Shown here: positions 1 through 64,000 of the stretch, piece after piece
Layout of the letters: the number at the start of each line of letters is the position of its first letter
Position numbering within the stretch: the stretch's first letter is position 1
NCBI GenBank assembly: GCA_965261715.1
Contig: OZ253471.1
Location: 1,162,861-1,226,860, forward strand
DNA: 64,000 nt
Source: Dehalococcoidia bacterium
GTDB taxonomy: Bacteria; Chloroflexota; Dehalococcoidia; Bin125
Reading direction: 5' to 3'
Notes under the pieces: generated by a model
What the model saw: only the letters and a program-made list of their open reading frames with translations
Database searches by the model: none
What the model was told of the DNA's origin: nothing
Translations under genes and position numbers: made by a program

Positions 1-2606
1 GCCACGAATCAGCGATATCAGCCGCCGCCGCCCGAGCCGCGGCCGAACAGCGCCGGGAAACGGCCACCAACGCGCTGGCGGTCGTTGAACGCGAGACCAC
101 CCTCGCGCGGCGAGCGGTCGAAGCCGCTGCAGAAACAATCCGTGGCGCCCGAACAGAACTCAGGACGCTGGAGCATCAGCAGGAGCTGGATCAGCAGCAA
201 CGATCGTGGCTGAGCCGCGAAGTGTCTGAATTGTCCAACCGGATCCCTCGAGAACGCCTCGATCCCTCAGGGAATGATCTCGACGCCGCCAAGCAAGCGC
301 TCGCGGACGTCAACGCGCAACTGAACGTTGCGCGCAGCGAGCGCAACAACCGCGAGCGAACACGAGCAGCCGCTTCCGCTCAACACGAGCGGGCGCTGGC
401 CGACATCGCAGGATTTCGAGTCCAGGCCGTTCGTCTCAATCGTCGCTGGAGAGCCAACGCCGCTTCGATCTACCTGTCCTCGTCCGACGTGACCGTCGCC
501 GAGCGGAAACAGCAGGAAACACAGGATCAGTTGAGAGACTCCGAGACGCGAGTGCTCCAAGCGCAACGAGAAGAGGCGGCTGCCCGAGAGGCGCTTGGAC
601 AGATCCAAACGCAGCGAAAGCGACTGAAGAGACGAATCGAAGAGATCGACGGACAGATCGCGGCCATCAATCGCAGCGACGATCAGGCAAACACGCTCCG
701 AGCCCTGGTTCTGGCGAGGGTCAAGGACCCAATTCACGCCGACGCCGTGTTCGGCGAACTCATGGACGCAACATTGCACGACGATCAAGACGACGCCATC
801 GCATCTGTCCAGCACATCGTTGACGCCGATGTCGGTCGAGCAACGGCGCTTGCCAATGATCGTGCGGCCGAGCTGATTGATTCGGTGTTGGCATCCGTCG
901 TCTTCGTTGACGATGTCAATGCTGCGAAGCGCGCAGCAGCGATCGGCAAGACGGCCGTGACATCCTCGGGCATCGTTGTTCGCCCAGACGGCGTCGTTCT
1001 GGCGGGTGGCTCGCTTCCTGGAGCGCGCCGCCGCCGACAACAACTCACTGAGCTTGAGACGGAACGACGCGATCTTTCTCGAGAGCTGTCTGAAACCAAC
1101 GATTCACAAGTCCTTCGCCGCGAAATTGACGGCCTGGCAAACGTCCGATTGCAGGCCGAGACAGAGCGGAACTTCGCACGACAGGCAGGGTCTGAGTCAG
1201 CGCTGGCGTACGACGTCGTGCGCCGCCACCGAGCGTCAAAGCTGGCGGAGATGGCCACCGACACCGGCGCAGTGGCCCGGCTGCGCTCCAACATCGAGGA
1301 GTCCAGACGCATCGAGCGACAATCGGCGGAGCAACTGGCCTTGATGCCTGTGGCGCCAATGGAAGACCTGTCAACGCTCGAGCGCGAGCGAGATCGCTGC
1401 GCCGCAGGGCTCGCCGACGCCCGCGCCCACGCGGCAGCCGTCGATCGGGCCCGGGCCGACCGCGCGCGGTTGTCTTCTCTCAGGCGCGAACTTGCAGGAG
1501 TCGAATCGGCGATCAGGGAGCGAGAACCACTCCTGGAGCGTGCCGCCTCCGTTGCCTCCGATGTCGGAGCGCACGAGCTGGCCAAAGAGCATCTCGGCGC
1601 ACTGGAAGCGCAACGGGCGGAAGCAGCGCGGGAACTGGAGCAAGCGCAGCAGGCTCGGGTCATCGCCGAGCGACTTGAAGTCGAGGCGGCAGCTGACCTG
1701 CGCGAAACCGAGTCGTCGCGTGCCCGCCTGTCGGCTGAAGCTGCTGCCGAGGGGATTGAATTCAGCCCTGCGCATCGGGCCGCGGAACCGACTCTCGATT
1801 TAGTCGAGCTCAACGGGCTCAACGGAGTCGGTCACAACTCAAGCAACGGTTCGGTCAACGGCCCGCAAAAGCAAACACGGACGGCGGTCGCGGTCGCCGA
1901 ACCTGACGTGTCCGAGCTAAAGGACACCGTTCAAGAACTCCGCGCGAAGCTCCAACGACTGGGTCCTGTTGACCCGGGAGCCGCACACGAGTTTGCCTCT
2001 GAACAGGCGCGCTGGCAGGGCATGGAATCGCAGATCACAGATCTCGAGCAAACGGAGATGTCGCTTCGCGTCGCCGAACGTGACCTTGAGCAGTTGATTG
2101 AGAGCAAGTTCCGCGAGGCCTGTGCGCAGGTAGATGAAGCGTTTCAGCGATACTTCCAGCTCATGTTTCGCGGCGGCAAGGCCGAGTTGGTGATGACTGA
2201 GGATCGAGTCGACGCCGAAGATGACGTCGACGAGACCGATCAACGCACCAGGCTGGGCGTCGACATTCGCGCCCAACCGCCCGGCAAACGAGTCTCGACA
2301 CTTGGTCTGTTGTCCGGAGGGGAACGCGCGCTCACGGCGATTGCTCTGCTCTTTGCCCTGCTCGAAGTGAGACCTGCGCCGTTCTGCGTTCTCGACGAGG
2401 TGGATGCGGCGCTCGACGAGGCCAATGTCGAGAGATTCGTCGCCGCGCTCAAAGAACGGGCGCAACACACGCAATTCGTGGTGATCACCCACAATCGGCG
2501 CACGATCGAGCAGGCCGACAGTATCTACGGCGTCACGATGGGCGCCGCCGGAGTGAGTCGTCTGCTGTCGGTCAGAGTTGATCAGCTGCCGACAACAGAC
2601 TCCTGA
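1..2606 (+). CDS. smc: Chromosome segregation protein SMC, 5'-truncated (hinge, C-terminal coiled coil and ATPase head)
   Basis: Frame is open from base 3, upstream of the listed 222 start. C-terminal signature LSGGE, Walker B/D-loop PFCVLDEVDAALD, QFVVITH. Long coiled coil; linked to ftsY. Confidence 0.93.
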   Translation, partial: HESAISAAAARAAAEQRRETATNALAVVERETTLARRAVEAAAETIRGARTELRTLEHQQELDQQQRSWLSREVSELSNRIPRERLDPSGNDLDAAKQALADVNAQLNVARSERNNRERTRAAASAQHERALADIAGFRVQAVRLNRRWRANAASIYLSSSDVTVAERKQQETQDQLRDSETRVLQAQREEAAAREALGQIQTQRKRLKRRIEEIDGQIAAINRSDDQANTLRALVLARVKDPIHADAVFGELMDATLHDDQDDAIASVQHIVDADVGRATALANDRAAELIDSVLASVVFVDDVNAAKRAAAIGKTAVTSSGIVVRPDGVVLAGGSLPGARRRRQQLTELETERRDLSRELSETNDSQVLRREIDGLANVRLQAETERNFARQAGSESALAYDVVRRHRASKLAEMATDTGAVARLRSNIEESRRIERQSAEQLALMPVAPMEDLSTLERERDRCAAGLADARAHAAAVDRARADRARLSSLRRELAGVESAIREREPLLERAASVASDVGAHELAKEHLGALEAQRAEAARELEQAQQARVIAERLEVEAAADLRETESSRARLSAEAAAEGIEFSPAHRAAEPTLDLVELNGLNGVGHNSSNGSVNGPQKQTRTAVAVAEPDVSELKDTVQELRAKLQRLGPVDPGAAHEFASEQARWQGMESQITDLEQTEMSLRVAERDLEQLIESKFREACAQVDEAFQRYFQLMFRGGKAELVMTEDRVDAEDDVDETDQRTRLGVDIRAQPPGKRVSTLGLLSGGERALTAIALLFALLEVRPAPFCVLDEVDAALDEANVERFVAALKERAQHTQFVVITHNRRTIEQADSIYGVTMGAAGVSRLLSVRVDQLPTTDS

Positions 2607-2663
2607 CCCGCTGGTGACCTGCGTCATGCATGTCGCCCGACGCTCTGCCCTAACCTGATCGCC

Positions 2664-3329
2664 ATGGAATTCATACATGCTGTCTGGACTCCCGCTGGTC
2701 CAGGCCCTCACCCCACCCTGATCGCGCTGCATGGCCATGGCGCCCACTGTCAGGACCTCGCTCCGCTGGCGCCGATGTTGGCCGGCGGCCAACTCCAGGT
2801 GATCTGTCCACAGGCTGAATTTGCGCTCGAAGGTGCACCGTACTCCTACAGCCCCATGTTTACCTGGATGCAGCGCGGTACGAATGATCGCCCGCTGGAC
2901 GGTGAGTTGGACCGCGTCGCCGGCGCGCTCTCGTCGTTCATCGACACGGTTTGCGAGCGCTACCACGTCGACACCGGCCGGCTGGCATTGATGGGATTCT
3001 CGCAGGGGGGCTTTCTGGCCTATCGGCTGGCGTTGAGCGAACCGCACCGCTGGCGTGGCGCGGCTATGTTGTCGACCTGGCTCTCGGATGAGGCGGCGGA
3101 TGTCGTCCACGACGAAGCGCCTGACCTGCCCTTGCTCGTCCAACACGGAACGAACGACCCGCTCGTTGGTATCGACCGAGGCAGAAACTCCCGAGATCGG
3201 CTCCAGGCGATGCGCATGAATCTCGACTATCGCGAGTATCCGATGCAGCACGAGATTGGGCAGCAAAGCATCCATGACCTCTCGGCCTGGCTCACCGAGC
3301 GGCTGCTGAGTGAACGGTCCGGCGACTAA
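2664..3329 (+). CDS. Phospholipase/carboxylesterase (alpha/beta hydrolase)
   Basis: LHGHG, GFSQGG nucleophile motif, HGTNDP, late His (MQHEI). Confidence 0.85.
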   Translation: MEFIHAVWTPAGPGPHPTLIALHGHGAHCQDLAPLAPMLAGGQLQVICPQAEFALEGAPYSYSPMFTWMQRGTNDRPLDGELDRVAGALSSFIDTVCERYHVDTGRLALMGFSQGGFLAYRLALSEPHRWRGAAMLSTWLSDEAADVVHDEAPDLPLLVQHGTNDPLVGIDRGRNSRDRLQAMRMNLDYREYPMQHEIGQQSIHDLSAWLTERLLSERSGD

Positions 3330-4330
3330 TGGTCAGCCTCTTTCGACGCTTTCGCAGAGACCGCGATGAGCAGCCGGACGAATCGGACGCGCAAGAAGCT
3401 CAGGAAGTCCGCGAGCAGTACCAGCGCAGCGTCGCCAACACCAAGCGCGGCCAGCTCGGCGCGCTGAGACAGATCTTCACTCGCACGCAAGTCGACGAAG
3501 ACTTCTGGGAAGAATTGGAAGAAACGCTGATTCTTGGCGATGTGGGAGGGGCGACATCGGCTCGCTGGGTGGAAGATTTGCGCGAGGCATCGCGAGGTAA
3601 GGACGCATCGGCAATTCGAGATCTGCTACGTGATCGAATGATTGCCGGACTTGAGCGGCCGAGCGCGGACGGCTCTCTTTGGAGCGGACAGAATGGCTCG
3701 GGGGCGCATCCCACGCCTCATGTGGTGTTAGTGGTCGGCGTCAACGGCGCGGGCAAAACCACGTCGATTGCCAAGCTCGCCCATGCCTATCAGGAAGACG
3801 GTAAGACAGTCATCCTCGCAGCCGCAGACACCTTCCGCGCCGCCGCCATCGAGCAACTTCAGACCTGGGGCGAACGAATCGACGCGCCGGTGATCGCGCA
3901 CCAACAAGGCTCAGACCCTGGCGCGGTCGCATACGACGCCGTCGAAGCCGGAATTTCCCGAGGCGCCGATGTCGTGCTGATCGACACGGCAGGACGACTG
4001 CAAACCCAACGCAACCTCATGGCGGAGCTTGGCAAGGTGCGCCGCGTCGTTGAGACCAAGCACCCTGGCTCTCCCCATGAAGTGTTGCTCGTGATCGACG
4101 CGACTAGTGGACAGAACGCGCTGATTCAGGCGCGCCAGTTCTCGCAGGCGAGCGGCGTCACTGGCGTCTGCCTGGCCAAGCTCGACGGCACGAGCAAAGG
4201 CGGCATCGTCTTCGCGATCACGGAGGAACTCGGCATTCCCGTTCGCTTTGCAGGTACCGGAGAGCGTCTGGGCGACATCGCCCCATTCGATGCCACCGCA
4301 TTCGTCGATGCTCTCCTCGCTGACGACTGA
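3329..4330 (+). CDS. ftsY: Signal recognition particle receptor FtsY
   Basis: [34 protein letters not shown] motifs. Confidence 0.97.
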
Positions 4331-4350
4331 TTGACATAACTAAACGATCG

Positions 4351-5412
4351 ATGGAGGCGCGAATGTTGAGCCATCTTCAGAGCCTCAGTCCCCGCCGATT
4401 GATCGCCATGGGCCTCGTTGTAGGCGGCGCGCTGATTGCCGTCCTGCTGATCATCTTGTGGCAAGTGGGCCTCTTCGACAGCGCGCCACCGCCCGTGTCG
4501 CTCGAGTCGGCGGTCGAATCGGTTCGGCAAGATGAGCAGCAGCAGTCGAGTCAGCCCCAGCAGGAACAGCCACAGCAGGAGCAGCCTGCATCTGATCAGC
4601 CACAGCAGGATTCTGAGTCAACGAAGGAGGTTGGCCAGCAGGATCAACAGTCAACAGAGGCCGAGCAGGAACAGGACACTGCCCAAGCCGACGACGCTCA
4701 ATCCGAGCAGCAGCAGTCCACCCAATCTAACCAGGGCCAACAGGACTCGGCTCAACAGCAGGATGGACAGCAAGCGGTTGAGCAACAGCCTGAGCAGCAA
4801 ACGGCTCAGCAGGCGCAATCGACTCAACAGGAGTCGGCTCAGACGCAATCCACCGCCGGTCGGCCAATGCTCGGCGAACTTGCTGGGACCTGGACGCTTT
4901 CAGAGCAGGGAACATCCTTCGTCGGTTACCGCATTGGCGAGGAGCTCGCCAACATCGGAACCGCAACCGCCGTCGGCCGCACCAGCGACATCGTCGCGAC
5001 CCTGGTGTTCGACGGTGTGATGATCACCTCGGTGATCATCGAGGCCGATCTACGAACACTGACCAGCGATCAGTCGTTCCGCGATGGCGCCCTTCGCACA
5101 CGAGGCATCGAGACGGATACGTATCCCGTTGCCACGTTCGTCCTTGTCCAGCCCATCCCGGTCGCCGCGCTGCCAGGTGGCGAGGAAACGCTCAGCGTCA
5201 CGGTCAACGGCACACTCGAACTACACGGAGTGACAAACCCCGTCAGTGTCACGCTGCAAGGTCAATTGGTGGATGGGTTGGTCGTGGTGGTCGGCTCAAC
5301 CGAAATCGCCTTGGCCGACTACAACATCGAGCCGCCGACCGGCTTCCGAGTCCTGTCAATCGATGACATCGGCATCATGGAGTTCCAGCTCGTCCTCGAG
5401 CGGGCACCCTAA
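4351..5412 (+). CDS. Membrane-anchored YceI-family protein with Gln-rich linker
   Basis: N-terminal TM segment, about 120 aa Q/E/S-rich linker, C-terminal YceI-like motifs ([22 protein letters not shown]). Confidence 0.8.
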
Positions 5413-5431
5413 GACCCCGCCGACCACAACC

Positions 5432-5700
5432 CAGATCCCCTCTCCCTCCCTTGCGGGGGGAGATGTCACGGAGTGACAGAGGGGGGGTCGCCTGGGGCTG
5501 ACCAGATATTTGCCGCGCTCCGTCGCGGCAATCTCGCCGCATTCAGCACAGGCGTCAGTGCTCGAATCAGCGAGATACCCGCGACAAGCGCGGGTATGAC
5601 GGAGTTGTTCGTGCGAATCTGACCCTTTTCAAAGGTCGCCTCAAGGGGGGAAGCTGCCGAGAGCTTGCCCCAGGCCCGAACTGGGGACTGAAGGGGGCGC
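5432..5700. repeat. Composite palindromic repeat (GAGATGTCACGGAGTGACAGAG module, CGTC-type REP pair, GGGGAAGCTGCC module)
   Basis: Shares blocks with repeats at 16241, 22249, 49714 and 63790. Palindrome ATACCCGCG-acaag-CGCGGGTAT followed by GACG at 5575-5601. Confidence 0.85.
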
Positions 5701-5825
5701 GCTGGCTGGTCGAGGAGATGCAGGCATTCAGGCCGCGTTCTCCATCAGCAGCCCACCTATTTCACTTGTTATGTCGCGTAAACGGCCCGCATCCCTACAT
5801 AACCTACATAGTGCGATCATGAAAA

Positions 5826-6143
5826 TTAATCTTGTGGGCCACGCAGCCGGGCCAGGTCGAACTTGAGATTGCCGAAGGAATCCTGCTCCACGTTGGCGAT
5901 CTCGCCCTCGGCATCGAGATGACCGATGATCTGGAACAAATCCAATCGCCGCAGGTCCTCGCCTGAGTACTCCATCAGCATCGTCACGGATAAGCGTTCG
6001 CGGCGACCTAGCCGATGAGACTCCGCCACCAGTGCCCGACGCACCGTGTCGACATCGGCCATCGTGGCGGCTTCAGCCTGGGATGCCTCGCGCACTTCAT
6101 TAAGCGCTGACAGGCGTCGCTTCAACCCGTCAAACAATCCCAT
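5826..6143 (-). CDS. Hypothetical protein
   Basis: 105 aa ORF overlapping the upstream gene, protein-like composition. Confidence 0.6.
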   Translation of the reverse strand: MGLFDGLKRRLSALNEVREASQAEAATMADVDTVRRALVAESHRLGRRERLSVTMLMEYSGEDLRRLDLFQIIGHLDAEGEIANVEQDSFGNLKFDLARLRGPQD

Positions 6144-6729
6144 CTTCGGCCTCCGAATCGACAGTCATCCCGAGTTCTAGCGAATGCTGGATGAGGGCAA
6201 GCCCCTCAGGATGCCCACCACTGAGCGCTTCCATTCGCGTCTCCACGAGTCCGGCCAAGCGCCACAATGTCGTCAATAGAGTGGCTGCCGAGTCCCAGTC
6301 CTCGTCCGACGCCGGGATATCGTCCTCAGGCGCGAAGCCACGAGCCAAAACTGCGGCTCGGCGTCCATCAGCAGCATCAGGCTCCGCTCCGAACTCTTCG
6401 ATTACTGCCTCGAACTCATGGTCGGCATGTTCCAACTCGTTTCGAGCCAACCGCACCGTTCCATGCACAATTCGCGAGTCGACATCGTAGGGTCGCGAGT
6501 CCGCAGCCGCATAGGCTAGTTCCTGCGCCTGAGAACGGTCACCCAGGAACAAGGCTTGCCAAGCATGGCCAACGTTGTCCGAGGGAACCGCCTGCTGTGC
6601 GATGCGCCGAATCTCTGCAACGGCGCCGCCCGTCCGCAACAGTCGTTCAGCCTCGGACAACGATGGCAGAGAGGGCGCCGGCGCAGGATCGGACGATAAT
6701 CGGGTTCGTAGACGACTGATCAAGCTCAT
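6130..6729 (-). CDS. Hypothetical TPR-like helical protein
   Basis: Start taken at MSLISRL (6729) to avoid overlap with dinB; TPR-like helices. Confidence 0.6.
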   Translation of the reverse strand: MSLISRLRTRLSSDPAPAPSLPSLSEAERLLRTGGAVAEIRRIAQQAVPSDNVGHAWQALFLGDRSQAQELAYAAADSRPYDVDSRIVHGTVRLARNELEHADHEFEAVIEEFGAEPDAADGRRAAVLARGFAPEDDIPASDEDWDSAATLLTTLWRLAGLVETRMEALSGGHPEGLALIQHSLELGMTVDSEAEDGIV

Positions 6730-6763
6730 CAATGAAACTCCGCCGAATTGATAGCGTAGTGGC

Positions 6764-8005
6764 GTGACAAACGAGCTTGAGCAGCATCGGCGCCGGCACA
6801 TCATTCATGCCGACATGGACGCATTCTTCGCGTCGGTTGAGCAGCGTGACAATCCTGAACTGCGCGGGAAGCCGGTGCTCGTCGGAGGCTCTCCCCGCAG
6901 CCGCGGAGTCGTCGCCGCCGCCTCGTACGAGTCGCGAGTGTTCGGCTGTCGCTCCGCGATGCCGATGCGCACAGCCGTCCGCTTATGTCCTCACGCAGAG
7001 ATTGTGAGACCGCGTTTCTCTCGCTATCGCGAAGTCTCTTCGCAGATTATGTCGGTGTTCCGCGACATCTCACCGCTAGTCGAACCGCTTTCCGTCGACG
7101 AGGCGTTCATCGATGTGACGCATCGCGTGCGCGAGGGCGCGACGCCGGCTGAGCTGGGGCAATGGATTCGCGAACGTGTGAGGCGAGAGACCGAACTCAC
7201 TGTGTCGTGCGGCGTCGCCACCAGCAAATCTGTCGCCAAGATCGCCTCCGACCAGGACAAGCCGGACGGCTTGACCGTCGTGCCGCCCGGCACAGAGGCG
7301 GCCTTCCTCGCGCCGCTGCCAATCTCCGATCTGTGGGGCGTTGGTCCCAAGACTGCGGACCGGCTGCGCGGCGCCGGCATCGAGACCGTCGGGGATCTGG
7401 CCGAGCGTCCCTTGCCCTGGCTGATCGACCGGTTTGGTTCTCGTGGCGAGTGGTTCTGGCAGTTGGCTCGCGGGTTGGACGACCGCGAAGTCTCGCTCGA
7501 ACGCGAGACGAAATCCATCTCTTCCGAAACAACGTTTGCGGAGGATGTCGGCAGCGAATCCCGGCTCAGCGCCGTCGCGTCCGAACAGGCTGGCAGCGTC
7601 GCAAAACGACTGGTGGAGCACGGATTCCGTGCTCGTACCGTCCAGATCAAGCTGCGACTGTCGGACTTCACCACATTTACCCGCCAACGAACGCTGTCCA
7701 GTCCAACCAGTGACGCCGCTACGATCGAACGAACGGCGCTCTCCCTGCTGCGTGACCAGCTGTCACCGGTGCGCAAGTTCCGCCTGATCGGTGTCGGCGT
7801 GTCGGGGTTGGAGCAGCGGCCCGTCGCCTCACAGCTCTCCATGTTCGATCAAACGGGCGCGCCGACCGTGGAACCACCGCAGTCCACTGCGCGCCGCGAG
7901 CGCCAGCGAGTCGTCGACGAGGCCGTCCGCGAGCTGAACGAGAAGTTCGGGGGCGATATCGTCCACTTTGGCGCTGATCCCAAGTCCGCAAGGGAGTCTC
8001 CATGA
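6764..8005 (+). CDS. dinB: DNA polymerase IV (Y family)
   Basis: IIHADMDAFFASVE, SYESR, SVDEAF, AKIASD-KPDG, little-finger domain RLIGV. Confidence 0.96.
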   Translation: MTNELEQHRRRHIIHADMDAFFASVEQRDNPELRGKPVLVGGSPRSRGVVAAASYESRVFGCRSAMPMRTAVRLCPHAEIVRPRFSRYREVSSQIMSVFRDISPLVEPLSVDEAFIDVTHRVREGATPAELGQWIRERVRRETELTVSCGVATSKSVAKIASDQDKPDGLTVVPPGTEAAFLAPLPISDLWGVGPKTADRLRGAGIETVGDLAERPLPWLIDRFGSRGEWFWQLARGLDDREVSLERETKSISSETTFAEDVGSESRLSAVASEQAGSVAKRLVEHGFRARTVQIKLRLSDFTTFTRQRTLSSPTSDAATIERTALSLLRDQLSPVRKFRLIGVGVSGLEQRPVASQLSMFDQTGAPTVEPPQSTARRERQRVVDEAVRELNEKFGGDIVHFGADPKSARESP

Positions 8006-8688
8006 TGCATCCACGCGACGCGGCCGTGATTTCCTTCGATTGCTACGGAACATTGATCGACTGGCAATCCGGCGCCCGAGCAGCAGTGAACGCAATTCCC
8101 GAACTGGTTGCAGTCGATACCAACGCGCTGATCGCGCGACGACTGGAAGTAGAACTGGAAGTCGAGCACGAGCATTACCGACCGTATGACCAGGTGCTGG
8201 CGATCTCGATTCAACGGACCACCGCCGAGTTTGGCGTCGAGCTCAACGACGCTGCAGCCAACTCCTTCGCCGGCTCAATCGCCAACTGGCCTCCGTTCCA
8301 GGACGCAGGGGGATTCCTGAAACGACTGGCGACCGTCGGCACGCCGATGGCGATTCTCTCCAACGTCACCCGCGCGAGTCTGTCGGTCAGCGTGCAAAAG
8401 CTGGGCGCGACGTTCGACCAGTTCGTGACCGCCGAGGATGTCCGCAGCTACAAGCCCGACCACAACCATTGGCGCGAACTGTACGAATCGCGTGGGATCC
8501 GACCAGACGAACATCTGCACATCGCCGGCTCAATCGAACACGACATTCGGCCTGCAAGCGAGCTCGGCGCGACCACGGTTTGGGTGCGTCGTGCGCACGA
8601 ACCGATTCCTGACGATGTCAAACCGGATCTGATCGTCCAATCCCTGGCCGAGTTGGGCGACTTCTGGCGTCTTCACTACTCGCGGTAG
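8002..8688 (+). CDS. HAD-superfamily hydrolase (haloacid dehalogenase type II-like)
   Basis: FDCYGTLIDW, LSN, SYKPD, HD motifs. Confidence 0.88.
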   Translation: MMHPRDAAVISFDCYGTLIDWQSGARAAVNAIPELVAVDTNALIARRLEVELEVEHEHYRPYDQVLAISIQRTTAEFGVELNDAAANSFAGSIANWPPFQDAGGFLKRLATVGTPMAILSNVTRASLSVSVQKLGATFDQFVTAEDVRSYKPDHNHWRELYESRGIRPDEHLHIAGSIEHDIRPASELGATTVWVRRAHEPIPDDVKPDLIVQSLAELGDFWRLHYSR

Positions 8689-8709
8689 CATCAGCGCAGG
8701 AGGCGGGAC

Positions 8710-9096
8710 ATGCGACTGACGAGGATGTACCAGGAAGACGATGGGGAATCGCACTTCGAAGACATCGAGGTCGGACTCAAACACTTCGATGTCGGCGATC
8801 TCTCAAGGCGGCTGTTTCCCGCCAGTATGTCGTTTCGGGTCTCGCAGCCAGGTCTCTTCGTCGATTGGCATAACGCACCCGGTAAGAGCATGATCATCGT
8901 GATTCAAGGCATCGTGCAGACCGAAGTGACTAACGGCGACGTTCGCCGCTTCGGCCCCGGAGACATCTGCGTGGCAGAGGATGACGCAGGTCCTGGTCAC
9001 AAGACGACCGACATCGAAGGCCCGCGCTTTAGCCTGATGGTCAATCTGCCCGACGACTTCGACGTCCACCACTGGGCCCGTTCGTTCGACGATTAG
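8710..9096 (+). CDS. Cupin-domain protein
   Basis: DGESHFE, WHNAP, AED..G.GH; GGAGG RBS. Confidence 0.8.
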   Translation: MRLTRMYQEDDGESHFEDIEVGLKHFDVGDLSRRLFPASMSFRVSQPGLFVDWHNAPGKSMIIVIQGIVQTEVTNGDVRRFGPGDICVAEDDAGPGHKTTDIEGPRFSLMVNLPDDFDVHHWARSFDD

Positions 9097-9109
9097 TCAA
9101 CCGAAAGTA

Positions 9110-9493
9110 GTGAACCCAATGCAAATCTCCCGCGTCTACACCGGCGATGACGCCGAATCCCACTTCGAAACCATCGATGTCGCAATGTCAGAGAGCCGCT
9201 ACGGCAGCCTCTCTCAACTGTTCGACGCTGAGGGCGTCACGTTTCGCACGACTCCCGTCGGCGGCGAACTGGACTTCCACAACGCGCCGCGAAGACAGTT
9301 CGTCGTGAACCTGAGCGGCACGGTCGAGATCGAAGTCGGCGACGGTTCCAAACTGCAGTTGCACGGCGGCGACATTTTGCTCGCCGACGACGTCACCGGA
9401 CGTGGACACATCACGCGCGACCTCGAAGGCCCGCGCCGCAGTTTGTTCATTCCATTGCCCGAGGACTTCGACGTCGACTCGCTGAGAAGCTAG
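9110..9493 (+). CDS. Cupin-domain protein, tandem paralogue of 8710-9096
   Basis: DAESHFE, FHNAPRRQ, ADDVTGRGH; alternative ATG start at 9119. Confidence 0.8.
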   Translation: MNPMQISRVYTGDDAESHFETIDVAMSESRYGSLSQLFDAEGVTFRTTPVGGELDFHNAPRRQFVVNLSGTVEIEVGDGSKLQLHGGDILLADDVTGRGHITRDLEGPRRSLFIPLPEDFDVDSLRS

Positions 9494-10059
9494 ACCTGAC
9501 CGCTCCAACGCCAGTAATGGTCGAAGGCGGCAATCGTCAGCGCGTGCGTGATCAACTTGTCGTTGAGCAGGCCGGGAATCTCGTTCAGCGGCACGTTGCT
9601 GACTTCAATCGCCTCACTTGAGGTGCCGACAACATGGTCGTCGCCGACCACAAGTTCCACGTCCTGTGCCAGATAGGACCAGCAGCGATTCTCCTGTAGC
9701 GCCGGATTGGGATGAACCCAGCCCAGCTCAATCGCTTCAGGCGCGTAGTAGCCGGACTCTTCGAACATCTCGCGCAGACCGGCTTCTTTAGCAGATTCCC
9801 CAGGATCGACGATGCCGCCAGGAATCTCCAGGGTCAGCTCGCGAGTTCCATGCCTGAACTGGTTGACGAACACTACTTCGCCTTCCGGCGTCAGCGGCAT
9901 GATGTTGACCCAGTCGGGGAACTCGAAGATGAAGAAGCGGTGCTCACGGCCCGACGTAGGGTGGCGTGAGATGTCCTTGCGCAGCTTGAAGAACTTGAAG
10001 TCCTCAATGATCTCGGAACTCAGGCGTCGCCAGTCATCGATCTTGGCATCGTTGGTCAT
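9490..10059 (-). CDS. NUDIX hydrolase (ADP-ribose pyrophosphatase-like)
   Basis: Nudix box GGIVDPGESAKEAGLREMFEESG; QFRH...LEIPG. Confidence 0.9.
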   Translation of the reverse strand: MTNDAKIDDWRRLSSEIIEDFKFFKLRKDISRHPTSGREHRFFIFEFPDWVNIMPLTPEGEVVFVNQFRHGTRELTLEIPGGIVDPGESAKEAGLREMFEESGYYAPEAIELGWVHPNPALQENRCWSYLAQDVELVVGDDHVVGTSSEAIEVSNVPLNEIPGLLNDKLITHALTIAAFDHYWRWSGQV

Positions 10060-10883
10060 GTTGCGGCGTTGATCACTTTCGCGTAGGTCTCGATGCGCAG
10101 GAAGGAATCGAGGCCGGCGTCTTTGAATTGCAGTCCGAGGTTCTCTAACAAGGTCGCCTTGTACTCGTCAACATCAATGCCCAGCGCCGCTACGTCGCCC
10201 TTGATGCGCCGCAGTCCGAGCGCTACGGCCCCGGCCAATAGCAACTGGCTTTGCCAAACGTAGAGTCGGCCAGTCGCGGGCAATCGCTCGATCATGTGAG
10301 GCAAAATCGTATGCAGAAAATTCACGTGCCGGACCTCATCGCGGAGGATGAGCCGGAAAATCTGTTTGGCCAGCGGGTCCACGTCTTCAAGCTCGAGCGC
10401 TTGCTGCAGGAACAGCGCCGCGAAATTCTCGCTGAAGAGCGTTGATATGAGCCAGTTCTCGACCCGGTAGAAGCCCCACGAGGACATGCCGCCAAACCGG
10501 TCTATCAGGAACTTCTCGGGCTTCGAGATGAATCCGTGTCCATCAACCTCGGTCAGATAGCGATCCAGCACATACACATGCCTCGCTTCATCCTGGCATT
10601 GTCCGGCGAGGTACAGGTTCAGCGCAGGATCGGGGATCTGATGCGTCGCCTGACTCATCATCACCTGGATGGTGTCGAGACCCATCACTTCAAGCCCGTG
10701 AAACACGTTGATCATCCGCAGCCAGGCGTCGCGACGCTCGTCCGGGATTTGCGAGCCTGCGGCCCAGTCGATGTCACGATCGGCATTCCAGAGTCGATCA
10801 CTCTGCTGTCGGAAGAGCATGCGGAAGGCGTCCGCCTGTTCGGCCGATCGGTGGGGGCGCACAGCGTTCGGAGATCGTCGCAT
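10056..10883 (-). CDS. Ferritin-like di-iron protein (AurF-like fold)
   Basis: Two ExxH motifs (DEARH, DEVRH) plus intervening Glu residues; DIDW motif; start overlaps none, stop overlaps the NUDIX start. Confidence 0.75.
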   Translation of the reverse strand: MRRSPNAVRPHRSAEQADAFRMLFRQQSDRLWNADRDIDWAAGSQIPDERRDAWLRMINVFHGLEVMGLDTIQVMMSQATHQIPDPALNLYLAGQCQDEARHVYVLDRYLTEVDGHGFISKPEKFLIDRFGGMSSWGFYRVENWLISTLFSENFAALFLQQALELEDVDPLAKQIFRLILRDEVRHVNFLHTILPHMIERLPATGRLYVWQSQLLLAGAVALGLRRIKGDVAALGIDVDEYKATLLENLGLQFKDAGLDSFLRIETYAKVINAAT

Positions 10884-10969
10884 AGGAAGGCAAGCCTCTG
10901 CCGAAGCATACTCATCAAGTCGCCGAACCGGGTTCGTCCTCAGACGCGGGCTGATCGTATACTGGCGCC

Positions 10970-11401
10970 ATGGCTGACGAAGGATTCGATCTCGAAGAGA
11001 CGCTACGCGCGCTGCGCGAGGCTGACGTTGTCGTCATCGGATTCGGCTGGTTGCAAGAACGCCTGCTGATCGACGGGCGTCGCAACGACTCTGAGGGACC
11101 GTACGTCCGTGTCGTGGAGCCGGTCCGCTCTCCGCAGGACCGAATTCGGGAGCTTCGCAAACTTCGACCAACCTTCGACGACCCCGAGTCCTTTGTTTTT
11201 TTTCCGTGGGCTGGACGCGTTGATTCCTTTGTCGAAGCGGAGCTCTTTGACCGCATTCTTGAGCGCTGCGCCGGCGATCCCACTGCCGAAGACGACGCTC
11301 GCGCCGCCCTCAGTCGCCTGTACCAACTCGACCGCGAGGACATTCGCCAGGCAATTTCGGGCGGCGACAAGTACCACACGCTCTACGAGCGAACTTCCTG
11401 A
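10970..11401 (+). CDS. Hypothetical protein
   Basis: 143 aa ORF; TATACT 6 nt upstream of ATG. Confidence 0.75.
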   Translation: MADEGFDLEETLRALREADVVVIGFGWLQERLLIDGRRNDSEGPYVRVVEPVRSPQDRIRELRKLRPTFDDPESFVFFPWAGRVDSFVEAELFDRILERCAGDPTAEDDARAALSRLYQLDREDIRQAISGGDKYHTLYERTS

Positions 11402-11437
11402 GATTTCGCTCGTTCACCTGTTTGTTACGTCCACGGA

Positions 11438-11466
11438 TTGTAAGTGTTAGCTGCTTGTCATAGGCT
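11438..11466 (+). promoter_or_regulatory. Sigma70-type promoter
   Basis: TTGTAA-17 nt-TAGGCT in an AT-rich intergenic region. Confidence 0.5.
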
Positions 11467-11504
11467 AAGACCATCAATGTGCATTTGATGACAAGGCGGA
11501 ACAC

Positions 11505-11726
11505 GTGGTCGAGCGAATAACGAAGGCTGACCGTCGCACTGAGACGACCAATCAACCGGTCGTTGCTGCGGCAGTTGAAGCGGCAGAATGCTCGCATTCT
11601 TGGGAGATCGACCGCCCCAATCAACAGGTGTCGCACGGCCGCTGCAGCAAGTGCGGCGCCGAAAAAGACTTCCTCAACTACGGCGAAGAACTGAGAATGC
11701 CGTTCGGGCGGCGTCGGCGCGCCTGA
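11505..11726 (+). CDS. Small putative zinc-finger protein
   Basis: CxHxW...CxxC (CSHSWEID...CSKCG), basic tail, own promoter. Confidence 0.7.
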   Translation: MVERITKADRRTETTNQPVVAAAVEAAECSHSWEIDRPNQQVSHGRCSKCGAEKDFLNYGEELRMPFGRRRRA

Positions 11727-11744
11727 ACCGGGCGACCACTCCGA

Positions 11745-12641
11745 CTACGGCGGTGGCGCGGTGACTTCCACTCGCACTGCGATGATCCGCTCGGTGCCGT
11801 AGACCGCGATCTGGTCGAATGCCGCCGGACTGAGCTGCAAATCAGTGTTGGACGATTCCGTGCCGCGCACGACGACCAGCGCCTCCGTTCCCACAACCTG
11901 TTCCTGTTCTTCGTCGCTCAGCAGCGTCGCTCCCGGCAATCGAACCAGTCGCAGCGTTGTGCCGATCGGCCAGCGAGAGGTGAACACGGTCGCCGGCTCC
12001 GTCGGATCGTAGTTGGCGCCGTCGGCCAGACTTCGCGGGATGCCAGAAGGAATCGGTTCGGCCGTGACACGTTCGGCGCTGATTTCCGCGCCGCCGATCT
12101 GGGCCGGCGTCACGAGTTGATTCGCGACGCTCGGCTCGATGGACGATACGGACACCGAGGGTCCGTCCGCCACATTCGCCGCTTGGTCAGAGTCAACGGC
12201 TGCTGCCTGCTGCGTCTGCGCTTGCTCGGTTGCTCCAGCGTCCGACGCTTCGTCGCCGGCGGATCCTTCCTGGGACCCCGTGGAGCCTGATTCCTCGGTG
12301 CTCGTCGAACCCTGCTCCGTCGCCGATTGCTCGGCAGCCGGTTGCTCCTCGGCTGCGCTTTGCTCTTCCGCCGTCGCCTCAGTGACCTCGGCAGATGTCG
12401 ACTCGTCGTCATCGATCAACAGCGTGACGCCGAAGTAGACGGCTACCCCAATGCCGCCGAGGATTGCCAGCGTAAGCATGGCGCCGAAGAGCTGTTTGAA
12501 TCGCGGGCCAAGCGGAGGCCGCTCGTTCGGCAATCTCAGTCGCTGATTTGAGTAGTGCCGAAAGTCGTTCGCGCCACGTATGCGAATCTGTGGGCTAGAG
12601 AAGTCATGCGCGCCGCGAGGCTCGCGGGAGTGATGGCTCAT
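11745..12641 (-). CDS. Membrane-anchored protein with acidic low-complexity linker and possible degenerate RlpA-like (DPBB) domain
   Basis: One TM segment, E/S/A-rich linker, WPIGTTLRL...DLQLSPAAFDQIA resembling the RlpA DLS..AF motif; start taken at MSHHS. Confidence 0.6.
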   Translation of the reverse strand: MSHHSREPRGAHDFSSPQIRIRGANDFRHYSNQRLRLPNERPPLGPRFKQLFGAMLTLAILGGIGVAVYFGVTLLIDDDESTSAEVTEATAEEQSAAEEQPAAEQSATEQGSTSTEESGSTGSQEGSAGDEASDAGATEQAQTQQAAAVDSDQAANVADGPSVSVSSIEPSVANQLVTPAQIGGAEISAERVTAEPIPSGIPRSLADGANYDPTEPATVFTSRWPIGTTLRLVRLPGATLLSDEEQEQVVGTEALVVVRGTESSNTDLQLSPAAFDQIAVYGTERIIAVRVEVTAPPP

Positions 12642-12730
12642 TACCGCAGAGTATGCGATCAGCCTGAACCTGAGGTAGCGCCGTGATCTTCGCGAGCGGC
12701 TCGACGTTCGATCCTCGGTAAGATGGAGGC

Positions 12731-13105
12731 ATGGCTGATCCCATCGAGACCAAGCGCATCCGCTGTCCAAATTGTTCCAAGCCGCTCAACGTCGGCGTGC
12801 CGCCCGAAACCGGTCGCACCCGGCGCGTCGTCACGATGTGTTCCAACTGCAACCACGACCTGGTGGTCTCCCGCGGCCAACAAGATGACGAGCCGATGAA
12901 GATCAGGGCCTGCATGCGTTGGGATGTCACCTGCCCGTACTGCAAGGAACCCAGCGTGGCCCGCGTGCCGCCCAAGGGCTTGCTGCGACGCAAGGAGACC
13001 GCTCCCTGCCAGCACTGTCACAAGCCGCTAATCGTCGAGCGTCGCGAAGAGGGACAACTCGTCTTGCGAGCCCATCGCGGCATTCTTGAAGGAACACTGC
13101 TCTAG
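12731..13105 (+). CDS. Double zinc-ribbon protein
   Basis: Four CxxC motifs (CPNC, CSNC, CPYC, CQHC) in two internally similar halves. Confidence 0.75.
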   Translation: MADPIETKRIRCPNCSKPLNVGVPPETGRTRRVVTMCSNCNHDLVVSRGQQDDEPMKIRACMRWDVTCPYCKEPSVARVPPKGLLRRKETAPCQHCHKPLIVERREEGQLVLRAHRGILEGTLL

Positions 13106-13278
13106 CGCCTGCTTTGCGCTCTTCATGCGTGATCAGATGTAATCGCTGCTACGAAAGACCTCTCTTGTTTCCGCAACGTATATGGCGCTAGTGACCGACT
13201 CGGCTCTCACTACTACAGTGCAGGAATACCAATTCTCGGCCCTCAGAAGACCGTCAGGGCCCCAGAAAGAGCGGGAAA

Positions 13279-14436
13279 ATGAGCGATTACGACCAGCGCG
13301 CCATCGAGATGCATCGTGAATGGGGCGGCAAGGTCGACTATGCCTCCAAGGTCACCGTCGAGAATCACGACGACCTCTCAATTGTCTACACCCCGGGTGT
13401 GGCGGCGCCCTGCCTCGAAATCGCCCGCGACCCGTCGCTGGCTCGCGTGATGACTGGTATTGGCAACCTGGTGGCCGTCATCACCGACGGCTCCGCCGTG
13501 CTCGGCCTCGGCGACATCGGCCCGCAGGCCGCGCTACCGGTGATGGAAGGCAAGTGCGTGCTCTTCCGCTCGTTCGCGGGCGTTGACGCCATTCCGATCG
13601 CGCTCTCGGTTCGCTCGGTCGAAGACATCGTGTTTGCGATCGAGGCGATTGCGCCGTCGTTGGGCGGTATCAACCTCGAGGACATCTCTGCGCCGCGCTG
13701 CTTCGAGATCGAGCGCCGGCTACACGAGTCGCTCGACATTCCCGTCATGCACGACGACCAGCACGGCACCGCCGTGGTCGCCCTTGCCGGCGTGATCAAT
13801 GCGCTGCGCGTCACCAACCGCGATTTCAAGGACATTCGCACCGTCGTTCTCGGCGCCGGCGCCAGCGGCATCGCTTGCTCTGCGATCCTGCACAAGATGG
13901 GCTGCGAGGACATTTCGCTGATCGACTCCAAGGGTCTGCTCACGGTCGATCGTGAAGACTTGAACCCCTGGAAGCGAGAAGCAGCCGGGTGGTGCGAGCA
14001 CCACAACAACGCCGACGGCAGCATTCCGCAGACTTCGCAGGTCATGCAAGGCGCCGACCTGTTCCTCGGCCTGGCCGGACCGGGACTCGTCACGGTCTCG
14101 GATGTCGCGTCGATGAACGACAACTCCATGGTCTTCGCGATGGCCAACCCGACGCCTGAAATCATGCCCGACTTGGCCGCCGAGGCCGGCGCTGCGATTA
14201 TCGCTACGGGTCGCTCAGACTTCCCCAACCAGATCAACAACGCACTCGGCTTCCCCGGCATGTTCCGCGGTTTGCTCGACGGCGGTATCTCCAAGGTCGA
14301 GGACGCGCACAAGATTGCCGCAGCTCGGGCGATCGCCGACTTCGTCACCGACCCCTCGCCGGACCGCATCGTGCCAAGCATCTTCGAAGACGGTCTGGCC
14401 CAAAAGGTTGCCGACGCGGTCCAGGCGTCTGGCTAG
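13279..14436 (+). CDS. NAD(P)-dependent malic enzyme (short form, no PTA domain)
   Basis: YTPGVA, TDGSAVLGLG, INLEDI, HDDQHGTA, GAGASG, ANPTPE, NQINN. Confidence 0.95.
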   Translation: MSDYDQRAIEMHREWGGKVDYASKVTVENHDDLSIVYTPGVAAPCLEIARDPSLARVMTGIGNLVAVITDGSAVLGLGDIGPQAALPVMEGKCVLFRSFAGVDAIPIALSVRSVEDIVFAIEAIAPSLGGINLEDISAPRCFEIERRLHESLDIPVMHDDQHGTAVVALAGVINALRVTNRDFKDIRTVVLGAGASGIACSAILHKMGCEDISLIDSKGLLTVDREDLNPWKREAAGWCEHHNNADGSIPQTSQVMQGADLFLGLAGPGLVTVSDVASMNDNSMVFAMANPTPEIMPDLAAEAGAAIIATGRSDFPNQINNALGFPGMFRGLLDGGISKVEDAHKIAAARAIADFVTDPSPDRIVPSIFEDGLAQKVADAVQASG

Positions 14437-15377
14437 TCGCCTCTTTGGTCGTCGGAGTTGACCTCGGGACCTCGCCGATACACGTCGAGAGCCTGGGCCA
14501 GCGCTGCCCGCACCCCCAGGAGCGGTGCGTAGCCCAGCGACACCCTCGCCTTTGAGTCGTCTACGAGATGTGGTCGGCCCGTCAGTGAGATGTAGGAGTC
14601 GACGCCTTCCGGCTCGGGCAGTACCCAGCCGGACAGCCTGAGCGCGTTCAGCGCCTGAGCCAGCGGGTACGGCGCGTTCCAGAATCGCTCTTCAACTCCC
14701 CGCAGTTGACAGGCTTCGACGGCGAGTTCTCGCCACGTCGTGTGCGCCGACGCCACGTGAAACACCTGATCGACCGCCTCTTCTGGTTGACTCAGCATTG
14801 CCCAGACCGCCCGGCCCAGATCTGCGCCGGCCAGAATCGACACTGGCGCCTCGCCTCCCGAGACCAGGGCTGCCCGCGGTCGAGAAACGAAGTGTCGGAT
14901 GATCTTCATCACCGGACCGCCGCCATCGGCGATCACCGGCGCTGGACGCAGGATCGAGAGCGGCACGCGGCGCCGATAGGTTCTCGCCACCCGCTCGGCC
15001 GCGACTCGGCTCTGGAGCGCCGGACCCAGCGGCCGCGGAACCCAGCTCTCTGTCACGGGCCAAGGTGGCAGACGTCGACCATAGGTCTCCGTCGTGGAGA
15101 TCAAGATGACCTGTTCGAGGTCCTGCTGCCGGCAGGCGTCCAACAGCGCCGTCGTGGTGTGAACGTTCGCCGCGGTGTAGTCGGCAGCGGTTCGACCAGG
15201 CTCGACCTGGGACGCAGCATGGACGACGTGCGTCGCTCCATCGAGCCGCATTTCAAGTTCGTCAGCCGAATCGATTTCCAACAGCGCAAGCTCAACGTCG
15301 TGGCGTTGGAGCTCGCTCAGTACCGCCAGTCCGACCGGTTGCTTGGCGCCGGTCAGCACAATTCGCAGCGTTGACAT
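14433..15377 (-). CDS. NAD-dependent epimerase/dehydratase-like extended SDR with degenerate motifs
   Basis: IVLTG, VVHAA, ANV..T, IST..TYG, SILRP; YxxxK appears as LQSR. Confidence 0.75.
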   Translation of the reverse strand: MSTLRIVLTGAKQPVGLAVLSELQRHDVELALLEIDSADELEMRLDGATHVVHAASQVEPGRTAADYTAANVHTTTALLDACRQQDLEQVILISTTETYGRRLPPWPVTESWVPRPLGPALQSRVAAERVARTYRRRVPLSILRPAPVIADGGGPVMKIIRHFVSRPRAALVSGGEAPVSILAGADLGRAVWAMLSQPEEAVDQVFHVASAHTTWRELAVEACQLRGVEERFWNAPYPLAQALNALRLSGWVLPEPEGVDSYISLTGRPHLVDDSKARVSLGYAPLLGVRAALAQALDVYRRGPEVNSDDQRGD

Positions 15378-15458
15378 CTGGTCGAACTCCCCGACCGAGG
15401 TAGCTGGTAGCCTCGCCTCTGCATCAGAAGCGTACGTGTTGCTGATTCGGAGGACTCG

Positions 15459-16241
15459 ATGCCGACCCTGGAACGACCAAACTGCGACATCCACTACGAG
15501 GAGACCGGCAGCGGTCCGGCCATCATCTTCGCCCACGGTGCCGGAGGCAATCACCTCTCATGGTGGCAACAAGTGCCGGTGTTCGCCAAGTCCTACCGAT
15601 GCGTGGCCTTCGATCACCGTGGTTGGGGACGCAGCATTCCAACGGGCGGCCCCGGACCGGCCGCGTTCGTTGATGATCTGCTCGCGCTGATGGACGAGTT
15701 ACGCATCGAACAGGCCGCGCTGGTCGCTCAGTCAATGGGTGGCTGGAGTTGTCTTGGAGCGGCTGTTCGCGCGCCGGAGCGTGTTGCGGCCCTGGTCATG
15801 GCTGACACCATTGGTGGTCTGATGACGGACGCAATACGTCCGTCCTGGGAAGCGACCCGCGCCAGACTTCAGACCGAGGGTCTGGCAACTCTGGCGTTCG
15901 ACCAGAGCCTGCGAGAGCGAGATCCAGCCCTGGCGTTCCTCTATGACGAGATCATGGCACTGAATCCACCGCGCGATCCGGCCTTAACCGGTGCGCTCTC
16001 GGAGCTGGCTCCTGATCCCGACGCCGTCTCCAAGCTCTCAATGCCAATCCTCTGGGTCGTTGGTGGCAACGATCCGCTGATACCTCCGGAGGCGATGCGC
16101 GCGGCCCATGCGCACGTGCCGGGATCGCAGTACTACGAGATTCCAGCGACCGGCCACAGCGTCTACTTCGAGCGCGCCGAGGAATTCAACGGCCAACTCA
16201 TCCGATTCCTGGTTGACGCTGGCTGGGGCAACGGTATCTAG
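15459..16241 (+). CDS. Alpha/beta hydrolase
   Basis: HGAGG, FDHRGWGRS, AQSMGG, GHSVYFE; GGAGG RBS. Confidence 0.9.
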   Translation: MPTLERPNCDIHYEETGSGPAIIFAHGAGGNHLSWWQQVPVFAKSYRCVAFDHRGWGRSIPTGGPGPAAFVDDLLALMDELRIEQAALVAQSMGGWSCLGAAVRAPERVAALVMADTIGGLMTDAIRPSWEATRARLQTEGLATLAFDQSLRERDPALAFLYDEIMALNPPRDPALTGALSELAPDPDAVSKLSMPILWVVGGNDPLIPPEAMRAAHAHVPGSQYYEIPATGHSVYFERAEEFNGQLIRFLVDAGWGNGI

Positions 16242-16487
16242 GAAGGCGCTGAGCAACTCTGATCCCTTCTCCCCCCCTTGCGGGGGGAGATGTCACGGAG
16301 TGACAGAAGGGGGGTCCGCCGCCAGCGACCAGATAGGCACTGCGAGAGGGAGCCCCCCTCTGCCTCCGGCGTCTCCCCCGGGAGGGGGGAGAAGAGGAGT
16401 TTCGCAAAGGTCTCCTCGCGGGGCAAGCTGCCGCAGGCCGAGGGGGGTCCCAGATCGGCTACCGACGTGAGTTATTCACAGGATTCT
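16241..16487. mobile_element. TA-flanked MITE-like element with nested second element
   Basis: Imperfect TIRs GGAAGGCGCTGAGCAACT / AGTTATTCACAGGATTCT flanked by TA; inner end CAAAGGTCTC at 16414. Confidence 0.75.
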
Positions 16488-16517
16488 TAGGAATCAGCTG
16501 AAGGTTCCGAGCCTGCG

Positions 16518-17912
16518 TTATCCGAATGGGTTCCAGGTCAGGGCGAGCGCATGTTCAAGCGCTACCTGCTGATAGTTGAGCGACGGGTCCCAGAGCATGA
16601 ACCCAATCCCGCCGGCAGTCGCAGTCGCTCTGATCTGGGCCAGCACTTCCTCGGCGTAGTAGGGCAGATTGCGGGCCTGGTAGTCGCGGAAGTCCTGCAG
16701 CCAGGGCCGGACCAACGCCGAGCCATGCTCCTTGACCAGATCAACGGTCGCCTCGACATTCAACCGGACCACGGTCCCCGGGTGCTCCGGCGGATACTCG
16801 AATCCGAACGAGCCCGGAGACCAACCACTCGGATAGACCATCGGCGACACGTAGTCGAGGTGCGGAGCCAGACCTTCGACCGATTGTCCGATGCCCTGAT
16901 CGTTTCCGGCCGTCGAGATCACCCCGAACGTGTCGAACGAGACGGCCAGTCCGGCCAAGTGCAGCGCCTCGCTGGCCTCGCGAGCGAAACGAGTAATGGC
17001 CGCCACGCGATCAGCCTCGGTATTCTCGAGCCGCTCGCGCAGTCCGTTCTCGTACGGCAAACGTACGTAGTCATACTGGATCTCTTCGACGTAGTCAGCG
17101 GCCGCGACTCCGATCTCGATGTTGTATCTGCGGGCGCCGGACATATAGGCCGAGGACCAGGTAATACCCATGCCATCCTTGAACAGTCCTCCGGAAACGT
17201 GGTGCAGAGCATTGTCATGGAACCACCGGGGATATGTGTCGTCGAGGAACGTCACTACCCGGCCGATCCGGTAGACGCCCTTGTTCTCAAGCTCTTCAAG
17301 GAATGCGGCGACTGATTCGCCATTGCGGGCTGCCTTGATCTGTTCGACCGTCGGCGTCGATGCCAACGAGAACACCTGACCTGATTCATCTTTCAAGTCA
17401 ACAACCACTGCATTGATCAGATCGCGGTCAACGAGATCATGCGCCCAGGCCTGTACGGCCGGCTTGGTGACCTCGCTGAAGGGGATATAAATCGCCCGTA
17501 CGACAAGATTCCGCAGCACAACGACCGACTGGTCGTAGTAGATCGGACGCCTGACGGTGTCGTAGCCGGGCTGGACGATCGACAGCGAACCGCTCCGCTC
17601 GTCGGGGCTGAACTCGAATCGCCCGCTGCTATCCGTTCGGACCAGGGCATTCCCGGTAGAAACTCGGGCTTGGGATGCCGGTCGCAGTCGTCCTTGATCC
17701 CAAACGTAGACCCTGCCGCTCAAACTCTTGGTGAAGGTGGCCGCTGAAGTAATCGCGGTTGACTTTTCAACCAGGGGATATTCCGCAATCTCGGGGTCTT
17801 CGGCAGCAACAATGTTCAGCGCAGCGCCGGCGACAAACGCCACCAGCACCACTGAGGTGATGAGAATGAATCGGAGGAAACGAACCGTCCGCAATCTATC
17901 TTGAACAAACAC
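16518..17912 (-). CDS. Exported putative glycoside hydrolase (DUF4015-like)
   Basis: N-terminal TM/signal, VVDLKD, EIQYDYVR, SPMVYPS, RPWLQDF. Confidence 0.8.
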   Translation of the reverse strand: MFVQDRLRTVRFLRFILITSVVLVAFVAGAALNIVAAEDPEIAEYPLVEKSTAITSAATFTKSLSGRVYVWDQGRLRPASQARVSTGNALVRTDSSGRFEFSPDERSGSLSIVQPGYDTVRRPIYYDQSVVVLRNLVVRAIYIPFSEVTKPAVQAWAHDLVDRDLINAVVVDLKDESGQVFSLASTPTVEQIKAARNGESVAAFLEELENKGVYRIGRVVTFLDDTYPRWFHDNALHHVSGGLFKDGMGITWSSAYMSGARRYNIEIGVAAADYVEEIQYDYVRLPYENGLRERLENTEADRVAAITRFAREASEALHLAGLAVSFDTFGVISTAGNDQGIGQSVEGLAPHLDYVSPMVYPSGWSPGSFGFEYPPEHPGTVVRLNVEATVDLVKEHGSALVRPWLQDFRDYQARNLPYYAEEVLAQIRATATAGGIGFMLWDPSLNYQQVALEHALALTWNPFG

Positions 17913-17950
17913 CTTTTGTGCCTTACTTCAATCAAAGATCACCCCTACCG

Positions 17951-18014
17951 CTATCCACATTGTACACATAATCGCTTGACCATTTTATTCACAGTATCCA
18001 CATCTTGTGGAAGG
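17951..18014. promoter_or_regulatory. Cluster of five DnaA-box-like 9-mers
   Basis: CTATCCACA, TTGTACACA, TTATTCACA, GTATCCACA on + and CCTTCCACA on -. Confidence 0.6.
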
Positions 18015-18050
18015 TCCCGTAGACCAACGTGGCATCTCAAGCGAAACTCG

Positions 18051-18407
18051 TTAGCCTGCCTGTTCTTCATTTCCCTCGGCGGCGGCCTTGAGGTTGAGCA
18101 GACCCTGTGCAGCAGCGGCCTCGAGCGGGCGCATGCCTCGTCCAAACAGGAAGACGTTGCTCAACCGCCAACGCCAACCGATCGGCCGCACATTGTCACT
18201 GACGGCGCACTGGTCACCTCGCCGCTCCAGTTGATACGCATGCTGCACCCGAAATCCGATGCCCATATGCACTTCCAGCAGGAGCTCGCGCTCTCGCACC
18301 TCGGACAGCACGAGAGCTTGGCCTTCCTCAACGCCCGCCTGTGCCTCCGAGCGGAGCAGGTTCCAAACGCGTTCGGCTGGGGCCGAGATGTCGAGCGGCT
18401 CAATCAT
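18051..18407 (-). CDS. SRPBCC/START-like small protein
   Basis: ISAPAERVWNLL at the N-terminus and C-terminal helix LLNLKAAAE. Confidence 0.7.
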   Translation of the reverse strand: MIEPLDISAPAERVWNLLRSEAQAGVEEGQALVLSEVRERELLLEVHMGIGFRVQHAYQLERRGDQCAVSDNVRPIGWRWRLSNVFLFGRGMRPLEAAAAQGLLNLKAAAEGNEEQAG

Positions 18408-18978
18408 CGGACGCCAATCGCTCGATCAGACGGCAAACTTCGCTCATATTCGTGCAGCGAATGACACCGGATGGATACGTCAGATCGCGATTGCGCGGCC
18501 ATGTCACGAGCGCGGACGAAACCCCATTGCGGGCCAACAGCGCAGCCGTCGCGGCGTCGTCGTCAACGTGTAGCGCCACATCCTGTCCGCTCAGATACGC
18601 CTCCTTGTAGCGGGCCGATTTGAGGCGGGAGCCGTTCATGATCAACACGTCGATCCACTCTGCGAATCCATGTTGCTCAAGCCAATCCTGTGTCTGTCGC
18701 CGTCCTCGTTCGTGTCGACCGGTGAGAACAATCACGCTCCCTCGCTCCGCAGCCAATCGCACAGCCTCAAGCGCGTCAGGGCGTGGAGGTCGCAGCAGAT
18801 AGCGGAAGCGATACCAGGTCGCACTTAAGACACGGTCAATCGGATCTTCGGCGTGCGCCGGTGGCAAGATTGCATCCCCATTTGGCTGCAGCCCCACATC
18901 TCGATTGATCGCCGGATTCCATCCAAACGGTGGCTCCGCTAATACCCCGTCCAGATCGAATGACCACAGGCTCGGCAT
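18400..18978 (-). CDS. HAD-like phosphatase/nucleotidase
   Basis: FDLDGVL, LTGR, TQDWL, K, HVDD. Confidence 0.8.
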   Translation of the reverse strand: MPSLWSFDLDGVLAEPPFGWNPAINRDVGLQPNGDAILPPAHAEDPIDRVLSATWYRFRYLLRPPRPDALEAVRLAAERGSVIVLTGRHERGRRQTQDWLEQHGFAEWIDVLIMNGSRLKSARYKEAYLSGQDVALHVDDDAATAALLARNGVSSALVTWPRNRDLTYPSGVIRCTNMSEVCRLIERLASDD

Positions 18979-18991
18979 TTGAATCCTGTGA

Positions 18992-19969
18992 TCAGGCCCA
19001 ACCATGCTGCTGGTACCACGCCATGGTTTCCCGCATCCCGTCTTCCAGCGACGTGGCCGCTCGCCAGCCGGTGTCTCGAGTCAGCGACGAGGAATCGCAG
19101 ATCCACGCCGGCTGTCGCATTTCCACGACCCGCGTGCGGTCCAGCATGGGTTCAGACCGAGTCAGCATCGCCCACGCCTCCGAGCCACGGGCGAAGCCGT
19201 GAAACACGCTTGGCGCCAGCGTCGGAATCCACAGCCGCTTGCCGGCGATGATCTCCAACGTCGAGAGGAGGTCGTTCCAGGTGAACGGACCTTCGTCGCT
19301 GGACGCGTGATATCGAGCAAGTTCTTGCGCAGGCGCGTCCAGAATCGCTCTGATTGCCTGTGCCAGGTCTGGGCCATAGATCGCATCGACCAGATTGGCC
19401 CCGTCACCCAAGCGGGCTGAAATCCGGCGCCGGGCCAGCCAGAAGAACATCTGCAGGCCGGTGTCACCTGGTCCGTAGACCATGGGCGGACGCACGATGG
19501 CGATCTGCATCTGACCTAGCTGCTTGAGCACTTCGTCTTCGCCGGCGGCCTTCGAGCGACCATACGCCGATACCGGATGCAGCCTCGTTTCCGGCGGTTC
19601 GGGCGTAGCGCTCGGAGCTGGACCCTGAGCCGCAATTGAGGAGAAGTAGATGAATCGCTCCACACCGGCTTTCGATGCCGCCTCTGCCAGATTTCCGCTG
19701 CCCTCTTGGTTCGCATGCATGAAGTCGCCCTGACGGACCGCCCGCAGCACGGCCGCGGCGTGAACCACGGCATCCATACCTTCGCAAGCCGCCGGTAAGG
19801 TGTCCGCCTGACGCAGGTCGCCCACGACCCGCTCAAAGTCGACGTCCTTGACCAACGAGGTATCGCTCTTCGGCCGCACCAGCAGCCGCAACTCGTGGCC
19901 CGCCTGAGCCAGCGCGCGGGCCACATGTCCGCCGATAAATCCGCTGCCACCAGTCAACAGTACGCGCAC
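18992..19969 (-). CDS. NAD-dependent epimerase/dehydratase (extended SDR)
   Basis: TGGSGFIG, SSIAA, YGRSK, RPPMVYGPGD. Confidence 0.9.
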   Translation of the reverse strand: MRVLLTGGSGFIGGHVARALAQAGHELRLLVRPKSDTSLVKDVDFERVVGDLRQADTLPAACEGMDAVVHAAAVLRAVRQGDFMHANQEGSGNLAEAASKAGVERFIYFSSIAAQGPAPSATPEPPETRLHPVSAYGRSKAAGEDEVLKQLGQMQIAIVRPPMVYGPGDTGLQMFFWLARRRISARLGDGANLVDAIYGPDLAQAIRAILDAPAQELARYHASSDEGPFTWNDLLSTLEIIAGKRLWIPTLAPSVFHGFARGSEAWAMLTRSEPMLDRTRVVEMRQPAWICDSSSLTRDTGWRAATSLEDGMRETMAWYQQHGWA

Positions 19970-19975
19970 GATCGG

Positions 19976-21262
19976 TCAGTCAATCACGCCATTACGACGC
20001 CCGGCCTCGGCAAAGATCTGTAACGCTTGCTCGAGTTGTTCGTCGGTATGCGTCGCGATGTAGGACGTGCGCAAAATCGCCTGTCCGCGAGGAACGGCCG
20101 GCGCAATCACCGCATTGGTATAGACGCCGTGGTTGAGCAGGTCGCGCCAGAACAGAGCGGTACGGACTTCGTCCCCGACCCGAATCGGAATGATCGGTGT
20201 GGCTGAGTTGGCCACGTCGAATCCCAGGTCGGACAATCCCTGGCGCATTCGCGCGCCAAGCTCTTGAACCCGTTGGACCCGCCAGGTCTCTTCATCGATC
20301 AGTCGCAGCGCCGCAAGCGCCGCTGCCGCTGAGGCAGGAGGCAGCGACGCAGTGAACAACATTGGACGCGAAAAGTGCCGTATGTACTCGAGCACGTTCC
20401 GCGGTCCGGCGCAGAATCCGCCGACCGAGGCCAACGTCTTGCTGAACGTGCCGATCGTCAGATCGTCCGGCTCTTCCAGACCGAAATGCGTTCGTGTACC
20501 GCGTCCGGTTGGCCCGACGGTGCCGATCGCATGAGCGTCGTCGACCAACATCCGCGTCTGGTGCTTTCGGCAGACCTCCCGCAGCTCGGGCAAAGGAGCG
20601 AGATCGCCGCCCATGGAGTACGCGCCGTCAATCAACACCAACCGCGCCTGATCGGAAGGCAGGTTCGAGAGCACGCGGTCCAGATGCACGGGGTCGTTAT
20701 GTTGAAATCGGGTGTACTTGCCGAGGGCGAGTCCGGCTGCGTCGTAGATCGAGGCATGCACATCGCGATCGAGGACCGACACGCCGTGGCGATCCACCAT
20801 CGAGGAAACGGCGCCCAGATTGGCCAGGTATCCAGTCGAGAAGACAATCGCCGTCTCCGCACCCAGGAAGTCGGCCAGCGCCTCCTCAAGTTCGAGGTGA
20901 ATCGGGCTCGTGCCATTGAGCAGGCGCGACCCCGTCATCGAGGGTCCGTAGCGGTCCAGTGCTGCGTGCGCAGCCTCAAGCACCTTGGGATGTCGCGTGA
21001 GTCCCAAGTAGTTGTTGGAACCCAACATGATGACGCGCTTGCCGTCGACGATGGCTTCCGGCCCGTCATTCACTTCAATCGGCTGAAAGAATGGGTACAG
21101 GCCGACGGCGCGCGCTTGGTCGGCCAGTTGGAAGTGCGAGATACGTTCGAAGATGTCGGGCGAGCCGACCTCGCGTTGGTGCCCGTCCATCTCTTCCATG
21201 TCCAGGCCGGCGGCCTCCGCTAACTCGTTCAGCGACGGCGTATCGGACTGCGTCTGCGGCAT
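19976..21262 (-). CDS. PLP-dependent alpha-oxoamine synthase, serine palmitoyltransferase-like
   Basis: GLYPFF, GSNNYLGL, GSRLLNGT, HASIYD, DDAH, GTFSK (PLP Lys). Family is certain; SPT versus BioF/Kbl is inferred. Confidence 0.8.
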   Translation of the reverse strand: MPQTQSDTPSLNELAEAAGLDMEEMDGHQREVGSPDIFERISHFQLADQARAVGLYPFFQPIEVNDGPEAIVDGKRVIMLGSNNYLGLTRHPKVLEAAHAALDRYGPSMTGSRLLNGTSPIHLELEEALADFLGAETAIVFSTGYLANLGAVSSMVDRHGVSVLDRDVHASIYDAAGLALGKYTRFQHNDPVHLDRVLSNLPSDQARLVLIDGAYSMGGDLAPLPELREVCRKHQTRMLVDDAHAIGTVGPTGRGTRTHFGLEEPDDLTIGTFSKTLASVGGFCAGPRNVLEYIRHFSRPMLFTASLPPASAAAALAALRLIDEETWRVQRVQELGARMRQGLSDLGFDVANSATPIIPIRVGDEVRTALFWRDLLNHGVYTNAVIAPAVPRGQAILRTSYIATHTDEQLEQALQIFAEAGRRNGVID

Positions 21263-21412
21263 CGCGCGGCACTCCCTTCACGCCGGTCCTTCGCCCATCG
21301 CGAAGCGCATCATCCTGCGTGTTTCCCGCGAGTGTACGCGACCTGAACTGTCAGCCTCATGCTCCCACGATGCACTCCTCGGCTAGAGTGAATCTGTCGG
21401 TGCTTCTGCGGC

Positions 21413-22249
21413 GTGGCCACGACCGTCATGAGAATAAACCTCAAATCGGCCGCAGCGTCCGCTGCCGCCGCGTTTCTTCTGCTCCTCGTCTTCAGTCTCA
21501 CCTGGCCGGGACACGGCTTCTGGCTGCTTGCCGTTGGCATCTTGACCGGGCTGATTGCCGCCTACCTCTGGTGGCGCGACCGATTCTTGCTCGAACGAGA
21601 TCCCTACGCGCCGACTGATTCGTCGCCGTTTACCAACGTGGGCGCGTATGGCCTCGCCGGTTCCCAGATCGAGTTGTCTGGCCAACCGGTGGCTGGAGTA
21701 CCGCTCGCCGGCCTGTTGGCTCCGGTATCCGCGCTCGCAATCCTGCTGTTCGTGGGTGGAGCAATCGGCTCTGTCGAAGCGACACCTCAGGAGTCATCGA
21801 CCGCCCTCGACCAGAATGTCTCGGTTATCGACCGCAGCCGTGACGGCGAACCGGCGACCCCACAAGTAGATCCGCCATCCGCGACTCAAATCCAACAGAC
21901 GTCAACGACCGCTACGTCAGTGGCGTCACCGCAGAACTCGACCGCCAGTCCGCAGGCCTCGACTGAGTCCCAGCAGTCGTCCGCGCCCGTCAAGCCGATC
22001 GTCGTGGCTGCACCCCAGGCCGCCTCGCCGGCTGACGATGCATCCGAGGAAGTTGACCTGACCCCCCAGGCGGCGAACACCTTCGAGTACATCGTCGAGG
22101 AGGGCGACACGCTCTACGACATCGCCGAGCGCTACGACTCCACCGTTGACGCGCTCATGAATCTCAATCAGCTCGACAGCTTCAGCTTCATTCACCCCGG
22201 CGATGTGCTGCTGATTCCGCTCAGTGATGGCGAGGCTGAAGAGTCCTAG
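21413..22249 (+). CDS. Membrane protein with C-terminal LysM domain
   Basis: Three hydrophobic segments, S/T/Q/P linker, YIVEEGDTLYDIA...IHPGDVLLIP. Confidence 0.85.
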   Translation: MATTVMRINLKSAAASAAAAFLLLLVFSLTWPGHGFWLLAVGILTGLIAAYLWWRDRFLLERDPYAPTDSSPFTNVGAYGLAGSQIELSGQPVAGVPLAGLLAPVSALAILLFVGGAIGSVEATPQESSTALDQNVSVIDRSRDGEPATPQVDPPSATQIQQTSTTATSVASPQNSTASPQASTESQQSSAPVKPIVVAAPQAASPADDASEEVDLTPQAANTFEYIVEEGDTLYDIAERYDSTVDALMNLNQLDSFSFIHPGDVLLIPLSDGEAEES

Positions 22250-22498
22250 GAATGCTCTGAACGACTCCGATCCCCTCTCCCCCCCTTGCGGGGGGAGATG
22301 TCACGGAGTGACAGAGGGGGGGTCCGCCGCCAGCGACCAGATAGGCCTTGAGCTGGGGAGCCCCTCCTCTGCCTTCGGCATCTCCCCCGCAAGGGGGGCG
22401 AAGGGGACTTATTCACAGGTCTCCTCTACGGGGGAAGCTGCCGAAGGCTGAAGGGGGGTCCCCACTCAGCCTTCGACACCAGTTGTTCAGAGGATTCC
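22249..22498. mobile_element. TA-flanked MITE-like element with nested second element
   Basis: TA|GGAATGCTCTGAACGACT...AGTTGTTCAGAGGATTCC|TA; both ends coincide with stop codons of the convergent flanking genes. Confidence 0.85.
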
Positions 22499-23388
22499 TA
22501 CCGGTGCAGCTGTACGTCAACCAGCCGAGCGGATCGCGCCTGCTCGTCGGCGTGATAGGAACTTCGCACCATCGGGCCCGACTCGACGTGTCGGAAGCCG
22601 AGCGCCAGCGCCTCCTCCTTGATCGATTCAAACTCGTCCGGCGGCACGTAGCGAGCGACGGGCAAGTGTTTGGCCGACGGACGCAGGTACTGACCGACCG
22701 TGAGCAAGTCAACATCGGCGGCACGGAGATCTTCGAGCAACTCTGTGACCTCGTCACGCTCCTCGCCCAGCCCGAGCATGAATCCCGTCTTGGTTGGGAT
22801 GTGCGGAGTCCAGTCTGCTGCGCGTTTCAGCAGTTCCAGCGACCGCTCGTAGCGCGCCTGAAATCGCACCAGCGGATAGAGCCGACGGACCGTTTCGACG
22901 TTGTGATTCAGCACCGTCGGGCGCGCCGACAACACCGTTGCCAGCGCATCCCAGTTGCCTTCAAAGTCGGGAATCAGTACCTCGACCTCAGTCTCCGGCC
23001 GTTTGCGACGAATGAGCTGAATGCACGACGCGAAAATCTGTGCGCCGCCATCGGGAGCGTCATCGCGGTTGACCGACGTGATCACCACGTAGGCCAGATT
23101 GAGCCGCTCCACCGCTTCAGCCAGACGACGCGGCTCGGTCCAGTCAATCGGCGATGGGCGGCCTGATGTGACGGCGCAGAAGCCGCAGGCTCGCGTGCAG
23201 GTATCGCCAAGAATCATGAAGGTGGCCGTGCCACGGTTGAAGCACTCGCCGATATTCGGGCAGCGCGCCTCCTGGCAGACCGTGTTCAGCGTCTCTTCGC
23301 GCAGAAGCTGGACGATCTCGCCGTAGCGTGTTCCTCCGGGAAACTGGGCCCGAATCCAGCGCGGTTTTCGCTCTCGCAAGCTGGTCAT
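22498..23388 (-). CDS. lipA: Lipoyl synthase
   Basis: CQEARCPNIGEC, CTRACGFC, RSSY. Confidence 0.97.
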   Translation of the reverse strand: MTSLRERKPRWIRAQFPGGTRYGEIVQLLREETLNTVCQEARCPNIGECFNRGTATFMILGDTCTRACGFCAVTSGRPSPIDWTEPRRLAEAVERLNLAYVVITSVNRDDAPDGGAQIFASCIQLIRRKRPETEVEVLIPDFEGNWDALATVLSARPTVLNHNVETVRRLYPLVRFQARYERSLELLKRAADWTPHIPTKTGFMLGLGEERDEVTELLEDLRAADVDLLTVGQYLRPSAKHLPVARYVPPDEFESIKEEALALGFRHVESGPMVRSSYHADEQARSARLVDVQLHR

Positions 23389-24095
23389 TCGGAAACCCTC
23401 AACCCTCGGACCGGCGACAATCGCAGCCCGAACTCCTCGCCGAAGCAGCGCTCGAGCTCTGCTGCGGCATCGGCGACGCCAATGCGTCTCCCCGTTTCAT
23501 TAGACAGTGAAGTTGCGCTGCTGTCCGCGATCCCACAGGCGCGGATGCCGTCGAACCACATGAGATCGACATCGCAGTTCAGCGCCAGCCCGTGGCGGCT
23601 CACTCCCGACTGCACACGCACGCCAACGCTGGCAAGTTTGCGATTGCCGATCCAGACTCCCGGACGGCCTCGAACGCGTCCGGCCTCGACGCCAAAGGCA
23701 CGCGCAGTCTGAATGGCCGTTTCTTCGAGGCCACGGATGTAGCGGGCAATGCCGATACCACGCTCTCGCAAGCGCAGGATCGGCCAGACCACCAACTGAC
23801 CGGGACCATGAAACGTCACATCCCCGCCCCGATCGGTATCGATGATCGGCGCATCCAACTCCTGCAACACATGCTCTCGACCCCCACGTCGCCCTTGCGT
23901 GTAGACAGCCATGTGCTCGAGCAGAACGACGATTTCCGGCTGTGAACCGTCAACGACTTCCCTCGCCATTCGCGTCTGCCAGGTCGCAGCCCCTGCATAT
24001 GGGGCCGTGTCGAGGCGCGCAGATTGAACGATTTGCGAGCGCTCAAGGCCGCGTTCCTCATGTCGGTGCGAGACTTCCGCTGCCGATATTGACAT
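23385..24095 (-). CDS. lipB: Lipoyl(octanoyl) transferase
   Basis: EH..VYTQG, DRGGDVTFHGPGQLV, KLASVG, HGLALN, ACG. Confidence 0.94.
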   Translation of the reverse strand: MSISAAEVSHRHEERGLERSQIVQSARLDTAPYAGAATWQTRMAREVVDGSQPEIVVLLEHMAVYTQGRRGGREHVLQELDAPIIDTDRGGDVTFHGPGQLVVWPILRLRERGIGIARYIRGLEETAIQTARAFGVEAGRVRGRPGVWIGNRKLASVGVRVQSGVSRHGLALNCDVDLMWFDGIRACGIADSSATSLSNETGRRIGVADAAAELERCFGEEFGLRLSPVRGLRVSE

Positions 24096-24189
24096 ACCGT
24101 TCCCGACACCGCTTCCGTTTCTTTAACTCTATCTATCGGCTCGTCCCATTACGGGGAGGGAAGGTCTGGTTGAGTAGACTGGCGTAACG

Positions 24190-26886
24190 ATGACTACTTC
24201 TGAATCCCCGTGGCAATCGGCGCTTGATCGTGTTCCTGATGCCCCAGGGGCCGACGATTGGTTGGAAACCAACGACTGGATCGACTCGCTGAGAGATGTC
24301 GCGCGTCGGCGCGGACCCGAGCGAGTCTCCCGCTTGCTGCAGACCTTGCAAATCGAAGCTCAGCGCTCCGGCATCAGACTGCCGGTCACCTCGCAGACTC
24401 CCTACGTCAACTCGATTCCGATCGAGAAGCAGCCGCCCTATCCCGGCGACCTCAATATCGAGCGGCGAATCAAGTCGATCATTCGCTGGAACGCCATGGC
24501 GATGGTCGTCGAGGCGAATCAGAACAACCACGGCATCGGCGGTCATATCTCGACCTATGCGTCGGCCGCCACACTCTACGAAGTCGGATTCAACCACTTC
24601 TTCCGAGGCCAGGACCATCCCTCCGGCGGCGACCTGATTTACTTCCAGGGCCATTCCGCGCCCGGCATTTATGCGCGCGGTTATGTCGAGGGTCGTCTCT
24701 CACCGGAGCAGCTACATAAGTTCCGCCGAGAGCTGTCCGGTGGTCTGCCGTCCTATCCACACCCGTGGCTGATGGACCAGTACTGGCAGTTCCCCACGGT
24801 GTCGATGGGCCTCGGACCGCTGCAGGCCATCTACCAGGCCCGCTTCATCCGCTATCTCGAGAGCCGAGACCTGTTGCCGCGGACCGACCGCAAGGTGTGG
24901 TGCTTCCTCGGTGACGGCGAGACCGACGAGCCGGAGTCGCTTGGCTCGATCGCGCTCGCATCCCGGGAAGAGCTCGACAACCTCGTTTTCGTTGTCAACT
25001 GCAACCTCCAGCGCCTCGACGGACCGGTCCGGGGCAATGGTCAGATCATCCAGGAACTTGAGGCCGTCTTCCGAGGTGTCGGTTGGAACGTGATCAAGGT
25101 TGTCTGGGGTTCGGAGTGGGATCAGCTGCTCGCTCGTGACGAGCACGGTCTGCTAATCCAACGTATGGGCGAAGTCGTCGACGGCGAATATCAGAAATAC
25201 ACGGTGGCCGGCGGCAGCTACATCCGCAAGCATTTCTGGGGCGTCGATCCCCGGTTGCTGCAGATGGTCGACGATGTCTCAGACGACGAGCTCTGGCGCA
25301 TGCGACTCGGTGGTCACGATCCGCTCAAGGTCCACGCCGCCTACGCCGCCGCCAGCAACCATCGCGGCGCGCCAACCGTGATCCTCGCTCGAACGATCAA
25401 GGGCTACGGCCTCGGCGAGGCGGGCGAGGGCCGCAACATTACTCACCAACAGAAAGAGCTCAACGAACGCGAGCTGATGCAGTTCCGCGATCGTTTCGCG
25501 ATCCCGTTGTCGGACGACGAGGTCGTCGGCGCGCCGCTCTACCGTCCCTCGCGAGACAGTCGCGAGGCGACCTACATCTCCACGCGCAAGGCGGCGCTCG
25601 GTGGCCATGTGCCCGAGCGCCGATCGCCCAAATCGCACCTCACCTCACCGCCCGATGAGACGTTCGCCGAGTTCCACGAAGGCACCGGCGAGCGTGAAGC
25701 GTCGACGACCATGGGATTCGTGCGCATGCTCAGCCGGCTGATGCGCGACCGCGAACTCGGGAAACACATCGTCCCCATCGTCCCCGACGAGTCGCGCACC
25801 TTCGGCATGGAAGGCATGTTCCGCGAATTCGGCATCTACGCCTCCACCGGCCAGTTGTACGAGCCGGTCGACTCCGATCGCCTCCTCTACTACAAGGAAA
25901 CTCGCGACGGTCAGATTCTGGAAGAAGGCATCACGGAGGCCGGAGCGATGTCGTCGTTCATCGCCGGCGGCATGGCTTACTCATCGCTCAAGGTGCCGAT
26001 GATCCCGTTCTTCATTTTCTATTCGATGTTCGGGCTGCAACGGATTGGCGACCTGGCCTACGCAGCCGGCGATGCCCGGACGCGCGGCTTCTTGATTGGG
26101 GCCACAGCCGGCCGGACCACGCTCAACGGCGAGGGTCTCCAGCACCAGGATGGCCACAGCCACATCTTGGCCTCGGCCATCCCTAATCTCATCGCCTACG
26201 ACCCCGCCTACGCCTACGAGATTGCCGTGATCGTGCAAGAAGGCATCCGCCGCATGCACGACGAAGACGAGAGCATCTTCTACTACGTCACCGTCGAGAA
26301 CGAATCCTACGTACAGCCGCCGATGCCCGAGTCGGAGATCGTCCGCGAGGGCATCCTGCGCGGCATCTATTCGCTGTCACCCTGCGAGGCGCCACAGGTG
26401 CGTCTGTTCGGCAGCGGGCCAATCCTCAACGAAGTACGCCGCGCGCAGCAAATCCTGCAGGATGACTACGATGTCCGCGCAGACGTCTGGTCGGTGACCT
26501 CGTACACCGAGCTGCGGCGCGAAGCGTTGCAGAGTGATCGCTGGAACCGGCTGCATCCGTTTGAAGAGCCCCGTGAATCGTGGCTCGAAACTTCGCTCGG
26601 ATCATGCGATGCGCCGATTGTCGCGGCGACCGACTACATGGCTTCGCTTCCCGATCTGGTCTCTCGCTGGCTTCCCGGCTCGCTGACAGCCCTCGGGACT
26701 GATGGGTTCGGTCGCTCAGACACCCGCGAATCTCTGCGCGACTTCTTCGAGGTCGACGCGAATCACGTCGCCTGGTCTGCCTTGAGCGCGCTCAGCCGCC
26801 GTGATGAGATCGATGGCGACCTCCTGCTCAAAGCCCGCGATCAACTCGGTATCGACCCGACGCGACCTGATCCTATGTTGCGATAG
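24190..26886 (+). CDS. aceE: Pyruvate dehydrogenase E1, homodimeric type
   Basis: IRWNA, GGHIS, FPTVSMGLG, GDGETDEPES, GEGLQHQDG, GTDGFGRSD. Confidence 0.97.
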   Translation: MTTSESPWQSALDRVPDAPGADDWLETNDWIDSLRDVARRRGPERVSRLLQTLQIEAQRSGIRLPVTSQTPYVNSIPIEKQPPYPGDLNIERRIKSIIRWNAMAMVVEANQNNHGIGGHISTYASAATLYEVGFNHFFRGQDHPSGGDLIYFQGHSAPGIYARGYVEGRLSPEQLHKFRRELSGGLPSYPHPWLMDQYWQFPTVSMGLGPLQAIYQARFIRYLESRDLLPRTDRKVWCFLGDGETDEPESLGSIALASREELDNLVFVVNCNLQRLDGPVRGNGQIIQELEAVFRGVGWNVIKVVWGSEWDQLLARDEHGLLIQRMGEVVDGEYQKYTVAGGSYIRKHFWGVDPRLLQMVDDVSDDELWRMRLGGHDPLKVHAAYAAASNHRGAPTVILARTIKGYGLGEAGEGRNITHQQKELNERELMQFRDRFAIPLSDDEVVGAPLYRPSRDSREATYISTRKAALGGHVPERRSPKSHLTSPPDETFAEFHEGTGEREASTTMGFVRMLSRLMRDRELGKHIVPIVPDESRTFGMEGMFREFGIYASTGQLYEPVDSDRLLYYKETRDGQILEEGITEAGAMSSFIAGGMAYSSLKVPMIPFFIFYSMFGLQRIGDLAYAAGDARTRGFLIGATAGRTTLNGEGLQHQDGHSHILASAIPNLIAYDPAYAYEIAVIVQEGIRRMHDEDESIFYYVTVENESYVQPPMPESEIVREGILRGIYSLSPCEAPQVRLFGSGPILNEVRRAQQILQDDYDVRADVWSVTSYTELRREALQSDRWNRLHPFEEPRESWLETSLGSCDAPIVAATDYMASLPDLVSRWLPGSLTALGTDGFGRSDTRESLRDFFEVDANHVAWSALSALSRRDEIDGDLLLKARDQLGIDPTRPDPMLR

Positions 26887-26894
26887 GAAATCAG

Positions 26895-28292
26895 ATGACT
26901 ACCACCGCATCCAATGCCGGCCTTGCTCTCCTGCCCGACCTGGGTGAAGACATCGAAGAGGCAGATGTCATCCAGATTTACGTCGGCGTTGGCGAACTGA
27001 TTGCCCTGGAGCAAGCGATCATCGAGATCGAGACGGAAAAGGCCACGATCGACCTGCCCTCGTCGGTTGCCGGCAACGTTACCGAGATCCACGTCCGAGC
27101 CGGAGACACCATCCGGCCGGGAGACCCGGTGCTGAGCGTCGATCTCAACGCGGGTTCAGGATCGAATTCGGCATCGAACGCAGCAGCGGTCGCACCCGCC
27201 ACGCCAACCCCAAACCGTGCAGCGCCGGCTCAACTGACTCCCGCTACAGAGGCTGACTCGGGCCAGATGATGCCGCTGTCTCCGGATCCTCCGCTGCCAT
27301 CCGCCGAGGAAGATCATCCGGCGCCAATCCTGCACGTCCCAGCCGCCGCTCCGTCGCCACTCCTTGAGAGCGATCTCGAATCTCGACCCGTCTTTGCCTC
27401 GCCATCGGTGCGGCGCTTTGCCCGCGAAATCGGCGTCGACATCCGCAGCGTCAGGGGTAGCGGACCGGGAGGCCGGATCGATCAGGGTGACATCAAACGT
27501 CACTCCCGAGAAACGCCGATTCAGACGCCAAGCCTGGGCCACACGGCCCTCTCGCCCGGCGCCTTGCCCGACTTCTCCGAGTTCGGCGCCGTCGAACGGG
27601 TCCCGATGAGTCGGCTCCGGCGCACGATCAAGAGGAACATGGCGGTCTCCTGGCACGAGGTCCCCCACGTCACGCTGTTCCACACCGCCGACGTCACCGA
27701 ACTCGAGCAGGTCCGCCGCGACTATCGAGGCCGAGCCGAACAGGCCGGCGGTCGCCTGACCATCACGGCCATCCTGCTCAAAATCACCGCTGCGGCGCTC
27801 AAGGCGCATCCGCACGTCAATAGCTCCCTCGACGCCGAGAACAATGAACTCGTGCTCAAGCGTTATGTCCATCTTGGCGTCGCGGTCGACACGCCACGTG
27901 GACTCGTTGTGCCGGTCATTCGAGACGTCGACGAAAAGAACATCATCCAGATCTCCGTCGAGTTGACCGACATCTCCGAACGAGCGCGCTCAGGCGATCT
28001 TGGGCTGCAAGACTTCCGCGGCAGCAGTTTCACCGTGACCAATCTCGGTGGCATGGGCACCGGCCACTTCACGCCGATCATCCATCATCCCAATACAGCC
28101 ATCCTTGGCCTCGGACGAGCCGAACGCCGGCCGATCTGGTCCGATGCGCTCGACAACTGGGAACCGCGCAGCATCCTTCCGCTTTCCTTCACGTTCGACC
28201 ACCGAGCCATGGACGGCGCCGACGGCGCGCGCTTCATGACCTGGATCGCCGACGTGATCCGCCAGCCGCTCGTGCTGGCGTTGGGGAGCTGA
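26895..28292 (+). CDS. aceF: Dihydrolipoamide acetyltransferase E2
   Basis: Single lipoyl domain (ETEKA), E3-binding domain ASPSVRRFARE, catalytic DHRAMDG. Confidence 0.93.
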   Translation: MTTTASNAGLALLPDLGEDIEEADVIQIYVGVGELIALEQAIIEIETEKATIDLPSSVAGNVTEIHVRAGDTIRPGDPVLSVDLNAGSGSNSASNAAAVAPATPTPNRAAPAQLTPATEADSGQMMPLSPDPPLPSAEEDHPAPILHVPAAAPSPLLESDLESRPVFASPSVRRFAREIGVDIRSVRGSGPGGRIDQGDIKRHSRETPIQTPSLGHTALSPGALPDFSEFGAVERVPMSRLRRTIKRNMAVSWHEVPHVTLFHTADVTELEQVRRDYRGRAEQAGGRLTITAILLKITAAALKAHPHVNSSLDAENNELVLKRYVHLGVAVDTPRGLVVPVIRDVDEKNIIQISVELTDISERARSGDLGLQDFRGSSFTVTNLGGMGTGHFTPIIHHPNTAILGLGRAERRPIWSDALDNWEPRSILPLSFTFDHRAMDGADGARFMTWIADVIRQPLVLALGS

Positions 28293-28295
28293 GGC

Positions 28296-29717
<1,422 letters not shown>

Positions 29718-29727
29718 GGCGACAACG

Positions 29728-30600
29728 ATGCTGATCCACTTGGGCGGACAAACGCTCGACGCCACTGATCGTTGCCACGTCATGGGCATCCTCAACGTGG
29801 CGACCGATTCTCCCGTCATCGATTCCATCGTCGACGTGGGAGACGCCCCACGCCGAGCCGAAGCGCTGCGCGTCGCCGGAGCCTCGATCATCGACGTTGG
29901 CGCTCAGTCGACCCGAACGGGAGCAGCGAAAGTTTCGGCCGACGAGGAGATCGCCAGAGTCGCGCCGGTCGTTGAAGCATTGGTGGCCGAGGGTCACCTG
30001 GTCTCCGTCGACACCTGGACCGCGCCAGTCGCTCGCGCGGCCGTCGACGCCGGCGCTCATTTGATCAACGACATTAGCGGCGCCGACCCCGAGACCGTAG
30101 CCGTGGCCGTCAACACGAAGACGCCAATCGCCGTGATGCACATGCGCGGCCGGCCACAGCGACACCGTGATGTTGAACACGCATACGAGGATGTCGCGAC
30201 TGAAGTGCGGACGTACCTGGACCAGCGAGCAACCGAGATCGAGGAAGCCGGTGCGCCGGATGTCTGGATCGATCCCGGCTTCCAATTTGGTCGCGGCCTG
30301 GAAGATAATCTGCGTCTCCTGCTCGATCTGCCCAATCTTTCCTTGCTCGGTCATCCAGTACTGATCTCAGCGTCGCGCAAGGGTTTCCTGGCGGAACTGC
30401 TCGGTCATGGCGAGCTACGCTCACATGACGCCCAGGGACGCCCGGGCATGCTCGAGGCGACCGTTGCGTTCAATGTGCTCGCCGCCTGGCTGGGAGCGCA
30501 TGTCGTCCGCGTCCACGACGTGCAGGAGGTGGCCTGGGCCCTCCGCGTTTCGACTGCCGCGCGTGCAATTCAGCGCGTCGCGTCGCGACCACCGACTTAG
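29728..30600 (+). CDS. folP: Dihydropteroate synthase
   Basis: MGILNV, DVGAQSTR, SVDT, INDISG, IDPG, SRK, VRVHDV. Confidence 0.9.
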   Translation: MLIHLGGQTLDATDRCHVMGILNVATDSPVIDSIVDVGDAPRRAEALRVAGASIIDVGAQSTRTGAAKVSADEEIARVAPVVEALVAEGHLVSVDTWTAPVARAAVDAGAHLINDISGADPETVAVAVNTKTPIAVMHMRGRPQRHRDVEHAYEDVATEVRTYLDQRATEIEEAGAPDVWIDPGFQFGRGLEDNLRLLLDLPNLSLLGHPVLISASRKGFLAELLGHGELRSHDAQGRPGMLEATVAFNVLAAWLGAHVVRVHDVQEVAWALRVSTAARAIQRVASRPPT

Positions 30601-30659
30601 CGATAAACTCGCTGCAATAGGCAAGTGCCACAGATTCGTATTTGCAGGAGACCTCCGAT

Positions 30660-30860
30660 ATGCCCGTCTACACCTATCGCTGCGAACAGTGCAGCGACAA
30701 CTTCGAGCGAATTCAGCCGATGTCTCGCGCCTCGGAGCCGCAACCGTGCCCTACGTGCGAGAGCGACTCCGGGCGGGTGATCGCCGCTATCTTCGAGAAC
30801 AACTCGAGCAAGAACCGATCCGCCAACTTCCCCAAGCGCAAGCGCTACACCAACTGGTAG
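30660..30860 (+). CDS. FmdB-family zinc-ribbon protein
   Basis: MPVYTYRCEQC...FE...CPTC; GGAG RBS. Confidence 0.85.
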   Translation: MPVYTYRCEQCSDNFERIQPMSRASEPQPCPTCESDSGRVIAAIFENNSSKNRSANFPKRKRYTNW

Positions 30861-30907
30861 CCAATCCCGGCTGATCAACCAGCGCTGTCAGCCGACCGGA
30901 GACTCGC

Positions 30908-32008
30908 ATGACCCAGCGTCCGCCTGACCCGATCCCGTTCCCTCGCGACCGAGTTCAACGCGGCGCGCCTCCACCGCAGCAACAGCCGCCGCAACCATCC
31001 GGTCCGGTGATCTACTCCGCGTCGGGACAACCGATGCGCAGAGTTCAGCAAACACCGCCTGCTCCCCCACCCGCGCCGATCCCGATTCGACAGACCCCTC
31101 CGCCCTCACAGCGAACAGAGCCGGTTCAGCCAGCCGATTCCGCTGAACCGCAGAACCTACACGGACACATTGCGGCCGTCATCGACTCCACCGATGCCAC
31201 GTTTGCTCAGGACGTGGTCCAGCGCTCCCATGAGCTTCCCGTGATCGTCGACTGCTGGGCGCCATGGTGCGGCCCCTGCCGCGTACTCGGTCCAATCCTG
31301 GAAAAACTCGCATACGAGCGCGACGGCCAAGTACAACTGGTCAAGGTCAACACCGACGAGAACCCGCAGGTCGCCCAGGCTCTACAGGTCGAGGGCATCC
31401 CGGCCGTGTTTGCGTTTGTCGGTGGACAGCTTGTCAACCAGTTCGTCGGCGCACTGCCCGAGGAACAGGTACGAACCTTCTTCGATTCCCTTGTCCCTTC
31501 CGAAGCCGACATCAAAGCCGCCGAGGGCTATCGGATGATGCAGGAAAACCAGATCCCAATCGCTCGGTTGCACTTCGAGTCGGCGCTGGAAGAAGATCCC
31601 AACCACGAACCCGCTACAGTCGGTCTCGCCGCCATCCTCTCGCGGATGGGTGAGACGGAACGCGCAGCAGAGCTCGCTCGTCGCTGGCCCGATCACCCAA
31701 TGAGTAAAAGCGTCCTCATGTCATTGGAGTTCGCGGCCACACTCGATGGCTACGAACCGGACGAAGTCAGGCTCGCAGTCGCGACCGAACCAACCGATGC
31801 GCTCGCACGCTTCCGACACGGCTGCCTGCTTGCGCTCGAGGGTCAGTGGATGGAAGCGCTCGACGAGTTGCTGGAGTCGGTGCACATCGACAAGTCGGCG
31901 GGCGACGAAGTCGCTCGCAAGACGCTGCTCGGGATCTTCGGGATGCTCGGCGAGAACCAGCCGGTCGTGGCGGAGTATCGACGACGCCTGGGGCAGCTGC
32001 TGTTCTAG
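30908..32008 (+). CDS. Thioredoxin-TPR co-chaperone (YbbN/CnoX-like) with Pro/Gln-rich N-terminal extension
   Basis: WAPWCGPC, GIPAV, TPR region, C-terminal YRRRLGQLLF. Confidence 0.9.
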   Translation: MTQRPPDPIPFPRDRVQRGAPPPQQQPPQPSGPVIYSASGQPMRRVQQTPPAPPPAPIPIRQTPPPSQRTEPVQPADSAEPQNLHGHIAAVIDSTDATFAQDVVQRSHELPVIVDCWAPWCGPCRVLGPILEKLAYERDGQVQLVKVNTDENPQVAQALQVEGIPAVFAFVGGQLVNQFVGALPEEQVRTFFDSLVPSEADIKAAEGYRMMQENQIPIARLHFESALEEDPNHEPATVGLAAILSRMGETERAAELARRWPDHPMSKSVLMSLEFAATLDGYEPDEVRLAVATEPTDALARFRHGCLLALEGQWMEALDELLESVHIDKSAGDEVARKTLLGIFGMLGENQPVVAEYRRRLGQLLF

Positions 32009-32040
32009 CCGGAACCTCTAGCCGGAGGGCGAACGACCTA

Positions 32041-32287
32041 AGAATGCACTGAACAACTCCGATCCCCGCTTCCCCCCTCTGCGGGGGAAGCTGCCGAAGG
32101 CTGAAGGGGGGTCCCTGCTCAGCCTGCGACACCAGTTGTTCAGAGGATTCCTAAGAATGCCCTGAACAACTCCGATCTCCGCTTCCCCCCTCCGCGGGGA
32201 AGCTGCCGAAAGCCTGCCCCGCACTTGATGCGGGGGCTGAAGGGGAGTCCCCGCTCAGCCTGCGACACCAGTTGTTCAGAGGATTCC
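32041..32287. mobile_element. Two tandem TA-flanked MITE-like elements (32041-32151 and 32154-32287)
   Basis: TA|AGAATGCACTGAACAACT...AGTTGTTCAGAGGATTCC|TA repeated with a shared TA; the second copy has an extra CCCCGCA-cttga-TGCGGGG hairpin. Confidence 0.88.
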
Positions 32288-32616
32288 TAGGCCTCGTCCT
32301 CTTCCGTACCTCGGGTGTACCACTGACGCGTCCGCCACCACGGCATCGGGGTGTCGTCGTCATCTCGCTTGGCCCGATTGCCGATGGCCCAGATGAAGAT
32401 TGCGAGTGTCGTTCCGACGAAAACGAACGGAATGAACAGGGAAGTCGCGAGCGTCGCGTCCGAGACGTGAATGCCATCGTCATCCTCGCCACCAGCGTCG
32501 GCTACTTGTGCCGGTTCCTCGATGGCGTCTTCGCCTGCGGCCGCGGCGCCAAGTGTCAGAGCGCACATCCCGCCGACCACCACTAACGCCAACAGAAAGC
32601 GTCGAACCTGGGACAT
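32287..32616 (-). CDS. Small membrane protein
   Basis: Signal-like N-terminus, acidic linker, one TM segment; start taken at MSQVRR with GAGGGG upstream. Confidence 0.6.
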   Translation of the reverse strand: MSQVRRFLLALVVVGGMCALTLGAAAAGEDAIEEPAQVADAGGEDDDGIHVSDATLATSLFIPFVFVGTTLAIFIWAIGNRAKRDDDDTPMPWWRTRQWYTRGTEEDEA

Positions 32617-32718
32617 TGGATCACACCCCTCAACCGTTCCGGCTATCGTGATTGGCCATAGTGTCGCGCTAACGCGCAACAGCGTCAATCTCGCGAGCAT
32701 CAACGCTAAACTACGGAC

Positions 32719-34296
32719 ATGCACCCTCCAACCAAGTTTTCCCTCCGCAACGCCGACGGTCAGGAAATGCAGTTCCCGCCGCAACGGCCGGTGCTATTGG
32801 CGCTGGTCAAAGAAGACTGCGAGACCTGCAATCTGACCCTGCCGCTGCTCGAAGCCGTTCACCGAGCCACCGACGACGGACTCGACGTCTGGGTCGCCGT
32901 CCAGAAGAGCGACGACATTCCCATACTCAAGGACCGACACGATCTGACGATGCCGCTGCTGGACGACGACGCACTCGATCTGTCCTACGAGACCGATATC
33001 GACACGGTACCGACGCTCTTCCTCTACGACGAACAACAGAACTGCACCCTGCAGACCTTCGGCTTCGACAAGCACGAATGGCGAGAGATCGCCAGTGAAT
33101 CGATGGCGTTGGCCGGTCGTCCCGATGGCGACACCGCTATCGACTGGGACTCCTTGCCCGTGCAGCGACCTGGTTGCGGGGCTCGCAACTACGAGCCCGG
33201 CGTCTACGAGCGGCTGCAAGCGATCAAAAGTGGAGACCTGCTCTCGCGCCTCGTCGATCTCGCAGCAAGAGACGATATCCACGAGTTCATGTACGAGCAG
33301 GGCTACACCGACGGCTTCCCCGTCGTCCCGCCGACCCGCGAGCGCGTCTGGCAAATGCTCCAGGGCACAACGAGAGATCCGCAGGCAGAAGTGGCAATCA
33401 TGCCACCCAACCTGGCCCCGATCACGGTCGAGAAGATCGCGATCAACGCGGTCATGGCCGGAGCCAAGCCCGAGTACATGCCCTCAATCATCACCCTCGT
33501 CGAGATCGCTTGCACCGAGTCATTCAACATTCACGGTGTCCTCGCCACCACGATGGGCGCCACACCCGTCGGCATCTTCAACGGGCCGATTCGCGACCGA
33601 ATCGGCATGAACTACCTCCACGGCGCGCTCGGCTCGGGAAACCGAGCCAACGCAGCCATTGGCAGGGCCTTGCGACTCTGCGCCCGCAACGTCGGCGGCA
33701 GTCTTCCCGGCGGCACCGACCGTGCCACCCAGGGCGGCCCACATCGACTCACCATGAACTTCGCCGAGAACGAGGACGCGAATCCATGGGATTCCCTCGC
33801 CGTCGAACGCGGCTTCGCGCCGACCGACGATGTCGCCACCTTGATGGCGATGTCCGGCGGCCCAGCCACCATCGCCGACGAGCGCTCGCGCGACGGTCGC
33901 GGCATGGCCGGTACCCTCGCAATGTCCATGAGTTGCATGCAAGACCCGAAGTCGCCGATGGTCGACACGCTCGTCGTGCTCTCTCCGGATCACGCCGGTA
34001 TCTTTGGGCGCTCAGGTTGGTCCAAAGATGATGTGCGCGAGTGCATCATGGAAGAAACATCCATCCCGCTGAAATATCGCTTACGTTCAGAGGACGCCGG
34101 CTGCGGCCTGCCTCCCGAAATCGTCGAACGCTTCGGCGGCGAGGCGGCGCTCGATATGCCGATCGCCAAGTTCCGCGACAAGTCCAACATCATCCTTGTC
34201 GTCGCCGGCTCGTCGGCGGCGAAGTTTTCAACAATCCTCGGCGGCTGGGCCGGCGGCGTGTACTCGACCCCGACCAGCGCAAAAATTGGCGCATAA
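32719..34296 (+). CDS. Thioredoxin-like domain fused to an uncharacterised UGSC-associated domain (paralogue 1)
   Basis: CETC redox motif, cis-Pro motif TVPT, linker PGCG, then TDGFPVVPPT, TVEKIAINAVMAG, GNRANAAIGRALRL. Confidence 0.85.
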   Translation: MHPPTKFSLRNADGQEMQFPPQRPVLLALVKEDCETCNLTLPLLEAVHRATDDGLDVWVAVQKSDDIPILKDRHDLTMPLLDDDALDLSYETDIDTVPTLFLYDEQQNCTLQTFGFDKHEWREIASESMALAGRPDGDTAIDWDSLPVQRPGCGARNYEPGVYERLQAIKSGDLLSRLVDLAARDDIHEFMYEQGYTDGFPVVPPTRERVWQMLQGTTRDPQAEVAIMPPNLAPITVEKIAINAVMAGAKPEYMPSIITLVEIACTESFNIHGVLATTMGATPVGIFNGPIRDRIGMNYLHGALGSGNRANAAIGRALRLCARNVGGSLPGGTDRATQGGPHRLTMNFAENEDANPWDSLAVERGFAPTDDVATLMAMSGGPATIADERSRDGRGMAGTLAMSMSCMQDPKSPMVDTLVVLSPDHAGIFGRSGWSKDDVRECIMEETSIPLKYRLRSEDAGCGLPPEIVERFGGEAALDMPIAKFRDKSNIILVVAGSSAAKFSTILGGWAGGVYSTPTSAKIGA

Positions 34297-34310
34297 TCAT
34301 GCCGACAAAA

Positions 34311-34360
34311 CCGAACGGATCCGAACAAAATCGAACAAAGTCGAACAGATACGAACGAAA
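34311..34360 (+). repeat. Five 10-bp direct repeats with CGAAC core
   Basis: ccgaacggat ccgaacaaaa tcgaacaaag tcgaacagat acgaacgaaa. Confidence 0.85.
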
Positions 34361-34425
34361 CTCCCCACACAATCCGCGTAACGCGCGTCGCGACCCTGCA
34401 GTCGGCGCGTTGATGGAGAGGCCCC

Positions 34426-34956
34426 ATGGTTACCCAGATCCTCGACCCCACTGACGAACGAGTGCCGATCAAGCGCTCTCTCACGCCGCGCCCCGAGGCG
34501 CTGCATGGGACGGTTGCTCTGCTCGACATCTCCAAGCCGCGCGGCGATGTCTTCCTCGACCGCCTTGAGCAGCTCTTGCACGAGCGCGCGCCGGGCGTGG
34601 AGACGCGACGCTTCATGAAGCCGACCGTCGCCAAGCCTGCCCCCGAACCGATCAAGCAAGCGATTTTGGAGGAATGCGACTTCGTCATCGAAGCGCTGGC
34701 TGATTGAGGATCCTGTACGACGTGCAGTGTGCACGACACCGTTTACTTCGAACTGCAGGGCAAGCCCAGCGTCTTCGTCGCCACTTCCGAGTTCATCAAG
34801 GCCGCCAGCCACCAGGCTGAGCGACTCGGACTCGAAGAGGTACGTCGCGTCTTCATCCCGCATCCGATGCAGGATCGCACCGATGCCGAGATGCAGAATC
34901 ACGCTGAGCGGTTTATCGACGAAATCCTCGACACCTTGATGGCGCCCGTCGAATAA
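34426..34956 (+). CDS. UGSC-family selenoprotein (Sec at UGA 34705-34707), about 176 aa
   Basis: ORFs 34426-34707 and 34729-34956 are in the same frame; read-through gives EALAD-U-GSCTTCSVHD; hairpin directly downstream. Confidence 0.9.
34714..34738 (+). promoter_or_regulatory. Candidate bacterial SECIS element
   Basis: UGU-(ACGA bulge)-CGUGCA-GUG-UGCACG-ACA; G-initiated apical loop begins 19 nt after the UGA. Confidence 0.7.
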
Positions 34957-35024
34957 CGACAGGCGCCGGATCAGGTGTCCCCTTCGTCTCGTTCCTTCGG
35001 GGACAGAATCGCCACGAACCGTCC

Positions 35025-35106
35025 ATCTCCCCCGTCTAGGGGGGATGCGGTCCACTTCCCACTCTCCCCCCTCTGGGGGGAGATGCCGCAGGCAGAGGGG
35101 GGCTCC
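35025..35106. repeat. Degenerate copy of the CCCCC/GGGGGAGATGCC palindromic repeat
   Basis: CTCTCCCCCCTCTGGGGGGAGATGCCGCAGGCAGAGGGGGG. Confidence 0.75.
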
Positions 35107-35140
35107 CATCCCCCCTACCAACAACCGACAAGGCATTGCC

Positions 35141-36250
35141 GTGCCCGGCGACTCCGACTTCTTTTCACGAATCATCGAAATCGCCGAACACGACGATGTC
35201 TATGAGTTCATGTTCGCCCAGGGAATCACCGACGGCCTGCCGGTTGTCCCGCCAACCCGCGAGCGGGTCGACCGGATGCTGGACGCCGCTCCCGAGCACT
35301 GGAACGACCCCAAGAAGGTCATCGCCGTGCTCCCGCCCAACCTCGCGCCACTGAGCGTCGAGAAGGCAGCGATCAATGCCGTCATGGCGGGCGCGAGGCC
35401 AGACTTCTTCCCCACGATCCTCGCATCCGTCGAAGCCGCCACCAGCCGAGGTTTCCCGCTCCACGCCTCAATCGCCACGACTGCCGGTCTCGCGCCGATG
35501 ATGATCGTCAACGGACCCGTGCGAGAGCAGATCGGCATGAATTGGGGTCTCAACGCCCTGGGACAGGGCAATCGAGCCAACTCAACGCTCGGAAGAGCGC
35601 TGCGATTGATGCTGCGCAACATTGGCGGAGCCAAACCAGGTGAGATCGAACAGGCGATCCAGGGCGGCGGCCACAAGTGGACACTGAGCTATGCCGAGTA
35701 CGAGGACTACTCACCGTGGGAGCCGTTCCACGTTGAGCACGGCTACGAGCCGGACGACAGCGTCGTCTCGTTGATGCCCACGACCGGCGGACCTCGAATC
35801 TGCATCGATCAAACCAGCCGCACCGCGCGCGCGCTGACCGGCTCAATCGCGATGGCCTTCCAGCAGGTCCTGAAGCCGCGTGGCCAGGTCACACCCTCGA
35901 TGTTCGTCATCAGCCCCGAGCACGCCGATGTCTACCGCGCCGACGGATGGTCGAAGGACAACATCCGCGAAGCGATCATGGAGTTCACCGCCTTGCCGCT
36001 GCGTGAGCGCCTCGAGACCCCGACGATGGGTGGTGGCATCAATGAGTATGTGCCCGAGAAGTATGGCCTGAGCGGGGACCAGCTCGACATCCCGATGTCG
36101 AAGGTGGCTCACCCTTCGTTCATTCAGATCACCATGGCCGGCAGCCATGCCGGCAAGTGGACCAGTATCTACCAGGGAATCTTCGGCGACGGCAACCCCG
36201 CTGTTCCACCGCCAACATTTGTGCCCCCGTCCGCTCTCGTCCGTTCATGA
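35141..36250 (+). CDS. UGSC-associated domain protein (paralogue 2, no thioredoxin domain)
   Basis: TDGLPVVPPT, SVEKAAINAVMAG, GNRANSTLGRALRL; GTG start chosen downstream of the repeat. Confidence 0.85.
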   Translation: MPGDSDFFSRIIEIAEHDDVYEFMFAQGITDGLPVVPPTRERVDRMLDAAPEHWNDPKKVIAVLPPNLAPLSVEKAAINAVMAGARPDFFPTILASVEAATSRGFPLHASIATTAGLAPMMIVNGPVREQIGMNWGLNALGQGNRANSTLGRALRLMLRNIGGAKPGEIEQAIQGGGHKWTLSYAEYEDYSPWEPFHVEHGYEPDDSVVSLMPTTGGPRICIDQTSRTARALTGSIAMAFQQVLKPRGQVTPSMFVISPEHADVYRADGWSKDNIREAIMEFTALPLRERLETPTMGGGINEYVPEKYGLSGDQLDIPMSKVAHPSFIQITMAGSHAGKWTSIYQGIFGDGNPAVPPPTFVPPSALVRS

Positions 36251-37337
36251 CCGAGCTGCGCGCGCGCGCCATTGACGTTGTCGACCACGACGACATCTAC
36301 GAGTTCCTCTTCGACCAACATGTGACCGACGGCCTCCCAGTCGTACCGCCAACGCCCGAGCGCGTGGAGCGCATGTTGAGCGGAACCTCCCGTCATCCGG
36401 ATAAAGTCATTGGCAAAATCCCGCCCAACTACGCGCCGGCGACGGTCGAGAAGATTGCAATCAACGCCGTCATGGCCGGAGCCGCTCCCGAGTATCTGCC
36501 CGTAATCCTGGCCGCCGTCCGAGCGGCTTCCGCGGGCCGATTTCCGCTGCATGGGACGATCGCCAGCACCGACGGCATCTCACCGATGATGATCGTCAAT
36601 GGCCCCATTCGTAAGCGAATCGGGATGAACTGGGGTCTAAATGCGCTGGGTCAGGGCAATCGAGCCAACATGACCATCGGCCGAGCCCTGCGATTGGTGC
36701 TGCGCAACATCGGAGGCGCTCGCGAGGGTGAGATCGACCAAACTGTCCAGGGCGGCGCGCACAAATTCACATTGACCTTCGCCGAGCACGAGGATGCGTC
36801 GCCCTGGCAACCGCTGCATGTCGAGCACGGATACGAGCCCGACGACAGCGTCGTCACCCTCCTGCCTGTCATCGGTGGACCAAGAATCTGCGTTGACGAG
36901 TACAGCCGCACCGCGCGAGCGCTGGTCGGCTCACTCGCGATGGGTTTCCAGCGCATCTTCAGCCCCAACGGACAGATCGGCCCATCGATGCTGGTGCTCA
37001 GTCCCGAGCACGCCAATGTCTTCCGTCGCGACGGCTGGACCAAATCCGACATCCGAGAAGCAATGATGGAGCTGACCGCGCTGCCAATCCGCGAGCGTCT
37101 CGCCACCGACCGCGTCGGCGGAGGCATCACGGCGCCAACGCTCAAGCGTGAAGGCATTACCGAAGCGGATCTCGATCAACCAATGTCGAAGGTCTCCCAC
37201 CCTCTCACATTCAATTCGCGGTCGCTGGAGCGAATGCCGGCAAGCGGACCGGAATCTATCCGGGGATCGTCCGGCGCATGGACCCGGACCACATGGACGA
37301 GTTCAGGCCCGTCTCCGCACGGATAGACCTGGCGTGA
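36247..37337 (+). CDS. UGSC-associated domain protein (paralogue 3) with 1-nt frameshift near 37200
   Basis: ATGA overlap with paralogue 2. Similarity to paralogue 2 continues in another frame after KVSHP (SHIQFAVAGANAGK) to TGA at 37335-37337. Confidence 0.8.
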
Positions 37338-37966
37338 CATTGCCAGCCCGGAAGTCGACTGACCATGAATCGCTTCGCAAGCGCCTCGCGCAACCGCCAA
37401 TAGTGACCATCGAGCTAAGTAGCCACCCCATCGAATTGGTGGCCCGTCACGGCCTGTTCTCAGCCAGAGCGCTGGACGAAGGAACCGCCTTGTTGCTGCG
37501 AGAGCTAGAGCCGCTCCCACCGCTACCTCGTGTTCTTGACCTCGGCTGTGGCTACGGTGCCATCGGACTGACGCTCGCTGCGCGCTGGCCGGCCTCGCAT
37601 ATCGATATGGTCGATACAGACATCCGCGCCGTCGAGGCCGCCACCGAGAACGCCGCACGCAATCACCTGGACAACGCAGCAGTGACCCTGAGCGACGGCA
37701 CGAGAGAGCTTCGCGACAGCGCCGGCGCATACGACCTCGTCGTTTCCAACCTGCCAGCCCAGGCAGGGAACGACGCTATCGATCAGCTGTTGCTCGATGC
37801 CTACGACGCCCTGAAGCACGAAGGGTCGCTCGTTGTCGTGGCCGTCAATGGACTCCGCCGCTATCTCCAACGGCGGCTCGCCACCATCTTTGGAGCTGAC
37901 CGAGTCGCCAAAGTCCATCAGGGGCCCCGGCACACGGTCCTCGAAGCGGCGAAACTATCCGCATGA
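37334..37966 (+). CDS. Class I SAM-dependent methyltransferase (RsmC/MTS-like)
   Basis: GLFS...LDEGT, VLDLGCGYG, VVSNLP; GTG start overlaps the corrected stop of the upstream gene (GTGA). Confidence 0.85.
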   Translation: MTLPARKSTDHESLRKRLAQPPIVTIELSSHPIELVARHGLFSARALDEGTALLLRELEPLPPLPRVLDLGCGYGAIGLTLAARWPASHIDMVDTDIRAVEAATENAARNHLDNAAVTLSDGTRELRDSAGAYDLVVSNLPAQAGNDAIDQLLLDAYDALKHEGSLVVVAVNGLRRYLQRRLATIFGADRVAKVHQGPRHTVLEAAKLSA

Positions 37967-39357
37967 CCGCCCAGTCGCCTCCTACGCGTCCCGGCATGTT
38001 GGAGCCGCTCCGACTACGTGAGTTCCGCCTGCTGCTGACCGGCTTCATCGTCGGTCAATCGATGATGCCGCTGCAGTTCGTTGCCTCAATCGCCTGGATC
38101 CAGCTCGTCGCCGACGACAGCATCGAGATCATCATGGTTGGCGCGATCGGCACGATTCGCGGCGCCGGCATGATCGGCTTCGGGCTCTTCGGCGGCGCAC
38201 TGGCCGACCGCTTCGACCGCCGCCGCCTCTTGATGGTCACTCAGGCGATCGCATTCGTGAGCAACATCCTGATCGCCGTCATGATCTGGACCGGCTCCGG
38301 TGGTATCACCGACATCGTCATCTTCTTCGTCCTCACCATCATCGCCTCCTCCGCTCACGCCATAGACGGCCCGACTCGCCAGGCGATCACCCCGGAGATT
38401 CTCGGCCCGCGTCTGACCTCGACCGGTATCGCACTGAACTCGGCCGCTATGCAGTTCGCCATGCCCTTTGCCATCTTCGCCTCTGGTCTCATGATCGACA
38501 GCCTGGGACACGGCGCCGTCTTCGCCATCTCTTCCTTCGGACACCTGGGCGAAGTCCTGATCCTCGCGATGATGGCCTACCGCACCGTGTTCTCCGCGGC
38601 CCATATGGCAGCCCGTAGAACTGGTCGCGGGCAAGCCTTCCGCGACATCGGCGCAGGACTTCGCTACGCGCGTTCCAAACCGGTGATCCTCTGGACCGTC
38701 CTCATCGTCGTCCTGATGATGTCGCTGATCATGCCGCCGACCGGCACGCTTGGTCCGCAGTGGGTCACCACAGTTGTCGGCGCGACCTGGTCGGAGTTCA
38801 GTTTTATCGCCGTCTTCTGGGGCGGCGGCGCGATGGTCGCATCAATCATCATGGTTCGCTTCTCCTGGATCGAGCGCAAGGGAGTCCTGACCGCCGCCGG
38901 CGTCATCGTGATGGCGCTGGGCTTCGTCGTCTTCGTCAACCCCGCGACCGCATTGAACGCCATCGCCGGCAATTTCCTGTTGGGTGTCGGTATGTCGATC
39001 GCGATGGTCTCCTCCAACGCCACGCTTGCACACGAGACGCCGAACGAGATGCGCGGCCGAATCATGGGGCTCGTCTTCCTCGGCATGGGCATCGCGCAAC
39101 TCGCCGGCCTGCCCTTGGGCGCCGTCGCCCAGGTGTTCGGCATGGAGACCCTGTTCCCACCGATGTCGTTCGCAATCCTCGCCTTCCTCGCCGCATTGAT
39201 CGTGCTCCGGCCTGCCATCCTGCGCGCGCGTGTTCCCCAACACCCGGCTTTGGAAACAATGGCGGCACAAGCGGCGACGGCGAGCCGCGTCCTCAACGGT
39301 GCAGCTAGGTTCATCGTCCGCACCGCGCCCAACAAGGCCCTCTCGACCCTGCGATAA
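37963..39357 (+). CDS. MFS transporter
   Basis: GALADRFDRRRL motif A, about 12 TM segments, RGRIMG. Confidence 0.92.
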   Translation: MTAQSPPTRPGMLEPLRLREFRLLLTGFIVGQSMMPLQFVASIAWIQLVADDSIEIIMVGAIGTIRGAGMIGFGLFGGALADRFDRRRLLMVTQAIAFVSNILIAVMIWTGSGGITDIVIFFVLTIIASSAHAIDGPTRQAITPEILGPRLTSTGIALNSAAMQFAMPFAIFASGLMIDSLGHGAVFAISSFGHLGEVLILAMMAYRTVFSAAHMAARRTGRGQAFRDIGAGLRYARSKPVILWTVLIVVLMMSLIMPPTGTLGPQWVTTVVGATWSEFSFIAVFWGGGAMVASIIMVRFSWIERKGVLTAAGVIVMALGFVVFVNPATALNAIAGNFLLGVGMSIAMVSSNATLAHETPNEMRGRIMGLVFLGMGIAQLAGLPLGAVAQVFGMETLFPPMSFAILAFLAALIVLRPAILRARVPQHPALETMAAQAATASRVLNGAARFIVRTAPNKALSTLR

Positions 39358-39415
39358 CATTCAAGCAATCCGAAACCGCTCAAACACGAACACTCCACCC
39401 AAGGGAGCCTCACCC

Positions 39416-40582
39416 ATGGAATACCGCTTCAGCGACAAAGCACTCGCCTTCGAGGCCGAAGTCAACGAGTTCCTCGACCAGGAATGGACGCCGGAGCTCA
39501 GAACCGAGATTGGCGACCCGACCAAAGACACCATGACGGAGGAACGCGGATTCCGCAAGCTCCTCGCCGAGCGTGGTTGGCTGACCATGTCCTGGCCGGC
39601 CGAGTACGGCGGACAGGAGCGTTCGCTGGAGGAGCAGTACCTCTTCTGGGAGGCAATGAACTACGCCGGCGCGCCACAGGCAACCGTCGCGACCCAACAG
39701 GTTGGCCCGACGCTGATGCGCTTTGGCACCGATGAACAGCAGGAGCGCTTCCTCCCGCCAATCGCCCGAGGCGAAGTCGAGTTTGCCCTCGGCTACACCG
39801 AGCCGGACGCCGGCTCCGACCTCGCTTCACTTCAGCTACGCGCCGTCAAGGACGGTGACGACTACATCCTCAACGGGATCAAGCGCTTCACCTCAGGAGC
39901 CCACCGCAGCGAGTACGTTTGGCTTGCCACTCGCACCGATCCCGACGCGCCCAAACACCGCGGCGTCTCGATGATGTTGGTCGACATGAAGTCGGCCGGG
40001 ATCACGGTCAGGCCGCTCTGGACGATGGCCGGTTACCGAACCAACGAGGTCTATTTCGAAGATGTCCGCGCCCCGTCCAACGTCCTCGTCGGCGAGGAGA
40101 ACCGCGGCTGGTACTACGCCGCGCACGCTCTCGATCGCGAGCGCATCTCGATCTTCACCGTCTCGTCGGTACGAGCCGTATACGACCGCCTGATCGACTG
40201 GGCCAGGTCGGATACGCCCATGGGTCGGCCAATCGACGACGCCGGCGTTGCGGGAACGTTTGCCGAGTTCAAGGTTCAACTGGAAGTCCTCCAGCACCTG
40301 AGCTACAACATCCTGGACATGCTCAAGCGCGAGGAATCGCCTAACTACGAGGCCAGCCAGGTCAAGATCTTTTCAACCGAGATGATGCAACGGCTGCAGA
40401 ACTTCTCGCTCCACGCGATGGGACTCTACGGCCAGCTCAACGGCAACGACCCGCGAGCGCCAATCGACGGTTCATCCGAAAACGGCTACCTCGCCGCCGT
40501 CATGCCGACCTTCGGCGCCGGCGCCAACGAGCTACAGCGCAACATCATCGCCCAGCGAGGATTCGGCCTGCCCAGGGCATAG
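39416..40582 (+). CDS. Acyl-CoA dehydrogenase
   Basis: WPAEYGG, GYTEPDAGSDLASL, NEVYFEDV, GANELQRNII; start at ATG 39416 after GGGAG. Confidence 0.94.
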   Translation: MEYRFSDKALAFEAEVNEFLDQEWTPELRTEIGDPTKDTMTEERGFRKLLAERGWLTMSWPAEYGGQERSLEEQYLFWEAMNYAGAPQATVATQQVGPTLMRFGTDEQQERFLPPIARGEVEFALGYTEPDAGSDLASLQLRAVKDGDDYILNGIKRFTSGAHRSEYVWLATRTDPDAPKHRGVSMMLVDMKSAGITVRPLWTMAGYRTNEVYFEDVRAPSNVLVGEENRGWYYAAHALDRERISIFTVSSVRAVYDRLIDWARSDTPMGRPIDDAGVAGTFAEFKVQLEVLQHLSYNILDMLKREESPNYEASQVKIFSTEMMQRLQNFSLHAMGLYGQLNGNDPRAPIDGSSENGYLAAVMPTFGAGANELQRNIIAQRGFGLPRA

Positions 40583-40589
40583 GGCTTGC

Positions 40590-40641
40590 GATTTCCCCGC
40601 TCCCCCTTGCAGGGGGAGCTGCCGAAGGCTGAGGGGGTCCC
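40590..40641. repeat. Solo palindromic module between convergent genes (may act as terminator)
   Basis: CTCCCCCTTGCAGGGGGAGCTGCCGAAGGCTGAGGGGG, same as the MITE internal module. Confidence 0.75.
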
Positions 40642-40703
40642 GCCTCGCATCGTCCAGGCGGAATGCGCCATCTGCCGCTCTTCACTACCCAGGTGAACAG
40701 ACA

Positions 40704-41408
40704 CTAGCCGCAACTCAAATCGGCGGTCCCGGTCCGATCGACATGCGCCGCCAGCCAGCGGCGCGTATTCGGCGCAATCTCCTCCGGTAGCTGCGGCAGC
40801 ACTTCCTGCAGCCATCGCAGATCGGCCGGCGTGTCGAGATCGAACGCCCATACGTCGATCTGCGCCTCGCGAAATGGCACCCCTGCTTCGCCGGCCGCTG
40901 CCGCCGATTGCTCATGAGCTCGCGCAGACGATGGACCGAACTGCGGCGCAATCACGCCGGGTGGCCGCAAGAACAATCCATTGGTGCCTCCGTTATGTGC
41001 TGGAGCAACGACGACCGCAGGACCATCGGGCGCCGAAGCCACCACGAGGTCAACAGCGTCGGGCGTAATCAGCGGTACATCGGCCGGCACGATCAGTAGC
41101 GCGTCAGCATCAGCCAGAGCTTCCTGAGCGAACGATACGGCTCGGTTGTAGCCCAGACGCAACTCAGTCTGGTCAAGGAACCCGACATTCAATCGTGCAG
41201 CCTCATCGCGAGCTGCGACGTCGCGCGATGCGATCACTACACGCTCGACCGATTCCGCCGCCACGAGCGCCCTAGTGACGTCATCCAGCATGGCCAACAC
41301 GAGGGCGTTGCGATCGTCCACATCCAACAACGCCGCCAAGCGGCGCTTGCCGGCCGGCAGACCTCGGACGGGTACGACTGCAATCACACCTGTTGCGTCA
41401 GCTGACAT
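40704..41408 (-). CDS. cofC: 2-phospho-L-lactate/PEP guanylyltransferase (F420 biosynthesis)
   Basis: VVPVR...KRRL, AMLDDV, ADVP, GGTNGL, FG..S...H, DLDTPADL. Confidence 0.9.
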   Translation of the reverse strand: MSADATGVIAVVPVRGLPAGKRRLAALLDVDDRNALVLAMLDDVTRALVAAESVERVVIASRDVAARDEAARLNVGFLDQTELRLGYNRAVSFAQEALADADALLIVPADVPLITPDAVDLVVASAPDGPAVVVAPAHNGGTNGLFLRPPGVIAPQFGPSSARAHEQSAAAAGEAGVPFREAQIDVWAFDLDTPADLRWLQEVLPQLPEEIAPNTRRWLAAHVDRTGTADLSCG

Positions 41409-42339
41409 CAAGCGCCGCCTGTAGTGTTCCCGACGCCAACGCCATCTTCGCCGCAACGTCCGTCATCAGCGTCGCCATCACGACGACGCGCATCCCGGTC
41501 TCAGATTCAATCTCAGGCGCCAGGGACTGATCCTCCTCGTCGAGAATGAAGATGTCGGCGATTGAGCCATAGATTCGGGCCACGCCCAGGGCCGAGACAT
41601 CGTGGCCCAGGGACTGCAAAATGTCCGCCGCCGGACCTTTCACAGCTTGACCGCCGATGATCGGACTGATGGCCACGACTGGCGCACTGCTTGACACGAT
41701 CGCTTCTCGAACTCCGGGAACGCTCAACAACGGATCAATGCTGAGGAATGGGTTCGACGGAGCGATGACGATGACATCCGCCGACTGCAAGGCGTCCAAC
41801 ACGCCTGGAGCGGGACGCGCTGTGTCGGCGCCGTCGAATCGCAGAGCGTGAACCGGATCGGCGGCTCGTCGACGCACGAAGTAGTCCTGAAACGCTAATT
41901 CTCCCGCATCGGTGCGAACGACGGTCCGCAATCGATCGTCGGTGACCGGTGTGATACCGCATTCAAGGCCCAAGCGCCGCGTAAAGTCGCGGGTGATCTC
42001 CGAAAGTGGGTCGCCCTGAGCAAGCCGATGTGTCCGATACAGATGCGTGGCCAGATCGAGGTCGCCGATCATGAACCAGTCCGGTCCGCCCAACTCAGAG
42101 AGCCGGTCCAGCGTCCTGCGCGATTCTCCCCTGAGTCCCCAACCAGTTTCCGGATTCACGAGGTCGGCCAATGTGTAGGTGACGGTGTCCAGGTCCGGCG
42201 AAATGTGTAAACCGGACCAGTCCATGTCGTCGCCGACGTTGACGATGGCCGTGACGTCGGGCGCGGGCACAACTCGGACCAGTCCATCGAGAAACCGCGC
42301 AGCTCCCACGCCGCCGGCCAGCACCGCAACCCGGCTCAC
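41398..42339 (-). CDS. cofD: 2-phospho-L-lactate transferase (F420 biosynthesis)
   Basis: LAGGVGAARF, NVGDD, SPDLDT, GDLDLATH, FQDYFV, PSNPFLSI, KGPA. Confidence 0.95.
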   Translation of the reverse strand: MSRVAVLAGGVGAARFLDGLVRVVPAPDVTAIVNVGDDMDWSGLHISPDLDTVTYTLADLVNPETGWGLRGESRRTLDRLSELGGPDWFMIGDLDLATHLYRTHRLAQGDPLSEITRDFTRRLGLECGITPVTDDRLRTVVRTDAGELAFQDYFVRRRAADPVHALRFDGADTARPAPGVLDALQSADVIVIAPSNPFLSIDPLLSVPGVREAIVSSSAPVVAISPIIGGQAVKGPAADILQSLGHDVSALGVARIYGSIADIFILDEEDQSLAPEIESETGMRVVVMATLMTDVAAKMALASGTLQAALDVS

Positions 42340-42683
42340 GCCTCGTCTCCCTGCGCGCCGAACAGTGTCAAGGACAGATCAATGTCCCCGTCATCGCGCT
42401 GACGCAGCACAAGCTCACCGTCGTCGCCGCGCAATTGAAGGTCCAACCTGTCTTGCGAGGCCAGCTGCACATCTTGATCAAAACCGATCACCGCGTATAT
42501 CCCGTCTGATACCCCGTGAATCTCGAGGCTCAACTCTGCCTCCACTACCGTGCCGTCGCGGTCGACAACCAATCGTAGAGCGGCGTCGGCATCCTCAGTA
42601 TCGCCCACGATCTCGACATGCCGGCTCCCGTCGAGCTGTCGCTCATCTTCAACCAACGCTGCCGTGATCTCAATCAGTCTCAC
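42336..42683 (-). CDS. Acidic hypothetical protein
   Basis: Stop overlaps the cofD start; TAGGAT 6 nt upstream of GTG. Confidence 0.65.
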   Translation of the reverse strand: MRLIEITAALVEDERQLDGSRHVEIVGDTEDADAALRLVVDRDGTVVEAELSLEIHGVSDGIYAVIGFDQDVQLASQDRLDLQLRGDDGELVLRQRDDGDIDLSLTLFGAQGDEA

Positions 42684-42760
42684 GTGCGAATCCTACAACT
42701 GCGGCCGGGCCTCTTGACGATCAAACTTAAGGTTGACCCACGCGCCCGTACGCGTGACGC

Positions 42761-43363
42761 TTGGCCTACATGCTGATCGACATGCACACCCACACCTCGG
42801 TCTACTCGACCGACAGCAACTTGCTGCCCCACGAAGCCCTGGCCCATGCGGCGGAGCGAGGCATCGACGGCGTCATCCTGACCGAGCACGACGTCGTCTG
42901 GGCGGCTGATCGCACCGCGCGTCTGGCCGAGCAGATCGGCATCGTGGTGTTGCCCGGAGTCGAAGTGACGACCGAGCTCGGACATGTCCTGGTTTACGGG
43001 TTGCCGTCGCTCGTGCCGCGAATCACGGACTCCAAACGCCTCAGAGCGCTATGCGACGAGCACAATGCTCTGATGTTCCTGGCGCATCCCGCACGCGATC
43101 CGGGGTTGCGCGTGCCACGAGACGCCATGGATATGTTTGATGGCGTGGAGGGGCTCAACGGCTGCGACGGTCCACTACAGAATCAAAGTTCCTCGTCAAG
43201 GGGCCGGACCAGGCCTCTGCCGCCGATCGGTGGCAGTGACTCCCACGCCCTTCACGAAGTCGGTACCGCGGCAACCGACTTCGCGGCGGACATCCGCACC
43301 TTGGACGATCTGATGGCCGCTCTACGCAGCAAGGACTACCGACCTTCGGCTCTGCCCTACTAA
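42761..43363 (+). CDS. PHP-domain phosphoesterase
   Basis: DMHTHT, LTEHD, GVEVTT..GH, AHP, GGSDSH. Confidence 0.9.
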   Translation: MAYMLIDMHTHTSVYSTDSNLLPHEALAHAAERGIDGVILTEHDVVWAADRTARLAEQIGIVVLPGVEVTTELGHVLVYGLPSLVPRITDSKRLRALCDEHNALMFLAHPARDPGLRVPRDAMDMFDGVEGLNGCDGPLQNQSSSSRGRTRPLPPIGGSDSHALHEVGTAATDFAADIRTLDDLMAALRSKDYRPSALPY

Positions 43364-43386
43364 GCTCAGGGCCAGGAGCGCCGAAT

Positions 43387-44034
43387 ATGGGTCGATTTGA
43401 GCCACTCGACGAATCTGTACCGCCGCCGCGCGGCCTGTTCGGAGCAATCTGCGCCGCCTGCGGTAAGAACACCAATCTGGGCGTCAAGTTCTGCACCACC
43501 TGTCGGGTGCTTCGTTCAGACGCGGAACATGGACACTCGCCGCGCTACGCCGCCAGCCGCACATCGCGCTTCATGGGTTCCATCGCCGATGGGTTGATCC
43601 CAGCCGTGATCGGCATCGCCCTGAGCTTGCTCAGCGTCGGCGGGGTGTTGTCACTTGAGCTCTGGTTGGGATCCGTCATCTGGCTGATCTGGTTCGCCGC
43701 CGTCGCCAAACGCGGTCAAACTCCCGGCAAACAGCTCGTCTCAACTCAGGTCATCCGTATCGACGGCGCGCCAGCCTCTCGCAAATTGATGTGGGCGCGC
43801 GAAGTGGGATATCGCATCGCAATCAACACGCCAATGGTCCTGATCAGCTCCCTGTATCCGGAGTCTGCCATCGCCAGCCTCGTCGTGGCCCTGATTGCCC
43901 TGGTCGTAGTCGCCGACGGCGCCGCCATCTTCTTCAGCGCTGATCGGCAAACGCTCCACGACCGCGTATTTGGCACGCTGGTCATCAGTATTCGCGCAGT
44001 GCGACAGACCAGTGCGGAACTCCGTGCCCTGTGA
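43387..44034 (+). CDS. Zinc-ribbon plus RDD-family membrane protein 1
   Basis: CAAC...CTTC; R..D, GQTPGK, QTLHD. Confidence 0.85.
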   Translation: MGRFEPLDESVPPPRGLFGAICAACGKNTNLGVKFCTTCRVLRSDAEHGHSPRYAASRTSRFMGSIADGLIPAVIGIALSLLSVGGVLSLELWLGSVIWLIWFAAVAKRGQTPGKQLVSTQVIRIDGAPASRKLMWAREVGYRIAINTPMVLISSLYPESAIASLVVALIALVVVADGAAIFFSADRQTLHDRVFGTLVISIRAVRQTSAELRAL

Positions 44035-44585
44035 CCTCGCCGTCGGACAGGACGTTCGTCCTCGAATGCAATGTCTGTCACCGGCCCTCAGGACCAGGAA
44101 CCTACTTCTGCTCCAGTTGCGAGATTCTCAGCAGCGATCCGCAACGGCGTGCATATGCCGCGTCGCGTTGGTCACGGTTGGGCGCATTCTCACTCGACTA
44201 CCTGATCATCTGGCTCACCATCGGTGTTGGCTGGTTGATCTGGCTGGCAATCGTCGCGCCGCGCGGGCAATCGCCGGGTAAATCGCTGCTTGGTCTGTAC
44301 ATCCACCGAGTCGACGGCGACCAGGCCAACGCCAGCCACGTCTGGTTGCGCGAGTTTGGTTGGGATGCGGCGGTCGGCTTGATCGCTATTGCCCTTCTGG
44401 TGCTGTTCGGAGCGTTCGCCAGTTCGGTGGAAGAGTTCCTCATCCTCTGGTTCTGGCTGACCGTTCTCTTTTGGTCAGTGTCGTTCCTCGACGCCGCCTG
44501 GTTGCTTTGGGACCGAGACCGCCAGACCCTGCACGACAAGGTCCTGGGCACGCTCGTTGTCGAACGGGCCAGAACGCCCAACTGA
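44031..44585 (+). CDS. Zinc-ribbon plus RDD-family membrane protein 2
   Basis: CNVC...CSSC; RLGAFSLD, GQSPGK, QTLHDK. Confidence 0.85.
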   Translation: MTSPSDRTFVLECNVCHRPSGPGTYFCSSCEILSSDPQRRAYAASRWSRLGAFSLDYLIIWLTIGVGWLIWLAIVAPRGQSPGKSLLGLYIHRVDGDQANASHVWLREFGWDAAVGLIAIALLVLFGAFASSVEEFLILWFWLTVLFWSVSFLDAAWLLWDRDRQTLHDKVLGTLVVERARTPN

Positions 44586-44662
44586 CGACGACCTAATGTC
44601 CGCCGTGGCGAAACTGAGGATCGCAAAGCCAACTGTCGTAGCCTTATGGCGGAGGACAACCC

Positions 44663-45412
44663 ATGTCCACGCCACACGCGAGCAGCACCAGCGCTTTGCG
44701 TGCCGAACACTGTCCGATCTGCGACAAATACCCCGGCGTCGGAGCGTTCTGTAGTGAGTGCGGTGTCCTCACCTCCCATCCAACCTCAGGCGACTACGCA
44801 GCGCCCTACGTCCACCGGCTCGGTGGCGAACTCCTTGACCTGTTGATCTTCCTGCTCCTGCCGGTCTGGCTGGTCTGGATGTGGAACACCTCACGCGACG
44901 GCCAATCACCAGCCAAATCGTTACTCAACCTGTATGTGATCGACGAGTCCGGCCAACTAGTGACAGCCCAGCGGATGTGGATGCGCGAGTTGGTGATCAA
45001 GCGGCTCCTACTCGGCCTGCTTGGCTACGCGTTCGGTCTGTTGGGACCGATTATCAATGCCGGATGGATTCTGATGAATCCCGATAGACAATGCGTCCAT
45101 GATCGGTTCGTGGGAACGCTCGTCGTGGTCCGACGCGAACCGCCCCAACTCGCTACGCCTAGGTCGGAGTTTGCTCAGGGGGATGTGCAGTTGCCGCCAC
45201 CTGCGCCACGAGGACCGCGGGTCAGGCCGGCGCCGCCTCCGACGCTTCGCCCTGACATTCCGGCTCCCGCCTCAAGCCAGCTGGCGCCTGCCGAGAAGGC
45301 TCCGACATCTCCAGAACTCGAAGCGCTGGAGAGAGGGCGGACGGCGCTGTCCCAAGCCGAGTACGAGCACCGTCGCCAAGCTTTGATCAAGGAACTCGAG
45401 GACTCGGCCTGA
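44663..45412 (+). CDS. Zinc-ribbon plus RDD-family membrane protein 3 with Pro-rich linker and SHOCT-like tail
   Basis: CPIC...CSEC; RLGGELLD, GQSPAK, QCVHD; LSQAEYEHRRQAL. Confidence 0.85.
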   Translation: MSTPHASSTSALRAEHCPICDKYPGVGAFCSECGVLTSHPTSGDYAAPYVHRLGGELLDLLIFLLLPVWLVWMWNTSRDGQSPAKSLLNLYVIDESGQLVTAQRMWMRELVIKRLLLGLLGYAFGLLGPIINAGWILMNPDRQCVHDRFVGTLVVVRREPPQLATPRSEFAQGDVQLPPPAPRGPRVRPAPPPTLRPDIPAPASSQLAPAEKAPTSPELEALERGRTALSQAEYEHRRQALIKELEDSA

Positions 45413-45417
45413 GCCCG

Positions 45418-48300
<2,883 letters not shown>

Positions 48301-48480
48301 GTTCCGCTCTCCTGCACTAACAATAGTAGTACACTTGTCCTGTCGGGTAAGCCGTCGGCTGATGCGTCTTGCCCCTTATGTCTCCTAGTGGCTTGACTCT
48401 CCGTTTTTCCCCATTTGGGAGAATCGGAAAATGCACAAGTGCCTAAGCAACTAGACAAAAATATTAGCACTCAAGCAACA

Positions 48481-48509
48481 TCCTTGCAGCTTCGAGAGCG
48501 CTGCAAGGA
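48481..48509. promoter_or_regulatory. Perfect 10-bp inverted repeat in the divergent nrdJ intergenic region
   Basis: TCCTTGCAGC-9 nt-GCTGCAAGGA; function unknown. Confidence 0.45.
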
Positions 48510-48610
48510 ATTAACTGGAAGTGTTGAACTTGAAATCGATTCACTGGAGTGAAGCGACTTTCGAGCACCTGCTTAACCGCAAGCGCCAGTAAACTGGGTT
48601 TACGAACCGC

Positions 48611-49714
48611 TTGTACATCCCTGCCCACATCTCCACAGAAAGCGTTGAGAACGTGGACGCACCCATTCACCTGCCGCTCCTGCCCTGCGGCATCGGGTCT
48701 ACTCGACACACCGATGCCGCCGAAGCCACCGCCGAAATCCTCGAGGACTACTGGCGCCTCCCATTCTGGCCCCAGCTGCCCAACCGCACGCCCGAGGAAC
48801 AAATGATCCCGCAGACCGCGCTCTCCCTGCCCGGCGCATCCTGGGACGGCGAGTACATCACCTGGTCCGGCGAGATCTCCGACGCCGATCTCGCCAACGC
48901 CGATCTCCCACCCAGAGAACGTGCCGCAGGTCTGCATCAGCTCCTCGATCGCCTGCCGACCGTTCCCGAAGACCGCAAGTCCAAGGTCGTCAAGGGACAA
49001 ATCGTCGGACCATTGACCCTGTCTCGCTGGATGCGTGACGCCAACGGCAACGCGCCGCACGAGGATTTGCCGACACTCGAACGGCTCGCTGCCTGGCTCG
49101 GCCAAGCGGCAGCTCAGCAGGCGCGAGTCTTTCAGCGACTTGGCTACCAGGCCATCATCCTCTTCGACGAGCCCGAGTTAGCCTCAGTTGGTGAACCGTC
49201 AATCCCCTTGCCTTGGCGAGAAGTCGTGCCCGTCCTGCGCGCGGCAATCGAGCCGGTGCAGCGGATCGGCGCGCTGGCGGGCATTCATTGCTGCGCCTCG
49301 CCCAACTGGACGCGGGTCCTCGACTCACGCCCCAACCTGATTCACTTCGATGCGCGCGAGGGCCACGTCGAAGACGTGATCGAGCATCACCGAGCCGTCC
49401 GTGAACACGTAGCGCGCGGCGGCTACCTCGGTTGGGGCTTGTGGCCGACCGATGGTCGTGGGCCGTTCCCCTTCGATTCGAAGGAAATGCAATACTTCCT
49501 CGCCCACAAAGCGCGCGATCTCTCCTTTGTCGACGCGTCGGTCGGCTTGATATTCAAACGCTCGATGCTGACCGGCGTCTGCGGAGGCGCTGGACTCGAC
49601 GCCACAACCGAGCGCCGGGTCGCCGCCGACCTCGAGGCGTTGTCAATGGGCATCAGGCGCCGCTACTGGATCGCAGAGACGACCGACCTCGATCCCGACT
49701 CGCCGCTGACCTAG
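48611..49714 (+). CDS. Core (single-barrel) methionine synthase-like protein, MesB-like
   Basis: GIGS..H, FWPQLP, KGQIVGPLT, FDEP, IHCC, HFDA, WG.WPT, VCG. Confidence 0.75.
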   Translation: MYIPAHISTESVENVDAPIHLPLLPCGIGSTRHTDAAEATAEILEDYWRLPFWPQLPNRTPEEQMIPQTALSLPGASWDGEYITWSGEISDADLANADLPPRERAAGLHQLLDRLPTVPEDRKSKVVKGQIVGPLTLSRWMRDANGNAPHEDLPTLERLAAWLGQAAAQQARVFQRLGYQAIILFDEPELASVGEPSIPLPWREVVPVLRAAIEPVQRIGALAGIHCCASPNWTRVLDSRPNLIHFDAREGHVEDVIEHHRAVREHVARGGYLGWGLWPTDGRGPFPFDSKEMQYFLAHKARDLSFVDASVGLIFKRSMLTGVCGGAGLDATTERRVAADLEALSMGIRRRYWIAETTDLDPDSPLT

Positions 49715-50174
49715 GAATCCTCCGAACGACTCTGAGCCTCGCTTCCCCCCTCGCTTTCCCCTCGCGGAGACCTTTGCAAAAAACACGATTCCCCTCTCCC
49801 CCCCTTGCGGGGGGAGATGTCACGGAGTGACAGAGGGGGGGTCCGCCGCCAGCGACCAGATAGGCCGTGAGATGGGGAGCCCCCCCGCTGCCTTCGGCAT
49901 CTCCCCCGCAAGGGGGGAGAGGGGGAGTTTTTCAAAGGTCTCCTTGCGGGGGGAGATGTCACGGAGTGACAGAGGGGGGTCCGCCGCCAGCGACCAGATA
50001 GGCCGTGAGATGGGGAGCCCCCCTCTGCCTGCGCCATCTCCCCCGCGAGGGGGGAGAAGAGGACTTTATCAAGGGTGTCCGCGCGGGGGAAGCTGCCGAA
50101 AGCCGGCCCCGGACTTGATGCGGGGGCTGAAAGGGGGGCGCTCGACCACCGACGCAAGTTGCTCAGCCGATTCC
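49714..50174. mobile_element. TA-flanked MITE containing a GAGACCTTTG-ended element with a duplicated 3' part
   Basis: Outer TIRs GGAATCCTCCGAACGACT / AGTTGCTCAGCCGATTCC; inner GAGACCTTTGCAAAA (49767) to TTTTCAAAGGTCTC (49942); second inner end at 50079. Confidence 0.85.
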
Positions 50175-50197
50175 TGGCAACTGCGGACATCGTCACT

Positions 50198-51199
50198 TCA
50201 GCGGTAGCGCTCGAGGAACTCAAGCAACAGCCGGTTCACGTCCTCCGCGCACTCTTGCTGCACCCAATGCCCGCAATCGGGCAGATACATCAACTCGAAC
50301 GGGCCGCTGAACAAGCTGTCCATTCCCTCGGTCAGTTCTTTGCCGAGGGCTGTGTCGCGCTCACCCCAGAGCAATAGCGTCGGCGCGCCAATGGTTGGAA
50401 ACGTCGCTGGCTGCGCGGCAGATGGTCCGATCAAGTTGTCCAGCGCATTCGCGAGCCCCGAGAAGCGGCCACTCAATCGCGCCCGCGATTCCTGGGCGCC
50501 CGCCCTGACTGCCGCGCGATAGAAGTTCAGCGGGCCACTGAGACCATTGCGGGCCACGGCGCGTCGGTATTCCTGCTGCACTTCAGGCGGAAACGCTTCT
50601 GGATGCGCTGCCGTATCTCGAAACGCCCAGCCGACTCGTTCATAGTCGTTGGTCGCGAGCCAGCGTTCGGGAATCTTCGGAATCTGGAACATGAACATGT
50701 ACCAGGATCGGCCAATTTGCCGGAAGTTGGGTTTCCCGCCAAACGCTTCAGCCATCCGCTCCGGATGCGGCGCATTCATCACCACCAGCCGCTCGACCGA
50801 CGAGGGATAGTCCATCGCAAACTGCCAGGCCACCGCGCCGCCCCAGTCGTGACCAACGATCACGGCCCGCTCGCGGCCAAAGTGTCCAATCAGCCGTTGC
50901 ACATCTTCGGTGAGTAGGTCCATGTCGTAATCATGGATCTCCGATGGCGCTTCGGAGAGGTTGTAGCCGCGAAGATCCGGAGCCACGACCCAATATCCCG
51001 CAGCCGCCAGCGCCGGCATCTGCAGACGCCACGACCACCAGAACTCGGGGAAACCGTGCAACAAAATCGCCAGCGGCGCGCTGCTCAGGTCACCCTCAGG
51101 ACGCACCTCGGCATAATGCAGCCTGACCCCGCCTGAGCCCTCCGCGAAGCCATGAGTCCAGACACCTATTGGTTCAGACTCCGTCGACGGGTCGCTCAT
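50198..51199 (-). CDS. Epoxide hydrolase-like alpha/beta hydrolase
   Basis: HGFPE, GHDWGG, lid Tyr residues, GHWVQQE. Confidence 0.9.
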   Translation of the reverse strand: MSDPSTESEPIGVWTHGFAEGSGGVRLHYAEVRPEGDLSSAPLAILLHGFPEFWWSWRLQMPALAAAGYWVVAPDLRGYNLSEAPSEIHDYDMDLLTEDVQRLIGHFGRERAVIVGHDWGGAVAWQFAMDYPSSVERLVVMNAPHPERMAEAFGGKPNFRQIGRSWYMFMFQIPKIPERWLATNDYERVGWAFRDTAAHPEAFPPEVQQEYRRAVARNGLSGPLNFYRAAVRAGAQESRARLSGRFSGLANALDNLIGPSAAQPATFPTIGAPTLLLWGERDTALGKELTEGMDSLFSGPFELMYLPDCGHWVQQECAEDVNRLLLEFLERYR

Positions 51200-52095
51200 C
51201 GTAGCGACGCTCCGACGGCGTTCGGCGCGAGGAAGTCCAGCATCGCGGCCGTGACTTCTCCGGGCTTCTCTTGCTGAACCCAGTGACCGGCGCCATCGAT
51301 CAGCACCGTCTGCAGGTCGTCAACCTGCTCGGCCGCTTCCTCCATGAATGGCAAGCGGACCGCGCGGTCTTCACGTCCCCAGATGAATTGGGTCGGACAC
51401 GTAATCCGCCGATTGCGGTCGGGCCAGGTCAGGAACCAGTTCGGCCAATAGATGGAGCGGTAGTACTTCATCGCCGACGAGAGCGCATCCGGCTGCTTCA
51501 GCGCCTCTGCGAAGATTTCGAGGTCTTCTTCGCTGAACGCATCTTCGTTCTCTCCGACGCCCCTGAAGACGCGCCGCGTCGTCTCATCGACATCCGACCA
51601 CATCTTGCGCTCGGACAAACCCGGTACCTGCATCAGCAGCGCATAGGTGTTGTTTGGGTAATTCTGCTTGCCCCAGTACCACGAGCGGACCAACGGCGCA
51701 TTCATCACGATCAATCGGTCGCACGCCTGCGGGTAGTCAATTGGGAATTGCAGCGAAATCACGCCGCCCCAGTCGTGACCGACGATCGTCGCGGATGTCT
51801 CTCCCAGGGCGCGAATCAGGCCGCGGACGTCCTTGGTCAGGTTCTTGATGTCGTATCCCCCGCGAGGCTTGTCCGACAGGTTGTACCCCCGCATGTCCGG
51901 GGCCACGACTCGGAAACCCGCTTCGGCCAACGGACCTATCTGGTAGCGCCACGAGTACCAATGCTCGGGAAATCCGTGAAGCAACAGCACCAGTGGGCCT
52001 TCGCCCTGGGTCACATAGTGCAGGCGGACTCCGTTGGTTGTGGCGTAATCGTGAGTCCAGCCCGCTGGATCAAAACCAGGATCATCTGCGCTCAT
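51196..52095 (-). CDS. Epoxide hydrolase-like alpha/beta hydrolase (tandem paralogue)
   Basis: HGFPE, GHDWGG, YYR, GHWVQQE; ATGA overlap; GGAGG RBS. Confidence 0.9.
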   Translation of the reverse strand: MSADDPGFDPAGWTHDYATTNGVRLHYVTQGEGPLVLLLHGFPEHWYSWRYQIGPLAEAGFRVVAPDMRGYNLSDKPRGGYDIKNLTKDVRGLIRALGETSATIVGHDWGGVISLQFPIDYPQACDRLIVMNAPLVRSWYWGKQNYPNNTYALLMQVPGLSERKMWSDVDETTRRVFRGVGENEDAFSEEDLEIFAEALKQPDALSSAMKYYRSIYWPNWFLTWPDRNRRITCPTQFIWGREDRAVRLPFMEEAAEQVDDLQTVLIDGAGHWVQQEKPGEVTAAMLDFLAPNAVGASLR

Positions 52096-52152
52096 GCCTA
52101 CCTCCGCCTCGAGCGGCGCGTTGATGCGGCTCGAGCGTTCAAACTAAATCTG

Positions 52153-53490
52153 CTAGTTCAGCCAGGCCAAGGGATTGACCGCTTGGCCGTCGACGATGAT
52201 TTCGAAGTGCAGGTGCGCACCAGAGGAATTTCCGGTGTTCCCTACCGTTCCAATGTAAGCGTTGCTCTGCACCCATTCGCCTTCGCGGACCCAAATTTCA
52301 TTCAGGTGCGCATAACGCGACCGATATCCGCCGCCATGGTCGATCTCAATCCAGTTGCCGTAGGACGGATCCCACGTCGCGACTGATATTTGCCCCGCAG
52401 CCGTGGACCCGACAATCGTACCGACCGCTGCCGTGAAGTCCACGCCCGTGTGGTAGCCCAAGGAATTCGCTCGTGCCGACCCAAACAGGTCGCTAATTTC
52501 GTCATATCCCAAGGGCCAGATGAACGTCGGCACGGTCCAGACTTGCGCGCTCTGCCCGCCGCCGGAGTCTGAGGACGCAACGGCGCTGGTCGCAGGCAGC
52601 GACGCCGACCCCTGGACCAGAAGCAACTTCTGGCCGACATAGATCTGGTCCCGGCTGGAAATCCCATTGGCCGGATACGCCAGCGTCGCTTCCGCGTCCC
52701 CCTGGAAGTTCGCCATCAAGGAATCGAAGTTGTCCCCCGGCTGCACGGTGTACACCAGACCATCAACCGACGGCAGCTGCAGCAGCTGACCCACACTCAG
52801 GTGATTCGGGTCATAGATGTCGAAGTTGTTGAACAGAACCGTCGCTTCTTCCAGACCGAATCGGGACGCAATGCTAGATGCGGTATCGCTCTGCTGTACC
52901 TCATAGGTGAATGACACCGGCAATAGCGCCGCGGCGTGCAGGCCCAGGTGGTCGCGAATCCGCGACGCCGGATCGTCAAGCACCGCCGCGCTGACCGATG
53001 CTTCGCTTGTGGCAACTTCTGGCGATGCGCCGTCGACCTGGGTCGAAGCAGCAACGGTCTCGTCCGGCCGTGCGGCGGCAGTCGCTCCGCCTTGCTCAAC
53101 CTCACGAGGTCTTGCCGGCGATGTGAGCACCGACCGCTGGGAATCAATCTCGGTCGTAAGGGATCGAGCGCCGGTCTCGGCGACCGATCCGGCTGCCTCA
53201 CTCTGCGGTCGAGCGGCCGCAGTGGGTACTGGCACGGTCGCCGGAGTTGGCACCAATGCGGTTCGCTCAGTGGATTCGACGGCCGTTGGCGCAGGCAATC
53301 CGGCCGGCAGCACACCTTCCGACGACAGCCGAATGTCAAACACGACCGCCAGCATGGCGACCAATGTGGCCGTCGTCAAGATCAGCAGTGACCATTGCCG
53401 ACCGCTGACAGCAGTGCGTTGCGGTGGACTCTCCACCGTGGCCCAGCCGCCCAGGCGATTGCTGACCAGCGGCTCTGCCAATCTCAGCAT
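52153..53490 (-). CDS. M23 peptidase with LysM domains
   Basis: TM segment, two LysM-like repeats, HTGVD, YAHL, HLHFE. Confidence 0.92.
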   Translation of the reverse strand: MLRLAEPLVSNRLGGWATVESPPQRTAVSGRQWSLLILTTATLVAMLAVVFDIRLSSEGVLPAGLPAPTAVESTERTALVPTPATVPVPTAAARPQSEAAGSVAETGARSLTTEIDSQRSVLTSPARPREVEQGGATAAARPDETVAASTQVDGASPEVATSEASVSAAVLDDPASRIRDHLGLHAAALLPVSFTYEVQQSDTASSIASRFGLEEATVLFNNFDIYDPNHLSVGQLLQLPSVDGLVYTVQPGDNFDSLMANFQGDAEATLAYPANGISSRDQIYVGQKLLLVQGSASLPATSAVASSDSGGGQSAQVWTVPTFIWPLGYDEISDLFGSARANSLGYHTGVDFTAAVGTIVGSTAAGQISVATWDPSYGNWIEIDHGGGYRSRYAHLNEIWVREGEWVQSNAYIGTVGNTGNSSGAHLHFEIIVDGQAVNPLAWLN

Positions 53491-53576
53491 CCGCGCAGCC
53501 CCTTTGTAAACTGGTGGTCATCGACTGTCTACATTACGTCAGCAGTTTATCGCAGTCTGAACCCGTTCGAACCCGC

Positions 53577-53605
53577 GTGACAATTCCGTTTCGATCGGCT
53601 AATAT
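53577..53605 (+). promoter_or_regulatory. Sigma70-type promoter
   Basis: GTGACA-17 nt-TAATAT. Confidence 0.55.
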
Positions 53606-53636
53606 GAGCTTGGTTGGGAATCGATAGGAGGATTAG

Positions 53637-53702
53637 ATGCGCAAGCTCAATATCCATCTCATCTTTGGAGTCCTTCAAGTTGACCGTCTAGGCTCCCGTT
53701 AG
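53637..53702 (+). CDS. Putative 21-aa leader peptide MRKLNIHLIFGVLQVDRLGSR
   Basis: AGGAGG 5 nt before ATG, promoter upstream, two hairpins downstream. Confidence 0.55.
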   Translation: MRKLNIHLIFGVLQVDRLGSR

Positions 53703-53727
53703 GGAGCCGAAGACACACGAGAAGATG

Positions 53728-53750
53728 CGCCCCCGCTAGGGGGCGTTGTC
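53728..53750 (+). terminator. GC-rich hairpin, possible attenuator or terminator
   Basis: CGCCCCC-gcta-GGGGGCG followed by a weak U tract (TTGTC). Confidence 0.45.
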
Positions 53751-53771
53751 GTATCCAGGGAATACTTGCAC

Positions 53772-54581
53772 ATGACAGAATCGGTCGACCAGCTTCCTGA
53801 CCAGCATCAGGAATCGATCGAGCGGGCGGCCGCGTTACTTGCTCAGTCGCACTACTGCATCGCGCTGACCGGCGCCGGCATTTCTGCAGAGTCCGGCATC
53901 CCCACCTTCCGCGGCAAGGACGGCCTCTGGACCAAACATGGAGAGCCGCCGCTCAACCAGTACGACCAGTTCTCGGCCGATCCGGCCGAATGGTGGCAGA
54001 ACGTCGCGGATCGTCGCCGCAATCCGGACGAACTCACGGCCACGATCGCTAGTGCGCAGCCCAACGACGCTCACTACGCCATGGCCGAGCTCGAACGCAT
54101 CGGCATTCTCAAACACATCATCACTCAGAACGTCGATGGCCTACACCGCGCCGCCGGCGCACAGAGCCTGACCGAGATTCACGGATGCACCACGCTACTG
54201 AGGTGCATCAACTGCAACACGAGAGCGCCGTTCGACGAAATTCCTGAGATCTTTCCGCCCCGCTGCGACAAGTGTGGCGGCATCGTCAAGACCGACACTG
54301 TCATGTTCGGCGAACCAATTCCGCCCGACTGCTTGCAGCGCTGCTATGAAGAGTCGGCCAGGGCAGACTGTGTCATCCTCGTCGGCACGACCGCCGTCGT
54401 CTCGCCTGCGGCCGACTTCGCCTTTGCTATTGGCCAACGTGGACACCCGATGATCGAAGTCAACCTCGATCCCACCATCATCTCGCAGTATTGTTCCGTT
54501 GCCATACACGACAAGGCCGGCGAGTTGATGTCGCGGATCACTGCCGAGGTCAAGACCATCCTCGCCGACCAATCGCCCTGA
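53772..54581 (+). CDS. cobB: Sirtuin NAD-dependent protein deacylase
   Basis: GAGISAESGIPTFRG, TQNVDGLH, EIHG, CINC/CDKC, VMFGE. Confidence 0.92.
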   Translation: MTESVDQLPDQHQESIERAAALLAQSHYCIALTGAGISAESGIPTFRGKDGLWTKHGEPPLNQYDQFSADPAEWWQNVADRRRNPDELTATIASAQPNDAHYAMAELERIGILKHIITQNVDGLHRAAGAQSLTEIHGCTTLLRCINCNTRAPFDEIPEIFPPRCDKCGGIVKTDTVMFGEPIPPDCLQRCYEESARADCVILVGTTAVVSPAADFAFAIGQRGHPMIEVNLDPTIISQYCSVAIHDKAGELMSRITAEVKTILADQSP

Positions 54582-54617
54582 CGCCGCCCTGACACCGCCC
54601 TGACACCGCCCTGACGC
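54574..54617 (+). repeat. Four 11-bp tandem repeats CGCCCTGACRC
   Basis: Read directly; overlaps the cobB stop and the -35 region of the next gene. Confidence 0.9.
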
Positions 54618-54644
54618 TGCATCGTCGATGCCTATACTCGCCCT

Positions 54645-55970
54645 ATGACTACGACACCCCAACTAGGCGTCAACTGGGACGACGTGACGGCTGAGATCAC
54701 GTCGGTTCTGCGCGACTACCTCCGCATCAACACGTCCAATCCGCCAGGCAACGAACAGGCCGCCGCCGAGTTCCTCGCGACCCACCTGGAAGCCGAAGGC
54801 TACGAATGCGAATACGTCGAGGCCGGCCCCGGCCGAGTCTCGATGCGAACACGACTTAACGGCTCAGGTGAAGAGCGTCCCTTGATGCTCCTTAACCACA
54901 CCGATGTCGTCCCTGTGCAGACCGAGTTCTGGGACGTCGACCCGTTCGCCGCCGTCGAGCAGGACGGCATGCTCTGGGGGCGTGGCGCGCTTGACATGAA
55001 GGGCATGGGCACGCTCGAGTTGCTCGTCATGCTGCTCTTCAAACGCCTGAATCTGACGCCCAACCGAGACATCATTTTCTTGGCCGTGGCCGATGAAGAA
55101 GCCGGCTCCGCCTACGGCATGGAGTGGCTCGACCAGAACGAGCAAGGCTGGATCACCGAGCCCGAGTTCGCGCTCAACGAGGGCGGCATGGGCGCCCTCA
55201 ATCTGCTGGGCTCCAATCGGCCCGTGTTCGCCTGCTCGCCCTCCGAAAAGTCACCGCTGTGGCTCAAGCTTCGAGCCGAGGGGCAACCCGGACACGGCTC
55301 AACCCCGCACAGCGACAACGCCGTCGAACGCCTCGTCCGCGCCCTCTTCGCAATCCAAAACTGGGACCGAGCCGTCACTGTCCAGCCGCACACCGCTGAA
55401 GCAATCCAACGGATGCGCGACGCCAACGCCTGGGCCGGTTCGGCCCCAAGCCTCAACAAGCTCTGTCAAACCTACCCCGCCTTCGCCGCCGTCACCCGCG
55501 ACACCATCTCCAACACCGGCGCGACGAGCGGCATCAAGCACAACGTAATCCCCGCCGACGCCGAAGCCACACTCGATTGCCGCCTGCTGCCCGGCGAGTC
55601 GTACGACGACTTCATCAAGAACATGCGCAATGTGATCGACGACGAAAAAGTCGAAGTCGAAGTCGTCTTCGGCAGCATGGGACCGTCGAGCAGCTTCGAG
55701 ACCGAAATGGTCAGCGTGATCGAGGACGTAGTGCGTGAGCAGGTCGAAGGCGCGTTGATCATCCCGTCAACTTGCGTCGGCTTCACCGACTCCCGCGTCC
55801 TGCGACGCCATGGTGTCCATTCCTACGGATTCGTCCCAACACTCATGGACGCCTCGCTCGCTGCAGGAGTTCACGGCCACAACGAGCGCACCCCAATCGA
55901 AGGACTCAACACGGGCATCCAGATCCTCTTCGAGGTTGTTCGCCGATTCACCAACGCCCAGCGACTGTAA
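54645..55970 (+). CDS. M20/M25/M40 family metallo-hydrolase
   Basis: HTDVV, GRGALDMK, DEEAG, NEGG, HGHNE. Confidence 0.93.
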   Translation: MTTTPQLGVNWDDVTAEITSVLRDYLRINTSNPPGNEQAAAEFLATHLEAEGYECEYVEAGPGRVSMRTRLNGSGEERPLMLLNHTDVVPVQTEFWDVDPFAAVEQDGMLWGRGALDMKGMGTLELLVMLLFKRLNLTPNRDIIFLAVADEEAGSAYGMEWLDQNEQGWITEPEFALNEGGMGALNLLGSNRPVFACSPSEKSPLWLKLRAEGQPGHGSTPHSDNAVERLVRALFAIQNWDRAVTVQPHTAEAIQRMRDANAWAGSAPSLNKLCQTYPAFAAVTRDTISNTGATSGIKHNVIPADAEATLDCRLLPGESYDDFIKNMRNVIDDEKVEVEVVFGSMGPSSSFETEMVSVIEDVVREQVEGALIIPSTCVGFTDSRVLRRHGVHSYGFVPTLMDASLAAGVHGHNERTPIEGLNTGIQILFEVVRRFTNAQRL

Positions 55971-56015
55971 TCTCTCAAGCAATTTGTTCTGAGCCAACCA
56001 GCAGGGAGCCGATCC

Positions 56016-56828
56016 GTGCGACATCCGCAACTTGACGGTCAGTGGGCATTGATTCTGGGCGCGTCCTCCGGCTTCGGCGGCGCCTGTGCTGTCGCCCTGG
56101 CCGAGGCAGGCATGAACATCGCCGGCGTCCACCTCGACCGCCGCTCAACGATGGCGAACGTCGACCGAATCGTCAGCCAGATCGAGGGACACGGACGACA
56201 GGCGTCTTTCCACAACATGAACGCCGCCGACGCCGGCAAGCGCGCCGAGATGCTGGACAGGTTGCGCGAGCAGATGGATCGACATGACGGTCCCAAGTCA
56301 GTCCGGATCCTGTTGCATTCGCTCGCCTTCGGAACGCTCGGACCGTACATCGGTGAGAAAGAAGATCGGCCGATCTCACAGAGGCAAATGGAGATGACCC
56401 TCGACGTGATGGCCAACTCGGTCGTCTACTGGGCCCAGGACATGGTCAGCCGCGGCCTCCTCGGCCAGGGTGGCAAAATCTACGGCATGACCTCAGGTGG
56501 CGACATGCGAGTGATCCCGCAGTACGGCGCCGTCTCTGCGGCCAAAGCTGCACTCGCGGCCCACCTGCGGCAACTCGCCGTCGAACTCGCGCCCCGAGGA
56601 ATCTCCGCCAACGCGATCAAAGCCGGCATCACTCACACGCCCGCGCTCGAGAAAATCCCAGCCGGCATGCAGCTGCTCGACTTCGCTCTCAACCACAACC
56701 CCTCAGGCCGAGTCACCGAGCCGGCAGACATCGCCCGAGCCATCATCGGCCTCAGCCTCGACGATTCAAACTGGGTCACCGGGAACACAATCAACGTCGA
56801 CGGAGGCGAAGACATTACCGTGCTCTAG
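56016..56828 (+). CDS. SDR oxidoreductase, enoyl-ACP reductase (FabL)-like
   Basis: GASSGFG, Y-x6-K (YGAVSAAK), VTGNTINVDGG. Confidence 0.82.
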   Translation: MRHPQLDGQWALILGASSGFGGACAVALAEAGMNIAGVHLDRRSTMANVDRIVSQIEGHGRQASFHNMNAADAGKRAEMLDRLREQMDRHDGPKSVRILLHSLAFGTLGPYIGEKEDRPISQRQMEMTLDVMANSVVYWAQDMVSRGLLGQGGKIYGMTSGGDMRVIPQYGAVSAAKAALAAHLRQLAVELAPRGISANAIKAGITHTPALEKIPAGMQLLDFALNHNPSGRVTEPADIARAIIGLSLDDSNWVTGNTINVDGGEDITVL

Positions 56829-56837
56829 CGCGATAGA

Positions 56838-57059
56838 ATGTGGGAGCAAATAGTTGCAACCTGGGGATGTGATATGCGTTGGAGCAGGCGAACCAATAGG
56901 GCTGAAACTGCGCTGAAGAAGCGCCCCGATGACCCTGATCCGGCGACTGCAACCGAAGAAGATCTCCTTGAGTATGGGAACGAGCTGATCGAATACCTGG
57001 AGAGTCGCTACCCGCTTCGTCGAAACGCCGAAGGAAGCGAAATCGTCCGCCGACTCTAG
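56838..57059 (+). CDS. Small hypothetical protein (start uncertain)
   Basis: 73 aa ORF with no recognised motif. Confidence 0.35.
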   Translation: MWEQIVATWGCDMRWSRRTNRAETALKKRPDDPDPATATEEDLLEYGNELIEYLESRYPLRRNAEGSEIVRRL

Positions 57060-57072
57060 ACACAATTGCGGC

Positions 57073-57594
57073 CTACCACGGCGCGCTCGAAATAATCGCG
57101 GCAACAGAGACGACACCGGCATTCAGCGTGGCCAATCTGATGGCCCATCGAGTCCACCGCTCTTTGGCTGCGATTCTGCTGACGTTCTCATAGTAGGCGC
57201 GCACAATGGCATTTCCCGACATGTACCACTGGATGCCTACATCGCGCCCGACGAGCATCTGGACGTCGCGAAGATCCGGTCTGATTGACCAGTTCCAGAC
57301 ATTCAAGGCTTGATAGGCGCACAAAGAACTGACGAAGAAGACAATCAGGACCACAACCGCAAACGACCACAGCAGGATCGGAAGATCCCCGCCCCTCAAC
57401 GCGACCGCCGCGCCGAAAATGGCCACGATGACGGCATTCAAACTCGATGCTGCTGTGACCCTTCGATCCAGTTCAGCAACACGACCGAATTGCTCGTCCA
57501 ATCGCCAACGGGCGATGTCGTAAAGTGCGCGAGACCGTTCTGAAAACGTCGATTCGAAGTCAGGTGTGGCATCAGAATTGGTTCCATTGGGCAC
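57073..57594 (-). CDS. Three-TM hypothetical protein, PycTM/DUF5706-like pattern
   Basis: LDRR before TM1, second TM, then NVSRIAAK.RW before TM3. Confidence 0.6.
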   Translation of the reverse strand: MPNGTNSDATPDFESTFSERSRALYDIARWRLDEQFGRVAELDRRVTAASSLNAVIVAIFGAAVALRGGDLPILLWSFAVVVLIVFFVSSLCAYQALNVWNWSIRPDLRDVQMLVGRDVGIQWYMSGNAIVRAYYENVSRIAAKERWTRWAIRLATLNAGVVSVAAIISSAPW

Positions 57595-57663
57595 GTCTTC
57601 ATCTTCTCACAGAACCCCACAAGGCCGCTGCTAAACTGACCCCGCATCAGCGAGGAGTTTCAC

Positions 57664-58854
57664 ATGAGCGATCCGATCAGGGGACAAACAGCAATCTGCG
57701 GCCTGGGCATCACCGAAATGGGCAAGGTCTACGGACACGATGCGTCGTGGTTCGCCGGCGAAGCGATCAAGCTCGCGATGGAAGACGCCGGCCTACAGAA
57801 GGACCAACTCGACGGACTCCTGGTTAACCCGGGCATCACCGGAATGATGGGCACCGGCATTGGTATCCCCTTGCAGGGATACCTCGGGCTGCGCAACCTC
57901 CGACTCCTCAACCACATGAATTCGTACGGCGCGACCGCGTCGGCGATGGTCCAGTACGCCGCCATGGCCGTCCATCACGGCATGGCCAACTACGTCGCCT
58001 GTGTCTTCTCCGACGCTCCCCTGCAGCAGGGCGGCTCCGCCGGCGCAGCCTACGGCGGCGCGGGACGACGCGGTCCCAGCGGCATGGCCTCGTTAATGCC
58101 CGCCTTCGGCTTCTACGGAGCCAACACCTCATACGCGCTTGCCGCACGCCGATACATGGAGCGCTACGGCATCACCAACAACGACCTCGGCCGCGTCTCC
58201 GTCACGCAACGCCGCTACGCCGTCGACAACCCGCACGCGACCATGCGCCAGCCGTTGACGCTCGAGGATTACCACAACTCGCGCTGGATCGTCGACCCCT
58301 TCCACCTGCTCGATTGCTGCCTCGTCTCCAATGGCGCAGTCTGCACGATCGTCACAACTGCCGACCGGGCACGAGACCTCCAGTCCTCCCCCGCCTACGT
58401 CTGGGGCATGGGCCAGGGACACCCCGGCAACTTCCCTCACGCCGAGGTTGAGACAGGCACCACCTCCGGCGCCGTCATCGCCGGCGAGACCGCATACAAG
58501 ATGGCCGGACTCGGACCCGAGGATGTCGACATCTGCGAGTTCTACGACTGCTACACCTACACCGTGCTTCGCACGATCGAGGATTACGGACTCGCCAAGC
58601 CCGGCGAAGCTATCGGCCTCTACCCCGAGGACCCGGCCGACCCCGAGGCTGAACTGCCCCTGATCAACACCGGCGGCGGACAGCTCTCCTCCTACTACAT
58701 GTGGGGCATGACACCAGTCTCCGAAGCCGTCATCCAGGCTCGCGGCTCCGGCGGCGATCGCCAGGTCGAGAAGAACGACATCGTCCTCTGTTCTGGCAAC
58801 GGCGGCACGCTCGACACGCACGGCACGCTGATTCTCTCGCCCAACGCCAACTAG
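57664..58854 (+). CDS. SCP2/Ltp2-type thiolase-fold protein
   Basis: LLDCC..SNGA, FYDCYT, NTGGGQLSSYY; GAGGAG RBS. Confidence 0.88.
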   Translation: MSDPIRGQTAICGLGITEMGKVYGHDASWFAGEAIKLAMEDAGLQKDQLDGLLVNPGITGMMGTGIGIPLQGYLGLRNLRLLNHMNSYGATASAMVQYAAMAVHHGMANYVACVFSDAPLQQGGSAGAAYGGAGRRGPSGMASLMPAFGFYGANTSYALAARRYMERYGITNNDLGRVSVTQRRYAVDNPHATMRQPLTLEDYHNSRWIVDPFHLLDCCLVSNGAVCTIVTTADRARDLQSSPAYVWGMGQGHPGNFPHAEVETGTTSGAVIAGETAYKMAGLGPEDVDICEFYDCYTYTVLRTIEDYGLAKPGEAIGLYPEDPADPEAELPLINTGGGQLSSYYMWGMTPVSEAVIQARGSGGDRQVEKNDIVLCSGNGGTLDTHGTLILSPNAN

Positions 58855-58891
58855 CCCAATCCACTAATCATCAGGAACGACACCAACGCCA

Positions 58892-59296
58892 ATGGCCTAC
58901 GAAAAGCCGCTCCCGAACCCCGACGAGAACACGCAACCCTTCTTCGACGCACTCAAGGAGCACAAGCTCCTGCTGCAGTACTTCCCGTCGGCCGACCACT
59001 TCCAATATCCGTACAGCGACCGCTGCTACAAGGATTGGTCGACCGATTGGGAATGGCGCGAGTCCGCCGGCAATGGCGAGATCTACACCTGGGTGCGCAT
59101 GCACCAGCTCTATCACCCGTCATGGAAGGAAGAAATTCCCTACACGCTCGCCGTCGTCCAACTCGACGAGGGTCCGCGAATGCACACGAATCTCATCAAT
59201 GTCGACCCTGAGCAGGTCCGTGTCGGCATGCGCGTCAAAGTCACGTTTGATGATGTCACCGATGAGTTCACGCTGCCCAAGTTTGAACCCGTCTAG
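58892..59296 (+). CDS. DUF35 OB-fold protein
   Basis: PFF, G.GEIYTW, PYTLAVVQLDEGPRM..N, VGMRVKVTF, LPKF. Confidence 0.9.
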   Translation: MAYEKPLPNPDENTQPFFDALKEHKLLLQYFPSADHFQYPYSDRCYKDWSTDWEWRESAGNGEIYTWVRMHQLYHPSWKEEIPYTLAVVQLDEGPRMHTNLINVDPEQVRVGMRVKVTFDDVTDEFTLPKFEPV

Positions 59297-59375
59297 TGCC
59301 TGTGACGTTCCCCAACAGGCGCGATCGGTTTTCTCTACCTTTGCGATAACCGGTTCAGCAGAAGGGAACGCCATC

Positions 59376-59891
59376 ATGGCCGAGAGTCCACAAGTAAGCG
59401 GTCGATCAGTCCCTGGACTTGATTCGATCATCGACAAAATTGCCGAGATCAATGTCGCCCTCCCGATCAGCGTCGTCCTTGTCTTGCATTGGTGCCTCTT
59501 TTGGATCACCAACGGAGCGGACAAGTGGCTCAACGGGGGACACTTCTTCGGAGTCCGCTTCACCAGCGCTCTGGAAAACGACCTACTCCCCGCCATCGGA
59601 GTCAGCGCCTCGCTCGCGGAACCGATGGCGATCGTGGTCGGACTCGCCGAGTTCGGAATCGGCATTCTCTTCGCCGTCACCTTCGCGCTCTTCATATGCA
59701 AGCATCGTCAACGCTTCAACATGGCGCTGCTCTCGATTAACCTGAGCGTGCTCAACTTCCTCGTCCTCTCGTTTGGCGCTGTCATCTTCGGCGCGCGAGC
59801 TGCACTCAACAACAACGGCATCTTCATTGCCGCGCTCCTCCTGAGTTGGATCATCATCAACCACCTCCGACGACAAGCAGAAGACGCCTGA
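59376..59891 (+). CDS. Four-TM membrane protein (DoxX-like)
   Basis: NGADK, AE..IG, four hydrophobic segments; start moved to ATG 59376. Confidence 0.65.
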   Translation: MAESPQVSGRSVPGLDSIIDKIAEINVALPISVVLVLHWCLFWITNGADKWLNGGHFFGVRFTSALENDLLPAIGVSASLAEPMAIVVGLAEFGIGILFAVTFALFICKHRQRFNMALLSINLSVLNFLVLSFGAVIFGARAALNNNGIFIAALLLSWIIINHLRRQAEDA

Positions 59892-59901
59892 TTGACCACG
59901 T

Positions 59902-61164
59902 ATGGGTTTATCGAACAGCAACGCCGACGCCAAACCGCCGCTTGACGGCATTCGCGTCGTCGACTTCACCTGGATTGTCGCTGGACCCACCTGCACCAGA
60001 CTGCTCGGCGATCTCGGCGCGGAGGTGATCCGCGTCGAGAACGAGCAGACTCTCGATTCGATCCGCTTCGGCCGTCCCCATCCAAACGGATTCAATCCGC
60101 CCGACTCGGGCGCGATGTTCAACTGGCTCGACCGCAACAAGCGCTCGATTACCGTCAACGCCCGCCATCCAGATGGACTCGACCTGATCAAGCGTCTGAT
60201 TCGCGTCTCCGATGTCGTGATCGAAAACTACTCCTCCCGGATTCTTGAGAACTGGGGACTCAGCTTCGAGGAACAGCGCGCCGAGAATCCTGAGATCATC
60301 TACGTGTCGCTGTCCGGCTTTGGACACTCCGGTCCTCAGCGCGACTACTCCACCTGGGGACCGACCGCGCAGGCGCTCAGCGGTCTGACCGCGATGTCCG
60401 GGCTTCCCGAGGCTCCCGAACCGGCCGGTTGGGGTTACTCCTACCTCGATCACATGGCCGGCTTCACCGCCGCCGCCGCGATCACCGCAGCGTTGCGACA
60501 CCGACGCGACACCGGTCAAGGCCAATGGATCGATCTCTCCCAGGTCGAAACCGGCATGGCGCTAACCGGACCAGCGACCCTCGATTTCACCGCCAACGGC
60601 CGCAGATACCGCGACACCGGCAACCCGCCCGGCAACCGCTCCGTCTGGCCGCAGGCCGCGCCATACAACACGTACCCCACCGCCGGTGACGACAATTGGA
60701 TCATGATCACCTGCACCTCAGACGCTGAATGGGAAGCCTTCTGCGACACGAGCGACCACCCCCATTGGCGCACCGACAGCCGATTCGCCACCCTCCCCGC
60801 GCGCCTACGACACCAGGATGAACTAGACGAACAGATCGGGTCCTGGACCGCCGGACAAGATGGCCGCGCCCTCATGCAGCGCCTCCAGAATGCCGACGTG
60901 CCCGCCGGAGTCGTGCAAAACGGCGTCGACCTGATCGTCAGCGACCCACAAATGAAGGCCCGAGAGTGGACCGTCACTCGCGACCATCCGGTCATCGGCG
61001 AGCATCTGACCGATGGCCTGCAGATTCGATTCTCACGAACGCCGGCCCACCGTGACCTACCGGGCCCGCCGTTGGGCGAGGCGAACCAGTACGTCTTCAG
61101 CGAGCTGCTCGGTCTCAGCGACGAGCGCATCGCCGAGCTACATACGAACGGCGCAATGGGCTAG
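59902..61164 (+). CDS. Family III (CaiB/BaiF) CoA-transferase
   Basis: VAGP, LGDLGAEVIRVE, RNKRS, DVVIENY, catalytic Asp in YLDHMAG. Confidence 0.93.
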   Translation: MGLSNSNADAKPPLDGIRVVDFTWIVAGPTCTRLLGDLGAEVIRVENEQTLDSIRFGRPHPNGFNPPDSGAMFNWLDRNKRSITVNARHPDGLDLIKRLIRVSDVVIENYSSRILENWGLSFEEQRAENPEIIYVSLSGFGHSGPQRDYSTWGPTAQALSGLTAMSGLPEAPEPAGWGYSYLDHMAGFTAAAAITAALRHRRDTGQGQWIDLSQVETGMALTGPATLDFTANGRRYRDTGNPPGNRSVWPQAAPYNTYPTAGDDNWIMITCTSDAEWEAFCDTSDHPHWRTDSRFATLPARLRHQDELDEQIGSWTAGQDGRALMQRLQNADVPAGVVQNGVDLIVSDPQMKAREWTVTRDHPVIGEHLTDGLQIRFSRTPAHRDLPGPPLGEANQYVFSELLGLSDERIAELHTNGAMG

Positions 61165-61166
61165 CT

Positions 61167-62408
61167 ATGGGACCACTCGACGGCATCACCGTCCTCGACC
61201 TCTCCGATCCCAAGGGCCATTTGGCGGGCAAACTGTTGGCAGGCCTCGGCGCGAATGTGATCAAGGTCGAACCGCCGGACGGTGATGTCGGTCGCAGCTA
61301 CGGGCCGTTCCTCGACGACCAGCCCGGCCATGATCGAAGCCTCTACTGGTGGCATTACGCAGGCGGAAAACGCTCGGTCGCGCTCGATATCTACAGCTCG
61401 GATGGTCTCGAACTCTTTCTGCAGTTAGCAGCCCAGGCCGACGTAGTAATTGAAACGTGGCGGCCGGGACGCAATCGACCGTTCGATCCAGCGGCGCTCT
61501 CTGAGTACTACCCCGAGCTCGTCGTGCTCAGCCTCACTCCCTTCGGACAGACGGGTCCCTGGCGTGACTACGCCTGGTCCGACGGCGTCGGAATCGCCCT
61601 CGGCGGACCGATGGGCAGTTGCGGTTATGACAACATTCCCGGCACGCCGCCGATCAGACCGACCGAGCACCACGCTGGACACATCGCCGGCTATTTCGCT
61701 GCAACTGGCGCCTGCGCTGCGCTCTATGAACGACAACAGAGTGGTCTCGGACAACATCTCGACATCGCCATGCATGAGTGCATGGGATTCACGATCGAAT
61801 CCTCAGCGCCCTGGGCGCTCTACGAGCAGCATCCACTGATCCGCCAGGCGGGTCGTCACGCCGGACCGCAACCGACCGAACCCTGGCAGTACCCCACCGC
61901 CGACGGACGCCTGATTAACATCTTCGGCATGCCCCGCTCAGAAGCGAGTTGGCTCGCGTTGGTCGCATTCATTCAGGAGCACGGCATGGGCGAGAACCTC
62001 TCCGACTTCGAACTCCTCGACGGTCGGAAACGCCAACTCGGGCTACAACAACCGACGGTCGCAATGATGCTCGCCGATATCGCCGAGTTCATCGCTGCCC
62101 ATGAAGCGCAAGAGATATACGCTGGCGCACAGGCAGCCGGCGCGGCGTGGAGCATCATTCGCACGCCGGACGAATGCCTCGACGATGAACACTGGCACGC
62201 GCGCGGGTTCTTTGTCGACGTTGAACACGAGGAACACAACCGCACCGTGACCTTCCCCGGAGCTCCCTACATCCTCAGCGAGACGCCCTGGACGCACGGT
62301 CGCCGAGCGCCGCTGCTCGGTGAGCACACCGCCGAAGTCCTCTGCGGACAACTGGGACTGAGCAAAGACGAACTTGGCGCATTGGTCGCCGCAGGAGTCG
62401 CCCGATGA
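61167..62408 (+). CDS. Family III CoA-transferase, probable non-catalytic partner subunit
   Basis: LGANVIKVEPP.GD, GKRSV, APLLGEH; no Asp at the catalytic position (HAGHIAG). Confidence 0.88.
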   Translation: MGPLDGITVLDLSDPKGHLAGKLLAGLGANVIKVEPPDGDVGRSYGPFLDDQPGHDRSLYWWHYAGGKRSVALDIYSSDGLELFLQLAAQADVVIETWRPGRNRPFDPAALSEYYPELVVLSLTPFGQTGPWRDYAWSDGVGIALGGPMGSCGYDNIPGTPPIRPTEHHAGHIAGYFAATGACAALYERQQSGLGQHLDIAMHECMGFTIESSAPWALYEQHPLIRQAGRHAGPQPTEPWQYPTADGRLINIFGMPRSEASWLALVAFIQEHGMGENLSDFELLDGRKRQLGLQQPTVAMMLADIAEFIAAHEAQEIYAGAQAAGAAWSIIRTPDECLDDEHWHARGFFVDVEHEEHNRTVTFPGAPYILSETPWTHGRRAPLLGEHTAEVLCGQLGLSKDELGALVAAGVAR

Positions 62409-63205
62409 GTCAACAACCGGCCCGCAGGCGTCGCCGACGCCGACCCGCACGTCCCGCCGGAAACTCCGGCGAATCTGAAGTCGGTCGCCGGCCTGAAGGT
62501 GAATCGAACGAGGAATCGAGCGACCGCGGCCGCGGAGGCGGTAAGCGCTCCGGCGCCGCGACCGCCGATCAGCCACAGCGGCGAGCCACAATTTTCGGCA
62601 TGCCCCGCATGTCCGTCGCGCTCCTCGGTGGTCTGCTGGTCGCCATGATCGCGGTCTTCGCGATGCAGCTCATCTTCCCGCCCGATGACGTAGCGCAAGT
62701 CGAGGGCGTGCAGACATTCGCGGACCAGGGCCGACGCCATTTGGGCGAGGGTGAGACCTTCGACAACTACAACTCGTCTCCGCCAACCTCGGGCCCGCAG
62801 CAAGCCGAAGCGCCCGAAGCCGATGTCTACCTGCCCGACGACGAGAACATCCCCCTGCCCGCCGAAATGCTGCCGCTGCTTGAGCGCGGCGGTGTCGTGA
62901 TCTACTACGACCCCAACTCGTACACCGACGCCGAAGACACCAGCGGCCTGCTCGGAGCGATGGATAGCCTGCGCCAGTTCCGCGAGCGGCTCGCGGTCGT
63001 GCCCATCGAGGGATTGGCGGCACAGCATGACGGCGCGACCATCGTGCTCGCCGCCTGGCGCACCCTGCTTCTCGTCGCACAATGGGACGCTGATGGCAAT
63101 GAACAAATCACGGCGTTCCTCCAGAACGCGCCTGACGGCTACTACGACCGCTACCGGCTCGAGCGCGGAGAGCCCACGGTGTCGGCAGGAACCTCGTCCG
63201 AATGA
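62405..63205 (+). CDS. DUF3105-domain membrane protein
   Basis: Basic N-terminus, TM segment, YNSSPPTSGP, LERGGVVIYY, LAAW. Confidence 0.8.
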   Translation: MSQQPARRRRRRRPARPAGNSGESEVGRRPEGESNEESSDRGRGGGKRSGAATADQPQRRATIFGMPRMSVALLGGLLVAMIAVFAMQLIFPPDDVAQVEGVQTFADQGRRHLGEGETFDNYNSSPPTSGPQQAEAPEADVYLPDDENIPLPAEMLPLLERGGVVIYYDPNSYTDAEDTSGLLGAMDSLRQFRERLAVVPIEGLAAQHDGATIVLAAWRTLLLVAQWDADGNEQITAFLQNAPDGYYDRYRLERGEPTVSAGTSSE

Positions 63206-63780
63206 AACGACTCAGTCCGGTACTTCTGATCGCGACCATCGCGGCGATTACTGCTCTCATCTTCTCAGCATGTGGCGGTGGAGGAGGATCGGATGACGGT
63301 CAGGCCGCGGTCGACATCCGTGACCGCCCCGAGCTTGAGATCTACGACAACGAGCACACGACCGACCAACAGATTCACCTCGTTGGCAATCAGCCAGCCG
63401 ACTACACCATCTTCCCTCCATACGGCGAAGAACACTCCCCCATTCCGCTGGCCTGCGGCATTTACAGCTCCACACCGCTCTTCGAGATGGTGGTCCACGC
63501 GATGGAGCACGGCGCGGTCGTCCTCTGGTACACCCCGACAGACCTGAACGCCGACAACATCACCGCGCTCACCGAGGTCGTTTCCGAGCACCTCAATGAC
63601 AACGAGTACGCGATCCAGGCGCCCTACGGCGGCCTCAACTCGCCAATCATGCTGGTCGCCTGGGGAGTGCGACTGCCGCTCGACAACGTCGACAAGCAAG
63701 CAATCGAGCAATTCTTCGACGAGTTCCACGACGACGCCCCCGAACCACTCGCAGCCGGCGGCTGCGCCACCGCCCGCTAA
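63202..63780 (+). CDS. DUF3105-domain lipoprotein
   Basis: Lipobox FSAC, HAMEHGAVVLWY, LVAWG, APE; ATGA overlap. Confidence 0.82.
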   Translation: MKRLSPVLLIATIAAITALIFSACGGGGGSDDGQAAVDIRDRPELEIYDNEHTTDQQIHLVGNQPADYTIFPPYGEEHSPIPLACGIYSSTPLFEMVVHAMEHGAVVLWYTPTDLNADNITALTEVVSEHLNDNEYAIQAPYGGLNSPIMLVAWGVRLPLDNVDKQAIEQFFDEFHDDAPEPLAAGGCATAR

Positions 63781-63789
63781 CGCTCCCCT

Positions 63790-64000
63790 CCGTTCCCCTC
63801 TCCCCCCCTTGCGGAGGCCTTTGAAAAACTCATGATCCCCCTCTCCCCCCCCTTGCGGGGGGAGATGTCACGGAGTGACAGAGGGGAGGTCCGCCGCCAG
63901 CGACCAGATAGGCCTTGAGAAGGGGACCCCCCCTCTACCTGCGGCATCTCCCCCGCAAGGGGGGCGAATGGGACTTTCAAAGGTCTCATTGCGGGGGAGA
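63790..64000. mobile_element. GAG(A/G)CCTTTG-ended MITE (63814-63987) inserted in the loop of a related palindrome; runs off the window
   Basis: cttgcg|GAGGCCTTTGAAAA...TTTCAAAGGTCTC|attgcg. Confidence 0.82.

Follow-up and report, generated by a model that had tools for sequence, protein, structure and literature searches.

The UGSC selenoprotein and a near-constant partner family probably form a widespread two-component selenoenzyme fed by thioredoxin

Three paralogous genes surround a selenoprotein gene

We analyzed a 64,000-nucleotide stretch of a Dehalococcoidia genome (contig OZ253471.1), referred to here as the window. It contains three co-oriented paralogous genes placed around a selenocysteine (Sec) gene, followed by genes for a methyltransferase and an MFS transporter (Table 1). 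The paralogs have in common a large domain, which we call L, and paralog 1 carries a thioredoxin-like domain in front of it (the T-L form). Paralogs 2 and 3 are 46% and 47% identical to paralog 1 in an alignment, and 64% identical to each other by tblastn, so the likeness of the three proteins is not due to chance. A first-pass annotation, made from the letters of the DNA, had proposed this arrangement and is borne out by the open reading frames and these identities. The alignment also contains all the motifs it had listed, both the shared ones (TDG[FL]PVVPPT, VEK.AINAVMAG and GNRAN..GRALRL) and the variants at one site (HGVLATT, HASIATT and HGTIAST), and confirms that the N-terminal part with CETC and PGCG is found only in paralog 1. 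The PGCG cysteine is conserved in the linker of T-L forms and absent from the stand-alone L paralogs. Another cysteine, in the sequence MAGC, occurs in >90% of T-L forms but is replaced by alanine in all three paralogs of the window.

Table 1. Genes and features of the locus, in positions of the window.
Feature	Position	Strand	Basis or remark
Paralog 1 (T-L form, 525 aa)	32719..34296	+	ORF list
TlpA/ResA-like thioredoxin-fold domain of paralog 1 (~residues 1-150)	CETC at 32818-32829 (residues 34-37)	+	Family profile match
Conserved PGCG linker of paralog 1	33169-33180 (residues 151-154)	+	Alignment
L domain of paralog 1	~33235-34293	+	Without Pfam or NCBIfam match
UGSC-family selenoprotein (176 aa)	34426..34959	+	NF041046, PF24696
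SECIS-like hairpin CGUGCA-GUG-UGCACG	34721..34735	+	Begins 16 nt downstream of the U in UGA
Paralog 2, stand-alone L domain (369 aa)	35141..36250	+	ORF list, alignment, homologs
Paralog 3, stand-alone L domain	36247..37337	+	Alignment; ATGA start overlaps paralog 2 stop
SAM-dependent methyltransferase	37334..37966	+	Pfam (PF05175 MTS, E = 1.3e-32)
MFS transporter	37963..39357	+	Pfam (PF07690, E = 1.8e-29)

The start of paralog 2 was placed at a GTG codon by reference to homologs of 369–376 aa, which cover 94–100% of its length. The sequence contains each of the overlaps from which translational coupling had been proposed: ATGA at 36247-36250 between paralogs 2 and 3, GTGA at 37334-37337 between paralog 3 and the methyltransferase, and ATGA at 37963-37966 between the methyltransferase and the MFS gene. 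As assembled, the reading frame of paralog 3 shifts at about position 37199, and the homologous C-terminus runs on in another frame to a TGA at 37335-37337. The closest relative (L005) has one base more than the window at this site, and contigs from three public sequencing runs belonging to three studies (X1, X5 and X6) likewise have an additional base, C or T, following 37199, from which we conclude that paralog 3 is intact in nature and that the frameshift is an assembly error, the assembly lacking one base. Once this base is restored, the end point of paralog 3 in the first-pass annotation is correct.

The Sec gene belongs to the UGSC family

The Sec gene contains a single in-frame TGA codon (34705-34707) and reads ALAD-U-GSCTTCS around it, with Sec as residue 94. 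Its product is a member of the named UGSC protein family, matching NF041046 with 155.8 bits (cut-off 125), in a model that spans the TGA, and PF24696 with 151.2 bits (cut-off 25; E = 4e-44, residues 4-172). The first-pass annotation had not recognized the Sec subunit as belonging to this family. The source genome has the capacity to decode Sec, because it encodes tRNA-SeC(tca) together with SelB (326.9 bits), SelA (525.2 bits) and SelD (354.8 bits), all above their cut-offs.

A SECIS-like hairpin lies downstream of the TGA. Five of its six base pairs are kept in 42/42 sequences, and 41 of these also have A-U as the sixth pair, which is U-U in the remaining sequence. One of the pairs varies between G-C and G-U (30 and 12 sequences), and one compensatory change, from C-G to G-C, occurs in a paralog from the source genome. 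Synonymous positions are conserved across phyla. It is extremely improbable that the TGA is instead a true stop between two small ORFs, or that L and UGSC are mere neighbors. The region downstream of the TGA has no match in Rfam, SECIS elements included, and its single-sequence RNA fold is not significant (z = -0.41), as a true stop would allow, but the curated model of UGSC runs across the TGA and rare homologs have a cysteine at the Sec position (P0122, P0134 and L090); mere proximity is contradicted by the conserved linkage, co-occurrence, gene fusions and predicted complex described below.

The only residues invariant across all UGSC forms are U, G and the first cysteine, and these three are likewise invariant in a 30-sequence alignment. 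The AlphaFold2 model of UGSC (pLDDT 94) has a flavodoxin-like alpha/beta fold with five strands, and places the Sec at the N-terminus of a helix formed by residues 95-110. Its best Foldseek matches are flavodoxins and flavodoxin-like FMN reductases (SsuE and MsuE), with E-values of 2.6e-5 to 1e-4, but TM-scores are below 0.5 and only a common fold is shared. VIA likewise gave a generic list, with 186 chains at Z >= 8 (best Z 11.1 to chain 8s7v_H, rmsd 3.2 over 131 residues).

UGSC, the UGSC-containing protein of Zhang and Gladyshev, has been reported in papers since 2007–2008 to be abundant in aquatic metagenomes, its function being left unexplained. The 2008 paper (PMC2398784) guessed a thioredoxin-like fold, in contrast to the flavodoxin-like model obtained here, and reported a fusion of UGSC to an unnamed domain, Unknown_1. 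That fusion is all that the available text of the UGSC papers mentions of a partner–it contains no near-obligatory partner gene, T-L architecture or predicted complex.

L and UGSC are linked across many phyla

To describe the linkage we used a sample of 79 L loci on genome contigs from many phyla. The UGSC gene is directly downstream of L on the same strand in 75 of the 79, with TGA at the same position in all 75 linked copies, and ATGA overlaps are found in many of these loci. The linked pairs come from Dehalococcoidia, Pseudomonadales, several Alphaproteobacteria, Binatia, Vicinamibacteria, Acidimicrobiia, Myxococcota, Nitrospirales and other taxa, and their hosts are mainly aerobes. In the four exceptional loci, a TGA-containing UGSC gene is located elsewhere in each genome. 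The source genome has four UGSC genes and six L genes, and all four UGSC genes adjoin an L gene.

Co-occurrence is similarly tight within the phylum of the window. Among 301 genomes, UGSC scored above the cut-off in 33 and L in 37, and 33/33 UGSC-positive genomes are also L-positive. An L match on the same strand lies within 1 kb of 47 of the 57 UGSC matches, which is a lower bound because scoring was limited to four L candidates in each genome. Two unpublished genomes (G042 and G231) are among those counted; without them the figures are 31/31 and 44/54. The two proteins are also found fused in both orders: the 150 best representatives of the family include 28 U-L and 14 L-U fusions, as well as 19 T-L forms, and the UGSC-L fusions are about 550–600 aa long with USTC or UGSC at the active site, apart from one Cys form. 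A single L gene is usual in the module, and extra L paralogs are lineage-specific.

No third gene is linked to all of the 79 L loci. The commonest neighbors are genes for acyl-CoA dehydrogenase (15/79), CoA-transferase III (12/79), SDR (10/79), TauD-like (7/79) and acyl-CoA synthetase (7/79) proteins. These are common catabolic genes and do not name a substrate; the neighborhood suggests small organic acids, or amines, that aerobic heterotrophs would take up. In several alphaproteobacteria, selA-selB is directly upstream of the L/UGSC module. The methyltransferase and the MFS gene, which had been left as possible members of the system, are outside the conserved module: they occur in only 4/79 and 5/79 loci, all from close relatives of the window.

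This distribution bears on the idea that the U-x-x-C-x-x-C sequence binds or reduces Hg, As, Se, Te or Cu species, the product being methylated and exported by the methyltransferase and the MFS pump in the lineage of the window. We regard metal or metalloid handling as quite unlikely. It would suit the translational coupling of these two genes to paralog 3, the conserved His, Glu and Asp residues of L, and the third cysteine (UGSCxxC), present in all 75 UGSC copies linked to T-L genes. Against it, the methyltransferase and MFS genes are confined to a handful of loci, recurrent metal-resistance genes are absent among the neighbors of L, and the third cysteine is missing from several stand-alone and fused forms, namely two source-genome paralogs beside stand-alone L genes and the fused forms of USTC type; a third source-genome paralog beside a stand-alone L gene keeps it.

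L is an uncatalogued family predicted to bind UGSC at the Sec

L is a large uncatalogued protein family, comprising 6,447 representative clusters, with UGSC as its near-constant partner. We found no sequence match for it in Pfam, NCBIfam or PDB, no clear fold match, and no characterized enzyme to which it could be assigned. It has no invariant cysteine. The AlphaFold2 model of paralog 2 (pLDDT 85, pTM 0.87) gave only weak hints, with ring-opening amidohydrolases (Toblerone fold) and class I fumarate hydratase considered as candidate folds: in Foldseek a best E-value of 0.0057 and TM-scores of 0.16–0.28, and in VIA a best Z of 4.6 to chorismate mutase (rmsd 2.8, 89 aligned residues) and a Z of 3.4 to barbiturase (rmsd 7.1, 176 aligned).

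We modeled a complex of paralog 1 with a Cys-form UGSC protein from another organism (52% identical) as a stand-in. The ipSAE was 0.71 (0.73, 0.70 and 0.71 in separate runs), compared to 0.00 for the best control; among solved complexes 58 of 80 come up to that mark, and among mismatched pairs 2 of 110. The runs have at least 96% of contacts in common, and the pLDDT of the partner is at least 89. On the L side, the predicted interface includes PPT (204-207), PPNLAP (229-235), EK (238-239), HGV and ATT (272-278) and RNVGG (324-327), and on the UGSC side it includes C95-G-S, in which C95 takes the place of Sec, residues 99-101, H104 and the LDPT.E peptide conserved at the N-terminus. The model thus predicts an interaction in which the Sec position is set against conserved motifs of L. 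The first-pass annotation had asked whether the Sec approaches PGCG or CETC; in the model of paralog 1 it is placed at the L motifs, and the thioredoxin domain and PGCG cysteine lie outside the confident interface. With the conserved linkage, the predicted interaction and the lack of a match to any characterized enzyme, the proposal withstands all three checks that the first-pass annotation had set for it.

Probable thioredoxin-type electron input

As a single sequence, the N-terminal domain of paralog 1 is a weak match to known proteins (E = 0.016 against PDB; E = 0.036 in Pfam, below the cut-offs, with 14.8 bits for PF13098 against a cut-off of 27), but a profile of its family matches StoA/ResA structures at positions 3-119 with E-values of 2.6e-7 to 3e-6. 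Among T-L forms, C34, C37 and C153 vary little or not at all, and V97-P98 is conserved, in a TVPT stretch that we take to resemble the cis-proline loop of thioredoxins. These features are shared with TlpA, ResA and StoA, but in paralog 1 the domain is cytoplasmic and fused to L through the PGCG linker. Genes for thioredoxin-reductase-like proteins (TIGR01292, 300–311 bits, cut-off 343) adjoin 4/8 loci of fused forms, in 3/7 genomes. Together, the fused domains and these neighbors suggest redox cycling of thiols and selenols, and support the thioredoxin-type electron input that had been suggested for this locus.

A non-redox enzyme–an isomerase, lyase or transferase using Sec as a nucleophile or acid-base residue, with the thioredoxin domain only keeping the Sec reduced–is unlikely. 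The absence of an invariant cysteine from L would be in keeping with it, as would the weak resemblance of the L model to chorismate-mutase/YjgF-like and cyclic-amide-hydrolase (Toblerone) folds. However, the cysteine three residues after the Sec is invariant and two separate architectures each include thioredoxin-type partners; both points fit turnover through a selenenylsulfide.

A proposed mechanism

L and UGSC form a real, widespread and as yet uncharacterized two-component selenoenzyme, which is probably fed by thioredoxin. On balance we favor this pair as the core of the locus, and we infer for it an electron path and a chemistry like those of a thioredoxin-dependent reductase. L (about 350 residues) would be the catalytic or substrate-binding component, and UGSC a small flavodoxin-fold selenoprotein whose Sec-x-x-Cys center would lie where UGSC meets the most conserved motifs of L. 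With the substrate held in a pocket at this interface, the selenolate may attack or reduce it, after which the neighboring cysteine would resolve the product to leave a selenenylsulfide. The TlpA-like CxxC domain on the same chain as L would then reduce this bond again; forms lacking that domain would rely on free thioredoxin and a thioredoxin-reductase-like flavoprotein that draws on NAD(P)H. The window holds the usual T-L and UGSC pair plus two stand-alone L paralogs, which may widen the substrate specificities of the single Sec subunit.

Alternatively, the T domain and UGSC could be an antioxidant or repair system–peroxiredoxin-like, or reducing protein disulfides, sulfoxides or hydroperoxides–in which L is only a scaffold or sensor. 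Precomputed AhpC-TSA and Redoxin matches are recorded for homologs of the T domain, UxxC selenoproteins are, according to reviews, often peroxidase-like, and the hosts are mainly aerobes. We nevertheless consider this fairly unlikely, because L exceeds its partner in both size and conservation and contributes its invariant motifs to the predicted interface with Sec, because the T domain is missing from many forms, and because a genome can contain several diverged L/UGSC pairs (as in the source genome and in G199, which has eight UGSC matches), a pattern more typical of substrate-specific enzymes.

The favored two-component, thioredoxin-fed cycle would resemble that of glycine/sarcosine/betaine reductase (Grd, with protein B or GrdB) and D-proline reductase (Prd, with PrdB), in which a small Sec subunit with U-x-x-C works with a larger substrate-specific partner and is re-reduced by a thioredoxin-type system. 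UGSC similarly has U-x-x-C at a strand-to-helix turn and a larger partner, and by analogy with GrdB/PrdB may work alike, but its hosts are mainly aerobes and none of its partners is recognizable as one that forms a pyruvoyl group. Going further, we put forward tentatively that L and UGSC may be a new class of Sec-dependent, thioredoxin-driven reductive bond-cleaving enzymes of aerobic aquatic and soil heterotrophs, acting on small organic substrates with specificity set by the L paralogs–a functional analog of glycine/proline reductase with an unrelated catalytic subunit. If so, the place of UGSC among the most abundant selenoproteins of aquatic metagenomes would be accounted for, as would the position of selA-selB directly upstream of the module in several alphaproteobacteria, as if the Sec machinery were kept mainly for this enzyme. 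UGSC is not itself a member of the GRDB family: it has no PF07355 match at E-values up to 10, and hhalign comparison of the UGSC alignment to three GRDB-like proteins of the source genome gave a probability of 1.6% (E = 0.031, with a template alignment of 3 rows). These GRDB-like selenoproteins read V-U-P-x-C.

A UGSC selenoprotein gene lies among three paralogous large genes

Six plus-strand genes, from paralogue 1 to an MFS transporter gene, follow one another closely in the window. The first-pass annotation, made from the sequence alone, proposed that three of them encode paralogous large subunits that work with a selenocysteine (Sec) subunit as a redox complex. Alignment bears out the relationship: paralogues 2 and 3 have 46% and 47% identity to paralogue 1 and 64% to each other, and every motif quoted for their shared domain of about 350 residues (called L here) was found. 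As had also been described, paralogue 1 differs from paralogues 2 and 3 in having an N-terminal extension, which carries CETC (residues 34-37) and PGCG (residues 151-154). The coupling claimed between paralogues 2 and 3 and on into the methyltransferase and MFS genes can be read on the sequence as 4-nt overlaps (ATGA at 36247, GTGA at 37334 and ATGA at 37963). The arrangement of three paralogues with a Sec gene is real and well beyond chance.

Locations of genes and sequence features in the window, in the rest of its genome (G000), and at one fetched locus
Feature	Position	Strand	Remarks
Thioredoxin-TPR gene	30908-32008		thioredoxin (TIGR01068, 97.9 bits) fused to TPR repeats (PF14561)
GC-rich repeat	32037-32300		two to three tandem copies
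Paralogue 1	32719-34296	+	525 aa; open reading frame
Sec gene (UGSC)	34426-34959	+	in-frame TGA at 34705-34707
Partial repeat copy	35065-35101		
Paralogue 2	35141-36250	+	369 aa; open reading frame
Paralogue 3	36247-37337	+	stand-alone L domain
Methyltransferase	37334-37966	+	PF05175
MFS transporter	37963-39357	+	PF07690
PF07355 gene L098	G000:C1:628086-628940	minus	V-U-P-x-C
PF07355 gene L099	G000:C1:2965221-2966087	minus	V-U-P-x-C
PF07355 gene L100	G000:C1:2966894-2967763	minus	V-U-P-x-C
SelD match	G000:C1:1949734-1950675		one in-frame TGA
Fused UGSC-like/L copy (genome G272)	L092:5379-7046		motif ..GFGDTRSGS..

The reading frame of paralogue 3 shifts in the assembly at about position 37199, where one base is missing. 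This frameshift is an assembly error, because the nearest relative (locus L005) has one more base, a T, at that position, and in contigs of three public sequencing runs from three studies a C or T is inserted after it (insertion depth 8.5 plus 4.2 of 12.7 in run X1, 2 of 2 in X5 and 49.3 of 49.3 in X6). Contigs from an RNA library (run X19) map to 34383-34874 and to parts of paralogue 2, but such contigs can contain DNA and sequences from relatives and so do not prove expression. The GC-rich repeat upstream of paralogue 1 has a unit of 113-136 nt with internal inverted repeats, and part of it recurs between UGSC and paralogue 2. In the bin 35049-35155 contig depths sum to about 100 times the value of neighboring bins, the pattern expected of a dispersed REP-like element.

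Family, Sec decoding and fold of the Sec subunit

Translated with TGA as Sec, the Sec gene contains the sequence ALAD-U-GSCTTCS. It matches the model NF041046 ('UGSC family (seleno)protein') with 155.8 bits against a cut-off of 125, and PF24696 with an E-value of 4e-44, and the same genome has tRNA-Sec, SelB, SelA and SelD. According to excerpts from two papers, UGSC has since 2007-2008 been counted with the prokaryotic selenoproteins that are most abundant in aquatic metagenomes (PMC1976440, PMC2398784). [quoted passage not shown] Excerpts from a 2022 paper (PMC9312934) and a 2026 review (PMC13188914) still place UGSC among largely uncharacterized selenoproteins.

A hairpin, CGUGCA-GUN-UGCAYG, begins 16 bases 3' of the UGA. 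Comparing 42 UGSC genes, we found five of its six base pairs kept in all, and the sixth to be A-U in 41 and U-U in one. One pair alternates between G-C and G-U (30 and 12 genes), and a single compensatory change, from C-G to G-C, occurs in a UGSC paralogue from the same genome. The synonymous positions of the T-C-S codons are also fixed across phyla. No SECIS family in Rfam matches the sequence after the UGA, and its single-sequence RNA fold is not significant (z = -0.41), so support for the hairpin comes from the comparison of 42 sequences.

The AlphaFold2 (AF2) model of UGSC (pLDDT 94) has a five-stranded, flavodoxin-like alpha/beta fold with the Sec at the N-terminus of a helix, immediately after a strand; its fold matches are generic. 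The thioredoxin fold guessed in 2008, in the excerpt of PMC2398784, is therefore not what is modeled. Over all UGSC forms the only invariant residues of the motif are U, G and the first Cys, so the minimal redox center is U-x-x-C. A third Cys (UGSCxxC) occurs in all 75 copies linked to T-L genes (T being the N-terminal extension of paralogue 1) and in one copy beside a stand-alone L gene in the window's own genome, and is missing from that genome's two other UGSC paralogues and from USTC-type fused forms.

Among the 120 UGSC protein database entries listed, which include P0123-P0240, most are fragments of about 96-110 aa that end at the TGA. Two full-length forms have Cys at the Sec position (P0122, P0134) and one has Trp (P0121). 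Mis-calling of the family is systematic.

UGSC is almost never found without L

The first-pass annotation called for a check of linkage in other genomes, and the linkage proved to be conserved. Scanning one genome per species we found 593 L relatives, of which 79 loci were kept. A UGSC gene lies directly downstream of L on the same strand in 75 of the 79, frequently with overlap between the L stop and the UGSC start, and all 75 have a TGA and the motif [LV][AS]D-U-GSC-[TA][ST]-C. An HMM search found no UGSC at the other four loci; all four of their genomes have TGA-containing UGSC genes elsewhere. The loci come from Dehalococcoidia, Anaerolineae, Pseudomonadales, several alphaproteobacterial genera, Burkholderiales, Binatia, Vicinamibacteria, Acidimicrobiia, Myxococcota, Nitrospirales and a spirochaete.

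The converse also holds. All four UGSC genes of the window's own genome adjoin an L gene. In 301 genomes of its phylum, which are related to one another and hence not independent, UGSC scored above cut-off in 33 and L in 37, and all 33 UGSC carriers are L-positive. At least 47 of the 57 UGSC matches have an L match no more than 1 kb away on the same strand, a lower bound as four L candidates were scored per genome; two of the 10 matches with no nearby L match are own-genome adjacencies already established. These counts take in two unpublished genomes (G042 and G231), and without them become 31 of 31 and 44 of 54. UGSC is thus almost never found without one specific partner domain, L.

L is a large family lacking any database model

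Pfam and NCBIfam scans with the three L domains, at E-values up to 10, gave no family, the sole hit being a chance 12-bit match. A profile search of the PDB with the L family had a best E-value of 0.57, with nothing credible; a GTP cyclohydrolase fragment hit by a single-sequence search (E = 0.0052) was not credible either. The AF2 model of L has pLDDT 85 and pTM 0.87, and neither Foldseek (best E-value 0.0057, TM below 0.3) nor VIA (best Z 4.6, rmsd 2.8 over 89 residues) assigned it a clear fold. The first-pass annotation knew of no described function for this family, and searches of Pfam, NCBIfam, PDB sequences and folds gave L no clear match to a characterized enzyme.

The family is large. 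A word-indexed search matched 6,206 of 8,000 scored candidates at E-values up to 0.001, and an exhaustive search found 6,447 representatives of 50% clusters, 1,959 of them at E-values up to 1e-30. L is thus a large 'dark' family; its source annotation is 'hypothetical', or 'TlpA family' for fused forms. Searching the ESM Atlas with an L homologue (P0026) returned unnamed clusters and one cluster with UGSC in 16% of its members. The 'hypothetical' and 'TlpA family' labels, like the truncated UGSC entries, reveal a gap in annotation that is systematic.

Of the 150 best representatives of the family, L occurs alone in 77, as U-L (U being the UGSC domain) in 28, T-L in 19, L-U in 14 and tandem L-L in 12. 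The L-U forms end at about position 93 of the UGSC profile, which is the TGA. Eight fetched loci from seven genomes contain nine single open frames (547-625 aa) in which a UGSC-like domain precedes L; seven of these have one TGA, with the motif G-H-U-S-T-C or U-G-S-C, one (L090) is a Cys form, and one has neither U nor C. Such a fused copy, at locus L092, lacks both Sec and Cys at the active-site position and may be degenerate or regulatory; it adjoins a Sec-containing copy and a gene for an ABC substrate-binding protein. Some long open frames at the 79 loci looked 'fused', but these are explained by frames that overlap in GC-rich DNA and are not fusions, and two database entries that appear to join L to UGSC (P0193 and P0198) have garbled junctions, probably from frameshifted contigs. 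The tandem L-L proteins (for example P0244, P0254, P0258 and P0263) are about 710-740 aa long, and their existence hints that L domains may act as dimers, perhaps including the coupled paralogues 2 and 3.

L is predicted to bind UGSC with the Sec at the interface

We modeled the proposed complex of large and Sec subunits using paralogue 1, aligned to its database homologues, and, as partner, the Cys-form UGSC P0122 (52% identical to the window protein). The prediction reached an ipSAE of 0.71 (runs 0.73, 0.70 and 0.71), compared with 0.00 for the best of three controls; solved complexes attain this mark in 58 of 80 cases and mismatched pairs in 2 of 110. Contact agreement between runs was at least 96%, and partner pLDDT at least 89. 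On the L side the confident interface consists of the family's hallmark motifs (PPT, PPNLAP, EK, IN..M, HGV.ATT and RNVGG), and on the UGSC side of the Sec-equivalent residue with G-S, then T-S-C, H104, K-P-T and a conserved N-terminal LDPT.E peptide. PDB sequence and profile searches found no comparable solved complex. The model supports the predicted binding of L to UGSC and places the Sec position at their interface.

Interface residues are mostly conserved in paralogues 2 and 3, which may share the single UGSC subunit. Stand-alone paralogues 2 and 3 are lineage-specific: among five close relatives, one has all three L genes, three have two, and one has three L hits, one of them in two pieces.

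Two architectures suggest reduction by a thioredoxin-type system

The T domain of paralogue 1 has a TlpA/ResA/StoA-like thioredoxin fold (profile E-value 2.6e-7). Its CxxC, the Cys of the PGCG linker and a TVPT stretch, which we take to resemble the cis-proline loop of thioredoxins, are conserved, and in the commonest module T is fused to L. Beside the fused U-L forms, which have no T domain, a flavoprotein of about 310 aa is found in four of eight loci (three of seven genomes); its best match is thioredoxin-disulfide reductase TIGR01292, at 300-311 bits, just below the cut-off of 343. Because T is fused to L in one architecture and a thioredoxin-reductase-like gene adjoins the other, the two independently point to a putative thioredoxin-type reduction. 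Directly upstream of paralogue 1, and separated from it by the repeat cluster, is the thioredoxin-TPR gene, whose product is a possible electron donor.

In the mechanism we propose, the substrate pocket would be part of L, and the catalytic residue would be the Sec of UGSC, located at the L/UGSC interface. Turnover would leave a selenenylsulfide between the Sec and the Cys three residues on, to be re-reduced by the T domain or by free thioredoxin with thioredoxin reductase. The reductase-complex interpretation of the first-pass annotation appears right in outline, the chemistry and electron path being what we infer; a non-redox use of the Sec is a rival to that chemistry. Two other rivals are a role as an antioxidant or repair system and one in metal or metalloid handling. 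Genomes with several diverged L/UGSC pairs argue mildly against both, as does the weighting of conservation on L. The proposed reductase has a logic similar to that of glycine/proline reductase, and UGSC showed no membership of the GRDB family (no hit to PF07355, and no significant hhalign match to GRDB-like proteins of its own genome).

Already known were the named family of the Sec subunit and, in the excerpt of the 2008 paper (PMC2398784), the fusion of UGSC with an 'Unknown_1' domain. To this the present work adds a partnership that is near-obligatory, the finding that L is a large and 'dark' family, the T-L architecture, a predicted contact of L with the Sec, and the link to thioredoxin reductase. 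These additions turn an orphan selenoprotein into a defined two-protein target, open to co-expression, structure solution and substrate screening.

Neighboring genes and other selenoproteins

No third universal gene was found among the 79 loci. The methyltransferase and MFS genes, put forward as possible members of the system, fall outside the conserved module: their clusters occur at 4 and 5 of the 79 loci, all in close Dehalococcoidia relatives. Recurrent neighbors are acyl-CoA dehydrogenase (15 loci), CoA-transferase III (12), SDR (10), TauD-like dioxygenase (7) and acyl-CoA synthetase (7). The window methyltransferase, of the MTS family, reads VVSNLPAQAG and matched no NCBIfam equivalog at E-values up to 1e-20; its relatives, RsmC and PrmC among them, have NPPY/NPPF at what is presumably a comparable position.

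In eight alphaproteobacterial loci (L025, L028, L034, L037, L039, L040, L048 and L049; representatives confirmed) selA and selB lie directly upstream of T-L/UGSC, and in a ninth (L045) the two genes are close by but on the other strand. These bacteria may retain their Sec machinery chiefly for this module. Locus L049 comes from an isolate, Sulfitobacter sp. M05.

The window's own genome has a second set of UxxC selenoproteins, encoded by three PrdB/GrdB-like (PF07355) genes of 285-290 aa with an in-frame TGA. Its selenophosphate synthetase is probably itself a selenoprotein, because the SelD match also contains one in-frame TGA.

Follow-up and report, generated by a model that had tools for sequence, protein, structure and literature searches.

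The UGSC family of selenoproteins has been known since 2007-2008, when UGSC-containing proteins were reported from metagenomes of marine and symbiont origin (PMC1976440, PMC2398784). In the GOS data, 255 forms with selenocysteine (Sec) were recorded against 21 with cysteine (Cys), and a fusion of UGSC with a second domain, named 'Unknown_1', was already noted in 2008 (PMC2398784). In ocean and freshwater metagenomes few selenoprotein families are more abundant than the UGSC-containing proteins, and the function of the family was still listed as unknown in 2026 (PMC13188914).

Among the described systems that come closest are the GrdB and PrdB proteins. In the PrdA/PrdB pair, a Sec protein of about 26 kDa binds a larger, substrate-holding subunit, and its selenol attacks the bound substrate (PMC11229817). 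Papers that name UGSC as well as GrdB keep the two apart as families.

The gene considered here lies within a stretch of 64,000 nucleotides from a Dehalococcoidia bacterium; this whole stretch is called the window below. The gene is a new member of the UGSC family and differs from the known members in nothing essential. It is an ordinary UGSC gene that automated gene calling has split in two, and its value lies in the surrounding context. What the analysis adds to the family is the presence of four paralogues per genome in this genus, covariation in the SECIS, a flavodoxin-like structural model, and a near-universal pairing with a partner domain.

A single reading frame with an in-frame selenocysteine codon

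The first-pass annotation described two short open reading frames as one frame broken only by a TGA, and the sequence agrees with that description: a frame of 176 codons runs on the forward strand from an ATG at 34426 to a TAA at 34954-34956, and the TGA at 34705-34707 is its sole in-frame stop. Around the UGA, the read-through protein has the sequence ...VIEALAD-U-GSCTTCSVHDTVYFELQGKPSVFV. The features of the gene are as follows.

34426-34956, forward strand: selenoprotein gene of the UGSC family; Sec is at codon 94 of 176, the TAA stop not counted
34415-34421, forward strand: Shine-Dalgarno-like GGAGAGG, 4 nt 5' of the ATG, read directly from the sequence
34705-34707, forward strand: UGA read as selenocysteine (U94) in the motif D-U-G-S-C, from TGA conservation and the aligned Cys

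The earlier assignment to the UGSC family holds, with both curated models passed: the read-through protein scores 155.8 bits against NF041046 UGSC_fam, 'UGSC family (seleno)protein' (NCBIfam, cut-off 125), and 151.2 bits against PF24696 (Pfam, cut-off 25). Across 62 aligned UGSC sequences, D93, C94, G95 and C97 hardly vary. What is conserved as a motif is U-G-S-C (UxxC), and the Cys found here at U+6 is at a variable position that is mostly W, C or A, and also G or other residues; it is W or G in two of the genome's own four UGSC paralogues.

The TGA is found at the equivalent aligned site in all four of these paralogues, each of which has one TGA, within the motifs AD-U-GSCTTC, GD-U-GSCSTC, CD-U-GSCTTW and GH-U-GGCTSG. 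Among 41 related genomes the family occurs in 27, including every one of the 24 genus-mates and 2 of the 16 genomes that belong to other families in the class, and all 87 matches in the 27 genomes carry one TGA. In a sample drawn evenly across the phylum, the family is present in 32 of 301 genomes and the TGA in 52 of 55 matches; three rows of this tally come from the unpublished genomes G077 and G264, of which no sequence was used. Within a set of 24 orthologues, amino-acid-variable codons number 16 of 93 before the TGA and 14 of 82 after it, arguing that the downstream half is translated under selection equal to that on the upstream half.

The Cys forms of the family complement this picture. 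A full HMMER scan gave 1174 matches at E<=0.001, from which the best 150 representatives were taken, 71 of them 150-260 aa long. In these 71 full-length homologues the Sec column holds Cys in 65, Ser in 2, and Trp, Glu, Arg and a gap in 1 each; the aligned Cys that the first-pass annotation proposed to look for at the UGA is therefore present in 65 of 71. The Cys-form homologues are continuous proteins. Database matches are mostly N-terminal pieces of 96-100 aa that cover 51-53% of the query, which argues that gene callers halt at the TGA.

The genome is well equipped to decode a UGA as Sec. It is 3.6 Mb in size and 98% complete, and all four genes that the first-pass annotation proposed to look for are present: selC, as tRNA-SeC(tca), together with selA (525 bits), selB (327 bits) and selD (355 bits), these three all exceeding their cut-offs. 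None of the outcomes that the first-pass annotation had named as refuting its reading was observed. The selD gene has an in-frame TGA of its own. Elsewhere in the genome TGA is an ordinary stop codon and has not been reassigned, since it closes 524 of the 1265 stop-to-stop frames of at least 400 codons.

One could suppose that the TGA of the UGSC gene is likewise a true stop, or else a sequencing error or pseudogene lesion, so that the locus would consist of two small genes or one dead gene. Gene callers read it in this way, and the short N-terminal database matches fit such a reading. Against it stand the same TGA in 87 of 87 matches from 27 genomes, the equal conservation of the downstream and upstream halves, the continuity of the Cys forms, the complete Sec machinery, and the covariation of a downstream hairpin (see below); a stop or lesion is exceedingly improbable. 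At the level of sequence, the evidence establishes that 34426-34956 encodes one 176-residue UGSC selenoprotein, in which UGA-94 is most probably decoded as selenocysteine by the organism's own SelA, SelB, SelC and SelD.

The hairpin downstream of the UGA

The candidate SECIS element occupies the following position.

34719-34737, forward strand: SECIS-like hairpin, recognized by covariation, frozen synonymous sites and the contrast between Sec and Cys forms

Its core stem pairs CGUGCA (34721-34726) with UGCACG (34730-34735) across a GUG loop (34727-34729), and G34719 is able to pair with C34737, with an A-A mismatch in between. The stem begins 11 nt 3' of the UGA, and 19 bases separate the UGA from the loop. 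The core stem, loop and 19-nt spacing are exactly as first described from the sequence. A stem start at 11 nt and an apical loop of the form G-U-N agree with the rule for the E. coli fdhF element.

Thermodynamic analysis of the hairpin region revealed no excess stability: compared with shuffled sequences, four folds gave z values of +0.63, +0.55, -0.41 and -0.06, and the hairpin is the minimum-energy fold for a 27-nt piece only. An Rfam scan of 34650-34800 found no SECIS family and returned one chance-level row (E 3.4). Because the folding energy is indistinguishable from that of shuffles, the argument for the hairpin is drawn from comparison between genes only. The first-pass annotation had stated that the hairpin fits the bacterial SECIS consensus; covariation and frozen synonymous sites bear this out, but thermodynamic stability does not.

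Covariation was measured over the 45 nt from the TGA in 24 diverse Sec-form genes, consisting of the four paralogues and one gene per locus elsewhere; the set omits redundant orthologues from the genus, the fused L097-L101 and L103 (motif +1 residue), and the unpublished L084 and L102. When stem columns 15-22 are matched with columns 26-33 in these 24 genes, 88% of cells pair versus 75.5% in shuffles, a level reached by 0 of 500 shuffles. The stem covariation score is 0.315 versus 0.111 in shuffles (again reached by 0 of 500), and sliding the partner columns yields at most 0.122. Double changes at three stem pairs number 6, 4 and 5 among the 24 genes. In one compensatory event, a Cys to Trp replacement (TGC to TGG) is matched by a synonymous GTG to GTC change in a Val codon, for which constraint on the RNA is the sole explanation.

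Synonymous sites tell the same story at closer range. Among 24 orthologues with 83-98% nucleotide identity, none of the seven hairpin codons (98-104) shows a synonymous change, versus 54 of the 75 eligible codons upstream of the TGA and 49 of the 56 counted from codon 105 onward.

A further contrast is that between Sec and Cys forms. Cys-form loci were collected by a scan with one peptide pattern, derived from a 7-row alignment; 403 stretches matched, 282 were confirmed, and the best 80 of these were kept. All six core pairs are present in 22 of the 24 Sec forms versus 3 of the 80 Cys-form genes, and the loop-closing Ser codon at +7 is AGT in 22 of 24 Sec forms versus 1 of these best 80 of 282 Cys forms, with the qualification that about 65 of the 80 Cys forms are one orthologous group, which has S-T-H where the Sec forms have S-V-H. 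From these several comparisons we conclude that a short hairpin, placed 11 nt after the UGA and capped by a G-U-N apical loop, most probably directs the Sec decoding.

Relation to GrdB/PrdB and the predicted fold

The first-pass annotation suggested that UxxCxxC followed by E..G.P.V mirrors the Sec site of GrdB. The read-through protein has no match to the Pfam GRDB model (PF07355) at E<=0.1, nor at E<=10, and the GRDB model itself stops just short of its own family's Sec. The genome contains three GRDB-family ORFs with a TGA right after the GRDB match, in the motif PV-U-PxCT. Other genomes of the phylum supplied seven full-length GRDB-family genes (420-490 bits) with the sequence VILTST-U-GTSTRCGAAIATELERAGIPV or one like it; one GRDB-family protein (L069) has U-G-S-C. 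The spacing of U, E+15, G+18 and P+20 is identical in UGSC and GRDB-family proteins, and a later HP motif is common to both.

Profile-profile comparison extends this likeness well beyond the motif. An hhalign run of UGSC (62 rows) against the seven full-length GRDB-family proteins gave a probability of 96.2% with E 2.7e-9 over 100 columns, and a second profile-profile run against the same seven gave 95.9% with E 6.1e-9 over 102 columns; controls with reversed columns gave at most 0.5%. UGSC residues 69-176 match residues 323-428 (of 439) in the GRDB family with the two Sec positions in register, and the near-invariant H146-P147 of UGSC coincides with HPLG of the GRDB family. The match to a shorter PrdB-like set is weaker (79%, E 1.6e-5) and lies around the Sec. 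These alignments show, at the profile level, that the Sec-bearing part of UGSC, which runs from roughly residue 69 through the C-terminus, and the C-terminal Sec region of GrdB/PrdB are homologous. Because there is no Pfam GRDB match, UGSC is best described as a relative of the Sec-bearing region of GrdB/PrdB and not as a member of the GRDB family. The suggested resemblance to GrdB is therefore sustained in the form of profile homology with Sec on Sec, but it does not amount to membership of the GRDB family, and the second Cys of UxxCxxC is not conserved.

The AlphaFold model of the read-through protein, built with Cys at the Sec site and the 62-row alignment, has a pLDDT of 96.4 and a pTM of 0.90. 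The predicted structure consists of five beta-alpha units in succession, with Sec94 placed after strand 86-92 and before helix 95-110, where helix 3 begins. The best structural matches are generic flavodoxin-like/Rossmann-like, CheY-like and sugar-binding-protein domains; Foldseek pairs the model with the flavodoxin 5lji at E 2.3e-5 and TMq 0.43. In sequence searches of the PDB, the UGSC profile found nothing credible (best E 0.02, a designed protein), and a PrdB-like protein of the genome had 0 matches, so that no solved GrdB/PrdB-type chain was found by sequence.

A thioredoxin-like (Trx-like) fold was proposed for UGSC in 2008 (PMC2398784), and a 2026 review lists UGSC among Trx-like-fold proteins (PMC13188914). 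To judge from the fold search, the predicted UGSC structure does not appear to resemble this proposed fold. UGSC might be a free-standing thiol/selenol oxidoreductase of the thioredoxin kind, serving as a general antioxidant or disulfide reductase, a role put forward in selenoproteome papers, with the neighbours being simply co-regulated redox genes. The UxxC motif, the placement in the 2026 review, and the presence close by of a Trx-TPR gene and a CxxC domain (see below) favour such a role. However, the confident model with its five successive beta-alpha units, the flavodoxin-, CheY- and sugar-binding-like character of the best fold matches, with no thioredoxin among the matches listed, and the lack of any match to Trx-type Pfam models at E up to 10 all argue against it. 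In addition, the near-obligate pairing or fusion with one particular domain, described in the next section, would be unexpected for a general reductant. A free-standing oxidoreductase is therefore an unlikely reading of the family.

The partner domain and a proposed two-subunit enzyme

The genes around the UGSC gene that matter for its interpretation are these.

30908-32008, forward strand: gene for a thioredoxin-TPR protein nearby (Pfam Thioredoxin 85.2 bits, TPR_20 77.2 bits), given as context only
32719-34296, forward strand: upstream gene, 525 aa, with an N-terminal Trx/TlpA-like segment (CETC) and the partner domain, found by tblastn
35141-36250, forward strand: partner-domain gene copy 2, 369 aa, with a probable GTG start, found by tblastn; model pLDDT 89.2
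36247-37326, forward strand: partner-domain gene copy 3, whose ATG overlaps the stop of copy 2 (ATGA, 36247-36250)

The Trx-like matches on the product of 32719-34296 are weak (ResA E 0.011, Thioredoxin_2 E 0.27); homologues with the same layout carry AhpC-TSA/Redoxin domains. The reading frame of copy 3 appears shifted near 37203.

The partner domain came to light through fused UGSC-partner proteins of 390-650 aa, which exist among the representatives and whose second domain has no Pfam match. In tblastn searches with these fused proteins, a partner domain of about 350 aa adjoins all four UGSC paralogues of the genome, and three copies flank the UGSC gene in the window. The fused forms fit the description of the 'Unknown_1' fusion of 2008 (PMC2398784), and 'Unknown_1' is probably the partner domain described here.

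Searches for relatives of the partner domain gave little beyond the family itself. The three window genes match no Pfam family at E<=0.001 and have chance-level rows only at E<=10, and no NCBIfam model covers the domain. By this Pfam test, that is, with no model matched at E<=0.001, the neighbour is not a GrdE/PrdA pyruvoyl proprotein. The partner profile has no relative among PDB sequences (best E 0.3), and the AlphaFold model of copy 2 has no PDB fold match. The family is nevertheless large, with 6206 proteins at E<=0.001 among 8000 candidates scored, and the domain is often fused to AhpC-TSA/Redoxin domains. In the ESM Atlas the partner falls in unnamed clusters only; in one of these (score 0.89), 16% of the members carry UGSC.

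The pairing extends to other phyla. In 79 of the 80 Cys-form loci (the best 80 of 282), the partner domain lies directly beside UGSC on the same strand, a count that overstates the independence of the loci because about 65 of the 80 are in one orthologous group. The 80 loci span Alpha-, Beta- and Gammaproteobacteria, Bacteroidota, Actinomycetota and Haloarchaea. Of these, 65 have an upstream partner with an extension of about 130 residues that contains a single C-x-T-C, exactly as in the window. Among the wider neighbours of these best 80 of 282 loci, a TrxR-like gene and a BKACE gene each recur at 6 loci, the other flanks vary, and the conserved neighbours hold no clue to a substrate. Among the window ORFs scanned, no grdA, prdA or prdH context was seen. 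Comparative genomics thus shows that UGSC is almost never encoded alone, but adjoins or is fused to a partner domain of about 350 aa, and that the partner in this orthologous group bears an N-terminal CxxC thioredoxin-like extension.

A physical association of the two proteins was modelled with a natural Cys-form stand-in, P0003, which is 52% identical to the window protein, and partner copy 2 of the window. The predicted complex has an ipSAE of 0.61 (0.63, 0.61 and 0.51 in the individual runs), and the best of three controls gave 0.00; of 80 solved complexes 58 attain this 0.61 mark, as do 2 of 110 mismatched pairs, counts that apply here only roughly, since the prediction used alignments made for this analysis. 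The runs share at least 87% of contacts, with a partner pLDDT of at least 89. On the stand-in side, the predicted interface comprises residues 95-97 and 99-101, where C95 is the Sec site, and a conserved N-terminal DPT arm (4-13); on the partner side it would involve the near-invariant P37-T39, P65-P66, T114 and G162-G167. The prediction supports binding between UGSC and partner, and by extension from the Cys-form stand-in the window's own UGSC protein would probably bind in the same way.

What such binding is for can be read in more than one way. UGSC might be a maturation or regulatory subunit, involved in processing or redox gating of the partner, with its Sec not serving as the catalytic nucleophile. 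There is a precedent in the Prd system, where PrdH-mediated processing of PrdA needs PrdB binding (PMC11229817), and a predicted UGSC-partner complex would suit this role as well. The gene numbers also lean this way, with three partner genes to one UGSC gene in the window and many partner genes elsewhere having a Trx-like domain instead of UGSC. However, the costly Sec is kept in 52 of the 55 matches of the phylum sample, which argues for direct chemistry at this residue, and the Sec site itself falls within the predicted interface. A maturation role seems decidedly unlikely.

On balance, we favour, with moderate confidence, the reading in which a selenoprotein with a SECIS hairpin, homology to GrdB/PrdB and a paired partner serves as the small redox subunit in a heteromeric enzyme. 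The homology of the Sec region, the gene pairing and fusion, and the predicted interface lead us to view UGSC as a PrdB-like Sec subunit of a reductase. Points that count against this reading are the missing match to the Pfam GRDB model, the rarity of a neighbouring thioredoxin-reductase-like gene (6 of the best 80 of 282 Cys-form loci) and a hairpin no more stable than shuffles. UGSC would then be the small redox subunit and the partner the large substrate-binding subunit, on which UGSC would dock as PrdB docks on PrdA. Sec94 would face the conserved surface of the partner and act as a nucleophile or reductant. It could subsequently form a selenenyl-sulfide with Cys97, the resolving residue, and re-reduction of this bond would come from the CxxC domain of the upstream fusion and, in the end, from a thioredoxin system. 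The direction of electron flow in this scheme, like any UGSC-partner chemistry, is inferred.

A broader proposal, which we put forward tentatively and hold to be somewhat short of probable, is that UGSC and its partner constitute a widespread and unrecognised class of two-subunit, Sec- or Cys-dependent reductases in bacteria and haloarchaea, in which UGSC shares a common ancestor with the Sec domain of GrdB/PrdB and the partner has a fold with no solved relative. In such a reductase the partner may hold a catalytic group of its own on the conserved face turned toward the selenol (invariant T114, P37-T39, P65-P66). Pyruvoyl chemistry of the Prd kind is unsupported, because the partner has no similarity to the GRDB family and no invariant Cys occurs in the partner alignment; hhalign of the partner against GRDB-family alignments, and of UGSC against the partner, gave 0.1-0.2%.

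The combination of a GrdB/PrdB-related Sec domain, a near-obligate partner and a predicted interface at the Sec site provides a testable two-subunit enzyme hypothesis. If it is true, an abundant aquatic selenoprotein family listed as 'function unknown' would be a substrate reductase and not a thioredoxin-like antioxidant. The Cys-form UGSC-partner pair also occurs in culturable genera such as Bradyrhizobium, Methylobacterium, Sphingosinicella, Elioraea and Natrialba.

The locus can finally be set beside the systems it most resembles. With the UGSC family it shares the D-U-G-S-C motif, a length of about 176 residues and the alternation of Sec and Cys at one column. With GrdB/PrdB (PF07355), it shares the order strand - U - G/P-x-C/S - helix - E..G.P - strand ... 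HP(L)G at the same spacing, whereas the N-terminal GRDB domain of about 340 residues is missing from UGSC. The likeness to PrdB goes further, in that UGSC too is small, carries Sec and has next to its gene that of a larger protein to which it is predicted to bind. The PrdB-like selenoproteins of aquatic bacteria (U-P-x-C), three of which are encoded in this genome with the TGA after the GRDB match, are about 440-460 aa in length with a long C-terminal extension, and in the tblastn matches they are not beside the partner domain. From the CxxC reductants of the TlpA/ResA type, UGSC differs in having no sequence match to those families and a predicted structure with another order of secondary-structure elements. 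Yet a domain of the TlpA/ResA type fills the place of UGSC in many partner proteins, which suggests that both feed electrons to the same partner.

Partner-domain copies and the intergenic repeat

The second and third window copies of the partner domain, the domain of about 350 aa found beside or fused to UGSC, share an ATGA at window 36247-36250, where copy 2 stops with TGA and copy 3 starts with the overlapping ATG. This start/stop overlap suggests that the two copies may be translationally coupled. Within copy 3 the frame appears to shift near 37203 (window 37190-37210), and the C-terminal motif resumes in a different frame. The orthologue is read in a single frame up to residue 367 in one related genome (G020) and residue 353 in another (G001). 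The frame change in copy 3 comes either from an error in sequencing or from a lesion of recent origin.

The gap that follows the UGSC gene contains the following feature:

Window 35024-35117: nested G-run/C-run inverted repeats between UGSC and the next gene, e.g. TCTCCCCCC / GGGGGGAGA

These repeats are a REP-like intergenic element, because the pattern TCTCCCCCC-N1-5-GGGGGGAGA is found 145 times in the same genome.

Variant homologues and redox neighbours

The full-length database homologue P0002 carries Trp precisely at the Sec column, which likely reflects a gene call made under a code that translates TGA as Trp. Six genes in which UGSC and the partner domain are fused (L097-L101 and L103) have open frames of 550-650 aa and the motif H-U-S-T-C, with one additional residue ahead of the His. 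A candidate short hairpin of another kind, CGGC-GGTC-GCCG, was recognized by eye 3' of the TGA in these genes.

Among the Cys-form loci (the best 80 of 282 confirmed), 6 of 80 have a thioredoxin-reductase-like flavoprotein gene within 3 kb of the UGSC-partner pair, for example:

L105:476-1489: thioredoxin-reductase-like flavoprotein gene (Pyr_redox_2, 172.9 bits)

In such loci the pair may belong to a relay linked to NAD(P)H, but at 6/80 loci this arrangement is not general.

Other genes of the genome

The selD gene (L015) contains one in-frame TGA, and selenophosphate synthetase is therefore probably a selenoprotein as well. At C1:3205950-3206033, ARAGORN lists an unusual tRNA-like gene whose anticodon is called with two bases (tRNA-???).

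Outside the window, the genome encodes PrdB-like selenoproteins of about 440-460 aa each (L047, L048 and L049), and two of the three genes are separated by about 1.7 kb. In all three, the match to the Pfam GrdB/PrdB family (GRDB, PF07355) ends and the TGA follows immediately, within the motif PV-U-P-x-C-T.
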